Shown here piece after piece: positions 1 to 54,626 of a stretch of DNA of 54,626 nucleotides (position 1 is its first letter; the number at the start of each line of letters is the position of its first letter). Where the stretch lies: the IMG/VR virus record IMGVR_UViG_3300027868_000010, positions 1 to 54,626 of that record. The stretch is one strand, 5' to 3'. The translations under genes and the position numbers were made by a program. The stretch is from a virus. Lineage: Duplodnaviria; Caudoviricetes. The notes below the pieces were generated by a model. It worked only from the letters and a program-made list of their open reading frames with translations, searched no databases and was not told the DNA's origin.

Positions 1-189
1 CATCAGCAATTCCTCCGGACGTGTTTGAAGTCATCGAGGGTATTATGTCAGATGCAGGGGAGAAAGATCAAGTCGCAAAGCTCCTGCTCACCGGAAATCC
101 GAATTTCACGTCTGGAGAGTTCTACAACGCTTTCCACCGGAATGCGGCCCTGTATGAGCTATTTACGATCTCAGGCGATCCCAAGATCA
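1..189. repeat. Direct end repeat (left copy), most likely the assembly overlap of a circular or permuted genome
   Basis: 1-189 equals 54438-54626 except position 63 (A) vs 54500 (C); the terminase ORF reads through the junction. Confidence 0.95.
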
Positions 190-1052
190 AACATATCGTC
201 GGAGACACGAAACAGAACCACGGCAAGGTATATTACTCGAAACGTGTCACGAAGAAATATTGTGACATCATGGAGAAGAAATATGGAATTGACAGCGCGG
301 TATATGACGTGCGTGTGCGGGGACTATTTCCGAGACTGGACGATGCCGCATGTATTCCGCTCCAATGGGCAGAGCAAGCCGTTGATGTCCAGCTACCTGG
401 ATTCGATTCCGTTGCTGACCCAATTACTGTCGTCATGGACGTTGCGCGTCAAGGTGGAGACGAAACCGTCCTGGCTCTGTTCCGGAAGGGACAATGCATA
501 TCGATGAAGACCTGGGCGAAGACGTCGACGGTCCAATGCGAGGATATCGTGCTTGAGGCGATAAGATCGGTGCGCGCGAGCGGAATGACAGTACTCCGGA
601 CTATCATTGACGAGCCGGGCGTCGGGGGTGGCGTGGTTGACGGGCTTAGACGACGTGACGTAGTTGTGACGCCGTATAATGGCGGCGAGAGCCTAAAAGC
701 CGACAAAGACCCTGCTGACGACATTCGCATGTTCGCAAACCGCAGATCACGTGACTGGTGGTACGCGCGACGCGCATTCGAGCAGGGGTTGATCCATATC
801 CCTGATGACGAGATTTTGGTCAACCAATTGGCGTCGGTCCAATACGGATATAACGAGAAAGAAAAAATCCTGGTCGAGAGCAAAAATAAGATGCGCGACC
901 GTCTCGGCGAGGACGCAAGCCCCGATAGGGCCGATGTGATTGTAATGGGCCTTGCCCCATGGTACTCTTTCCGTTCAAACAACATTGAGGTATCAGAAAA
1001 CGATATCATTGAGGGTGACGACCGACCGATGGCAGAGATGGATTTGTGGTGA
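3..1052 (+). CDS. terL: Terminase large subunit, C-terminal part (nuclease domain)
   Basis: LTGNP coupling motif, VRVRGLFP, MDVARQGGDETV, IIDEPGVGGGVVD, SPDRAD; in frame with the N-terminal half at 53978-54626. Confidence 0.93.
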   Translation, partial: SAIPPDVFEVIEGIMSDAGEKDQVAKLLLTGNPNFTSGEFYNAFHRNAALYELFTISGDPKIKHIVGDTKQNHGKVYYSKRVTKKYCDIMEKKYGIDSAVYDVRVRGLFPRLDDAACIPLQWAEQAVDVQLPGFDSVADPITVVMDVARQGGDETVLALFRKGQCISMKTWAKTSTVQCEDIVLEAIRSVRASGMTVLRTIIDEPGVGGGVVDGLRRRDVVVTPYNGGESLKADKDPADDIRMFANRRSRDWWYARRAFEQGLIHIPDDEILVNQLASVQYGYNEKEKILVESKNKMRDRLGEDASPDRADVIVMGLAPWYSFRSNNIEVSENDIIEGDDRPMAEMDLW

Positions 1053-1057
1053 GTTTC

Positions 1058-1189
1058 CTATAAGGGAAATCTTCAAAACTAAAACATACCCACACTTTCG
1101 TGAGTATAACTTCTTTACGGCAGTCGCGGATGGTTTATAATGATATCAATAGGTTAGGTATCTCTTACTTTGTAGAAAATTCCCTATAG
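1058..1189. promoter_or_regulatory. Intergenic cassette bounded by inverted repeats, copy 1 (candidate late promoter)
   Basis: 27-bp core ATACCCACACTTTCGTGAGTATAACTT (1086-1112) is identical to 51305-51331; ends CTATAAGGGA...TCCCTATAG. Confidence 0.55.
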
Positions 1190-1232
1190 AGCCTCTGTTA
1201 TGGTTAAAAAGGGTTAACAAGGAAATTAACCA

Positions 1233-2633
1233 ATGGCAAAGCGCCGCGTCCGAGTCAAAGCTGGTTCCCCCCGATCTCCTGGTCGCCCCCTCGCAATTGA
1301 AGGGGAAGCGATGGTCGTAGACGGTGAAGTCGTCCGCAGCTTCATGCCCGCCGGAAAAGGCGGAATGGAGTTCATGGGCGTCGACACCCTGATCAATCGC
1401 AAGGGCTGGTCGATCTACCGAGATATGAAGCACGACGATCAGGTCAAGGCGACATTGGCCTTCAAGAAGATTTTGATCCATGGCAGGTCATGGGAGATGA
1501 AGCCCGCAGTAGCAGAGAACGAAGAGGCTGAAAAAATAGCCAAGTTCGTCAAGCACAACCTCGAGCGGATGAATTTCAAGGAAGTAGCTCGCCAGGGGCT
1601 GTCCGCGCTGGAATTCGGCTTCTCTGCCGGCGAGATCATCTGGGAGGTCGGAGAGTGGGAAGGAGACAAGGCCCTGCTCATCAAGGCGATCAAACACCGT
1701 GATCCGGAGACAATCAAGATCATTGCGGATAAACACGGGAATATCAGCGAATTCAGGCAGGACAGCAAGACCGGGGACAAGATCAGCTTGCCGCCGAACA
1801 AGATTTGGCATTTTGCCCATCAGAGTGAATTCCAGAACCACTACGGCGTATCGGACCTTCGGGCGGCATATCGCAATTGGTGGGCCAAAAAGTTCCTGAT
1901 CAATTTCTGGAACGTTTTCTTGGAGCGGCTTGGCTCTCCCATGACAATGATGAAATATCCGTTGGGCGCGTCCGACGAACTGAAACGACTTCTGAAAGGT
2001 ATCCTGACTGGGTTGTCCGCGAAATCGGAAATCCTAGTGCCCGAGGGCGTGGAAGTCGAATTAATCGAGGCAACTCGGTCAGGAACCGCGACCTATCAGG
2101 AAGCACTCCAATATCACGATAACGCCATATCGCGTGCCCTGCTCGTCGTCGCCCTGCTTGGGGCGGGCGGATCAGACGTGACACGTGGTGCGGACAGCCA
2201 ATCACGTCTCCAATTGCGCGTGCTCTTCAAAATGGCGGACGAACTTGGCAAACAGCTGATGACGACGTTTTCCGAACAGGTGATCAAAAATCTGGTCGAC
2301 ATGAACTTTGAGCACGACAACCTGTATCCCACGTTTATCTGGCAGGACTATGGCGAATTCGAGGGGATAGAAGTCGCCGACACGATCCGGCTGCTGCACG
2401 CGGCGGGAATGGTTGACATGGACCAGGAGGACGTAAATTACGCAAGAAGCATTCTCGGACTACCACTACGAAAGGAAGGTGATCCAGAAGACGAAGTTGT
2501 TCGCCCGCAACCCTTGCCGCCGCCCGCCGATCCGAATAAGCCGCCCCCGAGCGCATCGCAAGGCAACCAAAGCGCCGACAAGGGTGCGGGTGGCAATCGT
2601 GCTACCACCCCAGCAAAAGGGGCAAAGAAATGA
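1233..2633 (+). CDS. Portal protein, Mu gp29/DUF935-like
   Basis: Follows TerL; ALEFGFSAGEIIW, YGVSDLRAAYRNWWAK, FLERLGSP motifs; Pro-rich tail. Confidence 0.88.
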   Translation: MAKRRVRVKAGSPRSPGRPLAIEGEAMVVDGEVVRSFMPAGKGGMEFMGVDTLINRKGWSIYRDMKHDDQVKATLAFKKILIHGRSWEMKPAVAENEEAEKIAKFVKHNLERMNFKEVARQGLSALEFGFSAGEIIWEVGEWEGDKALLIKAIKHRDPETIKIIADKHGNISEFRQDSKTGDKISLPPNKIWHFAHQSEFQNHYGVSDLRAAYRNWWAKKFLINFWNVFLERLGSPMTMMKYPLGASDELKRLLKGILTGLSAKSEILVPEGVEVELIEATRSGTATYQEALQYHDNAISRALLVVALLGAGGSDVTRGADSQSRLQLRVLFKMADELGKQLMTTFSEQVIKNLVDMNFEHDNLYPTFIWQDYGEFEGIEVADTIRLLHAAGMVDMDQEDVNYARSILGLPLRKEGDPEDEVVRPQPLPPPADPNKPPPSASQGNQSADKGAGGNRATTPAKGAKK

Positions 2634-2800
2634 TTGAGACATGGCTTCACATCATCGGACCTATGGTTATTGGCGTCGCCGCCGGTCTCATGATTTATGA
2701 TATCGCAAAGTGGACATTGAAGCGCCTAGTGTTCGCAATTCTGAACCCTATCTATTCCGCAACGAAGTGGAAGCGTCTACGAGGGGTCCTGAGAGGATGA
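2630..2800 (+). CDS. Small membrane protein (56 aa, not in the ORF track)
   Basis: MIETWLHIIGPMVIGVAAGLMIYDIAKW...; ATGA overlaps with both neighbours; hydrophobic helix. Confidence 0.55.
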   Translation: MIETWLHIIGPMVIGVAAGLMIYDIAKWTLKRLVFAILNPIYSATKWKRLRGVLRG

Positions 2801-3045
2801 ACCTCCCCATAGTCCTCACCATCGCCGCAATGGTTCCGTCAGTGATTGGTGGGACGTGGGTCGGCTACAACTCATACGACGAGATCAAAACGCAAGTCGC
2901 GGAGAATACGACGGCACGATTGTTGAACACGTGGCAAAGGTTGAGTGCAGCCAAAAAGGAGCGTAGACTGTCTCGTGAAGAATTCATAGCGTGGTGTGAT
3001 GCTGGTATCCGGCTACGCATCATCACCACATGCAAGGAGAATTGA
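2797..3045 (+). CDS. Small protein with an N-terminal transmembrane helix
   Basis: Likely start MNLPIVLTIAAMVPSVIGG after GAGAGG; ATGA overlap with the upstream ORF. Confidence 0.55.
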   Translation: MNLPIVLTIAAMVPSVIGGTWVGYNSYDEIKTQVAENTTARLLNTWQRLSAAKKERRLSREEFIAWCDAGIRLRIITTCKEN

Positions 3046-3046
3046 A

Positions 3047-3301
3047 ATGGCTGTTGAATGGGACATGGAAAAGAGTGGCCCGGCGACGCGCGCCGAGGCT
3101 GTCACTCCCGCAGATAGTTCCGATCTGACCAACGTCGCACGCGCCCTGTTCGTCGGCACAGGTGGAAACCTGAAAGTTGAAATGCAGGGCGGTGACGTCA
3201 TCACGTTCACTGGCGTTGTCGGCGGGACGCTGTATCCGTTCGCCGTGACGAAGGTGTTCTCTGGCTCGACGACCGCTTCGAACATCACGGCGATCCGATA
3301 A
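3047..3301 (+). CDS. Head spike base protein, RcGTA Rcc01079 (GhsA)-like
   Basis: GPATRAEAVTPADSSDL..ARALFVGTGGNLKVEM.GG..ITF...GTLYP.AV.KV...TTASNI pattern; AAGGAG SD. Confidence 0.75.
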   Translation: MAVEWDMEKSGPATRAEAVTPADSSDLTNVARALFVGTGGNLKVEMQGGDVITFTGVVGGTLYPFAVTKVFSGSTTASNITAIR

Positions 3302-3762
3302 TGGCGACAGTCATCCTCACGTCTCCCACGAAGAACGGCGTCCTCACTGATATGAAGGGTGTCGCGCGGGGGAAAATTGCGTTCAATCCAGTTCAGAAAA
3401 ATAGCAAGGGTGATGATGAGCTTGCTCCCCGTTTTCATCTGAGGGGGAAATCTCACCCTGGTCCCAAAGGTATCGTGACGGTTCCGGATGTGAAATCTGT
3501 CGTGGACATCGCGACATATCAAACTCCCTATCGGACCAAGGACGCGACCAAGACAACCCCTGCTAAATTCAGTCCATTTACGTTCATCTATATGCAGATG
3601 TCCAAGGATAGCTTTGAAGACCTTTTGAGGGCGGCAAGCGCGCAGGGAAGGATCGGAAACATGACCATTGCATACGCCACTGGCGTATCTCCTGAAATAG
3701 GAAACGGTGACGGGACTTGGGGTGTTGACCCACAGACCAACGGCGTTCAGTTGACATTCTAA
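3301..3762 (+). CDS. Hypothetical protein, probably virion-associated
   Basis: 153-aa ORF coupled by TAATG overlaps inside the head module. Confidence 0.6.
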   Translation: MATVILTSPTKNGVLTDMKGVARGKIAFNPVQKNSKGDDELAPRFHLRGKSHPGPKGIVTVPDVKSVVDIATYQTPYRTKDATKTTPAKFSPFTFIYMQMSKDSFEDLLRAASAQGRIGNMTIAYATGVSPEIGNGDGTWGVDPQTNGVQLTF

Positions 3763-5588
3763 TGACCAATATTTTAGATATCCAATTTGTCGGAATGTCC
3801 CAGGTTCAGCTTCTGAACCTAGACCTTGTCTCGAGTATCACGACCGCGCGCATGGTTCACGATAGCAATGGTGTTCTTGGGTATACCCCCGAAAATCTGG
3901 TCGAGGACAGCGAGGCTCTGGAAGAGTGGACGGGGGTCCGGACGACTCAGAGCAACGCGACGGACAGCTACGAAGATATTTCTCTCAGTTCTATCTTTGA
4001 GACGACCGACAACAACACCCACCACACGAATAACACGGCGGCGACAACCATCGCCAACATCACATATACCTATTCCGGGTATCTGAAAAAGCTTGGCCGG
4101 CAGTATGTCACCCTGCATGTCTCGGGGTCGGACGCTTATGTCACTATTGATCTGGATGCTGGCACCGTAGAGGCGACTGGCGGAACGAATTATATCTCCA
4201 GTTCAATCTCTCTCGATTTGGGAAGCGGTGTTTATCTGTGTTCCCTATCCCTGTCTGTTGGGGCGACCAGCCTAACCCCCACGATTTATATGAACGAAGA
4301 CGCAACGGATGCGATCACAGGAACGTATGTCGGCGACGTCACGAAGGGTGTGAAGTCTGGCGGCTTTGTTCTCAATCGTGGGACGACGCGCGATCCGTAT
4401 TTCGCGACGACCGGCGCGGCTCGCTTCGGACCTCGCCTTGGTGCCAATCTTTTCGATGGTGTCTCATGGGCAGATAACGGCATTGGAACGTTCTCCGCTT
4501 ACACGAATGAATATCTCAACAACGAAGATATGGCGACATCCCATACCGACAGTGCCACGACCACGATCAACGCGAATGCGACAGCCGCCCCTGACGGCGA
4601 GACCACGGCGGATAGAATTATCGATGACTCTTCGACCGGAACGGGCGGCGTCTCTTCCCTGGTCACATTGACGTTGGCTGGGACGGGTGTTCACACGTTC
4701 TCAAAATTTGTCAAGGCAGATGGACTGGACGAGTGTGCCCTTGAAACCGCGCTCTTCGATGCTGGCGGAAATGGTGTCTCGTATTTCGATCTGACTGGTG
4801 CAGGGGCCGTGAACACGGAACATGCGAACCATACCGCGCGCATCGAGAACTGGGGCGGCGGCTGGTATGTATGTGCTGTGACGTTCACAACCTCCGCAGA
4901 CTTGGTCGGGACGTGTCAGCTTCACGTTGTCCAGACAACCGACTCCCTGACCGTTGACCTTGACGGGACAAGCTCCCTGTTCTCCTGGGGAGGAATGATT
5001 ACTGCGACGGCGACCCCGATGCCATATAGCGGAGTGACCACTTCGGCTGCTCGCGCAACGGCGGTTGACAGTCTTACCCAGTCTATCAGCACAATTATTG
5101 GCTGGACCGATCTCAGTGGGACCATATATATGAAGTGTAAAAAGCCCTGGATATCTGGACAGGAGCAATACGTTTTCACTATCAACGACGATGGGTCGTC
5201 TAATCAGATATTCTCGTCCATCAATAGCAGTGGAATTATAACGGGCCATATATTTGTTGGAGGGTTCCAGATGCAGGAATTCTATTCTATAGCTATTGCT
5301 GATGGAGACCTGTTCCAGTATGCCTTCGGGTGGGCTGCGAATGATGGCGGTCACTCGAAAGATGGGGCAGCAATCGAAGTGGACACGGCGATCACCATGC
5401 CGACTGGCTTTATCGATCTTGATATCGGGAAGCGGCACAGTAATACCCTTCAATTTAATGGGTATATTCATCGTGTGACGTTGGACAATGAAAAATTTGC
5501 CAGTGCGTCTATCGTCAACTTATCTGGGAATGGTCCTTCATCGAATAAAGAAAATCGAATTGGCGTCACCGTTGGGATGGGGATATGA
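3762..5588 (+). CDS. Head spike fibre-like protein (Rcc01080/GhsB-like repeats plus C-terminal LamG-like domain)
   Basis: Thr/Ser-rich; two beta-sandwich repeats (DLGSGVYLCS / NWGGGWYVCA), APDGETTADRI, C-terminal FNGYIHRV; near the spike base gene. Confidence 0.65.
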   Translation: MTNILDIQFVGMSQVQLLNLDLVSSITTARMVHDSNGVLGYTPENLVEDSEALEEWTGVRTTQSNATDSYEDISLSSIFETTDNNTHHTNNTAATTIANITYTYSGYLKKLGRQYVTLHVSGSDAYVTIDLDAGTVEATGGTNYISSSISLDLGSGVYLCSLSLSVGATSLTPTIYMNEDATDAITGTYVGDVTKGVKSGGFVLNRGTTRDPYFATTGAARFGPRLGANLFDGVSWADNGIGTFSAYTNEYLNNEDMATSHTDSATTTINANATAAPDGETTADRIIDDSSTGTGGVSSLVTLTLAGTGVHTFSKFVKADGLDECALETALFDAGGNGVSYFDLTGAGAVNTEHANHTARIENWGGGWYVCAVTFTTSADLVGTCQLHVVQTTDSLTVDLDGTSSLFSWGGMITATATPMPYSGVTTSAARATAVDSLTQSISTIIGWTDLSGTIYMKCKKPWISGQEQYVFTINDDGSSNQIFSSINSSGIITGHIFVGGFQMQEFYSIAIADGDLFQYAFGWAANDGGHSKDGAAIEVDTAITMPTGFIDLDIGKRHSNTLQFNGYIHRVTLDNEKFASASIVNLSGNGPSSNKENRIGVTVGMGI

Positions 5589-5749
5589 GTAGGTTTGCAG
5601 GCAACGAAAAAAGAACAAAGGCGGTGGGCTTTCAATCACTCTTGAAGGCGTGTATGCTTTTGAAGATGGTTTTATGCCCGCTGCACTTTCGGCTCAAGTG
5701 ACGAGCATCACAAGCGGTAGCCCGCTGAAAATTTTATTCGGAGTTTAAA

Positions 5750-6664
5750 ATGCCCAAACGTCTAAACTTCCCTCGAAATGAGGCATCGCGGCGCGATAGG
5801 ATCGCTGGCCGTGAAATCTACAACGCAGCAACCCGCAATATCAAGTCGCGGAACGATGCTCTCGCCCAGAGCCGGTATCCCACGATTGGTGGAGATATCG
5901 TTCTGAGCGGCACCGCCATCAGCGGCGGCGTCACCGAGGAAATGATGGTCAACGGATCGGAGACCTTGATCCTGACCCTGAGTGGTGATACGTGGCATGC
6001 AGATATCGGCGCGAACAACGAAATAACTGATGCCCTGATCGCTGGCTTCTCGACCCTCGAGGCAGAAGCCGCTGGCTTCATTGCCCAGATCATCGGCGGC
6101 GACGGCGCGCTTGACAATACCGATATCGTTCGAACCAGCGCCACAGTCGTCACTATCACCTTCCCAGCTTCCGCTTCATTCTCGATTGCGGCTTCCGAAG
6201 TCGTGAACATAGATGTTCCAGGTCTCTGCACGGCGAAGGGTATCGATCCGACTTCTGACAGTTTCACCGTCACCGGAAACGTCTCCATCGCCCTGACCGG
6301 CACCGCGATTGCTGGCGGCGTCCTCGAAAGCGAGATCGTCACCGGCTCCGAGACTGTCATCATCACCCTCACGGGCGACACCTGGGCCGCTACCATCGCA
6401 GCGGACAACGCCATCACCACGGCGTTCCTCGCGGCTATCCTTGGAGACCTTGCCGATGCGGCTGGCTGGAATGCTCAGATGGCTCTCGTACACGGCGACT
6501 TGGCGCGGACCAGTGCCACGATCCTGACGCTCACCCTGCCCGCCACGGCTGGCTACTCGATCACGACCGGTAATGAGACCGTCACCGTCCCCGTCCAGTC
6601 GGACGCGGTTGCGGGAGGAATTGTCCCTGTCTCCAAAACCTTCGTCATTACGGAAGGATCGTAA
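5750..6664 (+). CDS. Virion protein with two tandem ~130-aa beta-rich repeats
   Basis: LSGTAISGGVTE..VNGSETLILTLSGDTW vs LTGTAIAGGVLE..VTGSETVIITLTGDTW; basic N-terminal arm. Confidence 0.6.
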   Translation: MPKRLNFPRNEASRRDRIAGREIYNAATRNIKSRNDALAQSRYPTIGGDIVLSGTAISGGVTEEMMVNGSETLILTLSGDTWHADIGANNEITDALIAGFSTLEAEAAGFIAQIIGGDGALDNTDIVRTSATVVTITFPASASFSIAASEVVNIDVPGLCTAKGIDPTSDSFTVTGNVSIALTGTAIAGGVLESEIVTGSETVIITLTGDTWAATIAADNAITTAFLAAILGDLADAAGWNAQMALVHGDLARTSATILTLTLPATAGYSITTGNETVTVPVQSDAVAGGIVPVSKTFVITEGS

Positions 6665-6665
6665 G

Positions 6666-7724
6666 ATGGCAAAGCGCATTGAAGGAGTCGAGATTTTCGC
6701 CACCGGCAAGCACCGGGGAAGTCAGGTCGTCGACATCACGCAGGACGATCTCGCAGAAATGGTGAACTCGTTCAATGAACTCACACCCGTTGGCGGCTTT
6801 CAACCGATGTTGAAACTGGGCCATACGGAAGTTCAGAAGTTTTTCGGCAACCGGAAGGGTGCCCCCAACCTTGGTATCGTTGACAAAATCTGGATCGAGG
6901 GAAACAAAATCCTCGCCGACTTCGCCAACGTTCCCGATGCCCTTTTCGAGTTGATAAAAGAGCGTCGCTTTAATTCCGTAAGTATTGAAATGTTCCCGAA
7001 AACCGAGTTTAATGGGAAACAGTTCAAAAACGTACTTACGGCGGTCGCGCTCTTGGGCGCGGAACTACCGGCGGTCAAGGGTTTGAAAGAACTCGCCGCC
7101 ACACTCTTCACCGCGGAACCGGATGGTCCGGAATTCACTGGTGAAGTGGTCGAGCTTAAGGAGCAAAACGACATGACAACCTATTCTCAAGAGCAAGTTG
7201 ACGCGCTCGTCGAGGCGGCTGTTGGCAAAGCGGTGGAGACGGTTCAAGCCGAATTCGCCGAACAGGTTTCCACTCTTGAGACCAGCGTTGCCGATGCCGA
7301 GACCGCCAAGAAGACTGCCGAGGACAATCTCCGCACCTTCGAAGACGACACACGGAAAGCCACCGCCGAGGCGATGGTCGACAAAGCCATCGAAGACGGC
7401 AAGGTTCTTCCGAAGAACAAGGATAGCATTCTGGCCCTGGCCCTGAATATCACGGGTTCCGTGAAGTTCGGTGACAAGGAAGAGTCGATGTCCCAGGTGT
7501 TCGCCGAATTCATCGACAGTCTTCCCAAGGTGGTTGACCTTGATGAGAAAGGCAATGGCGGAAGCCCCGACAAGGGCGAGTATGCCGATGCCAGCGCCGA
7601 GGTTCACGTCAAGGCCGACGCCAAGATGAAAGCAAACGACGGCATGGATTATGCCACCGCACGAACCGTTGTCCTGTCCGAGGACGAGGAACTGAAAGTG
7701 CGCTATTTCGGATTGGAGGAATAA
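6666..7724 (+). CDS. Prohead protease/scaffold, Mu gp32 (I/Z)-like
   Basis: VEIFATGKH, LKLGH, RFNSVSIE, LTAVALLGAELPAVKGL, then an acidic coiled-coil scaffold. Confidence 0.85.
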   Translation: MAKRIEGVEIFATGKHRGSQVVDITQDDLAEMVNSFNELTPVGGFQPMLKLGHTEVQKFFGNRKGAPNLGIVDKIWIEGNKILADFANVPDALFELIKERRFNSVSIEMFPKTEFNGKQFKNVLTAVALLGAELPAVKGLKELAATLFTAEPDGPEFTGEVVELKEQNDMTTYSQEQVDALVEAAVGKAVETVQAEFAEQVSTLETSVADAETAKKTAEDNLRTFEDDTRKATAEAMVDKAIEDGKVLPKNKDSILALALNITGSVKFGDKEESMSQVFAEFIDSLPKVVDLDEKGNGGSPDKGEYADASAEVHVKADAKMKANDGMDYATARTVVLSEDEELKVRYFGLEE

Positions 7725-7727
7725 GTC

Positions 7728-8138
7728 ATGGCTGACACAAATCGCGTAGTAGCCGAAACCTTCGTGGCGTCCGGTGATCTGTCTACCATGCAGCATCGCT
7801 TCGTCGACCACATCGGTGTCGGCCTCGTATCTCACGCTCTTGCCCTTGGTGGCATGGGTGTGCTGATGAACAAGCCCCAAGCCGCAGAGCACGCCGAGGT
7901 CGCCCTTTCGGGCCGCGTCCGCGTCGATGCGGGTGGAGCAGTCACTGCTGGCGACTGGGTCGTCAGTGCCGCGTCGGGCTTCGGCGAAACCCTTGCGTTT
8001 GGCACCATCAATGCCGGTTCCGCTGGTCAGTACCTACAGACCAAGACCGTCATGGGCCGAGCGATGACCACCGCCGCGTCCGGCTCCGTGTTCACTCTCG
8101 AACTCGCGCCGCACAACGTCACCGTCAACAGTGCATAA
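7728..8138 (+). CDS. Capsid cement/decoration protein (DUF2190-like)
   Basis: Between scaffold and capsid; GVLMNKP, AGGAVTAGDWV, MGRAMTTAASG. Confidence 0.7.
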   Translation: MADTNRVVAETFVASGDLSTMQHRFVDHIGVGLVSHALALGGMGVLMNKPQAAEHAEVALSGRVRVDAGGAVTAGDWVVSAASGFGETLAFGTINAGSAGQYLQTKTVMGRAMTTAASGSVFTLELAPHNVTVNSA

Positions 8139-8150
8139 GGAGGAATAACA

Positions 8151-9113
8151 ATGCCCGGCACTCCCTCAACAGGCCGCGACCTTCACGTCGATGTGCCCCT
8201 GTCCAACGTAGTCGTCGGACGGCGACCGGAAGGCTTCATTGCCGATCAGCTTCTGCCGATCACCCCGGTCTCCAAGCAGTCCGACATCTATTACAAGTTC
8301 AACCATGGTCACAACCGTCGCCATGAGACCAACCTGTCCGCGCGTGCCCCCGGCACCGAGGCCAAGAAGGTCCACACGACCGTGACCTCCGACACGTTCT
8401 TCTGCCCCAATTACGCCCTCGCGACGGATTGGCCCGTGGAAGACGAAGTGAACCATGACGAAGTTCTGGCCTGGGGCGAAAGCTCTGCCATTCTCGTCAC
8501 GGATCGCTTGATGATGGATTATGAGCAGCGTGTTGCGGCCCTCGCGGTCGACTCCACCAACGTTCACACCGTCACGGCGATCAACACATCTTGGTCGAAC
8601 ACCACCGGCTCACGCCCTCTGGATGATCTCGCGGGTGAAGTCGAAAACTTCCGCCAGTACACGGGCATGCGCCCGAACATCTTGATCGTGCCCGAACAGG
8701 TGATGACGAAGCTGCGTCGAAATGACCAGCTGCGTGACATCCTGTTTGGTGATCGCGGTGGTCTGGTTACCGATACGCAGCTTGCCACCCTCGTTGGCGT
8801 GGATCGCATCCTGGTTCCTGCGGCCCAGATCAACACCTTCGCCGAAACGGAAACCGAGAACGGTTCCTGGTCGCTTGGCGATGCGTGGGGAAATCACATT
8901 TGGCTTGCCAAAGTGAGCTTGCTGGCCGGTAAGTACACCGATACGTGGATGAACGCTTTCCGTTGGACATCGCCCCTGCTTGGCGTGCCGTTCGCGGTTC
9001 AGCGTCACCCCTTCGACGTTAAGAAGAAAATCTTCGAACTCGAAGCCGGGTACTACCAAGATGAGAAGATCGTCTCGTCCGATCTGGCGATCCGCGTTCA
9101 GTCCGTGATATAA
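8151..9113 (+). CDS. Major capsid protein (phage capsid E/HK97 fold)
   Basis: HVDVPLSNV, FIADQLLP, RAPGT, GMRPNILIV; strong TAAGGAGG SD; position in module. Confidence 0.88.
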   Translation: MPGTPSTGRDLHVDVPLSNVVVGRRPEGFIADQLLPITPVSKQSDIYYKFNHGHNRRHETNLSARAPGTEAKKVHTTVTSDTFFCPNYALATDWPVEDEVNHDEVLAWGESSAILVTDRLMMDYEQRVAALAVDSTNVHTVTAINTSWSNTTGSRPLDDLAGEVENFRQYTGMRPNILIVPEQVMTKLRRNDQLRDILFGDRGGLVTDTQLATLVGVDRILVPAAQINTFAETETENGSWSLGDAWGNHIWLAKVSLLAGKYTDTWMNAFRWTSPLLGVPFAVQRHPFDVKKKIFELEAGYYQDEKIVSSDLAIRVQSVI

Positions 9114-9128
9114 GGCTGACCGGCACGT

Positions 9129-9167
9129 AAAAAAGATGGCGCGCTTCTATTGGGGCGCGCCATTTTT
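9129..9167 (+). terminator. Rho-independent terminator after the capsid gene, probably bidirectional
   Basis: AAAAAAGATGGCGCGC-ttctattggg-GCGCGCCATTTTT. Confidence 0.8.
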
Positions 9168-9170
9168 ACA

Positions 9171-9179
9171 TGTTATAAT
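9171..9179 (+). promoter_or_regulatory. Extended -10 promoter upstream of the glycosyltransferase gene
   Basis: TGTTATAAT immediately after the terminator. Confidence 0.5.
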
Positions 9180-9256
9180 TAAGGGTCAGTTGATCGCTGA
9201 CCCCGGTGGCGACGTTTCGTGCCCCGGCGTCGCCACCACTATTTTGGAGCACACTC

Positions 9257-12241
9257 ATGGAAATTGTTATCGCCGCTGGCGGAATGCCATTCGGCCCTGA
9301 CACCCTCAAGTACAAGTCGCTTGGTGGGTCGGAAACCGCTGTCATAATGATGGCGAACGAACTCAAAGCGTTGGACCACCTTGTGACCGTCTTCTGCGAA
9401 CTCCCCGCCGAGGGTGAGCCAGATTACATCGACAACGGGGCCGATAGCTCCGAGGGCGTGCGATACGTTCACATAAACAACTACTCCGCGTACATCAGCA
9501 ACACGCAGTGCGACCTTTTGATCGCCTCGCGCGACCCGCGCATCGTCGCGGTCAACGCACAGGCCAGGAAGAAGGTTCTCTGGTGCCACGACATCGCCAC
9601 CCACCGGGGTCTCAAATCCGCGCTGGAACAATGCGCCTGGACAGTGGACGAGATATGGGCGGTGTCGGATTGGTATCGGCATCAGATCAACGAGGTCACC
9701 GACTACCCTTTGAACAGGATCAAGGTGGTTCCGAACGGCATCGTGCCCTGCCAAACCCTCCCCGCACCCCGGTCGGAGACTCAGCTTGTTTACGCGGCGC
9801 GTCCCGAGCGCGGCTTGGAGAACTTGATCCGGCCCGGCGGCATCATGGAGAGGCTTCCGGAATTCAATCTCAAGGTCGCCATGTACGCTCACTTCCCACC
9901 GGAAATGCAATCGTTTTACGAATGGTGTCATCTTCGAATTCAAGAGCTTCCCAATGTCGAGATCGTCGGTTCTCTCCGTCAGCAGGAAATGCGCCAGCTG
10001 CTCGCGGACAGCGCAGCATACATCTACCCGACCCAGTTCGAAGAGACCTCGTGCATCCTCGCGCGGGAATGCATCAGCGTGGAAACCCCGTTCCTGACGA
10101 CGATGGAAGGTGCTCTCGAAGAGACCCTGGGGAACTGCGGAACCTTCTTCGAGAAATGGTGCAATATGACCGAGGCAAAATTTGATGAGGTCGGGGATGA
10201 CGACTGGTGTCAATATTTCGCAGACTTCGTTCGGTATTGCCTGACCGACAAGATCGGGAAGTTCTCAGTCAGCAGCGCCGTCCAGTCGATGCCCCTCCGC
10301 GATGACCTATACTGGGACACCGGAGCCAGGATCGCGGTTGCCAACGCCAAGCCCGATCTGTCGCAGGTCTTCTCGCGGGCATGGTCGCTGGTGCAGGACG
10401 GGGATGTCATCCCTGCCTACGCGCTCCTGACCGAGCAGAGCCATCTTAATCTTCCGTCGAAGGAGTTGGCAAACCAAATTGAAGCTTTCTATCCGTTCAT
10501 TCTTCCCGAGGATGATAATGATTATGAAAATCTGGCTTCGTATTACAAGCGTTTCTACGCGATGAAGGAACCGGAGATTTGTTATGGGATCGATTACGCC
10601 AGGGGAACTCAACGCTTTGAAGCTATCAAGAAAACTATTGCTGAGACGACCAAGCCCGGCGACTTTATTGTCGAGTACGGATGTGGCGAAGGTCACGTCT
10701 CGGGCCCTCTTGCTCACGACTTTCCAGACAGAACCTTCGTCGCCTTCGACCATGTCGGGCAGAACGTGGATATGGTCAATCGATTCAGGGAAGATTTCGG
10801 AACCACGAACCTGACCGCTCACCAGATCGAGACGCCCCTGAACGCACTGAGTATCTTGGAAAACGAATACGCTCCCGAAGCTGACGCCGTGATATGTGTC
10901 GAGGTTCTGGAGCACTGCGTCCGACCGTGGGAGGTCGCTCAAGGTGTGGAAGCCATGTGTAAGCTTGGAGGACAGGTGATCATCACCACACCATACGGTG
11001 CTTGGGAGCCGATGACGTTCGCCGTGGTCAAGGACGAGTTCCAATGGCGCAATCACATCTGGCACCTGGACAAGAATGCGGCGCGCACCATGTTCGGTAA
11101 AAAGCCAGCCATGCAGATGATGTCCCTATCCAATGGGATGGGCGGCGACGGGCGCATGATCGGCAATCTATTCTATACCTATGAGGCTGATCACGAGGAA
11201 ATTCCACCCCTCAATCCGCTAAAAAAGGCGAGGGAAGCCCACTCCAGGCAGACAGTAGGCGCGGCTATCATCTGCATGAACGACGAGGATACCATCCTGC
11301 ACACGCTGCACAGCCTCGATAATCAGGTTCATTTCGTGCAGTTTGCAATGGGGCCGAGCACTGACCGGACACGACAGCTGATTGACCAGTTCTTTCAGGA
11401 CCACCCCCACATGCAATACCGCATCCTGAACGTTCCGAAAATACAGATCGCCACCAAGACGGACGACAAGTGGAACGAGGATGGCTTCGGGTTCGACGAC
11501 GCCCGCAACGCCAGCACGCAGGACTTGGCGGAATGGTTCGACTGGATCATGTGGATCGACACCGATGAATACCTATCCGGAAACATCGGTCGATACCTCC
11601 GTCCGAATAACCTCAGTGGATATATCATACCTCAACATCACTTCACCGTCGCCCCGCGCGGCGCGGCTATCCAGATTGATCGCCCTGCTCGTCTCTTCCG
11701 GACTGGCGCTGGGTACAAGGCTGTCGGTCATATCCATGAGCACTTCGAGGTTCCCAAGGGTGGCCCCGGGGAATGCTTCATGTTGACCGACGTCGACCTG
11801 GGTCACACCGGGTACGTCAATGAGGATATCAGGAAGGATCGCTTCCACCGAAACTTCCCATTCCTGGTGTGGGACCACGAGACGAATGACAGGAAGCTTG
11901 GGAAGTTCCTCTGGTTCCGCGATATCATTCACCGGATGCGTTGGGCGCACGCAGACAATCAAATGGAAGCGGCCCTTAAGCTGGCAAATGAGGGCAATGA
12001 GTATTACAATGAGAATTGGAAGGACATGGCGACGTTCGGTTCTGGCACGTTCCAGGCAATCGAATATCTCTCTGAAATCCGGAAGCTGCTGGGCACAGGC
12101 ATGGAAGTCGAACTGGGGCTGTCTCTCGATGATCGCAACTGCGTTCTCAAGGGTCGCTTCCTAGACACCGACGAACTGATGCGTGTGGTCAAGCAGATAC
12201 TTGACCCTGAATTTGAGCAACGAAGGAGCAAGTATTTCTAA
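9257..12241 (+). CDS. Multidomain glycosyltransferase: GT-B (GT4-like) + SAM methyltransferase + GT2 (SunS/GmaR-like)
   Basis: SLGGSETAV, LWCHD, PNGI, RPERGLENL, YIYPTQFEETSCILARE; VEYGCGEG, EVLEH; FDDARN, WIMWIDTDEY, HIHEH; start after GGAG SD. Confidence 0.88.
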   Translation: MEIVIAAGGMPFGPDTLKYKSLGGSETAVIMMANELKALDHLVTVFCELPAEGEPDYIDNGADSSEGVRYVHINNYSAYISNTQCDLLIASRDPRIVAVNAQARKKVLWCHDIATHRGLKSALEQCAWTVDEIWAVSDWYRHQINEVTDYPLNRIKVVPNGIVPCQTLPAPRSETQLVYAARPERGLENLIRPGGIMERLPEFNLKVAMYAHFPPEMQSFYEWCHLRIQELPNVEIVGSLRQQEMRQLLADSAAYIYPTQFEETSCILARECISVETPFLTTMEGALEETLGNCGTFFEKWCNMTEAKFDEVGDDDWCQYFADFVRYCLTDKIGKFSVSSAVQSMPLRDDLYWDTGARIAVANAKPDLSQVFSRAWSLVQDGDVIPAYALLTEQSHLNLPSKELANQIEAFYPFILPEDDNDYENLASYYKRFYAMKEPEICYGIDYARGTQRFEAIKKTIAETTKPGDFIVEYGCGEGHVSGPLAHDFPDRTFVAFDHVGQNVDMVNRFREDFGTTNLTAHQIETPLNALSILENEYAPEADAVICVEVLEHCVRPWEVAQGVEAMCKLGGQVIITTPYGAWEPMTFAVVKDEFQWRNHIWHLDKNAARTMFGKKPAMQMMSLSNGMGGDGRMIGNLFYTYEADHEEIPPLNPLKKAREAHSRQTVGAAIICMNDEDTILHTLHSLDNQVHFVQFAMGPSTDRTRQLIDQFFQDHPHMQYRILNVPKIQIATKTDDKWNEDGFGFDDARNASTQDLAEWFDWIMWIDTDEYLSGNIGRYLRPNNLSGYIIPQHHFTVAPRGAAIQIDRPARLFRTGAGYKAVGHIHEHFEVPKGGPGECFMLTDVDLGHTGYVNEDIRKDRFHRNFPFLVWDHETNDRKLGKFLWFRDIIHRMRWAHADNQMEAALKLANEGNEYYNENWKDMATFGSGTFQAIEYLSEIRKLLGTGMEVELGLSLDDRNCVLKGRFLDTDELMRVVKQILDPEFEQRRSKYF

Positions 12242-12750
12242 TGGCCTATGCAACGATCACCGACGTATTCGCGCGCTACAAACCCATCGGCTCTATGGTC
12301 GGGGCGGGTTCTCTGGATGTCTCCAGTGATGATGTAGCATCGATATTCATCTCTGATGCAGAGAGCTTCATGAACGCATTCCTCGCCGCCCGGTATGAGA
12401 CGCCGGTCGTCGCGGAGCCTATCGTGACGATGATTGCCTCAGACTTTGCTATCGCGAATATGCTGTTCGAAAAGCTTGGACAGCTACCTGACTTCATGCA
12501 GGGTCGGTATGATCGGGGCCTGAAATATCTCGAGGACTTGAGGGACGGGAAGATGCTGTTGAACACGGCGTCGCAGACCCTTCTCTCTTCGGGGGACAAT
12601 GAGGCTTGGTCCTCGACGGGGAGCTATCATACGATCTTCTCCCCGGTCCTCAACGAACTGGATCAGGCGGTTGACCGCGACCACGTCAACGCTGACCGGG
12701 ACGCGCGGGACGGCGACGGACCCCTGGGCACTGATGGGTGTCCGGTGTGA
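12241..12750 (+). CDS. Head-tail connector, Mu gp36/DUF1320-like
   Basis: MAYATITDV, FLAARYETP, RYDRGLKYLEDLRDGK. Confidence 0.8.
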   Translation: MAYATITDVFARYKPIGSMVGAGSLDVSSDDVASIFISDAESFMNAFLAARYETPVVAEPIVTMIASDFAIANMLFEKLGQLPDFMQGRYDRGLKYLEDLRDGKMLLNTASQTLLSSGDNEAWSSTGSYHTIFSPVLNELDQAVDRDHVNADRDARDGDGPLGTDGCPV

Positions 12751-13271
12751 CGACGATCCGCGTAACAGGACTGGTCGAGACGCGCGAGGGTTTGGTCAAG
12801 ATACGCAGGGAACTGCGAAAGACCAAGTCCCTATTCAATATGTTCGGTCGCGGCATCAGAGACGACGCCCGCAATCGGATCACGACACAAGACAACGGGA
12901 CATATCCGAAGCTTGGGAAATGGGCCAGGGCCAGGACAGGACGACGGAAGGCCCTGATCACGGAGAGGAAGAATATCTCGTTCAAGCTGGTCGGGAACAA
13001 CCTCGTAATCGGACACACGGCGACGGGCTGGAACATTCAGGACCATGAGAAAGGGTTCACGACGCCGGGCTTCGTCGGCAAGCCGGTCACGATACCATTG
13101 AGAAACCCGAACGCCCTGGAAGGGGTGACCGGAAACAGCATATCGATCCGCCGGGCCAAGGCGAGTAATGTCCCTGCCCGACGAGTGTTTGCTACAGAGC
13201 GAGAAGCTGTGAAGATTATGCAACCTATAGCTGATGCGTGGCTCAAGAAGATAATTGCGAGGACAAGGTGA
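12738..13271 (+). CDS. Virion morphogenesis/tail completion protein (Mu gpG-like)
   Basis: Basic neck protein with HEKG and VPARRVF motifs. Confidence 0.7.
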   Translation: MSGVTTIRVTGLVETREGLVKIRRELRKTKSLFNMFGRGIRDDARNRITTQDNGTYPKLGKWARARTGRRKALITERKNISFKLVGNNLVIGHTATGWNIQDHEKGFTTPGFVGKPVTIPLRNPNALEGVTGNSISIRRAKASNVPARRVFATEREAVKIMQPIADAWLKKIIARTR

Positions 13272-13702
13272 TAGATTACAATGGGATAGGCGAGAGCCTT
13301 CGGACCTTGATCGAGACCAATGTGACGGCTCTCGAGTTGGTTCGCTATGAGGGCGACGAGCGCGATGTCGGCATCCACAATATGCCCTATTGCGACGTGG
13401 TCTTGCAGCGTTCTGACCCCGAACTTCGTGCGGGAAATGAGTATGTTGTGAGCGCAACCTACGTCTGCACGCTTATTGCCTTCGACTTTACTTCCCATAA
13501 TGAAGCCGCTACACTGCGGAATAGCTTGGTTAAGCTGGCTCAAGACGCTATCAGGGCGAACCCCGGATTTGACACAGACCTTGAGACTTCTCAACTAGGC
13601 CCGGCAGAATTTGCAAATGCCAGGGATGACGAAAGCAAGTCGTTCGTGGCGATGGCTGAATTCGAGGTTGATGTCCTCGTGTTCGTCCCGGCTATAACCT
13701 AG
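13268..13702 (+). CDS. Putative tail terminator
   Basis: Acidic ~144-aa ORF directly before the tail tube; GTGA overlap. Confidence 0.55.
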   Translation: MIDYNGIGESLRTLIETNVTALELVRYEGDERDVGIHNMPYCDVVLQRSDPELRAGNEYVVSATYVCTLIAFDFTSHNEAATLRNSLVKLAQDAIRANPGFDTDLETSQLGPAEFANARDDESKSFVAMAEFEVDVLVFVPAIT

Positions 13703-13711
13703 GAGAATAAA

Positions 13712-14794
13712 ATGGCATCCGGAACAGGTGGACAGATTGGCTTCGCGAAGGTCACGTCTATTGGGAATAACATCAATAGTGTTAATCTCTGGACGAACTT
13801 CGTTTCAGAAAGCATGGAACATACTCTCGAAGAACTCGAAGAGGGTTCGATTACGGGTCGCCGCGACGCGCCCCCGTCCCACAAGGGCATCGACTTCGGC
13901 GGTGGAGACATCGTCATGGAGCCGAACCCCAATGCGATGGGCGTTCTGTTGCATGCAGCCATCGGCGCGGACGTCTCTTCCATGATCACGAACGCTGGCT
14001 CGACCGGCGCGAACTCAGGTTCGGAAGCTGGCAAGCCTCAGTTCTATCACAATTTCATTCCTCGTCAGGCCGCGCATTCTCCGACCGCGTTCTTGGAGCC
14101 GATTGCTGCGATGGTCTATCGCGACGTTGGTTCTGCGTTCCAGTTCAACGGCAGCATCGTCACGGGTCTGGAACTCAACTTCCAAGCCGGTGCCCTCCTG
14201 GCAATGACGGCGACATTGATGTCGAAGAACGTCACGCGCATCGAGCGCATCGCCGCGATCAACTCCCTGGTCTCTTCCGGCGGCAAGCCGTGGGTCTGGG
14301 ACATGACTTCGATTGAGGTCTCCACCGATACCACGTCCGCGAACCTCGCGGCCAACGCCAACTTCGAGCAGCTGACCCTGTCCATCGAAGTTCCTCACGA
14401 GGGGGTCGTCCTGCTTGACGGCACGAAAAAGTACGCTGAATTCCAGCCGAATGATTTCCGCCGGATGAATATCAGCGGGACGCTCTCGTTCGCTTCGCAC
14501 GCCGAATACGATGCGTTCATCGCATACGAGTCCCGGCGCATGCGGATCACGACCATGAATGTCAACAGCGGCATGAGCATCGGCAATATTGCTTCGCTGG
14601 ACACTTCGATATTCCTGGGCTATTACGGTCTCCGGGTTCACATTCCGAGCATGAAGTTCCTTTCCTTCTCCGCTCCGATGGGTGGCCCCAACCGTATCGT
14701 GTCGACCTTTACCGCGAAGGCCGAGTACGACTCCACGATTGGTGAAATGTTCCGCATCCAGCTGAACAACGTCACGAGCGGCTACGAGAACTAA
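13712..14794 (+). CDS. Major tail tube protein
   Basis: GQIGFAK, FVSESM, GGDIVMEP, RRMNISGTLSF; AGGAG SD; precedes chaperone and tape measure genes. Confidence 0.8.
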   Translation: MASGTGGQIGFAKVTSIGNNINSVNLWTNFVSESMEHTLEELEEGSITGRRDAPPSHKGIDFGGGDIVMEPNPNAMGVLLHAAIGADVSSMITNAGSTGANSGSEAGKPQFYHNFIPRQAAHSPTAFLEPIAAMVYRDVGSAFQFNGSIVTGLELNFQAGALLAMTATLMSKNVTRIERIAAINSLVSSGGKPWVWDMTSIEVSTDTTSANLAANANFEQLTLSIEVPHEGVVLLDGTKKYAEFQPNDFRRMNISGTLSFASHAEYDAFIAYESRRMRITTMNVNSGMSIGNIASLDTSIFLGYYGLRVHIPSMKFLSFSAPMGGPNRIVSTFTAKAEYDSTIGEMFRIQLNNVTSGYEN

Positions 14795-14805
14795 GTTTAT
14801 CAAAC

Positions 14806-14840
14806 GGAGGAAAGGTACACTCACACTGCACCTTTCCTCC
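14806..14840 (+). terminator. Strong hairpin after the tail tube gene (no U-tract; attenuator or mRNA stabiliser)
   Basis: GGAGGAAAGGT...ACCTTTCCTCC. Confidence 0.5.
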
Positions 14841-14866
14841 AAAACTTAAACCAAGAGGGCACTCTT

Positions 14867-15286
14867 ATGAGAATTCCGTTTTCCAAACAGACCACGTATG
14901 TCCCCGAGTGGAGGGGCAACGACAAGCTCGCACCGGCAGATCAGATCACTGCCACCATCAGACCGATGAACGTCGCCGATCTGATCTTCCTGATCGACGC
15001 GTTCAACGAGGCCGGCGTAGCCGGTGAGACCGAGGTCTCCGATATGTCCACGGACCAGTTGAAGCCCATCGTCAAAACGACGGGACACCTGTTGCCCACG
15101 TATGTCGATGTTCAAAATCTTTTCGACGGCGAGGGGAATATCCTTGAGGTTGACAGCGTTGTCGGCTTCCCGTTCTTCCTGAACCTCGCCGCGGAACTTC
15201 TGATGAAGCTGTCCGAGTTCTCTTCGCCATCGGATGACGACATGGGAAACTCGAGCGCGCCGCCCGATGGGGAAGCAACCCCCTGA
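14867..15286 (+). CDS. Tail assembly chaperone (G-like)
   Basis: Between tube and tape measure genes; slippery GGGAAAC near the 3' end. Confidence 0.78.
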   Translation: MRIPFSKQTTYVPEWRGNDKLAPADQITATIRPMNVADLIFLIDAFNEAGVAGETEVSDMSTDQLKPIVKTTGHLLPTYVDVQNLFDGEGNILEVDSVVGFPFFLNLAAELLMKLSEFSSPSDDDMGNSSAPPDGEATP

Positions 15287-15510
15287 CATCGTCTCGTATC
15301 GCTGAGATACGGACAAGTCAACGGTCGGCGCAGTTCTATTTAGGCTGGTTTTTCAAGTGCTATAGGTCGTCCGAGCAGGGGTGGTTCGCCTATCAAACCC
15401 CTGACGGACAGGCTATAATGTATCAGGATGCGTTCTTCTGGTCCTGCCTCGACATCCTGGGGCGGACTATGAACAGGATGCTTATTGAGGAACAGAATAG
15501 GCCGCGATAA
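15244..15510 (+). CDS. -1 frameshift extension of the tail chaperone (GT-like)
   Basis: In-frame G GGA AAC at 15244-15250; the -1 frame is open for 88 codons to TAA at 15508-15510, 1 nt before the tape measure ATG. Confidence 0.78.
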   Translation, partial: GKLERAARWGSNPLTSSRIAEIRTSQRSAQFYLGWFFKCYRSSEQGWFAYQTPDGQAIMYQDAFFWSCLDILGRTMNRMLIEEQNRPR

Positions 15511-15511
15511 C

Positions 15512-18247
15512 ATGGCATTTAATATCGGCATCAACATTACCGCCAACAACAAGACCAACGCTCCGCTCAAGCAAGCGGAGAAGAACGTCGACAAGATTGG
15601 CAAGACGGCGAAGCGGGCGACGAGTTCGATCAAGGGCTTCCGACTGGCACTTGGTCTGCTCGCCGTTGGCACGCTTGTCCGTGTGTCGAAGGGCCTTGTC
15701 CAGGTCATCGGTGATATGCAGCAGATGTTCATTCGTTTGACCGCCGTCGAGGGTGGAGCCAAGAAGGCGCGCGTGACATTCGACAGATTATTTAAGACGT
15801 TCGGCTCAACCCCATTCTCAATTGACGCGGTTACTGATAGTTTCACGCGACTGCGCGCCGCCGGCATTGAAAGCGAGGTCGCGTTCCGATCCATTCAGTT
15901 CGGCGCTGACGCCATCGCTGCGTTTGGTGGAACGTCCGAGGAATTGAAACGGTTCTCGATTGGTCTCCAGCAGGTCGCTGGTAAGGGTGTCCTGTCGATG
16001 GAAGAATTGCGCCAGCAGATTGGTGAAGCCCTGCCTGTCGCCATGCGCGTGTTCGCCACTGAGAGCGGCAAGTCGATCTCCCAGGTCATCGCCGCCGTCG
16101 AGAAGGGTGAGATCGCATCGCTTGACTTCATCACGACATTGAATTCTGGTTTGGAAAAAGAGTTCGGCGGCTTCGCGCAGAGCCTGGGTAGCACCGTTCT
16201 TGGTTCTATCCAGGGGGCGTTCTCCAAAGCGAAGAAGGCCCTGTTCGAATTCTCTGACGCCAACACCGACGTGACCGCTCGCCTCGCCGCTACGTTCCAG
16301 AACATCGGAACGGCGACTGCCGACTGGATCAAAACCCTCAATCAAGATGACGTCGATAAGTTTTTCAGTCTCCTTGTTCAGGGTGTGGACGTCGTCAAGG
16401 TAATGGTAGAGGCGTTGAGGATTTTGGCGAACGGTGTTATCTGGCTGTCTCAAAAAATATCCAATATTAATAAAGACTGGAACGAGTTTTTCACGGTTAT
16501 CAAGACTGGGTTCGCTGGGTTTGGAGAATTGTTCAGCACGGCAGACGATCCAACCCCTAAGTTTTTGACCGACGAGCAAGTTGCCAAGACGATAAGGGAT
16601 ACCTCTGACGCAGCTAAAGGCGCGGCGAACAGTATGACCCTGTTCGGCAAAGAGATCATCGGAACCAAAGAACAGGCCGATGCAATTCAGGAAAGCCTGG
16701 ACAAGGTCAAAAACAGAACCGACAAGTCTCGCTTCGCAATCGAAGGTTTGGGGAAGGTAGCAACGCGCTCGCGCGAACAGCTTCGCGACATGGACAAAGC
16801 CTTGAAGGCAGGGTCAGCAGCCGCTTCGACATTCCCATTTATAAAAACTGCCGAGACAGGTCTGAACCGAATTAACAAACTGCTTGGAACGCTGAAGTCG
16901 AGTAGGAAGAAGCTTGCCGATCTCAAGGCTAAGCCCATCCTGAGTGAGCGGGACGTCGCAAACATTAAAGCCCTGTCCTCCGAGATTGCAGACTTCGAAG
17001 GGTTGGCTGCGAGCGCCAGGAAAGAAATTCAGAAGACGAGAGATATCGCATTGTCCAAGGAGGTTGCGAAGGTCAACGCTCGCACTGGTGAAGTGCTCGA
17101 GAAATACAGGAAACTGACGCAGGGAACCGACGAGTGGAAGAACAAGATCGACGCGGTCAATGCGAAGTTCAAAGATATCGGAGCCGACATTGCGAAGCAG
17201 ATACAGCTGGAGAAGGCCCTGCTCGCCGCTGGTGCTGCTGATCTTGGTCAACTCGATAGGTTGCTCGCCGCCCAGAAGTCTATCAACGCCGAGAACTTAA
17301 AAGCAGTGGACCTGATCCGCGAACAGAAGGAATTGCGGTCTCAGACACTCGCCATTCAGATGAAGTTGAACGACGCGCAGACCAAGGCGCAGGTCACTCA
17401 GTTGAACCGTCAGGCGCGCGGTGGCCTCGCCATCCTTACGTCAAGTGAACGTGGCGACGAGGTCGAAGATCGCCGGAACGAACTGAACATTTCCATCCTT
17501 CAAACCAAAAAACAGATCGCGCAGATCAACGAGAAGCTTAAGAAGGCGACTGGTGATCAAGCCAAGTTCCTCGAGAACCAGAAGGCGAACCTCGAGAAGG
17601 TTGCGGCGGCGCAGAACAATGCCCTGGCAGCTACCACTGAGGCCGGCCTCCTTGCTCGTGACCTGTGGCTGGGCGTGCGCGACGCGATGGACAGCGTATT
17701 GAACGACGGCATCAAGGGCTTGATCAAGGGAACGACGACGTTCGCAGAGGTCACACAGGCTGCGTTCGACAAGATCACCGACGCGGCTATCGACTATCTG
17801 ATCGAGCTTGTCAAAATTCAACTCCGCACCGCTGCGATCAACGCGCTCAATTCTCAGAACAGTAGCGGTGGCGGTGGTGGTGGTGGTGGTGGAGATGGTA
17901 GCAGCGCGCTCTTCAAAACCATCGGTGGTCTCGCCGCGTCATTCTTCGGTGGCTCTGCCAATGGCAACGCGTTCAAGGGCAAGGTCAAGCCGTTCGCAGA
18001 TGGCGGCATCATTCGTGGTCCGACGATGTTCGGTCTCGCTGGCGAGGCTGGCACCGAAGCGATCATGCCGTTGACGCGCGTGGGTGGTAAGCTTGGTGTG
18101 AAGTCTGACGGCAGTGGTGGTGGAGACAATTTCAATATCACAATTCAGGCCATCGATCAGAAGTCTGGAGCCGAGTTCCTTCGCAGCAACTCCGACCAGA
18201 TCGCCAGGGCCATGCAGTCTCAGCGAAACCTGAACCGAGGACGATAA
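15512..18247 (+). CDS. Tape measure protein
   Basis: TPFSIDAVTDSF, QVAGKGVLSMEELRQQIGE, long helical region, C-terminal FADGGI..GPT..AGEAGTEAIMPL. Confidence 0.92.
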   Translation: MAFNIGINITANNKTNAPLKQAEKNVDKIGKTAKRATSSIKGFRLALGLLAVGTLVRVSKGLVQVIGDMQQMFIRLTAVEGGAKKARVTFDRLFKTFGSTPFSIDAVTDSFTRLRAAGIESEVAFRSIQFGADAIAAFGGTSEELKRFSIGLQQVAGKGVLSMEELRQQIGEALPVAMRVFATESGKSISQVIAAVEKGEIASLDFITTLNSGLEKEFGGFAQSLGSTVLGSIQGAFSKAKKALFEFSDANTDVTARLAATFQNIGTATADWIKTLNQDDVDKFFSLLVQGVDVVKVMVEALRILANGVIWLSQKISNINKDWNEFFTVIKTGFAGFGELFSTADDPTPKFLTDEQVAKTIRDTSDAAKGAANSMTLFGKEIIGTKEQADAIQESLDKVKNRTDKSRFAIEGLGKVATRSREQLRDMDKALKAGSAAASTFPFIKTAETGLNRINKLLGTLKSSRKKLADLKAKPILSERDVANIKALSSEIADFEGLAASARKEIQKTRDIALSKEVAKVNARTGEVLEKYRKLTQGTDEWKNKIDAVNAKFKDIGADIAKQIQLEKALLAAGAADLGQLDRLLAAQKSINAENLKAVDLIREQKELRSQTLAIQMKLNDAQTKAQVTQLNRQARGGLAILTSSERGDEVEDRRNELNISILQTKKQIAQINEKLKKATGDQAKFLENQKANLEKVAAAQNNALAATTEAGLLARDLWLGVRDAMDSVLNDGIKGLIKGTTTFAEVTQAAFDKITDAAIDYLIELVKIQLRTAAINALNSQNSSGGGGGGGGGDGSSALFKTIGGLAASFFGGSANGNAFKGKVKPFADGGIIRGPTMFGLAGEAGTEAIMPLTRVGGKLGVKSDGSGGGDNFNITIQAIDQKSGAEFLRSNSDQIARAMQSQRNLNRGR

Positions 18248-18248
18248 G

Positions 18249-18827
18249 ATGGCTCTCAATATCTTCCCGACATCACCCCTGCCCGCTGGCTTAAATCGTG
18301 AGTGGGCCTGGAACGAGAATATCGCTCAGTATGATAGCGGCGAGCAGCAGGGGATTTCTCCCTGGATACGTCCGCTCGCCCGGTACTCTGTGCCGTGGAA
18401 GAACATCAGCGACTTAACGCAGGATGGACTTTCGAGCTTCTACAATTTACAGAAGGGTCGAACCACTCCGTTCCTTATGAAAGACCCGGATGAGTTCCGC
18501 GTCAACTCTGTCTTCGTTACATCGGGCGCTGTCACGGAACCAGCCAGCCTGGGGATGTTTGATCTGTCTTCGTTCTTCATGCGCGTGGACACCACGACCA
18601 TTGGATCGATGACGTCGAATAAATCTGGTTTCGTTACACTCGGCAACGAATACGATTACGATCAAGACACGGGGAACCTCACGGTCAAGAGTATCGACAC
18701 GGATGACTATTGGACGGCTACGTCTCTGCAACATTTCAAGAAGTGCGTGTTCGACAGCAAGTACCAAGAGAACGTCATCATCTGGGGCCAGTTTTCAATC
18801 AGGCTGGCGATAAAGGAATTGCCATGA
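18249..18827 (+). CDS. Distal tail protein (DUF2460/GTA g12-like)
   Basis: SGEQQ...W..P..RY, FYN..KGR..PFLMKDP; follows the tape measure gene. Confidence 0.72.
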   Translation: MALNIFPTSPLPAGLNREWAWNENIAQYDSGEQQGISPWIRPLARYSVPWKNISDLTQDGLSSFYNLQKGRTTPFLMKDPDEFRVNSVFVTSGAVTEPASLGMFDLSSFFMRVDTTTIGSMTSNKSGFVTLGNEYDYDQDTGNLTVKSIDTDDYWTATSLQHFKKCVFDSKYQENVIIWGQFSIRLAIKELP

Positions 18828-19690
18828 GCCGCACTCTTCCAAGTTCTGCGTTCTTCGACAAGCTTCAAGAAGACGCCGTGACAATGTGCGAGCTGATCGA
18901 CCTGGAGACGAAGGGGCCGAGCTTCCACTGGACGACGAATAATGCGCCGGTAACATATACGTTATCAGGAACTCTCACAGAATATTTGCCGTTCCCCGGT
19001 CGCACCGTGTCGGGCGTGAAGGAAGACACTGACCTGGGCGTGAGCATCGTCGACTTCGTCATGGCGAACACGGGTGCGATCCTGTCAGAGCTTATCGTGG
19101 CGAATGACTTTGATATGGCGACGTTGAAGGTGGGTCGGATATTCCCTGATACTCCGGACTTCGGACGCTACGAACTTTTTCAGGGAAAGCTTGGAGATAT
19201 TTCTTATGACAGGAACCAGCTTAGCGGACAGGCTCGTGGAACGTATGGGTCAGGGAACACTCGGTGGCCGTATTATAACTACCAGGACACCTGTGTCTGG
19301 CGTTTTGGGGGAACCGGGTGCGGGTTTGACACGTCTTCTGTTACTCTCACGCTTGAGACTACGTCTATCGATGTCGCGTCCTCTACGCAAATCGCGATAC
19401 TGGCAGGGTCCGGTACTCTGACACTCAGCTACGACAACGGTCGCTTCGACTTCGGACGCTTCACCGTAACAGGCGGCGTCAACTCAGGGCACGCGAGAAC
19501 GATCAGGGCCCACACGGGAGACCTTCTTCTCCTGTCCCATCCCCTGCCGGTCAATAGCATCGGCGGTATGGTCGCCACGATCTTTCCAGGTTGCCGCAAG
19601 CGGAGGGTTGCAGACTGCCACTCTCTTTATGATAACTCGTCAGCATTTTTGGGATTTGAATGGATACCGATACAAGAAGACGCCTTTTAG
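18824..19690 (+). CDS. Baseplate hub (DUF2163/BR0599, GTA g13-like)
   Basis: YQDTCVWRFGGTGC, GVNSG, PGCRK...DC....NSSAFLGFEWIP Cys cluster. Confidence 0.82.
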   Translation: MSRTLPSSAFFDKLQEDAVTMCELIDLETKGPSFHWTTNNAPVTYTLSGTLTEYLPFPGRTVSGVKEDTDLGVSIVDFVMANTGAILSELIVANDFDMATLKVGRIFPDTPDFGRYELFQGKLGDISYDRNQLSGQARGTYGSGNTRWPYYNYQDTCVWRFGGTGCGFDTSSVTLTLETTSIDVASSTQIAILAGSGTLTLSYDNGRFDFGRFTVTGGVNSGHARTIRAHTGDLLLLSHPLPVNSIGGMVATIFPGCRKRRVADCHSLYDNSSAFLGFEWIPIQEDAF

Positions 19691-20136
19691 ATGGCGAGCT
19701 TTGGCGACAGTATGTTGTTGACGAAGCCAAGACGTGGCTTGGAACTCCCTATCAACACAAGGGTAGGGTCAAAGGGATTGGTTGTGACTGTGGGGGAATC
19801 GTCTATCAAATATATAACCCCCTCATTGGACCCTTTAAGCCCTTTCCCAAGGACTACGCTCAAGACTGGTCAGTACATCGCGATGACGACGTCTATATGG
19901 ATTTCATCCTGCCATACGTGACCGAGGTTCAGAAACCGTTCTTGGGTGGGCTTGCTATGTTCAAGATCGGCAGGAACTTCTGCCATGCTGCGATTATCAC
20001 GGGGAGGAACAAATATCTCCATGCCTGGGGTCGCACTCAGCATGGGTGTGTGACGGAGACGGGCAAAGACTTCTTCCGTATGGGCAACGGTGGTAAGCTT
20101 CGCGAAGTGAAATATTTTGATGTGAAAAAGACATGA
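19660..20136 (+). CDS. NlpC/P60 tail peptidase (GTA g14-like)
   Basis: AKTWLGTPYQHKGRVKGIGCDCGG, HAAI, YLHAW. Confidence 0.9.
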   Translation: MDTDTRRRLLDGELWRQYVVDEAKTWLGTPYQHKGRVKGIGCDCGGIVYQIYNPLIGPFKPFPKDYAQDWSVHRDDDVYMDFILPYVTEVQKPFLGGLAMFKIGRNFCHAAIITGRNKYLHAWGRTQHGCVTETGKDFFRMGNGGKLREVKYFDVKKT

Positions 20137-23100
20137 CACTCAGACAGGCAGGACAGGGCGCTTTCGGTGCAATTGGCGCATATTTCGGTGGACCTCTCGG
20201 TTTCTCAATCGGGTGGATGGTCGGCGGCTGGGTATTCGGTGAGGAAGAGGAAGATCAAAATCAAATCTTCGACCCCGGCGCACAGGAGATGCCTCGCATA
20301 AATCAGGCTTTGCGAGGGACCACGATGCCCATACTATTCGGCACCAATCGGGTGTCGAGCAATATCGTATGGCAAAATAATTTCACGGTTCTACGTCACG
20401 AGAGCAACCAGAGCGCGGGTGGTGGTGGTAAGGGCGGCGGCTCCGGTGGTGGCAAGGGCGGCGCAAAGTCTTCTGCCACACAGGCGAGCTATGAATATAA
20501 ATGGGATTTGCTCTATCACTTTGGAATGTCCCCTGTTCGGGTTGACATCTTCGGCGGCTGGCTTGGGGCCGACAGGCTGAACGACGACACACTCGTCGCG
20601 ATCTCTCGCGGCTCGTCCAGCAGCATCAACTTCTTCAAGTCTGATATCGACCGTCCTCAAAACGCTGCGCTCACGTTTGAAGAAGCTCACTTCGCTCACG
20701 CTTTCCCAACCGCTGACCAGGGTCAGGCGGACAACTGGGCGCACTTCGCAACGGTCGTGGGTCTTCCTCACCGCTTCCCATATACTTCGTACCTTGGTAT
20801 CAAGCAATTGAACCTTGGGTCAAGCCCCAGTATCCCACAGCTGTCGTTTGAGATTGGACCCGGCGACGCAGGCATTACATTCGACAGCGCATACATCGGT
20901 GACATCGGCTCTGGTGTGACCGACTCACGCATGGCTGGTCAGGCGATGGTCGAAGGTGCGGATGGAAATCACTATCTCATAGTCGGCGCGAACGGCGGCT
21001 CGACTGCCATTGGCGTTATCCGCGCGGAAGATGGAACACTGACGGATAGTATTACAGCAGCCGAAGTAGACGCCCTTGCCACCTCTGCGGGTCTTGACCC
21101 CGGGGCAGCTTACACGTTCACCAGTAAGACGAGTGGCGCTGCTATCGGTGGCACGAATTATTTCCTAGTTTACGGTCAGGACATCGGTGCCGGTTCCCGA
21201 GCAAACCACGCGTTCGTTCTGTGTCAGATTAATGCCAGCGGTCTTGTTGAGCAGGTCGGCGGGTATCAGGGCGACAGCAACGATATCGGTTCGAACATCA
21301 CGGTTTGGCTCCGCTTGGGTATTTCTGGTGCTGGTACGGCGGCGGAACCGCTGGTCCTTGCGTATCAGAACTCTGTCAGCGCCAGCCGCGACTTCCAAAT
21401 GCTCACCCTGCCCTCTGTCACCACGATGCTGGGGACATTTGTTGAAGATAGCGGAACGTATGAGATCGATGCTCGCACCGCAGATTTGACTGGTCAGGTT
21501 GGAGAATATTTCGGTATCCATCAGTCGTCTCGTGGCTATGAGGCGTTCGGCTGGTTCGTCGGCGTTGTTGATTTGTCGTCTGGAAATTACAACACTCGCT
21601 ACTATTTCTATATCGGTAAGGCCGACGTCGAGGCGGACAACGACACTCCCGCCGCGTCGGATGCAAACTCATACGTCAACACGAACAAGGCGACGTATCC
21701 GAATGGGTGGATAGCCTATTTTGATTGCGGTGTTGTGGCAGATGGTTCGCCCGTATCTATCAGTTCACCCGTTGTGGCGAACGCCGACTTCATCGACAAC
21801 ACCACCCAGGTTGCCAACGTCCCGTTCGATGATGCAGGGGAGAATATCGACGGCACCGTGGATGACAACGACGACTATGACCCTGCTCCCTTCGTTGAGA
21901 TCGTCACGAGCGGCGAGGCTGCTGGCGCGACCCTGGTTGTGTTCGCGAAGAGCTTCACTGGTTCGGAAGACTTGACACCGAGCGGCGCATATTCAAAGGC
22001 TCGCCTGTATATTTTCAATCCGATATCTGGTCTGTATACTCAGCATGGAGCCGGCGAGGGGAATACATATGACACGGTTGACGACGTCGGCGTCGTGAGC
22101 CGATATAATTATACGCCAAGCTGGAGGTTCCTGACCCTCAATCAGGAAACCAAGGTCGCATATGTGATCGAGGACAACACGTCTTCTGACGTAGCGATGG
22201 ATGGAGTTGTCGTTACGTCTAAGTTCGGCGACTATAACATCGGTGGCGGCGAAGACGTTCTCCCTCCTTATATCATCTATGAAATCCTGACCAACCCGGC
22301 GTTCGGCGTTGGTATTCCGACGTCGGCTATCGACACGACTTCATATCACCTTGCCCTCCAGTATTGTGACTCCGAGGACATCCGCGTCAGCACCATCTAC
22401 AATCGTGAGGCGGGCTACTTGTCCCATATCAAATTGCTATTGGGAACTTATGGCGGCTTTCTTACCAATGTCGGCGGCGTCTATAAATTTGGTCTGCAAG
22501 ATTTGTCAACCGACCCCGTCAGGGTGATCGACAATGACCACCTTCTGATCACCGACGAGGGCGAGGCCCCCGTCACCGTGACGCGTATGGCGAGGCAGGA
22601 GGGTGCCAATAAGGTCAAGGTTAACTATCTGGATCGTGAACTGGAATATCGCCAGAACTTTATCGAGGTCAACGACGAGGTCGACCAGGATTTGAACGGC
22701 ATTCGCCCGCGTGAGTTCCCGCCGAAGTTCGTCATGTCTGAAAAGACAGCCAACAAGATTGCCATCCGCACACTGTGGTCGAACCTGTATGCCAAGAGCG
22801 TGTTCGCTATCAAGCTTGGTCCCAAGGATTCTGACCTGGAGCCGGGAGACGTGTTCACCCTGGTGGATAGCTTCCATCCCGATCCGGCGTTGAACACTGG
22901 TGTCCGCGTCCGCCTCGTGACATGGGAAGAGACCGACACGATGGTGTTCGACGTGACCGCGGTTGAAGAGGTCCAGTATGTCAACGTCGGAACGCTGGCG
23001 ATCAACTCAGCGGGTGTCCAAACGAAGAATTCTCTGTTCGGTCCCGCACGTGCCCCGGCGAATTTCCAGATGTATGAACTGCCGCAGGAATTCCAGGGTG

Positions 23101-24128
23101 CTAACCCGCAGCTGTTCGTTGGCTGGAACCAGTTGAGTGCGTCGATGGGCGCTCGCCTCTACGTGTCCGCCGACAACGTTTCCTTCGCCAAGGCCGACGA
23201 GATACAGCCCTATGCCATCGGTGGCATCATGGCCGATGCTCTCCCTGCTCGCGACCCTGGTCACATCGAAGAGAACGTTCGGGTTTACCTAATGCCCGAC
23301 ACGCGCAGCACAGATACGCAAACAGGGTTCAATTCAAACTCGGCAGTCTTTGTCCAGACACATGCTCTCGATGACGTGGGCGGCGCGGCCCGCGCAATGG
23401 GTGGTGGTAACATCTGGATCGGTTCTGAAATGATGGCCTACGAAGGCGTCAACCTAATCGGGCAGAATGACTACCGCTTCGACAAGCTCTATCGCGGCTG
23501 GGGTGGAACACATATCCATGCCCACTCGTCGGGCGACTTCTGGCACAAGCATGCCGGTGGCATCTTCACGCGCCCATACAATGAGGACAAGATCGGCACG
23601 ACCATCTATTACAAGGTGACCCCGTTCAACTTCAATGGAGTGGAATATGACATCGCATCCATCGACGCGAAGAGCCATCAAATCGGCGGTGATTTCTTTA
23701 AACCGCAGGTACAACCCCCAATTCATACTTTCGTGGAAAGCCTTATCACGGGAACGGCGTCGGACCAGCTGGGTGCGCTTGAATTCAAGCACGTCCATTC
23801 TTCCGGAACCGCAGTAACATTCACGTGGCCTGACGCCGCTCGTCAAAAGGGATACGGTGCCGGTGGACACGGGACTGGATTATATGGACGCTTCGTTACG
23901 GACACGACTAGTCACCAGTGGCGTGTTCAGGTACTATCATCGGATCAGAGCACGGTGGTAAGGTGCGTGACGGTTGACAGCGGCTTCTACGTTTACAGCT
24001 TGGCTACCAACTCGGAAGATTTCAATGGGTGGCAGGGATCATTCTCTGTTCGGGTCACCCCATACAACGATATCGGGGATGCTCTCCGCAATCGAACCAA
24101 ACGACTTCAACTGTTTGAACAGGTGTAA
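20133..24128 (+). CDS. Tail tip/central fibre (GTA g15, host-specificity J-like)
   Basis: PILFGTNRVSSNIVW, IPQLSFE, PPYIIYEILTNPAFG, NKVKVNYLDRELEY, LEPGDVFTL, LYRGWGGT, YYKVTPFN. Confidence 0.85.
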   Translation: MTLRQAGQGAFGAIGAYFGGPLGFSIGWMVGGWVFGEEEEDQNQIFDPGAQEMPRINQALRGTTMPILFGTNRVSSNIVWQNNFTVLRHESNQSAGGGGKGGGSGGGKGGAKSSATQASYEYKWDLLYHFGMSPVRVDIFGGWLGADRLNDDTLVAISRGSSSSINFFKSDIDRPQNAALTFEEAHFAHAFPTADQGQADNWAHFATVVGLPHRFPYTSYLGIKQLNLGSSPSIPQLSFEIGPGDAGITFDSAYIGDIGSGVTDSRMAGQAMVEGADGNHYLIVGANGGSTAIGVIRAEDGTLTDSITAAEVDALATSAGLDPGAAYTFTSKTSGAAIGGTNYFLVYGQDIGAGSRANHAFVLCQINASGLVEQVGGYQGDSNDIGSNITVWLRLGISGAGTAAEPLVLAYQNSVSASRDFQMLTLPSVTTMLGTFVEDSGTYEIDARTADLTGQVGEYFGIHQSSRGYEAFGWFVGVVDLSSGNYNTRYYFYIGKADVEADNDTPAASDANSYVNTNKATYPNGWIAYFDCGVVADGSPVSISSPVVANADFIDNTTQVANVPFDDAGENIDGTVDDNDDYDPAPFVEIVTSGEAAGATLVVFAKSFTGSEDLTPSGAYSKARLYIFNPISGLYTQHGAGEGNTYDTVDDVGVVSRYNYTPSWRFLTLNQETKVAYVIEDNTSSDVAMDGVVVTSKFGDYNIGGGEDVLPPYIIYEILTNPAFGVGIPTSAIDTTSYHLALQYCDSEDIRVSTIYNREAGYLSHIKLLLGTYGGFLTNVGGVYKFGLQDLSTDPVRVIDNDHLLITDEGEAPVTVTRMARQEGANKVKVNYLDRELEYRQNFIEVNDEVDQDLNGIRPREFPPKFVMSEKTANKIAIRTLWSNLYAKSVFAIKLGPKDSDLEPGDVFTLVDSFHPDPALNTGVRVRLVTWEETDTMVFDVTAVEEVQYVNVGTLAINSAGVQTKNSLFGPARAPANFQMYELPQEFQGANPQLFVGWNQLSASMGARLYVSADNVSFAKADEIQPYAIGGIMADALPARDPGHIEENVRVYLMPDTRSTDTQTGFNSNSAVFVQTHALDDVGGAARAMGGGNIWIGSEMMAYEGVNLIGQNDYRFDKLYRGWGGTHIHAHSSGDFWHKHAGGIFTRPYNEDKIGTTIYYKVTPFNFNGVEYDIASIDAKSHQIGGDFFKPQVQPPIHTFVESLITGTASDQLGALEFKHVHSSGTAVTFTWPDAARQKGYGAGGHGTGLYGRFVTDTTSHQWRVQVLSSDQSTVVRCVTVDSGFYVYSLATNSEDFNGWQGSFSVRVTPYNDIGDALRNRTKRLQLFEQV

Positions 24129-24130
24129 TC

Positions 24131-24925
24131 ATGGCGACAGACCAAAATAATTTTGACCAGCCGAGTGCTGGACAGGCCGATTGGGATAGCTCAATCAACG
24201 GCAACTTCGGTATTCTGGAGACTGGCTTCCGAGCCAAGGGACAGGTCGGGGAAGACGTCAACACTGGCGACATTCTCACCGTGGGGTCGGATGGCTTCTG
24301 CCTTCGGTTCGATCCGAACAGCGAGGATATCGCTCCTCACCTTATGACTGTCAGCGCATTGTCGTCCGGTGACGAGGCGAACTTCGTATCGTTCGGTAGC
24401 GTGCGGTCCCTGGGCGTGTGGTCGAATGTGATCCCCGGGCACGACGTGTTCGTATCGGTCCTCACCCCGGGTATGGTTGTGTCCAGCTACAGCGCAGCCA
24501 ACAGACCTGTCGGGGTGGCCCACTATGAGGATGGCTTCGTGTTCAATCCGAACCATCACATCTTCCCCCAGAACGTCGCCACGGTCACCAGCATCGACAC
24601 CGTGAATGGCTCCCTGCATCTATTCCAGGTCGACGTCGGTCGCGCCGGCTGGAACCGTCAAATCCATATGGTTGGCGACAGCGGAGACCTCACCAGTCTG
24701 AGATTTTTTTCGAATAGCTCACGTTTGGATGCCGATTTGTTGTTTTCAACCGTCAGCGGGGGCGTTACTGTTGTCGGAAGCCACATTGATCAGCTGGGCT
24801 TCCCGTATTACAACACGGACCCGTCGACATATAGCGGATTGATCTACGGCGAGTTGACCACGATGTCTCTCTCGGTCGCGTCAGACTTCGTCGGCATTTC
24901 TCTCCAGATGGAGCGATATCGATGA
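24131..24925 (+). CDS. Minor tail/virion protein
   Basis: PSAGQADWDSSINGNFGILE N-terminus typical of fibre or baseplate proteins; position in module. Confidence 0.55.
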   Translation: MATDQNNFDQPSAGQADWDSSINGNFGILETGFRAKGQVGEDVNTGDILTVGSDGFCLRFDPNSEDIAPHLMTVSALSSGDEANFVSFGSVRSLGVWSNVIPGHDVFVSVLTPGMVVSSYSAANRPVGVAHYEDGFVFNPNHHIFPQNVATVTSIDTVNGSLHLFQVDVGRAGWNRQIHMVGDSGDLTSLRFFSNSSRLDADLLFSTVSGGVTVVGSHIDQLGFPYYNTDPSTYSGLIYGELTTMSLSVASDFVGISLQMERYR

Positions 24926-25701
24926 CCCGGTCGTTCCCAAATTGGGATGGTCGTGACTTCCCGATCCCAGGGAACACGACACGCTTCCCCAATGGCGGCA
25001 CCCCGTATAGCAACGCCACGGGCGACCCCAATTGGGACGAGGTCATATGCCTCATGGGCTTCGAGGATGGCAACGGCGCGACCCCGACCGACGAGAGTGA
25101 CGTCTCCCCTGCCCTCGCCAACATCACCAATATATCCAACGCCGCTGTCAGCACGGGTGCTGCCAAGTTCGGCGGCGGCGCTTTGACGCTCGACGGCAAC
25201 CTGGACATGGTTGAATGGGACGACCATGCGGATTTCTCTTTCGGATCGCTGGACTTCACAATTGAAATGTGGATGTCGAAGAGCGATCTGAGTAGCGGTG
25301 TGTTCATGTCAAAGTATGCGTCTACTGTTCCTCAAGCGGAATGGTATTTCAGTCACACTGGCGTAAATCTCCAGTTCCTGTTTTACTATGGAACTGGTGC
25401 GAGTAGCTATCAATTAATAACGCAGTCTTGGGCCGTCAATACAAATACCTGGGAGCACGTGGCGGTTGACAGGGTTGGTCATAAATTTTATCTGTATCAC
25501 AACGGCACCATGATCTCCAGTGCAACCTTCACTGGTCGTGTTCTCAAGGATACGACGGAACCCGTCAGGATCGGCGGTCGAGACCACCCCACCCCGCTAT
25601 ATCACAAGGGTTGGATCGACGAACTACGCGTCACCAGGGGAACAGGGCGGTACGGCGGCGTCGACTTCACACCAGCAATCCAACCATTCAAAAGGTTTTA
25701 A
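24922..25701 (+). CDS. LamG/concanavalin A-like virion protein
   Basis: AKFGGG, DFTIEMW, NTWEHVAV, LYHNG, GWIDELRVTRGTGRY. Confidence 0.8.
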   Translation: MTRSFPNWDGRDFPIPGNTTRFPNGGTPYSNATGDPNWDEVICLMGFEDGNGATPTDESDVSPALANITNISNAAVSTGAAKFGGGALTLDGNLDMVEWDDHADFSFGSLDFTIEMWMSKSDLSSGVFMSKYASTVPQAEWYFSHTGVNLQFLFYYGTGASSYQLITQSWAVNTNTWEHVAVDRVGHKFYLYHNGTMISSATFTGRVLKDTTEPVRIGGRDHPTPLYHKGWIDELRVTRGTGRYGGVDFTPAIQPFKRF

Positions 25702-25702
25702 C

Positions 25703-25732
25703 TTGCCGACCACGGCATGGCCGTGTTATAAT
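25703..25732 (+). promoter_or_regulatory. Sigma70-like promoter with a palindromic spacer
   Basis: TTGCCG-18-TATAAT with extended TG; CACGGC-atg-GCCGTG in the spacer. Confidence 0.55.
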
Positions 25733-25756
25733 TATTCATCACTTTTGGAGATTGTT

Positions 25757-26110
25757 ATGCTAAAGAATTTTATCGCGGGACTTGTTATGTATGTCGTGGT
25801 GTCGCTCAGCCTTATGGTTGCGACTTCTGCCCATCACTTCAAGCCGGAACAGAGAGTGAACATTCGCTTCTTCTGTAAGACTCAGCTTGCGTCCGAGGTT
25901 CATGTCACCGCGAAAACAGCAGCCAATCGCCAGATAATCCAGGCGACCTCTTGCGTACAGATTCCATGGCCCGTTAACGCCACCGTTGTGAAGCTGGTTA
26001 GCGAGGTCAAGAACGGTATGAACGGCGACATGATCGAAATTTTCGAAGTCAAGATAGACGACGGACCCACCGTATATGTGCCGTCGAAAAAGCAGGGCCG
26101 TGATGCTTGA
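25757..26110 (+). CDS. Secreted/periplasmic hypothetical protein
   Basis: GGAG SD; signal peptide MLKNFIAGLVMYVVVSLSLMVATSA. Confidence 0.6.
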   Translation: MLKNFIAGLVMYVVVSLSLMVATSAHHFKPEQRVNIRFFCKTQLASEVHVTAKTAANRQIIQATSCVQIPWPVNATVVKLVSEVKNGMNGDMIEIFEVKIDDGPTVYVPSKKQGRDA

Positions 26111-26354
26111 TCTAGTCGGTCTCTCACCCCTCAATGTGATCCTGATTTGTGGGATCACATGGCTCTCTGGTATGTTTGTGTGGCTGCTCAAGCGGTTCAT
26201 CAAGAGCTATGACGACAACACACGGACGCTCGTTGAGATAAACAGGACGATGCAAGTCATGGACAAAAAGCTGGACATGGCGACGCAGGTTGATCGGGAA
26301 ATATTAGTGGAATTGTCACGGTCAGACACGTGCCACTTCCGAGCAGGAGAATAA
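26103..26354 (+). CDS. Holin-like membrane protein (1 TM plus coiled coil)
   Basis: VILICGITWLSGMFVWLL followed by an amphipathic helix. Confidence 0.5.
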   Translation: MLDLVGLSPLNVILICGITWLSGMFVWLLKRFIKSYDDNTRTLVEINRTMQVMDKKLDMATQVDREILVELSRSDTCHFRAGE

Positions 26355-26355
26355 A

Positions 26356-26565
26356 ATGTTTAAAGGTTATCGCACAATCATCTTCAACGTCGTCATGATG
26401 GGCGGCTTGTTGATCAAATCATTCTATCCGGAAGCCGTGACGCCCGACGTCGAACAGGTCGGCGAAATGCTCGACTTAATCGAGACAGCCTGGGCCAGTA
26501 TCTGGGGTGTCGGCAACATGTACTTCCGCGCCATCACCAACACCAAGATCGGATCGTCCTCATGA
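26356..26565 (+). CDS. Holin-like membrane protein
   Basis: MFKGYRTIIFN...GNMYFRAITNTKI pattern of small phage holins; AGGAG SD. Confidence 0.55.
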   Translation: MFKGYRTIIFNVVMMGGLLIKSFYPEAVTPDVEQVGEMLDLIETAWASIWGVGNMYFRAITNTKIGSSS

Positions 26566-26990
26566 TCAAGAAAATCGGGGTACTCTTGGCTGTCCTGCTC
26601 GTCGCAGGATGTGCCACGGGCCGCATTCCCCAGGCGGACCTCACACCGACCCAACGCTACGTCCAGGCGGACGGCAACTTCAAGGCGCTCTTGCTGACGA
26701 TCCAGCAGGAAGCCTTCGCCGGTCGCATCACCGTGGAACAGGCCAAGGAAATCAAGCCGCTCATCGCAACGCTCAAGATCGCGATGGACACGTGGGGCTT
26801 GGCACCGGACAACGTCAACGCCGAGACGACTGCCATCCTGGCACTGTCGGCGGTCCAGCAGGTACTCGCCAAGCTGGGTCCGCAAGCCGGTCTAACAGAA
26901 ACGGAGAAGACCGACCTGATCGAGGCCGTTATATCTGAATTCTTCAAGGCCGACGTCAACCAATCCAAGGGGTATGCGCTATGGGTGTAG
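26562..26990 (+). CDS. Lipoprotein
   Basis: MIKKIGVLLAVLLVAGC lipobox; helical body. Confidence 0.7.
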   Translation: MIKKIGVLLAVLLVAGCATGRIPQADLTPTQRYVQADGNFKALLLTIQQEAFAGRITVEQAKEIKPLIATLKIAMDTWGLAPDNVNAETTAILALSAVQQVLAKLGPQAGLTETEKTDLIEAVISEFFKADVNQSKGYALWV

Positions 26991-27190
26991 GTTTCCAATT
27001 CGCACAAGTCCTGCTCTCCGGAGCAATCCAATATCTGCTGCAAGCGCAGAAAACAAACGCCATGATCATGAAGGCTCACGCCGAGGGCAGGGAGATCACT
27101 TCCGAAGAACTCGAGACACTTCGGACGGAACGCGACACGATCATCCTGGCGACGGAAGCCTCCCTCGACAAGTTGATCAACGGTGGCTGA
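26981..27190 (+). CDS. Hypothetical helical protein
   Basis: Coupled 69-aa ORF. Confidence 0.55.
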   Translation: MGVGFQFAQVLLSGAIQYLLQAQKTNAMIMKAHAEGREITSEELETLRTERDTIILATEASLDKLINGG

Positions 27191-28466
27191 TCGTCCATCT
27201 TGGGACGATATTCAAGAGACACTAAAGGCGGCGGGGGGCAACAAAACCCTCGCCGCTTCGTCTCTGGGTATCCCGCGCACGACTTTACGTCGGTGGATCG
27301 ATGAAGGGGAAGAGGCTGACGAGGCCCTGATCCCCCAGACACCCGACGTTCAGATCAGTGTCCTCACTCAACAGGTCAAGCGGCTCCAGCGCGAGCTAAT
27401 CAACCGCGAGAAAGAAACTCTCGAGGCTGACGAGGTCCGTCAGTATATCCTCGAGCTTGGCGAGCACGAGGGGCGGGCCCCTGCATGGGTCAACTCAAAC
27501 CCCGACGTGTCGTACAACCACGGCATCCCCTCCCTGTTCCTGTCTGACTTGCACTACGGTGAGGTCGTGAAGGCCGAAGAGGTTTTCTTCACCAATGAAT
27601 ATGACAGCGACATCGCCGAGCGTCGCATCCAGAAGACGGTCGACACCGCGATCATGCTGACGCATGAAGTGCTGAAAGACCCCGTGTTCCCTGGTGCTGT
27701 CCTCGTCCTGGGCGGCGACAACATCAACGGTATGATCCACGAAGAATTGACCGTTGGTTCCGACCGGCGTCTCATGGATCAGATACTGGGTATCAGCGAC
27801 ATCCTTCACGGCGTCATCCTCAAGATGCTCAAGGTCTATGGCAAGCTGTTCATTCCTGGCGTGCCGGGCAACCACGGGCGGGCGACGTTCAAGACCTGGA
27901 CGAAGTTCACCGCCGCGACCAATGCCGACTGGCTCGTGTACCAGCTGCTCGAGAGATATCTGGCTCAGCAAGTAGCACGTGGCGAGGTCGTCTTCATGTG
28001 TCCTCCCGCGCGCGACATCACGTTCAGGGTTGCGGGCAGGGGATATCGTCTCACTCACGGGGATCAGTTCCGTGGTGGCGACGGCATCATCGGACCCATC
28101 GGACCCATAACGCGTGGCGACATGAAGAAACGCAACATGGCGAATGCCCTGCCCCACGACGACGAGATATATGACACCCTGCTCTGCGGTCACTTCCACA
28201 AGCTGTTCCAGTCGAAGAGCCTGATCATCAACGGCACCACGAAGGGCTTCGACGAGTACAGTCTTGCGAACAACTTCTCCTATGAGCCACCGCAGCAGGG
28301 TCTGTGGATGACGCATGAGAAATACGGCATCAATCACTTCATGCCGGTGTTGTGCGACGAGCCAAGCGATGCGATCTACAGCCCGGCGTGGGTCGAGTGG
28401 AAAGAGCAACGTGAATTGACGACGTCACACATGATCGCCGACACGATGGAATGGGTGGGGTCATGA
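27183..28466 (+). CDS. HTH + coiled coil + calcineurin-like metallophosphoesterase
   Basis: GGNKTLAASSLGIPRTTLRRW (Fis-type HTH); SDLHYGE, LGGD, PGNHGR, THGD, CGHFH. Confidence 0.82.
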   Translation: MADRPSWDDIQETLKAAGGNKTLAASSLGIPRTTLRRWIDEGEEADEALIPQTPDVQISVLTQQVKRLQRELINREKETLEADEVRQYILELGEHEGRAPAWVNSNPDVSYNHGIPSLFLSDLHYGEVVKAEEVFFTNEYDSDIAERRIQKTVDTAIMLTHEVLKDPVFPGAVLVLGGDNINGMIHEELTVGSDRRLMDQILGISDILHGVILKMLKVYGKLFIPGVPGNHGRATFKTWTKFTAATNADWLVYQLLERYLAQQVARGEVVFMCPPARDITFRVAGRGYRLTHGDQFRGGDGIIGPIGPITRGDMKKRNMANALPHDDEIYDTLLCGHFHKLFQSKSLIINGTTKGFDEYSLANNFSYEPPQQGLWMTHEKYGINHFMPVLCDEPSDAIYSPAWVEWKEQRELTTSHMIADTMEWVGS

Positions 28467-28519
28467 GCGGCCCAACGTAAAGCATAGGATACTTCTACAG
28501 GTGCATTCAGTACCTTTTG

Positions 28520-28550
28520 GGGGCCGGCGTTCCAGCTCCGGCCCCTTTCC
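28520..28550 (+). terminator. Hairpin between the phosphoesterase gene and nrdJ
   Basis: GGGGCCGG-cgttccagct-CCGGCCCC-TTT. Confidence 0.45.
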
Positions 28551-28588
28551 TCCCACCAAGCGTCCGTCGCTTGTACAGATAGAAAGCA

Positions 28589-30559
28589 ATGAAAATGGTC
28601 AGTACCAGAGCCAATATCATCACCCGCAGGACATATAATAGGCCAATCGACGAAGAAAATGGTGTTTTCGAGACGTGGGAACAAACCATCCACCGAGTGA
28701 CCTGTCATCAGGAGTGGTTGTGGCGTCGAGCGAAGGGTCGAGAGCTTGGCGTGAAAGAAAATAATGAGTTGGAAGATCTTCGAGACCTGATGCTCGACCG
28801 CAAGGCATCCGTCTCCGGTCGCACCCTCTGGCTTGGCGGCACCGACGTGTCGAAGAAGCGCGAGGCCTCGCAGTTCAATTGCGCCCACCTGAAAGTAGAG
28901 ACGGTTCACGACATGGTCGACGTGCTCTGGCTCTTGCTCCAGGGGTGTGGTGTAGGGGCGACGCCGGTCGCCGGAACTCTCAACGGCTTCAACAATCCGA
29001 TGGAAGTCGATATCATTTATTCAGATCGAACCGAGAAAGGTGGCAACGATGAGAACGTGGAAGAGTGGGATGCAGAGAACCGAGTCTGGACTGTTCGTAT
29101 TGGCGATAGCGCAGAGGCTTGGGCGAAGTCGATTGGCAAACTTCTTGCGGGGAAGTACCCTGCTCATCGTATTGTTCTCGACTTTTCTGAGCTTCGTCCT
29201 TCTGGGCTTCGTCTATCCGGTTATGGCTGGGTATCATCTGGTGACAAGGCGATTTCTGTCGCCTACAAAGCAATTTGTGAAATCCTCTCGCGCAAAGCGG
29301 GACAACTCTTAGACAGGCATAACATTCATGACATCCTCAACTGGCTTGGGACGATACTTAGCTCGCGCCGCTCGAGCGAGATCGTCCTATATCCCCACGG
29401 CGAACTCGGATGGCGACACTTCGCTCAATTCAAAAAAGACTTCTGGCTCCATGACAACCAACACCGCCAGCAGTCAAACAACTCCCTTCTGTTCGGTCGG
29501 AAGCCCACCGAGGACGAACTAAAAGAAGTCTTCGAAATGATGATCGAGGCAGGGGGAACTGAACCCGGCTTCATCAATGCGGCGGCGGCTATCCTGCGGG
29601 CCCCGTGGTTCGCGGGCGTCAACCCGTGCGGAGAAATCCTCCTGGCGAACAAGTCGTTCTGTAATCTGGTCGAGGTCAACGTGTCCGCGTTCATGAACGA
29701 CCCGGTGGGTCTGCGGCGTGCGATGTACATCATGGGCAGGGCGAACTACCGGCAGACGTGCGTCGACCTTCGTGACGGCATCCTCCAGTCAGCTTGGCAT
29801 GAGAACAATGAATTCCTGCGGCTCTGCGGCGTCGGTCTTACGGGTGTAACAGGGCGTCCCGATCTGACACCATACGACTTTGGTGTTCTGCGGAATAATG
29901 CGACGCTTGGGACGTATAGTATGGCTGATGATCTCGGTCTGCCGCGTCCCAAGCTGACCACCACGATCAAGCCGAGTGGAACCCTGGGTAAGATCATGGA
30001 CGCGGAGGGCGAGGGCGCACACAAACCGCCGGGCCGCTACATGTTCAACAACGTCAAGATCGGGTCGCACGATCCGCTGATCCCGAAACTCGAGGCGTCG
30101 GGCTATCACGTGTTCGACAGCCCCAACCCCACCGACACCGACACCAAGATCGTGGCGTTCCCTGTCAAATATGACAACAGCGTGTTCACGATGCGCGACG
30201 GCATGGAGGTCAACGACGAGAGCGCGGTCGATCAGCTTGAACGATACAAGATGCTCATGAACCACTACGTGGATCACAACTGTTCCATCACGGTCAGCTA
30301 CCACGACCAGGAAGTCCCGGCGATCATCCGCTGGCTACTGGACAACTGGGACAGCTATGTGGGTGTCTCATTCATGCCCCGCATTGATCCCACGGTGAGC
30401 GCCGCCGACATCGGCTACGCCTATCTCCCCCAGGAGGTCGTGACCAAGGAACGGTACGAGCAATACGTTGACAGTCTACAACCTGTATTTATCGACGAAG
30501 ATACAGGCTCTGCCCTGGTCGACGAAGATTGTGAAAATGGCTTCTGCCCCGTAAGATAA
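28589..30559 (+). CDS. nrdJ: Class II (adenosylcobalamin-dependent) ribonucleotide reductase
   Basis: SGRTLWLGG, QFNC, GVNPCGEILL, TTIKPSGT, HNCSITV, YLPQE, C-terminal CENGFCPVR; no NrdB partner. Confidence 0.92.
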   Translation: MKMVSTRANIITRRTYNRPIDEENGVFETWEQTIHRVTCHQEWLWRRAKGRELGVKENNELEDLRDLMLDRKASVSGRTLWLGGTDVSKKREASQFNCAHLKVETVHDMVDVLWLLLQGCGVGATPVAGTLNGFNNPMEVDIIYSDRTEKGGNDENVEEWDAENRVWTVRIGDSAEAWAKSIGKLLAGKYPAHRIVLDFSELRPSGLRLSGYGWVSSGDKAISVAYKAICEILSRKAGQLLDRHNIHDILNWLGTILSSRRSSEIVLYPHGELGWRHFAQFKKDFWLHDNQHRQQSNNSLLFGRKPTEDELKEVFEMMIEAGGTEPGFINAAAAILRAPWFAGVNPCGEILLANKSFCNLVEVNVSAFMNDPVGLRRAMYIMGRANYRQTCVDLRDGILQSAWHENNEFLRLCGVGLTGVTGRPDLTPYDFGVLRNNATLGTYSMADDLGLPRPKLTTTIKPSGTLGKIMDAEGEGAHKPPGRYMFNNVKIGSHDPLIPKLEASGYHVFDSPNPTDTDTKIVAFPVKYDNSVFTMRDGMEVNDESAVDQLERYKMLMNHYVDHNCSITVSYHDQEVPAIIRWLLDNWDSYVGVSFMPRIDPTVSAADIGYAYLPQEVVTKERYEQYVDSLQPVFIDEDTGSALVDEDCENGFCPVR

Positions 30560-30562
30560 TGT

Positions 30563-30590
30563 TTGACGCCGGTTCGAAACGTGATATACT
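30563..30590 (+). promoter_or_regulatory. Sigma70-like promoter for the replication genes
   Basis: TTGACG-16-TATACT with extended TG. Confidence 0.6.
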
Positions 30591-30599
30591 AAAAGAGAT

Positions 30600-30631
30600 A
30601 AAAAAAGGGGGGGTGTAGCCGCACCCTCCCC
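30600..30631 (-). terminator. Terminator-like hairpin oriented on the minus strand
   Basis: AAAAAAA-GGGGGGGTG-tagccg-CACCCTCCCC. Confidence 0.5.
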
Positions 30632-30653
30632 AACTTCCAAAATTCTAAGGAAA

Positions 30654-30833
30654 ATGGATATGTTTGGCGAATACAAGATCACAAAAGAAATGTCACGAGA
30701 GATATTCTCTGACGAAAACCTTATACGAATGGACATGACGAATTCGTATGGTTTAATCAGCAACACCTTCGACAGGGCGGATGATATCGTTGCCGAAATT
30801 AGGCACGAGATCGAGGTTCACGGCACGGTCTAA
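30654..30833 (+). CDS. Hypothetical protein (59 aa, not in the ORF track)
   Basis: TAAGGA SD; MDMFGEYKITKEMSREIFSDENL... Confidence 0.55.
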   Translation: MDMFGEYKITKEMSREIFSDENLIRMDMTNSYGLISNTFDRADDIVAEIRHEIEVHGTV

Positions 30834-30850
30834 TCCTCAAGGGGCACTCC

Positions 30851-32641
30851 ATGACTACCGTAGAAATGCACGGTACGAGCCTATTGGTTCGTCCGCCGAA
30901 CGACGAAGTTTCCTATCGCAAGGCGCTGACCCTGCCCGAGAAACGCTGGCACAAGAGCAAGCAGGGGTGGGTCTGCAAGCCTATATTTAGCAACATGAAT
31001 GCCATCTATGGTATATGGCCTGACGCCAAGTGGAACCTTGACTGCTGGGAACTTTTTCTCACGGCCAAGCACGAGGAAGAGCTTCGCCAGAAGACGCTCG
31101 ACAGCAAGGAAGAATTCGACTTCACCCTGCTCGCCAAGACCCCATTCAAATACGAGCCGATGATCCACCAGATGAAGGCGCTGCTGCTGGGCAGGGACAT
31201 GCCCTACTTCGCATACCTCATGGACCAAGGCACCGGCAAGACCAAGGTCACCATCGACGACGCGGCTCACAACTACCGTGAGGATCGCATCGAAGCCATG
31301 CTGGTGGTCGCTCCCAACTCAGTCAAGACGAACTGGGTCATGTGGGAATGCCACAAGGAAGAAGAGGGCGATATGGATGCTCTCGAGGATCATATGGCAC
31401 CTGACATCGACGTCGTGAAAGGCGTGTGGATCAGCCAACCAAACAGGGACGAAAAAGCAGAATGGAAAGCGTTCGAGAGAGAGATCACGAGGCTGGTGAA
31501 CCTTCCCAAGGGAACCAAGAAACCTCTTGTTGTTTTGTCGGTCAATATCGATGCCCTGAATGTCGCCCGCTGCTACGACTTCTTACTACAATTCGTTACC
31601 GCTTTCAGAACGATGATCTCTGTGGACGAGAGCACGCGCATAAAAAACAGGTCAAGCAAGCGTACCAAAGCGGCGATGAAGCTGCGCGCCAAGTGTCCCA
31701 TCGCAAGAATTCTAAGCGGCACGCCCATTATCAAGAACCCCTTAAACAGTTTCGCCCAGTTCGGGTTCCTCTCCGCAGATATTCTGGGCTACGGAAACTT
31801 CTATTCCTTTCGTAATCGCTACGCCACCATGGGTGGGTTCAAGGACAAGCAGGTCATGTCCTACAAGAACCTGGACGAACTGTCCGACAAGATTGCTTCC
31901 TGCTCATACCGCGTGCTCAAGAAAGACTGCCTCGACCTGCCGCCCCAGGTATATAAGAAACGCCGCGTCACTCTCAAGCCGGCGCAGCTGAAAGCCTACA
32001 AGGAAATGCAGGTTCAACTTTATACGGAGTGGAAAGATGACCGCATCGAAGCCCCCATCGTCCTCACACAATTGCTCTTGTTCCAAGAAATCGTCGGAGG
32101 ATACCTCCCGATCATCGAAGGTGGAGAGCGAGTTGGAACTTATGAACTCGTCAAGCCAAAAGAGAACCCAAAATTTTCCGAGGTCATTGACATTCTGGCA
32201 GAGGCGGGCGATCAACAGGCGGTGATCTGGTCTCGGTTCATTCCAGAGATCGATGGCTTGGCTGATTATATGGCTGGCCTTGGAATGAACGTCAGAAAGT
32301 TCTATGGCGGCACGAAAGAACGTGATAGAATTAGTATACGCAAGGCGTTCGCACGCGGTGAGATTGACTACATCGTGGCAAACCCAGCAGCCGGGGGAAT
32401 AGGCATTGACGAATTTAAAGTGGCGGCAGTCAGTATATACCTATCAAACGATTTCGATACGGAGAAGCGTGTCCAGTCCGAGGATCGACAGCACCGGATC
32501 GGATCGGAGATACACGACGCCATTACCTATTGGGATATTATTGCGCCCAACACGGTCGACGTGAAGATCATCCGCACGATGCGGAACGACGTCGAGATTT
32601 CAACACAAGTTATGAGAGACGGATGGAAGGCTTGGATTTAG
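30851..32641 (+). CDS. SNF2-family (SF2) helicase
   Basis: MDQGTGKT, VDESTRIKN, LSGTP, AGGIGI, QSEDRQHRIG. Confidence 0.92.
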   Translation: MTTVEMHGTSLLVRPPNDEVSYRKALTLPEKRWHKSKQGWVCKPIFSNMNAIYGIWPDAKWNLDCWELFLTAKHEEELRQKTLDSKEEFDFTLLAKTPFKYEPMIHQMKALLLGRDMPYFAYLMDQGTGKTKVTIDDAAHNYREDRIEAMLVVAPNSVKTNWVMWECHKEEEGDMDALEDHMAPDIDVVKGVWISQPNRDEKAEWKAFEREITRLVNLPKGTKKPLVVLSVNIDALNVARCYDFLLQFVTAFRTMISVDESTRIKNRSSKRTKAAMKLRAKCPIARILSGTPIIKNPLNSFAQFGFLSADILGYGNFYSFRNRYATMGGFKDKQVMSYKNLDELSDKIASCSYRVLKKDCLDLPPQVYKKRRVTLKPAQLKAYKEMQVQLYTEWKDDRIEAPIVLTQLLLFQEIVGGYLPIIEGGERVGTYELVKPKENPKFSEVIDILAEAGDQQAVIWSRFIPEIDGLADYMAGLGMNVRKFYGGTKERDRISIRKAFARGEIDYIVANPAAGGIGIDEFKVAAVSIYLSNDFDTEKRVQSEDRQHRIGSEIHDAITYWDIIAPNTVDVKIIRTMRNDVEISTQVMRDGWKAWI

Positions 32642-32782
32642 ATGGCAAAGAAAACTACATCGATCATGAAGCACAACTCGCAACCTCACCGTCGCACGAG
32701 CATCGGCAAGTCAGCCAACTCGCGCGTCATCCATAAGTCCAAGTCGCGGGCACACTCCAGCTACAGGGGTCAGGGCAAATGA
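32642..32782 (+). CDS. Small basic protein ending in YRGQGK (46 aa, not in the ORF track)
   Basis: MAKKTTSIMKHNSQPHRRTSIGKSANSRVIHKSKSRAHSSYRGQGK; fills the gap exactly, ATGA overlap with the next gene. Confidence 0.65.
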   Translation: MAKKTTSIMKHNSQPHRRTSIGKSANSRVIHKSKSRAHSSYRGQGK

Positions 32783-32976
32783 GCGAACATGCATTTCCAA
32801 CCCATTTCGAAAACGACGAACACGGACTGTCGAAGCGTGAATACTTTGCCGCGCTGGCGATGCACGCCATCATAATCACGGAGAAGGGTGAGTGTGGGTC
32901 TACCCAGGTCGCCACGTGGGCATTCGTCCAGGCCGATGCAATGATCGCTGAAACGGAGAAACAAAATGAAACATGA
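32779..32976 (+). CDS. Conserved small phage protein
   Basis: AFP...GLSKREYFAALAMHA...QADAMI pattern. Confidence 0.7.
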   Translation: MSEHAFPTHFENDEHGLSKREYFAALAMHAIIITEKGECGSTQVATWAFVQADAMIAETEKQNET

Positions 32977-33811
32977 AGTTCTCGATCACGGCTACGTCTT
33001 ATACGTGGACCACATGGGCACCGATGCCGACATTGTGAAGGCGGCACGTGTATCGTATGCCGGTGACGTCGGTCACACAAGCGACGACATAAAGGACCGC
33101 CGGCTGATCCGTCGCCTCATGCACGACCACCACACGTCGCCGTTCGAAATGTGTGAACTGAAACTCGAAATGAAAATGCCGATCTTCGTAGCCCGTCAAT
33201 GGGTGCGGCACCGGACGGCGAGCCTCAACGAGATCAGCGCACGCTACACCGTGGTCGACGACGAAATGTTCCTGCCCGAAGAGTGGGCAAAACAATCGAC
33301 CGACAACAAGCAGGGGCGTTCCGACGAAGTCATCGACAACAACGCATATTATAATGGGGCGGCATCATACGTCCATGAAGCTGCGTTCGCGGCATATAAT
33401 AAGCTCTTGAAACATAGCGTGAGCCGGGAGTTGGCACGCACTGTCCTGCCGGTCGCCACCTATACCCGGTGGGTCTGGAAGATGGACCTTCACAATCTGC
33501 TCCACCTGTTGAAGCTTCGCACCGATCCGCACGCTCAGTTCGAGACGCGCGAGTACGCCAACGCGATCTATATGATCTGCCAGGAGTTATGGCCCATCAC
33601 TATGGAAGCGTTCAACGACTACGTCATGGGTGCCTACACCCTGACACGTCACGAGATCGACATCGTCAAGCTGTTGATCAAGGGTGTCGATGACCGTGAG
33701 GGTCGCCAGAACCGTGATAAGATAATGAAAAATCTCTCTCGTATCTATCTCGACGGCGGAACGATGACCCCTACGGAGTTCACACAATTCAGAAAGAGGT
33801 TTGAGATATGA
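32966..33811 (+). CDS. thyX: Flavin-dependent thymidylate synthase
   Basis: AARVSY, HTSPFE, PIFVARQWVRHRTASLNEISARY, LRTDPHAQFETR. Confidence 0.96.
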   Translation: MKHEVLDHGYVLYVDHMGTDADIVKAARVSYAGDVGHTSDDIKDRRLIRRLMHDHHTSPFEMCELKLEMKMPIFVARQWVRHRTASLNEISARYTVVDDEMFLPEEWAKQSTDNKQGRSDEVIDNNAYYNGAASYVHEAAFAAYNKLLKHSVSRELARTVLPVATYTRWVWKMDLHNLLHLLKLRTDPHAQFETREYANAIYMICQELWPITMEAFNDYVMGAYTLTRHEIDIVKLLIKGVDDREGRQNRDKIMKNLSRIYLDGGTMTPTEFTQFRKRFEI

Positions 33812-34203
33812 GTAAGATGACAGAAATGGGTCAGGAGCTTCGGACCCTCAAGGATCGCAAGGAAGCCTTGGCCGAGGAAGAGAAGGCAGTCAACAGGCGC
33901 ATCAAGGCGCTGACCGAGCACGAGCTTCCGGAATACATGGAAGATAACGAAATCGACAAGATCACTATCGACGGCGTGGGCACAATCTACATTCAGAATA
34001 ATGTGTATGCCAGCGTCTTATCGGAAGACCGCGAAGCACTCTATATGTATCTTCGCGAGACGGGCAACGAGTCACTGGTCGTGGACTATGTGTTTCCTGC
34101 CACCCTGAAAGCGTTCTGCAAGGAACAGCTTAACAACGGTCAGCCTGTACCCGCCGTGGTCAAGGCTCACTACGTCCCCACCGCAATGTTACGGAGAAAA
34201 TAA
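33808..34203 (+). CDS. Conserved phage replication-module protein
   Basis: Coiled coil, ELPEYM, VFPATLKAFCKE; typical neighbour of phage ssDNA-binding genes. Confidence 0.65.
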   Translation: MSKMTEMGQELRTLKDRKEALAEEEKAVNRRIKALTEHELPEYMEDNEIDKITIDGVGTIYIQNNVYASVLSEDREALYMYLRETGNESLVVDYVFPATLKAFCKEQLNNGQPVPAVVKAHYVPTAMLRRK

Positions 34204-34205
34204 TC

Positions 34206-35045
34206 ATGGCTACCAATAAATCAGAAGTCGCAGTTCTCGACACCAATCTGCCGGCGTATATGCAGGACTACAAGGGCCCGACCGGCACCGAGGATATCGA
34301 TATCGAGGATATCACAATCCCGCGCATCAAGTTGGCCCAGGGTCTGTCTCCCGAAGTCACGGCGGGCACCGTGAAGCTTGGATCGTTATTCCTCAACGTG
34401 ACCGGAGAAGTCCTTGCAGAACCCGGCGAAGACCTCGCCATGATCTGCGTTGCACGCTCGAAGGAATTCATTCTCTGGCAGGACCGTCAGTTCGACGGCG
34501 GCGGCATCCTGGCGCGAGCGCATAAGGTCACCGTCAATGGCGAGACCCGATACGAATGGGACAAGCAGGGGCAGACGTTCGAGAACAAGATCAAGGGTAT
34601 CCTGCCCGTGACCTGGAAGACGCTCCGCTACGTGGACGAGAACAAGATGGATAAGTTCGGGTCCGCGAACATCAACGATCCCGATAGCCATCCGGCAGCG
34701 ACGGCTCACCACAATTTTGTGGTCGTCTTACCGAACCACGACAATCTCGTCGCGGCGATCAGCCTGTCCAACTCCCAGGTCAAGCGGGCCAAGGATTGGA
34801 ACTTCATGCTCAATAGCGGCGGACAACCGATCTTCATCAAAGAGTTCCTATGCAAGTCTGTCGAGGAAGTCAACAAGGCCGGTGATGAATTCCGGAACCT
34901 GGACTTCAAGCCGAATGGGTTCATAGAGAAGGATGTTAAACTTTTCACCGAGAAGATGTTCCTGCAATTCATCGGGACCGGCTTCTCCGTCGATCAGTCC
35001 GACGTCGGTGCCGACGCAGCCTCTGGCGACAGCGGCAAGTTCTAA
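34206..35045 (+). CDS. Putative ssDNA-binding/annealing protein
   Basis: EDITIPRIKLAQGLSPEV, SNSQVKRAKDWN, acidic tail ending in F. Confidence 0.6.
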   Translation: MATNKSEVAVLDTNLPAYMQDYKGPTGTEDIDIEDITIPRIKLAQGLSPEVTAGTVKLGSLFLNVTGEVLAEPGEDLAMICVARSKEFILWQDRQFDGGGILARAHKVTVNGETRYEWDKQGQTFENKIKGILPVTWKTLRYVDENKMDKFGSANINDPDSHPAATAHHNFVVVLPNHDNLVAAISLSNSQVKRAKDWNFMLNSGGQPIFIKEFLCKSVEEVNKAGDEFRNLDFKPNGFIEKDVKLFTEKMFLQFIGTGFSVDQSDVGADAASGDSGKF

Positions 35046-36556
35046 TGCGTCAGTTCCATGAGTTGTTCGTCGGACGGACGGACGCCTATGGAACCTATGC
35101 TCTCCCCAAGGGACAGACTGCCAAGCGTGGCACGAAGTTCCTTGGGAAGGCGCAGACGATACGGAATGGAAATCTCACGGTCGAGAACTACCGTGAACAT
35201 GTGAGGGGTGAAGTCGGTCTCGGCATCGTCCCGATCATTCCCAAAGTGAACACCGTCTCGTGGTTCGTGATAGACGTCGACAAGTACGGGGAAGATGATC
35301 TCCACGGCTCTCTTGCCAAGATGATCAACGCCCTCAACCTGCCACTCGTGGTTTGCAAGAGCAAGTCGGGCGGCGCGCACCTATATTGCTTCCTGACTGA
35401 ACCCGCCCCGGCGGCTGATGTCCTGGGAGTTGCGAGGAAGTTTGCCAAGAAATTAAAACTCGATCCCAAAGTTGAAATCTTCCCCAAGCAGGATAGCATC
35501 AGTTCGAATGATGCTGGCTCGTGGATCAATCTCCCGTACTTCGGAGAGACACGCCCCTGCATGGGTGCGGACGGTCACACCGAACTGACGCTAAAAGAAT
35601 TCGTTCTGTTCGTTCACGAGCGCGAGGTCGACCCATCTGACCTGGACGTGCGCGTCAGTGAAATGGATCACCGCGTCGATGACCACGGGTCAAAGGCACC
35701 GCCATGTATCGACCGCTTCATTGAAGACGGTATCGAAGAGGGCGGTCGCGACAACGCATTGACGCACGTCTCGGTCTACATGAAGAAAAGATATCCGGAC
35801 GACTGGCAGGACCGGGTCGCTGAGTTTAACGCGTCGCATATAACGCCAGAGCTTAAGTTCAACGAGGTCTCTCGCATCATCAAGGGAGCGGAGCGGCGTG
35901 ACTATCAGTATCTGTGCAAGCAGCAGCCCATGTGTGCGGTGTGCGACAAGGACGCATGCCTTAAGCGTGAGTTCGGTGTCGGCTCCGGTGAGGGTAGCAC
36001 GCTCGACGACTTCACAATCGACAGCCTTCGGAAGATCGAAACGGAAGACCCGATCTGGGTCATCGTGATCGATGGTATCCCGATCAGTCTCAAGACTGAC
36101 ATCATCTTCAACTATCCTGCGTTTCGCATGGAGTTCTTCAAGCGGTGCAACCGCGTACTAAAAGCTATGAAACCAGAAGACTGGAAGGCGATCATCAATG
36201 AGGCGGCGGACAGCTGTGAGGTTGAGCGCGCCCCGGCAATCGTCGGAGAGAGCGGACAGATACGTCACCACTTCATGGAGTGGGTTGGACAGGCACTGCG
36301 CGGTTCCGATCCCAACATGATCCTCGACGGCAATCCGATCTACCGTGAGAAAGAACTATCGTTCCGTGGCACGGACTTCATCAGCTACCTCAAGCGCACC
36401 GGGGGCAGGTATGAAGATCGCATGGTGTGGCAGGTCATGAATGAGGATGGAGCAGAGACAACTTCGGAAGAGATCAAGGGAACCAAGCGTCAGCTATGGA
36501 CGTACCCTGTTGGAGAGCCGTGGTTCGACCTGCCTGATACTGGAGATAAATTCTAA
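35045..36556 (+). CDS. AEP-family primase-polymerase with PriCT domain
   Basis: FVIDVD, SKSGGAHLY, EIFPKQ, WINLPYFG, PPCI, EGGRDNAL, YLCKQQPMCAVCDKDAC. Confidence 0.85.
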   Translation: MRQFHELFVGRTDAYGTYALPKGQTAKRGTKFLGKAQTIRNGNLTVENYREHVRGEVGLGIVPIIPKVNTVSWFVIDVDKYGEDDLHGSLAKMINALNLPLVVCKSKSGGAHLYCFLTEPAPAADVLGVARKFAKKLKLDPKVEIFPKQDSISSNDAGSWINLPYFGETRPCMGADGHTELTLKEFVLFVHEREVDPSDLDVRVSEMDHRVDDHGSKAPPCIDRFIEDGIEEGGRDNALTHVSVYMKKRYPDDWQDRVAEFNASHITPELKFNEVSRIIKGAERRDYQYLCKQQPMCAVCDKDACLKREFGVGSGEGSTLDDFTIDSLRKIETEDPIWVIVIDGIPISLKTDIIFNYPAFRMEFFKRCNRVLKAMKPEDWKAIINEAADSCEVERAPAIVGESGQIRHHFMEWVGQALRGSDPNMILDGNPIYREKELSFRGTDFISYLKRTGGRYEDRMVWQVMNEDGAETTSEEIKGTKRQLWTYPVGEPWFDLPDTGDKF

Positions 36557-36957
36557 TGAAGTGTCCCATCTGCGAGATCGAAGGGGGCGAAGACTTCCTA
36601 CCGTGCGGCGTCGCACCGCGCTACTACGTCACCGAGTGGGGATATATCATGGGGATCATCTTTGGGTGTCCATTAGAACCCCCGAAGACACCCGATTATC
36701 TACCCTATGATATCCTCCCCCGCATGCCGGTAGTGGATCGGATCAAACTGGAAGAGAACGCGAAGGAGCACATCGATGCCAAAAGTTATCAAGATTTATG
36801 GTCCGCCAGGAACGGGCAAAACTACCACCTTAATTTCGATGCTCAAGAACGTCTTGGAGTCTGGTGTGCAGCCAATTCGGGTAGCATACATAACTCATAC
36901 CGTAGCCGCGTGCGAAGAAGCAAAAACGCGCGTCGTCGACGATCTCGGTCTCGCTAA
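36556..36957 (+). CDS. Hypothetical protein whose 3' part overlaps the UvrD-like gene
   Basis: TAATG coupling to the primase, CPIC motif; 182-nt overlap. Confidence 0.4.
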   Translation: MKCPICEIEGGEDFLPCGVAPRYYVTEWGYIMGIIFGCPLEPPKTPDYLPYDILPRMPVVDRIKLEENAKEHIDAKSYQDLWSARNGQNYHLNFDAQERLGVWCAANSGSIHNSYRSRVRRSKNARRRRSRSR

Positions 36958-38326
36958 GAACCAGATGAAATGGTTCCGCACGATCCACAGTACGTGCTGC
37001 GGCATGGCAGGGATCACTCGGAATGAAAGTCTGTCTCGCCAGGACTATCGTGACTTCGAACGCGACACGGGCTACACCCTCAAGGGTGCTGTCGGTGATG
37101 ACGTCGAGTCGTCCGAGGTCGAGACCTATGACATCGTCATCATGGCGGACCAGATCGCGAAGGGATCAGGCGTCCCCCTGCGAGAGGTCACGTCGCAAAT
37201 TAAGTTCTCCCCCAAGCTGACCAACCCGGAGCTATTCCTCGAGGCCTATCACCAGTGGAAGAAAGACCACGGCAAGCTCGACTTCACTGACATGCTCTTG
37301 GAGTATGCCAACGGAGACTATCCCGCTGGTCCGGTCGACGTGGTGTTCGTTGACGAGGCGCAGGATTTGTCGAAGCTGCAATGGAGCATTGTCAATAAGT
37401 TATCCGCAGATGCGGATACCTTATACCTTGCCGGGGATGACGACCAAGCCATCTATAAATTCCTGGGCGCTGACGAGTTCGGCTTCCTCGACTATCCCTC
37501 CGACGAGGATGTTGTCCTCGACTATTCGTTCCGCGTACCGAAAGAGATCGGGGAAGTCGCCGATAAAATCATTCAACAGGTCGGTCGGCGCAAAGAGAAA
37601 GAGGTCACGTGGAAGGCACCGAAGGCTGGAGAATACCGCGGGGATATTACCGTCTACCAAAAAGACCCGTTCTATCTGCCTTGGAAAGACTGGGCTGCGT
37701 CGGGCGAGGAAGTGATGGTACTCACGCGGCACGTGCGACAGGGCAGGGAGGTCTCTCGACAGCTGAGCGCCCAGCACATACCTCACACCCTCAAAGGGAA
37801 GTGTCTGGCGACGGAGCCGATGGGTATCAACATCGGAACCTACCTTTACATGACACGCCTCGCCGGGAAGTTCCGCCCTGCTGTCGTGGCTCGCATGCTC
37901 AAGGCCATCGGTGACAGTACCCAGGCGAAGCGTATTCAAGACATGGGCGTGTCGGATCGTAAGATTATGATCGGGCAACGAGACATCACCTTCCCCGAGA
38001 CAGATGATTGGCCCAAGTTATTTAGCAGTGATCGCTATGTCCTTCGAGACATTCAATCACTGCGCGATCAGGTCAACGAGTACGGCATTGAAATCATTGG
38101 TAAAAAGCCACTGATCGATGTCAGCACGTATCACGGTTCGAAGGGTCGTGAGGCGGACACGGTGGTCCTGTACACCGACTGCTACAGGCAAACAGATGAA
38201 GATCAGCGCAAGAAACCTGACGACGAACGGCGCGTGGCATATGTTGGTTTGACGCGCGCCAGGAAAAATGCTATAATTATTTCACCCCAAACGAACATGT
38301 ACATTCGGGCACTCGTACATATTTAG
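36776..38326 (+). CDS. UvrD/Rep-like SF1 helicase
   Basis: GPPGTGKT, FRTIHS, VDEAQDLS, GDDDQAIY, STYHGSKGRE, YVGLTRAR. Confidence 0.92.
   Translation: MPKVIKIYGPPGTGKTTTLISMLKNVLESGVQPIRVAYITHTVAACEEAKTRVVDDLGLAKNQMKWFRTIHSTCCGMAGITRNESLSRQDYRDFERDTGYTLKGAVGDDVESSEVETYDIVIMADQIAKGSGVPLREVTSQIKFSPKLTNPELFLEAYHQWKKDHGKLDFTDMLLEYANGDYPAGPVDVVFVDEAQDLSKLQWSIVNKLSADADTLYLAGDDDQAIYKFLGADEFGFLDYPSDEDVVLDYSFRVPKEIGEVADKIIQQVGRRKEKEVTWKAPKAGEYRGDITVYQKDPFYLPWKDWAASGEEVMVLTRHVRQGREVSRQLSAQHIPHTLKGKCLATEPMGINIGTYLYMTRLAGKFRPAVVARMLKAIGDSTQAKRIQDMGVSDRKIMIGQRDITFPETDDWPKLFSSDRYVLRDIQSLRDQVNEYGIEIIGKKPLIDVSTYHGSKGREADTVVLYTDCYRQTDEDQRKKPDDERRVAYVGLTRARKNAIIISPQTNMYIRALVHI
38249..38277 (+). promoter_or_regulatory. 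Near-consensus sigma70 promoter inside the 3' end of the helicase gene
   Basis: TTGACG-17-TATAAT with extended TG. Confidence 0.7.
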
Positions 38327-38335
38327 GAGCACATC

Positions 38336-38698
38336 ATGCAATCTCTACCTCACGAAAATTTGAAAGACGATGTCGCAGATGAATGGTTCGATCACGTCAT
38401 GTCTGATTACAAACAGTTCGTTGATCGTGGCGTCAAGCTTCTCTATGACGACGAGCGTGAGCGTCTTGGTCTCGGAGCACTTGGCATGGTTTGCGAGGCT
38501 GGCGAGGCAGGGGACATCCTCAAGAAACATATCTTCCACGGCGTCGAACTCGACCGCGACGGTCTGGTCAAGGAACTGGGAGACGTGCTCTGGTATTTCA
38601 CCCTGATACTCAACACCACCGGCATCACCCTGGACGAAGTGGTCGACAAGAACGTCGACAAGCTGGTCTCCCGGTATCCGGATAACCACAGTGCGTAG
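38336..38698 (+). CDS. MazG-like nucleotide pyrophosphohydrolase
   Basis: GMVCEAGEAGDILKK, KELGDVLWY, NVDKLVSRYP. Confidence 0.88.
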   Translation: MQSLPHENLKDDVADEWFDHVMSDYKQFVDRGVKLLYDDERERLGLGALGMVCEAGEAGDILKKHIFHGVELDRDGLVKELGDVLWYFTLILNTTGITLDEVVDKNVDKLVSRYPDNHSA

Positions 38699-38921
38699 TG
38701 GTCATCAGACCAAGACGGGAGCGATGCTCGAGACGATAGGCAACACCATGTCGGGTTTCATCCTGTCTTACTTGCTCTGGGTTTTCGTGGTCGCGCCATT
38801 GTATAACATCGACACCACATACGCCGATAACTTCGGTATAACTTGCATCTTCACGGTGCTCTCACTCGCGAGGTCGTACTGCTGGCGTCGCCTCATGACA
38901 AAGGTTCATCATGGAAACTAA
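38691..38921 (+). CDS. Small two-TM membrane protein
   Basis: LETIGNTMSGFILS...IFTVLSLARSYCWRR. Confidence 0.7.
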   Translation: MRSGHQTKTGAMLETIGNTMSGFILSYLLWVFVVAPLYNIDTTYADNFGITCIFTVLSLARSYCWRRLMTKVHHGN

Positions 38922-39471
38922 CTGTACAAGATGCGGCAAACCAGTCGCCAACGGAACAATATTGCCGTGTATCGAGGGCATCATTGAACACGATGATGTC
39001 GACGCAATGTTGGAGGTCTGTCCAGTTTCGCTTGATGCAAAGTCGAAATTTTCGCGGCCCGAAAAAACGGATTTAGCCGCACCCCTGGAGAACGAACTCC
39101 AGTTAAATGTTGCCGATGGCGGCGGACTGCGGTTCAACGAAGAAAAGAACCTTCTCGAACTGGTTCCGCCGGAATGGGTGTGGGGCCTGGGCGACGTGAC
39201 GACGCAGGGCAGCAAGAAATATGCTCAGCGCAATTGGGAACGTGGCATGAAGTGGTCGATTATGGTTGGCTGCTCGCTTCGCCACCTGTTCAAGTTTCTC
39301 GCCGGAGAACGTTACGATCCCGAAACGGGTTGTCATCACCTTGCGATGGTGGCGTGGAATGTCCTGGCATTAATGTCATATGACCTTCGCGGCATCGGCG
39401 AGAACGACATCCCCGAAAGCGATATGGCCCTGCTCGAAGCAGTCAACTCTGGAAAAGGAACTAATTCATGA
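38911..39471 (+). CDS. dATP/dGTP diphosphohydrolase (DUF5664)
   Basis: GLRFNEEK, LVPP, GSKKYAQRNWERG, SLRHL, DPETGCHHLAMVAWN. Confidence 0.85.
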   Translation: METNCTRCGKPVANGTILPCIEGIIEHDDVDAMLEVCPVSLDAKSKFSRPEKTDLAAPLENELQLNVADGGGLRFNEEKNLLELVPPEWVWGLGDVTTQGSKKYAQRNWERGMKWSIMVGCSLRHLFKFLAGERYDPETGCHHLAMVAWNVLALMSYDLRGIGENDIPESDMALLEAVNSGKGTNS

Positions 39472-40034
39472 TTATCGGAATGGATCTCGAGACCACCGGA
39501 CTTATCAAGGGAAACAATTTCCTGCCCGGCATCACCCAGATCGGCGCGGTCAAGTACGACGCCGAACTGAACGAGATCGACAGCTACGTGCAGGATATCA
39601 ATCCGGAAATCCCCGCCAGCGATTGGCAGGAGGGAGCTATTAAGCTGCGCGGTATCGGCCCTGGCGATCTGGATCACTGTCCGACATTCTTCGCGGCATT
39701 CTTCGGCTTCGCGGAATTCGTTCGCGGCTCCGTCATCTGGAGCGGCTTCAACATCGACAACTTCGACACCAAGGTTCTGGGACGCAGCCTGGAACGCTAC
39801 GGCTTCTCTCAGCACTTCCCCTGGCCGTCATATCACATCGATATCATGAAGGTCGTCATGAAAGAATATGGTGGACGCCGGAAACTCGGTGATGTATATT
39901 CCGACCTGTTCGGCGAGAAGATCGTCGACGCTCACGAGGCACTTCCGGATATCCGCGCCACGATGCGGATCGGTCAAAAGCTGGCACCGGACCTCTTCTA
40001 TCAAACCCTGGAGCGAGCGGAGTTGAATTCATGA
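39468..40034 (+). CDS. DEDDh 3'-5' exonuclease (DnaQ/epsilon-like)
   Basis: DLETTG, GFNIDNFD, AHEALPD. Confidence 0.9.
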   Translation: MIIGMDLETTGLIKGNNFLPGITQIGAVKYDAELNEIDSYVQDINPEIPASDWQEGAIKLRGIGPGDLDHCPTFFAAFFGFAEFVRGSVIWSGFNIDNFDTKVLGRSLERYGFSQHFPWPSYHIDIMKVVMKEYGGRRKLGDVYSDLFGEKIVDAHEALPDIRATMRIGQKLAPDLFYQTLERAELNS

Positions 40035-40228
40035 GCATGATCAACCTTCACGATCACCGGGGGTCTGAAGTATCCCTAAACGTCGACCATATAACTGCCG
40101 TCAGGCCAAGTGGCACGGAGAAGGCGGAATATATTATCGTCGACACCCTAAAAGACCTTTTCTATATCGGCGGCTGGGAATACGAAAACTTCGTCGACGA
40201 GATCAACCGAATACAGGAGGAAGGTTAA
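40031..40228 (+). CDS. Hypothetical protein
   Basis: Coupled small ORF (INL....SLNVDHITAVRP). Confidence 0.6.
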   Translation: MSMINLHDHRGSEVSLNVDHITAVRPSGTEKAEYIIVDTLKDLFYIGGWEYENFVDEINRIQEEG

Positions 40229-40434
40229 TGTTTGTCACATGCTATCACTCGAACCGAGACCCCAACGATATGCGCGCACTCATGGCGTTTGATACAGAGC
40301 TTGTTTCTCGCGTTTGGGAATATGAGCCGGGAATTCTTATGATCGAGTTTTGTGATACCCCGAAGGGTATTATGACCGACTCATTTGATGACATACCCGA
40401 CTTCTTCAAGGCAACCGGATTGGAGTTGAAATAA
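40228..40434 (+). CDS. Hypothetical protein
   Basis: Coupled small ORF. Confidence 0.55.
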   Translation: MFVTCYHSNRDPNDMRALMAFDTELVSRVWEYEPGILMIEFCDTPKGIMTDSFDDIPDFFKATGLELK

Positions 40435-43344
40435 ATGCTACCCCTGAACGCCATGACAGACTTCTCGTTCATGAAGGGCTTCGGCTCTGCTGAACAATGG
40501 TATGCCCGTTGCCAAGAGCTAGGCGTCGAAGCCTTCGGCCTTGCCGACCTCAATAGCACGTGGGGGCACGTACCGTTTACAAAAGTCTTCAAAGACGTGA
40601 AGCTCTTGCTTGGCGTTCAGGTGGCCGTGGTTCCCAACCTCACGAAAGATAAGCGGCACGGCATTGTCACTCTTATCGCCAGGAACAGGGACGGATTGTC
40701 ACTCTTATATAAGGCAATGACCCTGGCCCACCAGCAAACCTATTACCGGCCTCGTCTCACGTGGGCACAGCTTTCAGACCTCAATGGTTTTGTCGAGGTC
40801 ATCGTGAACGAGTGTTCCCTTGGAGACTTCGTGGATTTCGAGAAGCTTGGCTTTGGCTACGTGGCATGTTCCGCGCGCCCTGGTGCCATGCGTCACGCAA
40901 TCATGAGCGGAGACTTCAAAGTGGTCGCGACGTCCTCGCCGGCTTACCCGTCAATCGAACACAGAGAGGCTTACGAGCTTGTCCGTGCGGTGGCAAATGG
41001 CGTGAAGTTCGGTGAGGACGTCGACGACGGACTTCACATGTTGCGGAGGTCAGAATATGAAACCCTTCTTCGACCCATTACCGTCCAAGACGAGTGGTAT
41101 AGGAACGCAGAACAGATTGCTTCGGAGTGTTCGGCATCTGTTCGACAAGCCACAAACATCAAGCCTCGTGTTGACCATACCCTTCAAGTGCTCGCCGAGA
41201 CAGGCGCGCGCGAACGGGGAGTCGATCTTAGCGGCGATTATGGAGAGCGGCTACGACACGAACTTGGCGTCATCAGTGATAAAAAGTTCGAAGACTACTT
41301 CCTTTTTGTCGCGGATGTTGTGGCGTGGGCTAAAGAGCGTATGTTCGTTGGTCCGTGCCGTGGTAGTTCTGGTGGGAGTCTTTTATGTTACCTACTCGGT
41401 ATCACGGAGCTTGATCCTCTTCGGCATGGAACGCTCTTCGAAAGGTTCCTCGACGTTGGTCGTACCGATTGGCCTGACATCGACATCGATTTCCCTGACA
41501 ACAAACGCGACCTTGTTTTTGAATATCTCCGCGAAAAATATGGCGAGGATCACGTTGCACGTTTAGGGACCATCAGCAAGTTCGGTGGCAAGTCAGCCAT
41601 CAACGATGCGGGCAGGGCATATGGGGTCGAGTACGCTGCAACGCGTGACGTTGCACGTGTAGTGGACACGGTGGATGTTCCCCTGCCTGTAATGTTCGAC
41701 AATATGCCCGAAGACGTGCAGCCGATCCTCGACGCGAACCCCGAATTACGCAAAGCTGCGCTCATAGACGGGCATCCTCGTCACCACGGCGTACATGCGG
41801 CGGGCGTTGTGGTGACCAATGAGCCGGTGACGTCCTTCGGAGTGCTGGATAAGGATGGCACGATCAGCCTGGACATGAAGACCGCCGAGGGGATCAATCT
41901 CTTGAAGCTTGATGCTCTCGGTCTCCGCACCCTGTCCGTGATCGAGAATTGCTGCGAACAGGTCGGGTATAAAACTGAAGAACTTTACGAGCTTGGCTTC
42001 GATGGGAGGGAGCACAATTATCTCGACGACTACGCCGACGACACAAATGTGGTCAACGTCTTCGATCTGTTCAACAAGGACCAGGTCACCGGCATCTTCC
42101 AGTTCGAAGGCACGGCAGTGCGACAACTCATGAGGCAGATTAATGTGGAAACTTTCGACGATTTGGCGGCGCTTATGTCTCTGGCACGACCCGGACCTCT
42201 TGTGGGAGGGGCCGCTGGAAACTGGGTCAAGCGACGGGCTGGCGAAGAGGACTTCTCGTATTCTCACCCGATCATGGAAAAGATTACGGCAGAAACTCTC
42301 GGCACGATTATCTACCAGGAACAGGCGATGCAGATCGTCAGGGAACTCGGTTCATTCGATGACATCGGAGTCAACGGCTTTAGACGCGCGGTCGGCAAGA
42401 AAGACCCAGAAGCCCTCCAGGCGTACCGGCAGGAATTTTTAGATAGCGCCATCGAAAAATATATCGATCACCACGTTGCGACCGGCGACATAGAGCTTGA
42501 TGACTTGGTTAGGTTGACATCAGAAGAAACCGCCAATGCGCTATGGGATGAAATGTGCGAGTTCGGTTCCTACGCGTTCAACAAAAGTCATGCTGTGGCT
42601 TACACCATGCTCTCTTATATATGCGCCTATCTCAAGTCTGTATATCCGATGGAGTATAGTATAGCGCAGCTTCGCAACGCGGCGTCCGAGGATCAGGGGA
42701 AGGCTCTCCTGCGCGAACTGATCGCCGAGGGGTATGAGGTCATTCCGTTCGACCACAAGCGCAGCGAGGATGACTGGTCGATCCAAGACGGCAAGATGGT
42801 GGGCGGCTTCACCGCAGTGAAGGGCGTCGGAGCCAAGACAGCCAAGACGCTCATGGAGAAGCGCGACGCCAACCCTGATGGGTGGCTGGACGACCTCACC
42901 CCTGCCCAGAACGAGAAGATCACGAAACCATTCAACACGCCGTGGGACGATCTCAACCGAAGAGGAAAGATGTACAAGCATCTCTATGACGATCCGGATA
43001 AGCACGGCATACGCGGGCCGATCCTGCGTCTCGATCAGGTTCCAGAAGAGAAGGGGCAATACTGCTTCATCGCAACTCTCACAAAACGTCAGCTTCGCAC
43101 GAAGACCGACGACAAGGGTAAGGCGATGGCGAGTAAGGCAACCTTCCTGAACCTGTATTGGGAAGACGACAGTGGCGATTGCGGCAGTACGATAAGCCGC
43201 TTCAAGTACGAGGAAATGGGGGCACCCATTATGGAGATACCAGATGCAGAAGGTCGCGACTTCCTCGTTCGCGGCACCATCATCAACGAGGGCCAGAACA
43301 ATTGGTTCTTCATCGACAAACTTAAGGAACTGACAGATGACTGA
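40435..43344 (+). CDS. dnaE: DNA polymerase III alpha subunit (family C)
   Basis: PHP N-terminus, GPCRGSSGGSL, PDIDIDF, HAAGVV, KLDALGL, IFQFE, YQEQ, YAFNKSHAVAY. Confidence 0.95.
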   Translation: MLPLNAMTDFSFMKGFGSAEQWYARCQELGVEAFGLADLNSTWGHVPFTKVFKDVKLLLGVQVAVVPNLTKDKRHGIVTLIARNRDGLSLLYKAMTLAHQQTYYRPRLTWAQLSDLNGFVEVIVNECSLGDFVDFEKLGFGYVACSARPGAMRHAIMSGDFKVVATSSPAYPSIEHREAYELVRAVANGVKFGEDVDDGLHMLRRSEYETLLRPITVQDEWYRNAEQIASECSASVRQATNIKPRVDHTLQVLAETGARERGVDLSGDYGERLRHELGVISDKKFEDYFLFVADVVAWAKERMFVGPCRGSSGGSLLCYLLGITELDPLRHGTLFERFLDVGRTDWPDIDIDFPDNKRDLVFEYLREKYGEDHVARLGTISKFGGKSAINDAGRAYGVEYAATRDVARVVDTVDVPLPVMFDNMPEDVQPILDANPELRKAALIDGHPRHHGVHAAGVVVTNEPVTSFGVLDKDGTISLDMKTAEGINLLKLDALGLRTLSVIENCCEQVGYKTEELYELGFDGREHNYLDDYADDTNVVNVFDLFNKDQVTGIFQFEGTAVRQLMRQINVETFDDLAALMSLARPGPLVGGAAGNWVKRRAGEEDFSYSHPIMEKITAETLGTIIYQEQAMQIVRELGSFDDIGVNGFRRAVGKKDPEALQAYRQEFLDSAIEKYIDHHVATGDIELDDLVRLTSEETANALWDEMCEFGSYAFNKSHAVAYTMLSYICAYLKSVYPMEYSIAQLRNAASEDQGKALLRELIAEGYEVIPFDHKRSEDDWSIQDGKMVGGFTAVKGVGAKTAKTLMEKRDANPDGWLDDLTPAQNEKITKPFNTPWDDLNRRGKMYKHLYDDPDKHGIRGPILRLDQVPEEKGQYCFIATLTKRQLRTKTDDKGKAMASKATFLNLYWEDDSGDCGSTISRFKYEEMGAPIMEIPDAEGRDFLVRGTIINEGQNNWFFIDKLKELTDD

Positions 43345-43579
43345 AACTGACGTGGGCCAGCGCCTACTATCCTATATCGAGCGCATCGAGCGCCTGGATG
43401 AAGAGAAGAAGGAACTCGCCGCCGATATCCGCGAAGTCTTCGCCGAAGCCAAGGGCACCGGCTTCGACGTCCAGATCATGCGGAAGGTTCTCACCATCCG
43501 CAAGATGGAACCCGCCGAACGCCAGGAGCAGGAAGCCCTGCTCTCCACATACCTCACCGCATTGGGAGCGACATCATGA
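43337..43579 (+). CDS. gapR: GapR/DUF2312 nucleoid-associated protein
   Basis: LLSYIERIERLDEEKKELAADIREVFAEAKGTGFDVQIMRKVLTIRK...ERQEQEALL..YL.ALG. Confidence 0.9.
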   Translation: MTETDVGQRLLSYIERIERLDEEKKELAADIREVFAEAKGTGFDVQIMRKVLTIRKMEPAERQEQEALLSTYLTALGATS

Positions 43580-43833
43580 CGACACCGACCAAAGTTAAAC
43601 TCGACACCAGCGAACAGCTGGCCCTCAAGGCTCTTCACGACAAGACGGTGGGCCTCAACAACTTCGTGCAGACAGTCACGGCGCAAGGCGAGAGCCGCAT
43701 GGCCGAGATACAGGCCGAGAGCCGTCGTATCTGGGAAAAGATCGCGGCGAACCATGGTCTCGATATCGAGCACGTGAACTACGAAGTCGACGCCAAGACC
43801 GAGCACTTGGTTCCGATGATGATGAAGCTATGA
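43576..43833 (+). CDS. Hypothetical protein
   Basis: Coupled ORF. Confidence 0.6.
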   Translation: MTTPTKVKLDTSEQLALKALHDKTVGLNNFVQTVTAQGESRMAEIQAESRRIWEKIAANHGLDIEHVNYEVDAKTEHLVPMMMKL

Positions 43834-44270
43834 GCTTTATCGCTCATGTCGAGGCCGAGGTCGCTGAGCATAACCATGACCAACGCGTCGAAGTCGAGTA
43901 CGGGGAGGTCCGAGAGGACTTCTCCACTCTCGAAGAATTACTCGAGGGCAGTGACATCGATATGTCTGACTGCAAACTGTTCACGTATCAGCTGAATGGT
44001 GACGCGCAGGAAATGCATGGGGCGACCCATTTCTGCGTCATCCAGTTGGACGTCGATAAGACAGTCGGAGACCTGTATCTCCAGGGCAACACGATCCAGG
44101 GGCCAGCAGTTCTCTTACTGTGCAACGGCGAAAGCTTGGTGGGCTTCCACTGCAACAAATGTGCTCATAGTTTTGTAAGATGGTTCCTCGAGACCCAGGG
44201 TTATTGGAAAGAGAAATATCATGAAGTTGGAAGTTTCGAAAAAGCGAAAACCTGTACCACGATCCACTGA
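43830..44270 (+). CDS. Hypothetical protein
   Basis: Coupled acidic ORF. Confidence 0.55.
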   Translation: MSFIAHVEAEVAEHNHDQRVEVEYGEVREDFSTLEELLEGSDIDMSDCKLFTYQLNGDAQEMHGATHFCVIQLDVDKTVGDLYLQGNTIQGPAVLLLCNGESLVGFHCNKCAHSFVRWFLETQGYWKEKYHEVGSFEKAKTCTTIH

Positions 44271-44718
44271 GGCGGCGTTCGAGAAGCGCGTCGCCAAGGT
44301 GCTCGAGGGGGTGGGTCTAATGTCCTACCACACCGCCGAGCGTTTCTATAAGGGTATCCCAGATCGGTATGTGGCGGGCGGCAACTGGATCGAGTTCAAG
44401 GCTGTGCCGTACAGTGGAACGCGACGTATTACACCCACTCGGTTCTTCAAGCCCGAGCAGAAGCTTTGGCTGACCCGGTTCCACAATGCCGGTGACCGAG
44501 TGTTCGTGTGCATCCTGTTCCAGCCCGAGAATGGCGAGCCACGTGTCCTGCTCTGTCCCTGGGCCCTCCTTGAAGGGGAAGGATCAATGTCTACAGAACG
44601 TGTTGATCGATATTCTATGATATGTTCCACGACGGATGACCTTAAAAAATTCGTTGCCCTTCGCTTCGGTCATGAGCATGATCGCTTCTCAAATTATAAA
44701 ATGAGTTTTTTACCATGA
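44221..44718 (+). CDS. VRR-NUC/PD-(D/E)xK nuclease (resolvase-like)
   Basis: TEAAF, GIPDRY, WIEFK, PEQKLW. Confidence 0.78.
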   Translation: MKLEVSKKRKPVPRSTEAAFEKRVAKVLEGVGLMSYHTAERFYKGIPDRYVAGGNWIEFKAVPYSGTRRITPTRFFKPEQKLWLTRFHNAGDRVFVCILFQPENGEPRVLLCPWALLEGEGSMSTERVDRYSMICSTTDDLKKFVALRFGHEHDRFSNYKMSFLP

Positions 44719-45017
44719 AAAAGCGCCCCCTTATCAATATGCTCACGTCCCTGGAGAATATTCCAAAGGAATGGCTGAACCACGTCGAACCGAAGGTCGT
44801 CAGAGGAGCGTTCCTGCCCTGCTGGATATGGGCAGGGGCAGTCGACAAGAACGGCTACCCCATCATGCGCGACGGGAACACGATCATCATGATGCATCGA
44901 TATGTCGCCAAGCTGTTCTATAAGGTGGGGAAGACCGACTATGTGAAACGATCCTGCGGGATCAATAATTGTGTGAACCCAAACCATGTCTATGTCTCGA
45001 AAACCCAAAGAGGTTAA
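44715..45017 (+). CDS. HNH-type endonuclease-like protein
   Basis: CWIWAG..DKNGY, HRY, SCGINNCVNPNH; the usual catalytic His appears replaced (VKRSC). Confidence 0.7.
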   Translation: MKKRPLINMLTSLENIPKEWLNHVEPKVVRGAFLPCWIWAGAVDKNGYPIMRDGNTIIMMHRYVAKLFYKVGKTDYVKRSCGINNCVNPNHVYVSKTQRG

Positions 45018-45081
45018 TCCTATCGCCCGGGCACTGCGGGGTCTGCATCAGAGAAAAATGCCAAAAAACCAAAAAAAGTCC

Positions 45082-45111
45082 TTGACCCGCCCCAAACGGA
45101 AAGCGTATGAT
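45082..45111 (+). promoter_or_regulatory. Sigma70-like promoter with A-tract UP element
   Basis: TTGACC-18-TATGAT after A-rich tracts. Confidence 0.55.
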
Positions 45112-45153
45112 GCTCGTACAGTAGAGGAAGACACCTAATAGGAGAGCAGGTAC

Positions 45154-45399
45154 ATGAGCTTTGAAGACAACGTCAGGAGTATCGAGCGGGCGGTTCGCAG
45201 TGACTTCGTCAGACTCTATGGCTTCACCGGATCGGCGAGACTGGTTCAGGAGGGTGTTGAGGTCTGCTTATCCAAGGATAAGGAAACGATATATAATATT
45301 ATCTCGTGGCATCAGCTGGCCTCGATCCGTATTCCGCCAGGGCCGCATATTGTCCATGGCTTAATCGCCAAGGTCGCCAAGCCCAGGAGTGTGTTTTGA
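45154..45399 (+). CDS. Hypothetical protein
   Basis: SD present; first of a coupled chain of small genes. Confidence 0.55.
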   Translation: MSFEDNVRSIERAVRSDFVRLYGFTGSARLVQEGVEVCLSKDKETIYNIISWHQLASIRIPPGPHIVHGLIAKVAKPRSVF

Positions 45400-45617
45400 T
45401 AGACCTTAATCTCAAGACCCAGCCGTTCGCCTATGAACTCACCGAGATCGTGGACGAGAAGGGAACGCGTTTCGAAGCACGGTTGCAGTATGACACCAAA
45501 CAGAACTACTGGCTGTCCTCAGTGCGCGGCGACGTCAAGTGGGGTGATAATGAGTTCTTCGTCACCAGTATGGAGTGGTACGGCACGTTCACAATTGTCA
45601 GGATGGTGACGACATGA
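45396..45617 (+). CDS. Hypothetical protein
   Basis: AGGAG SD, TTGA overlap. Confidence 0.5.
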   Translation: MIDLNLKTQPFAYELTEIVDEKGTRFEARLQYDTKQNYWLSSVRGDVKWGDNEFFVTSMEWYGTFTIVRMVTT

Positions 45618-45787
45618 AGATCGCCACATATAAATGCCACTGCGGACACAAGTGGGAAGCCGAGGTCGAAGGCGGCACCATGCCCCTCAAACACAATAAG
45701 GTCCATTCGGACAAGTGCCCGGCGTGTGGCAGTATATATTTCGCCTGGACGAACTACCTTTCATCATTCGTGGGGAGACCATCGTGA
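45614..45787 (+). CDS. Small zinc-ribbon protein
   Basis: YKCHCGHKW...KCPACGS. Confidence 0.6.
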   Translation: MKIATYKCHCGHKWEAEVEGGTMPLKHNKVHSDKCPACGSIYFAWTNYLSSFVGRPS

Positions 45788-45992
45788 AGGAATTGCCAAT
45801 AGCGGCGTGCCGGTTATGCGGCGAGGAATTTCGGCAGAAACGCAACGATCAGAGGTTCTGTGAGACGGCGTGCCGGTCATCATTCGTGGGGAGACCATCG
45901 TGAAGGAATTGCCAATAGCGGCGTGCCGGTTATGCGGCGAGGAATTTCGGCAGAAACGCAACGATCAGAGGTTCTGTGAGACGGCGTGCCGG
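45761..45992. repeat. Perfect 116-bp tandem duplication
   Basis: 45761-45876 equals 45877-45992. Confidence 0.95.
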
Positions 45993-46139
45993 AAAAAGTA
46001 TCACCGCAACATCGAGCAGCGAGGCGGCAGAGCCGTCGAAATGCTCATCGAATGGCGAAATTCGCGCGGCAGTAAAAAAGGCGCTTTGACCAAAATTGCC
46101 GCACTCGTCGACAGTTGGATACGGGAGGATCGAAAATGA
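45900..46139 (+). CDS. Small zinc-finger protein
   Basis: CRLCGEEF.......RFCETACRKKY. Confidence 0.65.
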   Translation: MKELPIAACRLCGEEFRQKRNDQRFCETACRKKYHRNIEQRGGRAVEMLIEWRNSRGSKKGALTKIAALVDSWIREDRK

Positions 46140-46396
46140 GTTATGACACACCGGTGGTGCAGCCGCGCATGATGCATAAAACGCTCGTACCGGCGAAGAA
46201 GGATTACACGCTCGAGGATTACATGCGCGACATCGTCAAGTGCGCAGGGGGCTTCACGGATGATAACAAGGTCGTCCATAAGCCCGTCCCGCAACTCCAA
46301 AACTTCATCAAGGGCCACGACCTCGTCGGCACGTTGCGCGGGTCACCGCATTGGGTTCGCAATTCAGACTTCTATAAAAGGAATTCCAAGGTATGA
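46136..46396 (+). CDS. Hypothetical protein
   Basis: GGAGG SD, ATGA overlap. Confidence 0.55.
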   Translation: MSYDTPVVQPRMMHKTLVPAKKDYTLEDYMRDIVKCAGGFTDDNKVVHKPVPQLQNFIKGHDLVGTLRGSPHWVRNSDFYKRNSKV

Positions 46397-46587
46397 ATGA
46401 TGTACGCATCATTCCACTTTACAAAGGCAGTGATCAGATTGGTCACTGTGTGGTTTTAAATATCCGCATCTTCCAAGACGGGTCGATGAGTGGCAGTGTT
46501 GCCCGCACCTATAAGGGCGAGTCCGACCAGTCCTACTATCTCTGTGAGGGGTGGCTGGAGGGTTACAGTGCGAGGGACCGCCAATGA
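46393..46587 (+). CDS. Hypothetical protein
   Basis: ATGA overlap. Confidence 0.5.
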   Translation: MNDVRIIPLYKGSDQIGHCVVLNIRIFQDGSMSGSVARTYKGESDQSYYLCEGWLEGYSARDRQ

Positions 46588-46802
46588 TGGTCATCCTCCC
46601 GATCCAATTCGTCACAGGCACCGCTATCGGATATCAGGTGATCGACATGGAAGCCATCTTGCACGACAGCGGGGAGATAAAATATCCAATGGGTGTTGAG
46701 CAAAGCTGGTTCATCACCAAACACACACTTCAAGAATGTTTCGATTTCGCCGTGGCATATGTCAAGCGAAACGACCCACACAATGCAGGAGCAAAAGGAT
46801 GA
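46584..46802 (+). CDS. Hypothetical protein
   Basis: ATGA overlap. Confidence 0.5.
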   Translation: MMVILPIQFVTGTAIGYQVIDMEAILHDSGEIKYPMGVEQSWFITKHTLQECFDFAVAYVKRNDPHNAGAKG

Positions 46803-47224
46803 ATTACGACCTGAAAATTATGGCGCTGACCATTTATGGCGAAGCACGTGGCGCATCGGCGGCGGGCAAGGCTGGTGTTGCTCACGTCATCATGAACCGC
46901 TACGCTCGCCCTGGTTGGTGGACGCGACACCTGAGTGACAACGTCGTGGATGATACGATTGCGGCAGCGTGTCTCGATCCGTATCAGTTCTCATGCTGGA
47001 ACAACGGCGATCCCAACCTCAAGGCCATGGCAATCGTCAGCGAGGCCGACCCGGTGTATTTGCAGTGCATGAGGATGGCAATCGGCGTTATCTCCGGTGA
47101 CGTGCCTGACCCGACACATGGCTCGTATCACTATCACACCAAGGCCGTGACACCCGGTTGGTCCCAGGGCCTGGACCCGGTATGGGTCGAAGGCGATCAT
47201 CTCTTCTATAATAATGTGAGGTAG
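46799..47224 (+). CDS. Cell wall hydrolase, SleB/Hydrolase_2 family (candidate endolysin)
   Basis: MALTIYGEARG, VAHVIMNR, YQFSCWN, DPTHGSYHYH, P.W, GDHLFY. Confidence 0.9.
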   Translation: MNYDLKIMALTIYGEARGASAAGKAGVAHVIMNRYARPGWWTRHLSDNVVDDTIAAACLDPYQFSCWNNGDPNLKAMAIVSEADPVYLQCMRMAIGVISGDVPDPTHGSYHYHTKAVTPGWSQGLDPVWVEGDHLFYNNVR

Positions 47225-47226
47225 CT

Positions 47227-47586
47227 ATGTCTGAATTAATTCAAATCTACTATTCGATGGACACGGTATGTGTCTCATGGCCTGATGGCACGGTTCATAC
47301 TTATGAGCCGAATGTCGACTTCCATCAGCTCAAGGGGCTGCTTGCCAACTGCATCACGGACTTCTGGATGGAAGGGAAGATGGATTTGACGTCCAGGTCA
47401 CTACTCGAGGGGCCGGCGGATTGCAGTGCAGTAGCAGTAGCAGTGCAAGACCTGTGCCGGCGGTATGAAATTTCCATCACATGCACCGGCAACATCTGGC
47501 AGGTCACAAAGGGGGATCAAGTCCTGTTGCAGGACTACAAACTGGAACGCGCACTCGAGCGCCTAACGAAGGATCAGGTGTCATGA
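47227..47586 (+). CDS. Hypothetical protein
   Basis: GAGG SD; coupled ORF. Confidence 0.55.
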   Translation: MSELIQIYYSMDTVCVSWPDGTVHTYEPNVDFHQLKGLLANCITDFWMEGKMDLTSRSLLEGPADCSAVAVAVQDLCRRYEISITCTGNIWQVTKGDQVLLQDYKLERALERLTKDQVS

Positions 47587-47924
47587 AGGCCACCATCGTC
47601 GAACTACCATCACGCGTGATTACCCTGATTACTGATGATCATGGGAATACTGAAATCACCTTTGCCCGCAGCAAGTTCAATGCGAAGGACGTAGCACGTG
47701 ACCACGGAGCAGGGGACATTATCGTTGGAGGATTAGAATGTTTGGATATTTCGCTATTGCAGCCGGTACAGCAATCTGCACCCATTTCATCTGCGCCTGG
47801 GCCGGCTTCCGACGACCCTGGTGGGCCTACGTCGTTGCCGGATTCATCTGGCCCATCTACTGGACATACGTCTTACACGTCTGGTTCGAAAGTTTCTCGA
47901 AAGGGAAAACGTAAACCAAAATGA
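47583..47924 (+). CDS. Hypothetical protein
   Basis: ATGA overlap; low-complexity tail overlaps the next ORF. Confidence 0.45.
   Translation: MKATIVELPSRVITLITDDHGNTEITFARSKFNAKDVARDHGAGDIIVGGLECLDISLLQPVQQSAPISSAPGPASDDPGGPTSLPDSSGPSTGHTSYTSGSKVSRKGKRKPK
47738..47914 (+). CDS. Small two-TM membrane protein nested in another frame (58 aa)
   Basis: GGAGGA SD; MFGYFAIAAGTAICTHFICAWAGFRRPWWAYVVAGFIWPIYWTYVLHVWF... Confidence 0.55.
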   Translation: MFGYFAIAAGTAICTHFICAWAGFRRPWWAYVVAGFIWPIYWTYVLHVWFESFSKGKT

Positions 47925-47954
47925 GAAATTTTTTGAATAGTTGAGAGACGTAAT

Positions 47955-47977
47955 AAGGGGGCTTCGGCCCCCTTTTT
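47955..47977 (+). terminator. Rho-independent terminator
   Basis: AAGGGGGC-TTCG-GCCCCCTTTTT. Confidence 0.9.
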
Positions 47978-48010
47978 ATGTTTAACGAGACGTGAATAGT
48001 TAATGGATTA

Positions 48011-48212
48011 TATTTGTCTAAAATGAAATCTATTCATGATTAACGAAAAGTATTTGTCTAAAATACAATCTATTAATGGTTAATTAAAATTATTTACCTA
48101 AAACTTTAATTGAAAGCAATCTATTAACCCTATCAAACCCTAAACTACCGATAAAATTTACATCAAATCAAATCTATCGGTCAACACTTTTTTATGGTTA
48201 AAATTTCGTTAA
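48011..48212. promoter_or_regulatory. AT-rich control region with 40-bp repeats and CtrA-type boxes
   Basis: TATTTGTCTAAAAT at 48011 and 48051, degenerate copy at 48091; TTAA-N7-TTAA at 48073-48087 and 48198-48212. Confidence 0.65.
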
Positions 48213-48324
48213 TTCGAAAATTTATTTTCGCATATATATAGTGTCAAATTATTTTTCCGATGCTAACCAATTGGTAATAAATTTCCGCTATATTTTGATC
48301 ATTGGAACAAACAAGGAAACGATC

Positions 48325-48459
48325 ATGACGGTTTTTAAGATGATAGTTATTCGGGTTTCGCTTATTGTCGCCGGTTCGGTATTCGCATGGCCTGCGATCA
48401 TTGAAGGTAAAATCATTCTGGAAAGTGTAGCGTCAAGCTTTCAAATCGCGGGGTTTTGA
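48325..48459 (+). CDS. Small hydrophobic protein
   Basis: AAGGA SD; one TM. Confidence 0.4.
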   Translation: MTVFKMIVIRVSLIVAGSVFAWPAIIEGKIILESVASSFQIAGF

Positions 48460-48731
48460 TCATGAAAAATTTTAAACGTTCAGCTCTCCCATTGAAAACT
48501 CAAACTCTAATGAGGAAGAAAGAATTCGGGCACGGTTTCCGCGACGCTGTAAATGGTAACGGATACCGAGTTGAGTATGATTTAACAACCCATTATGATC
48601 GCTTATCATATGAACGAGGCCGGCAATTCTTTGCAGCAACCAAAATGCCGGCAATTAAGACCAAGGGACGTCTAACTCAAGCGGCGTATGACGCCATGAT
48701 CGATTTAATCAGAAATAGGAGTATCATCTAA
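48456..48731 (+). CDS. Hypothetical protein
   Basis: Coupled ORF (GFRDA...YERGRQF). Confidence 0.55.
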   Translation: MIMKNFKRSALPLKTQTLMRKKEFGHGFRDAVNGNGYRVEYDLTTHYDRLSYERGRQFFAATKMPAIKTKGRLTQAAYDAMIDLIRNRSII

Positions 48732-48955
48732 TGAGAAAATTGTTTGAAATTGCAAACGATATCGATAAAAATTGGCCGAAAGTATATTTCGGCGCGCGCC
48801 CTTATTTACAAGCGATGATATCAATGGAAAATATCACCGATGATTATGGCGCAGATAGCGGTAAATCGATTGTAATGTACTTCCTTGCCAACGCACAAGC
48901 ATGGCGTGGCGAGCACGCGCGCCGGATCAAAACAGAATTAAAGGGTATGTTATGA
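48731..48955 (+). CDS. Conserved small phage protein
   Basis: IA.DI..NW..VYFGARPYL.AM...DYG.DSG.SIV.YFL.NA..WRGE.ARRIK.ELK. Confidence 0.7.
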   Translation: MRKLFEIANDIDKNWPKVYFGARPYLQAMISMENITDDYGADSGKSIVMYFLANAQAWRGEHARRIKTELKGML

Positions 48956-49356
48956 GCTATGATGTTTCACTTTTAATCGATACAGGCTCGGATGAATTGC
49001 ATGAAATATGGACGGGGAATTTCACGTCGAATTGTGCCCGGATGTTCGATCTTGCGATAGGCGGACTGGGGATACTAGATGGAATGATGGCCGATGACGC
49101 GTGGCATATTCTCGTCGTCGGCGTTAAGAGAATGGAAGTATGCAGGGAAACGAATATACATTCGGCCAGATACCTTGCATTAAACCCTGGCAATATGAAC
49201 TTTGAACACGACAACCTATATCCCACATTTATCTGGCAAATAATCGAAAATCTGGTCGACGCATGGGGAGATAGCATATCCGCGCAAGACTTTTTACGTT
49301 CCATCCTGGAACAATGTGAGAAACATCCGGACGCGAGAATAAAAGTAATATCCTAA
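48952..49356 (+). CDS. Small phage protein carrying a 22-aa portal-derived insert
   Basis: MSYDV..NFTSN..LNPGN[insert]AWGD..FL..IL..C..HPDA; insert at 49195-49260. Confidence 0.7.
   Translation: MSYDVSLLIDTGSDELHEIWTGNFTSNCARMFDLAIGGLGILDGMMADDAWHILVVGVKRMEVCRETNIHSARYLALNPGNMNFEHDNLYPTFIWQIIENLVDAWGDSISAQDFLRSILEQCEKHPDARIKVIS
49195..49260 (+). repeat. Circularly permuted copy of portal nt 2280-2345
   Basis: 49195-49239 matches 2301-2345 (41/45); 49240-49260 matches 2280-2300 (18/21). Confidence 0.9.
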
Positions 49357-49520
49357 TACCTTGTTAAGGTATTTCGGGTATTTTCAAAGAATGGAAACTG
49401 GATATCTTAGAGAATTGCAAACTTTGCTATTGATTTGGAGCAAGGATTTAACCGGCGAACAAGTGGCGCGCATGGCGTGGCTTGGACGTCAAATGGAAAT
49501 CGAATTAGGAGCAATGAAAA

Positions 49521-49715
49521 ATGTCTGCTAACAACTCATTAATGATACATGACGTGAACGAAATACTTGTCGGCGCGCCGACAGAAACCACAAGTTCAAA
49601 TGGCGACACCTATTATGTCCGCCGGATTAAGATAGTCGACGTCGACGGAAACAAGCTGGAAATTACTGTATTTTCAGATGTCCGGCGTGGCGTCGAATTC
49701 ACAAATAAGGATTGA
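49521..49715 (+). CDS. Hypothetical protein
   Basis: AGGAG upstream. Confidence 0.55.
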   Translation: MSANNSLMIHDVNEILVGAPTETTSSNGDTYYVRRIKIVDVDGNKLEITVFSDVRRGVEFTNKD

Positions 49716-49718
49716 AAC

Positions 49719-50096
49719 ATGTATAAGAATTTGAACGATATCATTGTGACACTCGCGACAACAATCGATTATGAATTCATGGTTCTGGAAACAAGCGAAA
49801 GGGAATGCATCGATTTTGCGGCGCGCTTGCGTCAATCGATCAAACTTTTGACCGAAGCCGAAAAAGCTTTCACGAAGCAAGCAACCGAGAATACCCGGTT
49901 CGACGATGATACCCTGCAGGGTAAATCCGCTCGATTGCGTGGCGTTGATTTTTATGCCCAAGTTACCGAAACAATTCGCTGGTCACTGGATAGCAAAGCC
50001 GTCAAGGTCGAAATGGGCGATGAATGGTACAATAAACGTTGCACGCAGGGCGTTGTCCGGTCGGTCAAATATATTGAGGGCGCACATGCCAAATGA
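49719..50096 (+). CDS. Hypothetical protein
   Basis: TAAGGA SD. Confidence 0.6.
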   Translation: MYKNLNDIIVTLATTIDYEFMVLETSERECIDFAARLRQSIKLLTEAEKAFTKQATENTRFDDDTLQGKSARLRGVDFYAQVTETIRWSLDSKAVKVEMGDEWYNKRCTQGVVRSVKYIEGAHAK

Positions 50097-50164
50097 TGTT
50101 TCGCCATATATAACTCGCGCCCTGGAACGAGCCGAAAAACATCCAACTATTGAGGAATGGAATA

Positions 50165-50878
50165 ATGCGAAAGTTACTAAGTGTATCCGTCGACGCGAAA
50201 ACGATCAAATCAATCGGCAAGGGAGTGTTAACCGGGATTTTATACCTTGCCCCGGGGCGCTTATCGGGTCGAGAAGTTTGCCCCATGGCTTCCGCCGGTT
50301 GCTTAAAATCTTGTCTGTATAGCGCGGGACGTGGCGCATTTTCAAACGTTCAAAAGGCTCGGATATCGAAAACAAATCTCTATTTCGATGATCGAGAATT
50401 GTTTTTTAATATCCTATATCGTGACATTGTGGCATTGGAGCGCAAAGCGAAACGCGATGGATTAATCCCCGCAGTCCGGTTGAATGGTACAAGTGATATT
50501 CCGTTTGAACGCGTGGCATTTATCCGAGATGGCGTCGAATATGATAACATCATGCAAGCTTTCCCAGCCGTCACTTTCTACGACTACACGAAACGCCACA
50601 ATCGGAACGTGACGGGGATAAAGAATTATTCCCTTACGTTTTCGTTATCCGAAATCAATTTGCTTGACGCAATCCGATGGATTGCCGGTGGAAAGGGAAA
50701 CGTCGCAATTGTTTATCGTGACCAGATACCAGCGCTTTACTGGCTTTCCATCCTGAAACCATGGCCCGTTATCGATGGCACAGGGCACGATGCGCGCTTC
50801 CTTGACCCACGTGGCGTTATCGTCGGATTGTGCGCCAAGGGCGCTGCTAAGCGCGATACAAGCGGATTTGTGATATGA
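50165..50878 (+). CDS. GP88-like Cys-motif phage protein
   Basis: LYLAP, VCPMASAGC...CL..AGRG, VRLNGTSD, FYDYTK, D.RFLDP, VGL.AKG. Confidence 0.7.
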   Translation: MRKLLSVSVDAKTIKSIGKGVLTGILYLAPGRLSGREVCPMASAGCLKSCLYSAGRGAFSNVQKARISKTNLYFDDRELFFNILYRDIVALERKAKRDGLIPAVRLNGTSDIPFERVAFIRDGVEYDNIMQAFPAVTFYDYTKRHNRNVTGIKNYSLTFSLSEINLLDAIRWIAGGKGNVAIVYRDQIPALYWLSILKPWPVIDGTGHDARFLDPRGVIVGLCAKGAAKRDTSGFVI

Positions 50879-51153
50879 GAGCAAATATAATCATCAAGGA
50901 AGGTGACGCCGAACTCTGGTTCTATCGTCACAGTGACGGATACCCTGATAGAATGATGCCTATATTGGAGAAATTTATGGAACGTGTAAAGGCTGGGACA
51001 TACCGTTCCACATCTCATTGTGTTGGTCACCTACGGTTTATGATGAGCGGAAGGTTGGAACGATCAGCAGGGAAACATGTCGAATTTGTCTATATGATTG
51101 ATCTGGTCAAGAAAACAGTAATGTGGATTGAGGCTGGTCAATGGGAAACCTAA
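50875..51153 (+). CDS. Conserved small phage protein
   Basis: RANI...FYRHSDGYP...EFVYMID. Confidence 0.65.
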   Translation: MRANIIIKEGDAELWFYRHSDGYPDRMMPILEKFMERVKAGTYRSTSHCVGHLRFMMSGRLERSAGKHVEFVYMIDLVKKTVMWIEAGQWET

Positions 51154-51275
51154 TTTCCGTTATCGTGCTAGCTGGGATTGGATATGGTTTGGTCTATTTC
51201 TTTACTTTAAGTATCGTGTGAAGAAACACGTTGCACGTGGCAGGGAAGGGAATAATAACCCTTCCTTGACGCGCG

Positions 51276-51423
51276 CCCTATAGGGGGATTTTAAAAAGTA
51301 AAATATACCCACACTTTCGTGAGTATAACTTATTTCTAGCTTACATAGTAGCTAAGGGATTATGGGGTTTATATACCGTAGGTTATACAGATAACAATTA
51401 TATCTTAGAATTCCCCTATAGGG
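51276..51423. promoter_or_regulatory. Intergenic cassette bounded by inverted repeats, copy 2
   Basis: CCCTATAGGG palindromes at both ends; 27-bp core identical to 1086-1112. Confidence 0.55.
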
Positions 51424-52012
51424 AATACGTCCCCCCTGTCTCAACCCCATAGTACGCCCCATATATTAACCCCTATTCCATACCCTGCTATTCCTACTCC
51501 TACCCTGGCCGACCTTCACCATTTTAAAACTTATTTATACACACGTTACACGTGCATCGAAACACGGTTGTATTTCTATTGTAACAACAACCGTTAACCT
51601 TTCGTTCACCATATGTTCTCATTTCCCCTTCCTATACACGTAGCACGTGTATTGTATTAACTAATACAACATACGCCTATGGTTGCAACGTAGCACGTGC
51701 TACGTGTTAATTCTTTATTGACCATGTCCATGCATACGCGAGTATACATGGGATTAGATATGTATTAATGAGGCATTTGACACGTGTCACGTAATATAGC
51801 ATTAGTTATTATATATATTTGGATTTGATGATTACTTATGTTGTATTTGATTGACATTGGGCCGGTGTTTATGAGGTATTTAGCTCAAATGCCGTGGGGC
51901 CACCCCTTACCCACTTGGCAATGTAAGTACCTAATTCCAATTTTGCGCGATTTCAAAAAATGGGATTTGTCCGCACTATTGCATACGAAGTGTCACGTGC
52001 TACGATACCCGA

Positions 52013-52189
52013 ATGCGAATCACAATTTACAGAAAGACAGGTCCATACGAGTGGACCACCAGAATCTTCGAAGATCCGTCCGCCGAACAATTGCGGGGTT
52101 TCACGGGTCTCGTGGTATATCGAGTAAGCGGGAATGCGACCGCGGAGAACAGGGCTGTTCTTGCGGGGTACAAGGTATTGACGCCATGA
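52013..52189 (+). CDS. Small protein (58 aa, not in the ORF track), apparent paralogue of 53818-53994
   Basis: MRITIYRKTGPYEWTTRIFEDPSAEQLRGF...; ATGA overlap with the next gene. Confidence 0.55.
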   Translation: MRITIYRKTGPYEWTTRIFEDPSAEQLRGFTGLVVYRVSGNATAENRAVLAGYKVLTP

Positions 52190-53394
52190 CAGATCATCTA
52201 GGTAAAAATCATCATTCCGGATTCGATAGGAACAGTCGAGCGGCTGCGACCCTCGCGGCAGGTGCCACGTTCCAAGGCGTCAGTGAAGACGTGTCGAATT
52301 ACGGCAGGGTCGGTATCGCGATCTATTCGGAGAATGCCACGGACGGCGTTCTGTGGGTTGAGGTGAGCCACGACGGTGTGACGTGGTTCGGCCCGCCGCG
52401 CAAATTCGCGAACACTAATATCGCGACCCCTCACATGTGGAACATAGTCGAGAAGTATTTTCGAATTCGTTACGTAAACGGAACGACCGAGGCGACCAAC
52501 CTGTCGATCCAGGTTCAATATTCCTCGAATGCAGACACGACCCTGGTTCACGAGCTGAATGAGGTTATTCCCAATGAAAGCGAAGCGACGCTGGTGAGGG
52601 TGGGGACGACATTCGATTTGGAAGCTTCACGACAGCACATCAGAGGAACCGCCGCAGAGTTCTTTTTCGGCTTCAATAACGACGTCGGGACATCGTGGGA
52701 GGATATCCACCCACAGGGCGGCGATATCACGTGGTTGACTGTCGCGACCAAGGTGGAGGTCTTATCCAGTCACGCAGCGGACAACGGCACGACGCCGGGT
52801 CTCGGCTTACACTCAGTCGAGATACACGGATTGTCCGCGACGGGCGAGGATCAGGATGAGGTTATCCTGCTCAACGGAACCGCCGCTGTCGAAAGCACGC
52901 TCACGTATATCAGGGTCAACATAGTTCACAGCGAGAAGTGCGGGACATATGGCGGGAGTCACCGGGGAGACATCACGTGCCGCGTGACAGGAGGCGGCGC
53001 GGTACTGTCGACCATGACGGGCGCAGAGGGTGCCGCGGGCTCATCGGTACAATACGGCGAGGGGGAAGCAGGGAACGGCTTCTATTCGGTCCCGCTGGGC
53101 AAGATCATGTATATCACGCGGATCGAGGTAATTCCCGACGTCTCGGGGAATAAGACGGTCGATATCGCGCTTTACGAGCGAGAGGACCTTTTGGACATTG
53201 TTTCGCCGTTCTCGCCGCGCAGGGTGCTGTGGCAGGAGAATGGTGTCGATAAGTCCACCGAGAAGCCTGTGAAGTCTCACATCAAGGTCAAGCCCCTTGC
53301 CGACATCTGGTTCAGGGCAAAGGCGACGGGAGCATCGAAGATCGAAGTCCACGTGGATTTCTACCTACTGAACGAGGATGATAGCGGAAGGTAA
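52186..53394 (+). CDS. Beta-rich putative virion protein (two domains)
   Basis: Likely start at 52186; KYFRIRYVNG and FFGFNNDVGT..EDIHPQGG domains. Confidence 0.6.
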   Translation: MTDHLGKNHHSGFDRNSRAAATLAAGATFQGVSEDVSNYGRVGIAIYSENATDGVLWVEVSHDGVTWFGPPRKFANTNIATPHMWNIVEKYFRIRYVNGTTEATNLSIQVQYSSNADTTLVHELNEVIPNESEATLVRVGTTFDLEASRQHIRGTAAEFFFGFNNDVGTSWEDIHPQGGDITWLTVATKVEVLSSHAADNGTTPGLGLHSVEIHGLSATGEDQDEVILLNGTAAVESTLTYIRVNIVHSEKCGTYGGSHRGDITCRVTGGGAVLSTMTGAEGAAGSSVQYGEGEAGNGFYSVPLGKIMYITRIEVIPDVSGNKTVDIALYEREDLLDIVSPFSPRRVLWQENGVDKSTEKPVKSHIKVKPLADIWFRAKATGASKIEVHVDFYLLNEDDSGR

Positions 53395-53399
53395 GGGGC

Positions 53400-53825
53400 A
53401 TGTCAAAAAAGGCTATGAAAAGATACACGACCCAGGCGATGAAGCTTGAGGAAGGCCCAATACCTGAGGCAGTTTTCCTGCCCCCTGCATTACGTGGCAA
53501 ACCCGTCCACGCCACGTACCACGTGGCAGATGCCAAGCCGATCAGTATCGAAGAGCACGTGGTCCGTATTAATCAGGAAACAGACCCAGTCGGTCTCCTG
53601 ATTGCTATCGCCAATGGTCAACCAGTCCCGACCGTCACGATCAACGAAGCCGGCGAGGCGGTGGCGGGTTTTGAGACTTTACCGCTGAAAGACAGAATTT
53701 CAGTGATAAAGTTCCTCTCCGACAAGGTTTTGCCGCGCATGTCGGTTTTCAAGAAAATGACGCCCGAAAAGGAAGATGACGACTGGATGGCGACGCTCAG
53801 CAACGCTGGAGGGAAAGATGATTGA
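53400..53825 (+). CDS. Putative terminase small subunit
   Basis: Upstream of TerL; DPVGLLIAIANG, RISVIKFLSDKVLPR helical pattern. Confidence 0.5.
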   Translation: MSKKAMKRYTTQAMKLEEGPIPEAVFLPPALRGKPVHATYHVADAKPISIEEHVVRINQETDPVGLLIAIANGQPVPTVTINEAGEAVAGFETLPLKDRISVIKFLSDKVLPRMSVFKKMTPEKEDDDWMATLSNAGGKDD

Positions 53826-53994
53826 TTCAATCTCTGTGACGTACCAAAACTCAGCAGGGCAGGAATTTACCCGAAGGTTCTTCCCTCCCTATACGGCGTG
53901 GCACTTTCGAGGATATCAGAACGTCGTATCCTTTGTGATCGACGGTAAAGTCCCTGCTGACGTGCAAAGGGAAATCGATGTCTACGAAGTCTGA
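53818..53994 (+). CDS. Small protein (58 aa)
   Basis: GGAGG SD; MIDSISVTYQNSAGQEFTRRFF... Confidence 0.6.
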   Translation: MIDSISVTYQNSAGQEFTRRFFPPYTAWHFRGYQNVVSFVIDGKVPADVQREIDVYEV

Positions 53995-54626
53995 GAAAGC
54001 ATACGAGTATTGGCGGAACAATCCGGTCGAAGCGATCAAGGATTGGTTCAACGTCACCCCCGAGGACTATCAGGCGGATGTCCTCAACGGTCTCTTCGTT
54101 GGCGGAAAAGATCGCGTTGCCGCAAAGTCTGGACATGGAGTGGGGAAGACGACGACGCTCGCTTGGGCGGGATGGATTTTCCTGAACCTCTGGCCTCAAT
54201 CGCGTGTCGTATCAACCGCGCCGACTTTCGCTCAGCTACACGACGTTCTATGGCCGGAATACGCAAAATGGCACGTGCATATGCCAGCAGGGCTTGCAGC
54301 ACAGTGGGACATCTCTGGGGGTCATATTCGGAACAAAGCTCACCCGAAGACATGGTTCGCAGTCGCTCGCACCTCGAACAAAAGTGCCAACCTTCAGGGG
54401 TTCCATAGTACCGACATAATGGTGCAGGGAGACGAAGCATCAGCAATTCCTCCGGACGTGTTTGAAGTCATCGAGGGTATTATGTCAGATGCAGGGGAGC
54501 AAGATCAAGTCGCAAAGCTCCTGCTCACCGGAAATCCGAATTTCACGTCTGGAGAGTTCTACAACGCTTTCCACCGGAATGCGGCCCTGTATGAGCTATT
54601 TACGATCTCAGGCGATCCCAAGATCA
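53978..54626 (+). CDS. terL: Terminase large subunit, N-terminal ATPase (continues at the window start)
   Basis: Own translation: MSTKSEKAYEYWRNNPV..TPEDYQ..AKSGHGVGKT (Walker A)..TAPT..QGFH..VQGDEAS (Walker B). Confidence 0.93.
   Translation, partial: MSTKSEKAYEYWRNNPVEAIKDWFNVTPEDYQADVLNGLFVGGKDRVAAKSGHGVGKTTTLAWAGWIFLNLWPQSRVVSTAPTFAQLHDVLWPEYAKWHVHMPAGLAAQWDISGGHIRNKAHPKTWFAVARTSNKSANLQGFHSTDIMVQGDEASAIPPDVFEVIEGIMSDAGEQDQVAKLLLTGNPNFTSGEFYNAFHRNAALYELFTISGDPKI
54438..54626. repeat. Direct end repeat (right copy)
   Basis: Matches 1-189 with one mismatch. Confidence 0.95.

Follow-up and report, generated by a model that had tools for sequence, protein, structure and literature searches.

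How did 22 codons of a phage's portal gene come to be copied, in frame and with their two parts in swapped order, into a small gene of the same genome, and does the copied peptide do anything there? The window, that is, the whole stretch of 54,626 nucleotides that was analysed, comes from seawater metagenomes and holds almost an entire phage genome (estimated completeness 92 in the virus record). In the portal gene the segment reads VIKNLVD and then MNFEHDNLYPTFIWQ (order B-A, 2280-2345), an order kept in every related portal that we examined; in the recipient gene it reads MNFEHDNLYPTFIWQ and then IIENLVD (order A-B, 49195-49260), with 59 of the 66 nt identical to the portal at 2280-2345. The coordinates, the letters, the block swap, the 59/66 identity and the pair of CAGG tetranucleotides 66 bp apart are all as a preliminary description of this DNA had reported them (Table 1). 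Since self-BLAST of the genome returns block A at E 1e-11, with block B (14 exact nt) adjoining it, the resemblance is not due to chance. A self-comparison of the genome for other copies leaves the portal and recipient segments as the sole repeat pair besides intergenic and tandem repeats and two short inverted matches of 17-18 nt, which are at chance level (E 0.07-0.27).

Table 1. Positions in the window of the donor segment, its permuted copy and the features around them.
Feature	Position	Strand	Basis
Portal gene, 466 aa, the donor, which remains intact	1233..2633	+	Pfam Portal_Mu E 2e-61; phrog_113 portal E 2.9e-76
CAGG, upstream copy of the closure microhomology	2277..2280	+	sequence
Donor block B (VIKNLVD), 21 nt, C-terminal end of the long portal helix	2280..2300	+	AlphaFold2 model: helix 320-358
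Donor block A (MNFEHDNLYPTFIWQ), 45 nt: end of the helix, then a loop and a short strand ahead of the C-terminal helices	2301..2345	+	model: loop 359-366, strand 367-370
CAGG, downstream copy, 66 nt from the first	2343..2346	+	sequence; microhomology length 4
Low-GC accessory island, which contains the recipient gene	48001..52000	.	GC 0.37-0.48 vs 0.50-0.60 elsewhere
Recipient gene, 134 aa (P0001), with an ATGA overlap between its start and the preceding ORF's stop	48952..49356	+	ORF; phmmer family
Left half of the split family motif (LNPGN)	49180..49194	+	homologue alignment
Copy of block A, 41/45 nt identical, 4 synonymous G>A	49195..49239	+	alignment to portal
Copy of block B, 18/21 nt identical (GTG>ATA, AAA>GAA)	49240..49260	+	alignment to portal
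Right half of the split family motif (AWGD)	49261..49272	+	homologue alignment

Bases 1-189 of the window are repeated at 54438-54626, with exact runs of 62 and 126 nt, and the assembly therefore closes into a unit of about 54437 nt. The record lists it as linear despite the identical window ends, and the large terminase gene spans the join of these ends. Replication genes comprise a Pol III alpha-type polymerase, an AEP primase, UvrD- and SNF2-type helicases, an exonuclease, a class II ribonucleotide reductase and ThyX; the regions 35045-36556 and 40435-43344 hold a DnaE polymerase, of the bacterial Pol III alpha type (PF07733, E 7.5e-66), and a primase whose match is to the AEP domain of the TOTE conflict system (PF22548, E 2.7e-14). 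A 42-nt direct repeat with 93% identity and a 27-nt exact core lies at 1075-1116, in the intergenic gap between terminase and portal, and at 51294-51335, in a 685-nt gap ahead of a 518-aa ORF, and may be a common regulatory element. The assembled sequence also shows two tandem repeats: an imperfect one of about 40 nt (53 nt, 83% identity) at 48011-48103, in an AT-rich gap (47925-48240), and an exact 116-bp duplication at 45761-45992, without flanking microhomology, within a small zinc-ribbon gene; as 116 is not a multiple of 3, copy 1 is frameshifted into an early stop, and copy 2 retains the full C-terminus behind a possible GTG start.

The donor is assigned as a portal gene: the match to Portal_Mu (PF06074) scores 208.7 bits against a cut-off of 23.9 and covers residues 60-401, with the copied segment (residues 350-371) inside it. 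We found 256 portal homologues at E<=1e-20, and residue counts below use the 120 of them that were listed. Block A includes highly conserved portal positions, N358 being present in 119, P366 in 120 and Q371 in 118 of these 120. The residue N353, by contrast with these, occurs in one of the 120 listed portals, namely the phage's own, and in the insert; among the same 120 (of 256) the phage's own portal is also the closest to the permuted insert, with 20 of 22 residues matching. In IMG/VR, three related portal genes, 74-82% identical in protein sequence and with the segment in the order B-A, match the insert at 46-49 of 66 nt, and the segment is unchanged in three near-identical strain variants of the portal. 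The preliminary description had suggested a search for a closer donor, such as a related phage's portal; the related-phage portals fit less well, and the own portal, closest of the 120 listed, speaks for the phage's own lineage. Because N353 is shared, among the 120, only with the phage's own portal, and because that portal is the closest match, sequence comparison identifies the portal of this phage's own lineage as the donor, although one of the strain variants may carry a portal allele that is closer in nucleotides. The nearest known portals are 83% identical to it, and the insertion is recent, younger than the split from them.

The recipient is a member of a small, phage-only protein family with no assigned function. 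An exhaustive phmmer search returned 84 proteins at E<=1e-3, the query included, nearly all 102-117 aa long, and the matches to P0001 come in two stretches, residues 1-81 and about 103-132; the insert lies between codons 81 and 82. In an alignment of 29 homologues all 29 lack the 22 residues and read LNPxN-GWG contiguously, and in a wider alignment, which leaves out the long hits P0005 and P0059, none of the 81 small homologues (81/81) has a residue in the insert columns, the motif LNPxN-GWG again being unbroken in all of them. The proposal that a segment had been inserted and had split an LNPxN motif thus holds for both alignments, with no native carrier among their members, and we take the 22 residues to be an insertion into the most conserved loop and motif of the family. 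When aligned family members are searched against PHROG, 28 of 30 match phrog_4019 and 22 of 30 match phrog_8795; P0001 alone reaches E 0.0069 to phrog_8795 and has no PHROG match at E<=0.001. The recipient protein has no match in Pfam, its model has none in the PDB by Foldseek at E<=0.001 (best TM-score 0.43, to YfbM, E 1.8), and in the ESM Atlas it falls among viral hypothetical clusters only. The two long hits, P0005 (2373 aa) and P0059 (608 aa), match residues 17-83 in 25 and 8 separate stretches, respectively, which suggests that the N-terminal half of the family also exists as a tandem-repeat module.

A homologous-protein search with the recipient returned P0001 alone, a scan of viral contigs gave no close relatives of the recipient gene and none of its GP88-like neighbour, and blastn of 48700-49400 against phage GenBank records gave no match; the closest homologue, P0004, used as the query, yielded just one weak locus (L013). 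The family profile had no match in five viral records (with portals 52-77% identical, or otherwise fetched), an empty answer that carries no weight. The one metagenome locus listed as a relative (L003) is judged spurious: 19 residues match, and the frame in which they do so runs antisense to a 357-aa ORF. Degenerate DNA patterns for other permuted junctions or duplicated portals had 0 matches in viral contigs and 0 in genome contigs; a looser pattern had two, judged non-coding from stop codons in frame. Directly upstream of the recipient, the 74-aa ORF at 48731-48955 matches only positions 64-135 of the 137 of phrog_13953 (E 8.8e-29) and could be one half, the C-terminal one, of a gene that was split or truncated. 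No match exists for the 91-aa ORF preceding it.

The window comes from a metagenome assembly, and a chimeric join was therefore among the explanations to be weighed. At least 58% of the sampled words of 48700-49700 occur in each of nine seawater runs, which come from as many studies and include three possible sources of the window; four of the nine, none a possible window source, were compared as assembled contigs. A contig of 3536 nt from run X4 and one of 4706 nt from run X7 bridge both junctions with an identical insert, and neither shows a listed difference from the window over 48957-49750 other than the replacement at 49525-49718 described below. Neither run X9, without a contig over 49116-49280, nor run X8, whose contig begins only 15 nt before the insert, is informative on the junctions. 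The recipient's 90% protein cluster comprises three proteins that differ at V56I, L89I and E99K; 9 contigs from three sources carry it. An assembly artefact, the condition under which the preliminary description would have withdrawn its claim, is thereby ruled out: for a chimera or a chance resemblance we found no point in favour beyond the metagenomic origin of the window, and against it stand the bridging contigs of X4 and X7, the 9 contigs from three sources and the self-BLAST E value of 1e-11, which together leave it a negligible probability. The sequencing runs matching the region include no RNA dataset and are silent on expression.

These contigs also show local variation around the gene. 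In run X4, at 48946-48956, 3 bases are inserted before the recipient ATG and codon 2 reads TCC for AGC, both serine. At 49525-49718, the site of a 64-aa ORF (49521-49715), 192 bases are replaced by 190 others in the contigs of X4, X7 and X9; a second X4 contig agrees with the window there. A cassette has thus been exchanged, in the low-GC island of the recipient and two genes downstream of it.

The junctions of the insert constrain how the copy arose. The insert starts at donor position 2301 and ends at donor position 2300, so that its ends are adjacent in the source and the copy is a circular permutation of it. The longest exact run shared by portal and copy, 25 nt, crosses the B/A boundary in the portal and is divided between the two ends of the insert, from which it follows that the donor was opened at the single bond 2300/2301. 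Only one coincidence really calls for an explanation, namely that the two retained stubs lie on either side of a single donor break; the closure junction, which joins 2345 to 2280, just sets the unit length. Microhomology at the closure amounts to 4 nt (P 0.019 against random junctions in the portal gene); the two outer insertion junctions show 0 nt, which suggests blunt joining rather than template switching. The closure junction itself carries three of the seven differences (CAG/GTG in the portal, CAA/ATA in the copy), and the exact start of block B and the 4 nt of microhomology follow from reading these three as G>A. RNA folds of both loci on both strands gave z from +1.44 to -0.22, with no structure joining the segment ends.

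Serial template switching of the MMBIR/FoSTeS type would have a nascent 3' end copy 2301-2345, slip to 2280 at CAG(G), copy on to 2300 and return. The intact donor, the shortness of the piece and an internal switch at 4 nt of microhomology are what such a process would leave; the outer junctions, with 0 nt of microhomology at both, are not, and nothing in it would make the second copying stop exactly at the start of the first. It also leaves a one-strand pattern of G>A changes, described next, unexplained, and we regard it as quite improbable.

The differences between portal and copy are strongly one-sided. All four changes in block A are synonymous third-position G>A, and six of the seven changes overall are G>A, as had been noted before. 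In a contrast that comes from 66 nt and whose C>T side was added after the data had been seen, donor G has become A in the copy at 6 of 14 sites and donor C has become T at 0 of 16 (p 0.005). Restricted to sites where a transition is synonymous, G>A is found at 5/6 and C>T at 0/11 (p 0.001), and all other synonymous transitions together at 0/16 (p 0.0002). Within the G sites, 5 of 6 synonymous and 1 of 8 non-synonymous ones have changed (p 0.026). The dinucleotide contexts of the changed sites are mixed, with no preferred one, by a hand tally of few sites. Since codons of the recipient gene end in T over C by 20:10, drift to local codon usage should also have given C>T. The sole difference that is not G>A (A>G, K>E) is polymorphic, a strain variant (P0003) keeping the portal's K, and the original copy probably differed from the portal by G>A alone. 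The direction of the synonymous changes is unpolarised, the related portal genes being too diverged; only the first codon is clear, with V in 115 of the 120 portals listed of 256.

Cytosines deaminate (C>U) far more quickly when DNA is single-stranded, and a G>A change on the plus strand is what deamination of the minus strand leaves behind. The presence of G>A without C>T on the coding strand therefore favours a single-stranded, minus-strand intermediate. The phage genome has no cytidine-deaminase domain and no reverse transcriptase: PF00078 is unmatched in the genome at E<=0.1, and control genomes matched it. From the synonymous bias the preliminary description had concluded on either selection for the peptide or a related phage's portal as donor. 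It was partly right; against the related donor stands the own portal, closest of the 120 listed, and the bias is better explained by a strand-specific G>A process together with loss of non-synonymous variants. Two further ideas were dropped: selection to break up the repeat and so avoid recombination, for its too small effect, and loss or gain of restriction sites, for want of a consistent motif.

The same pattern bears on a route through tandem duplication, in which slippage at CAGG would produce a 66-bp in-frame duplication (B-A-B-A) in the portal of this or a sibling phage and the inner A-B fragment would then be captured. It would use the same CAGG microhomology, and the exact 116-bp tandem duplication at 45761-45992 indicates that such events occur in the lineage or its assembly; against that, a second copy of the motif is present in 0 of the 122 portals examined, and the captured piece must be exactly one unit, with ends at adjacent donor positions. 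On this route the copy's differences would be those of a sibling's portal allele. That agrees with the block-A differences being all synonymous, as expected for an allele under portal constraint, but an ordinary allele should vary at C/T sites too, where 0 of 11 do, and N353 ties the donor to this very lineage. We consider the route as a whole unlikely.

The copy is a real and recent templated insertion from within the genome. For its route and fate, the reading to which we lean, with slightly more confidence than doubt, is a looped or circular, probably single-stranded and deaminated, intermediate and a tolerated, neutral passenger as its outcome. A 66-nt stretch of the phage's own portal would have closed on itself at CAGG, joining 2345 to 2280, which is the product expected of a strand looped out between the two copies of CAGG. 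This circle or loop would have been opened, or copying from it begun and ended, at 2300/2301, and a break between codons 81 and 82 of the recipient would have taken up the piece, with no microhomology at the joins. Deamination of cytosines in a minus-strand, single-stranded intermediate would appear as G>A on the coding strand. The result is an otherwise intact small protein whose most conserved loop has gained a 22-residue excursion. We infer the circle or loop, its single-strandedness, the deamination and the neutrality from the junctions and the substitution pattern taken together. Capture through a tiny circle, proposed in the preliminary description, fits and is favoured by the one-bond break and the 4-nt closure; its topology is drawn from one event and other topologies are possible. 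A relaxed double-stranded circle would need more than 66 nt, which makes a loop of single-stranded DNA the more plausible form. The most specific version, in which a 66-nt single-stranded circle arises from a loop between the 4-nt repeats, is deaminated and is then copied or ligated once round into another gene, we put forward only tentatively, as a reading less likely than not.

Whether the peptide matters is a separate question. Frames 2 and 3 of the 66-nt piece carry stops, and in this orientation only the portal frame is open, so that any surviving insertion in a needed gene displays the portal peptide. In the reading we prefer, the portal peptide would have been kept largely as a by-product of this forced frame, and the insert would be a tolerated passenger, fixed in the phage population, and not a selected portal mimic. 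The opposite reading, that the displayed peptide was selected for binding a partner, for jamming the portal assembly of co-infecting relatives or for acting on a defence that senses a short motif, is unlikely, although several observations lend it some weight: non-synonymous G sites were spared (1/8 changed, against 5/6 synonymous; p 0.026), the gene is intact and almost invariant across four runs, and block A spans some of the most conserved portal positions (N358, P366, Q371). The sparing of non-synonymous sites needs either later purifying selection or a portal-selected donor allele, and either would weaken the case for a neutral passenger; an intact, near-invariant gene despite an insert in its most conserved motif could point to a retained or a new function. 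Against selection of the peptide stand the forced frame itself, the restriction of the graft to a single phage lineage, all 81 of 81 homologues being without it, and the predicted structure. In the AlphaFold2 model of the recipient the core reaches pLDDT 95-98 and the insert 53-75, with residues 82-91 as coil and 92-101 as helix; the insert is thus modelled at low confidence, with secondary structure unlike the portal's. In the portal model block B forms the end of a helix and block A a loop and strand, so that the structural context was not kept. A complex prediction for the portal and the recipient protein (score 0.00) gave no verdict and counts neither way.

The preliminary description had also speculated that the protein might decoy defences that sense portals. 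Published accounts of these defences report that Avs1-4 recognise target folds, that newer Avs families use extended binding interfaces and that RAZR assembles around the dodecameric (12-mer) portal ring; systems that sense short capsid motifs (Lit, CapRel) and ones that sense portals (Avs4, Avs11, RAZR) are both described there. The decoy is unsupported, as a 22-residue loop would mimic neither a fold nor the portal ring. Set against the adaptive reading, then, Avs1-4, newer Avs and RAZR sense folds, extended interfaces or the ring; in its favour, defences sensing short capsid-protein motifs exist (Lit, CapRel). The accounts consulted describe no sensor of a short portal motif. Systems that sense structural proteins (Avs4, Avs11, RAZR, Lit, CapRel) are, as far as these accounts go, those on which a portal peptide would have to act.

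Among known kinds of event, eukaryotic microDNA and eccDNA are reinserted with their order permuted relative to the source and with microhomology at the circle junction. The permuted order and the closure microhomology make our locus similar to these; at 66 nt it is far below their usual size, and it lies in a phage genome. APOBEC enzymes acting on retroviral cDNA deaminate minus-strand cytosines and produce G>A hypermutation, which the copy resembles in its coding-strand G>A, the absence of C>T and the high density of changes (6/14 G), and from which it differs in having mixed dinucleotide contexts over its few sites, no phage deaminase or reverse transcriptase and an extent of only 66 nt. 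There is some likeness to diversity-generating retroelements too, in that one phage gene contains a diverged copy of a short coding segment of another; this candidate was rejected, there being no reverse transcriptase (PF00078), the differences falling at donor G (6/7) and not at A, and the copies being permuted and not collinear.

Templated insertions by microhomology-mediated template switching (MMBIR/FoSTeS) are described mainly in yeast and human cells. Like them (PMC8421209), the present locus has a short copy from elsewhere in the genome, placed at a break or fork, an intact donor and 4 nt of microhomology at one switch; unlike them, it has outer junctions without microhomology, an exact one-unit permutation and one-strand G>A. 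The abstracts of the literature on templated insertions concern yeast and human cells and mention no permuted graft in a phage. Short templated insertions are well studied in yeast and cancer genomes and hardly documented in phages, and here one such event is kept at nucleotide resolution, with its donor, one-bond break, closure microhomology, blunt outer junctions and one-strand signature; these constrain the mechanism more than in most natural examples and point to a single-stranded looped or circular intermediate. An accessory protein can, on this evidence, gain a peptide of an essential, conserved virion protein in one step, which is raw material for molecular mimicry even if this graft is probably neutral. 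If true, the circle route would be a previously undescribed way in which phages graft core virion peptides into fast-evolving accessory proteins; portal look-alike peptides might then arise by it repeatedly and give selection, for a decoy or a jammer, something to act on.
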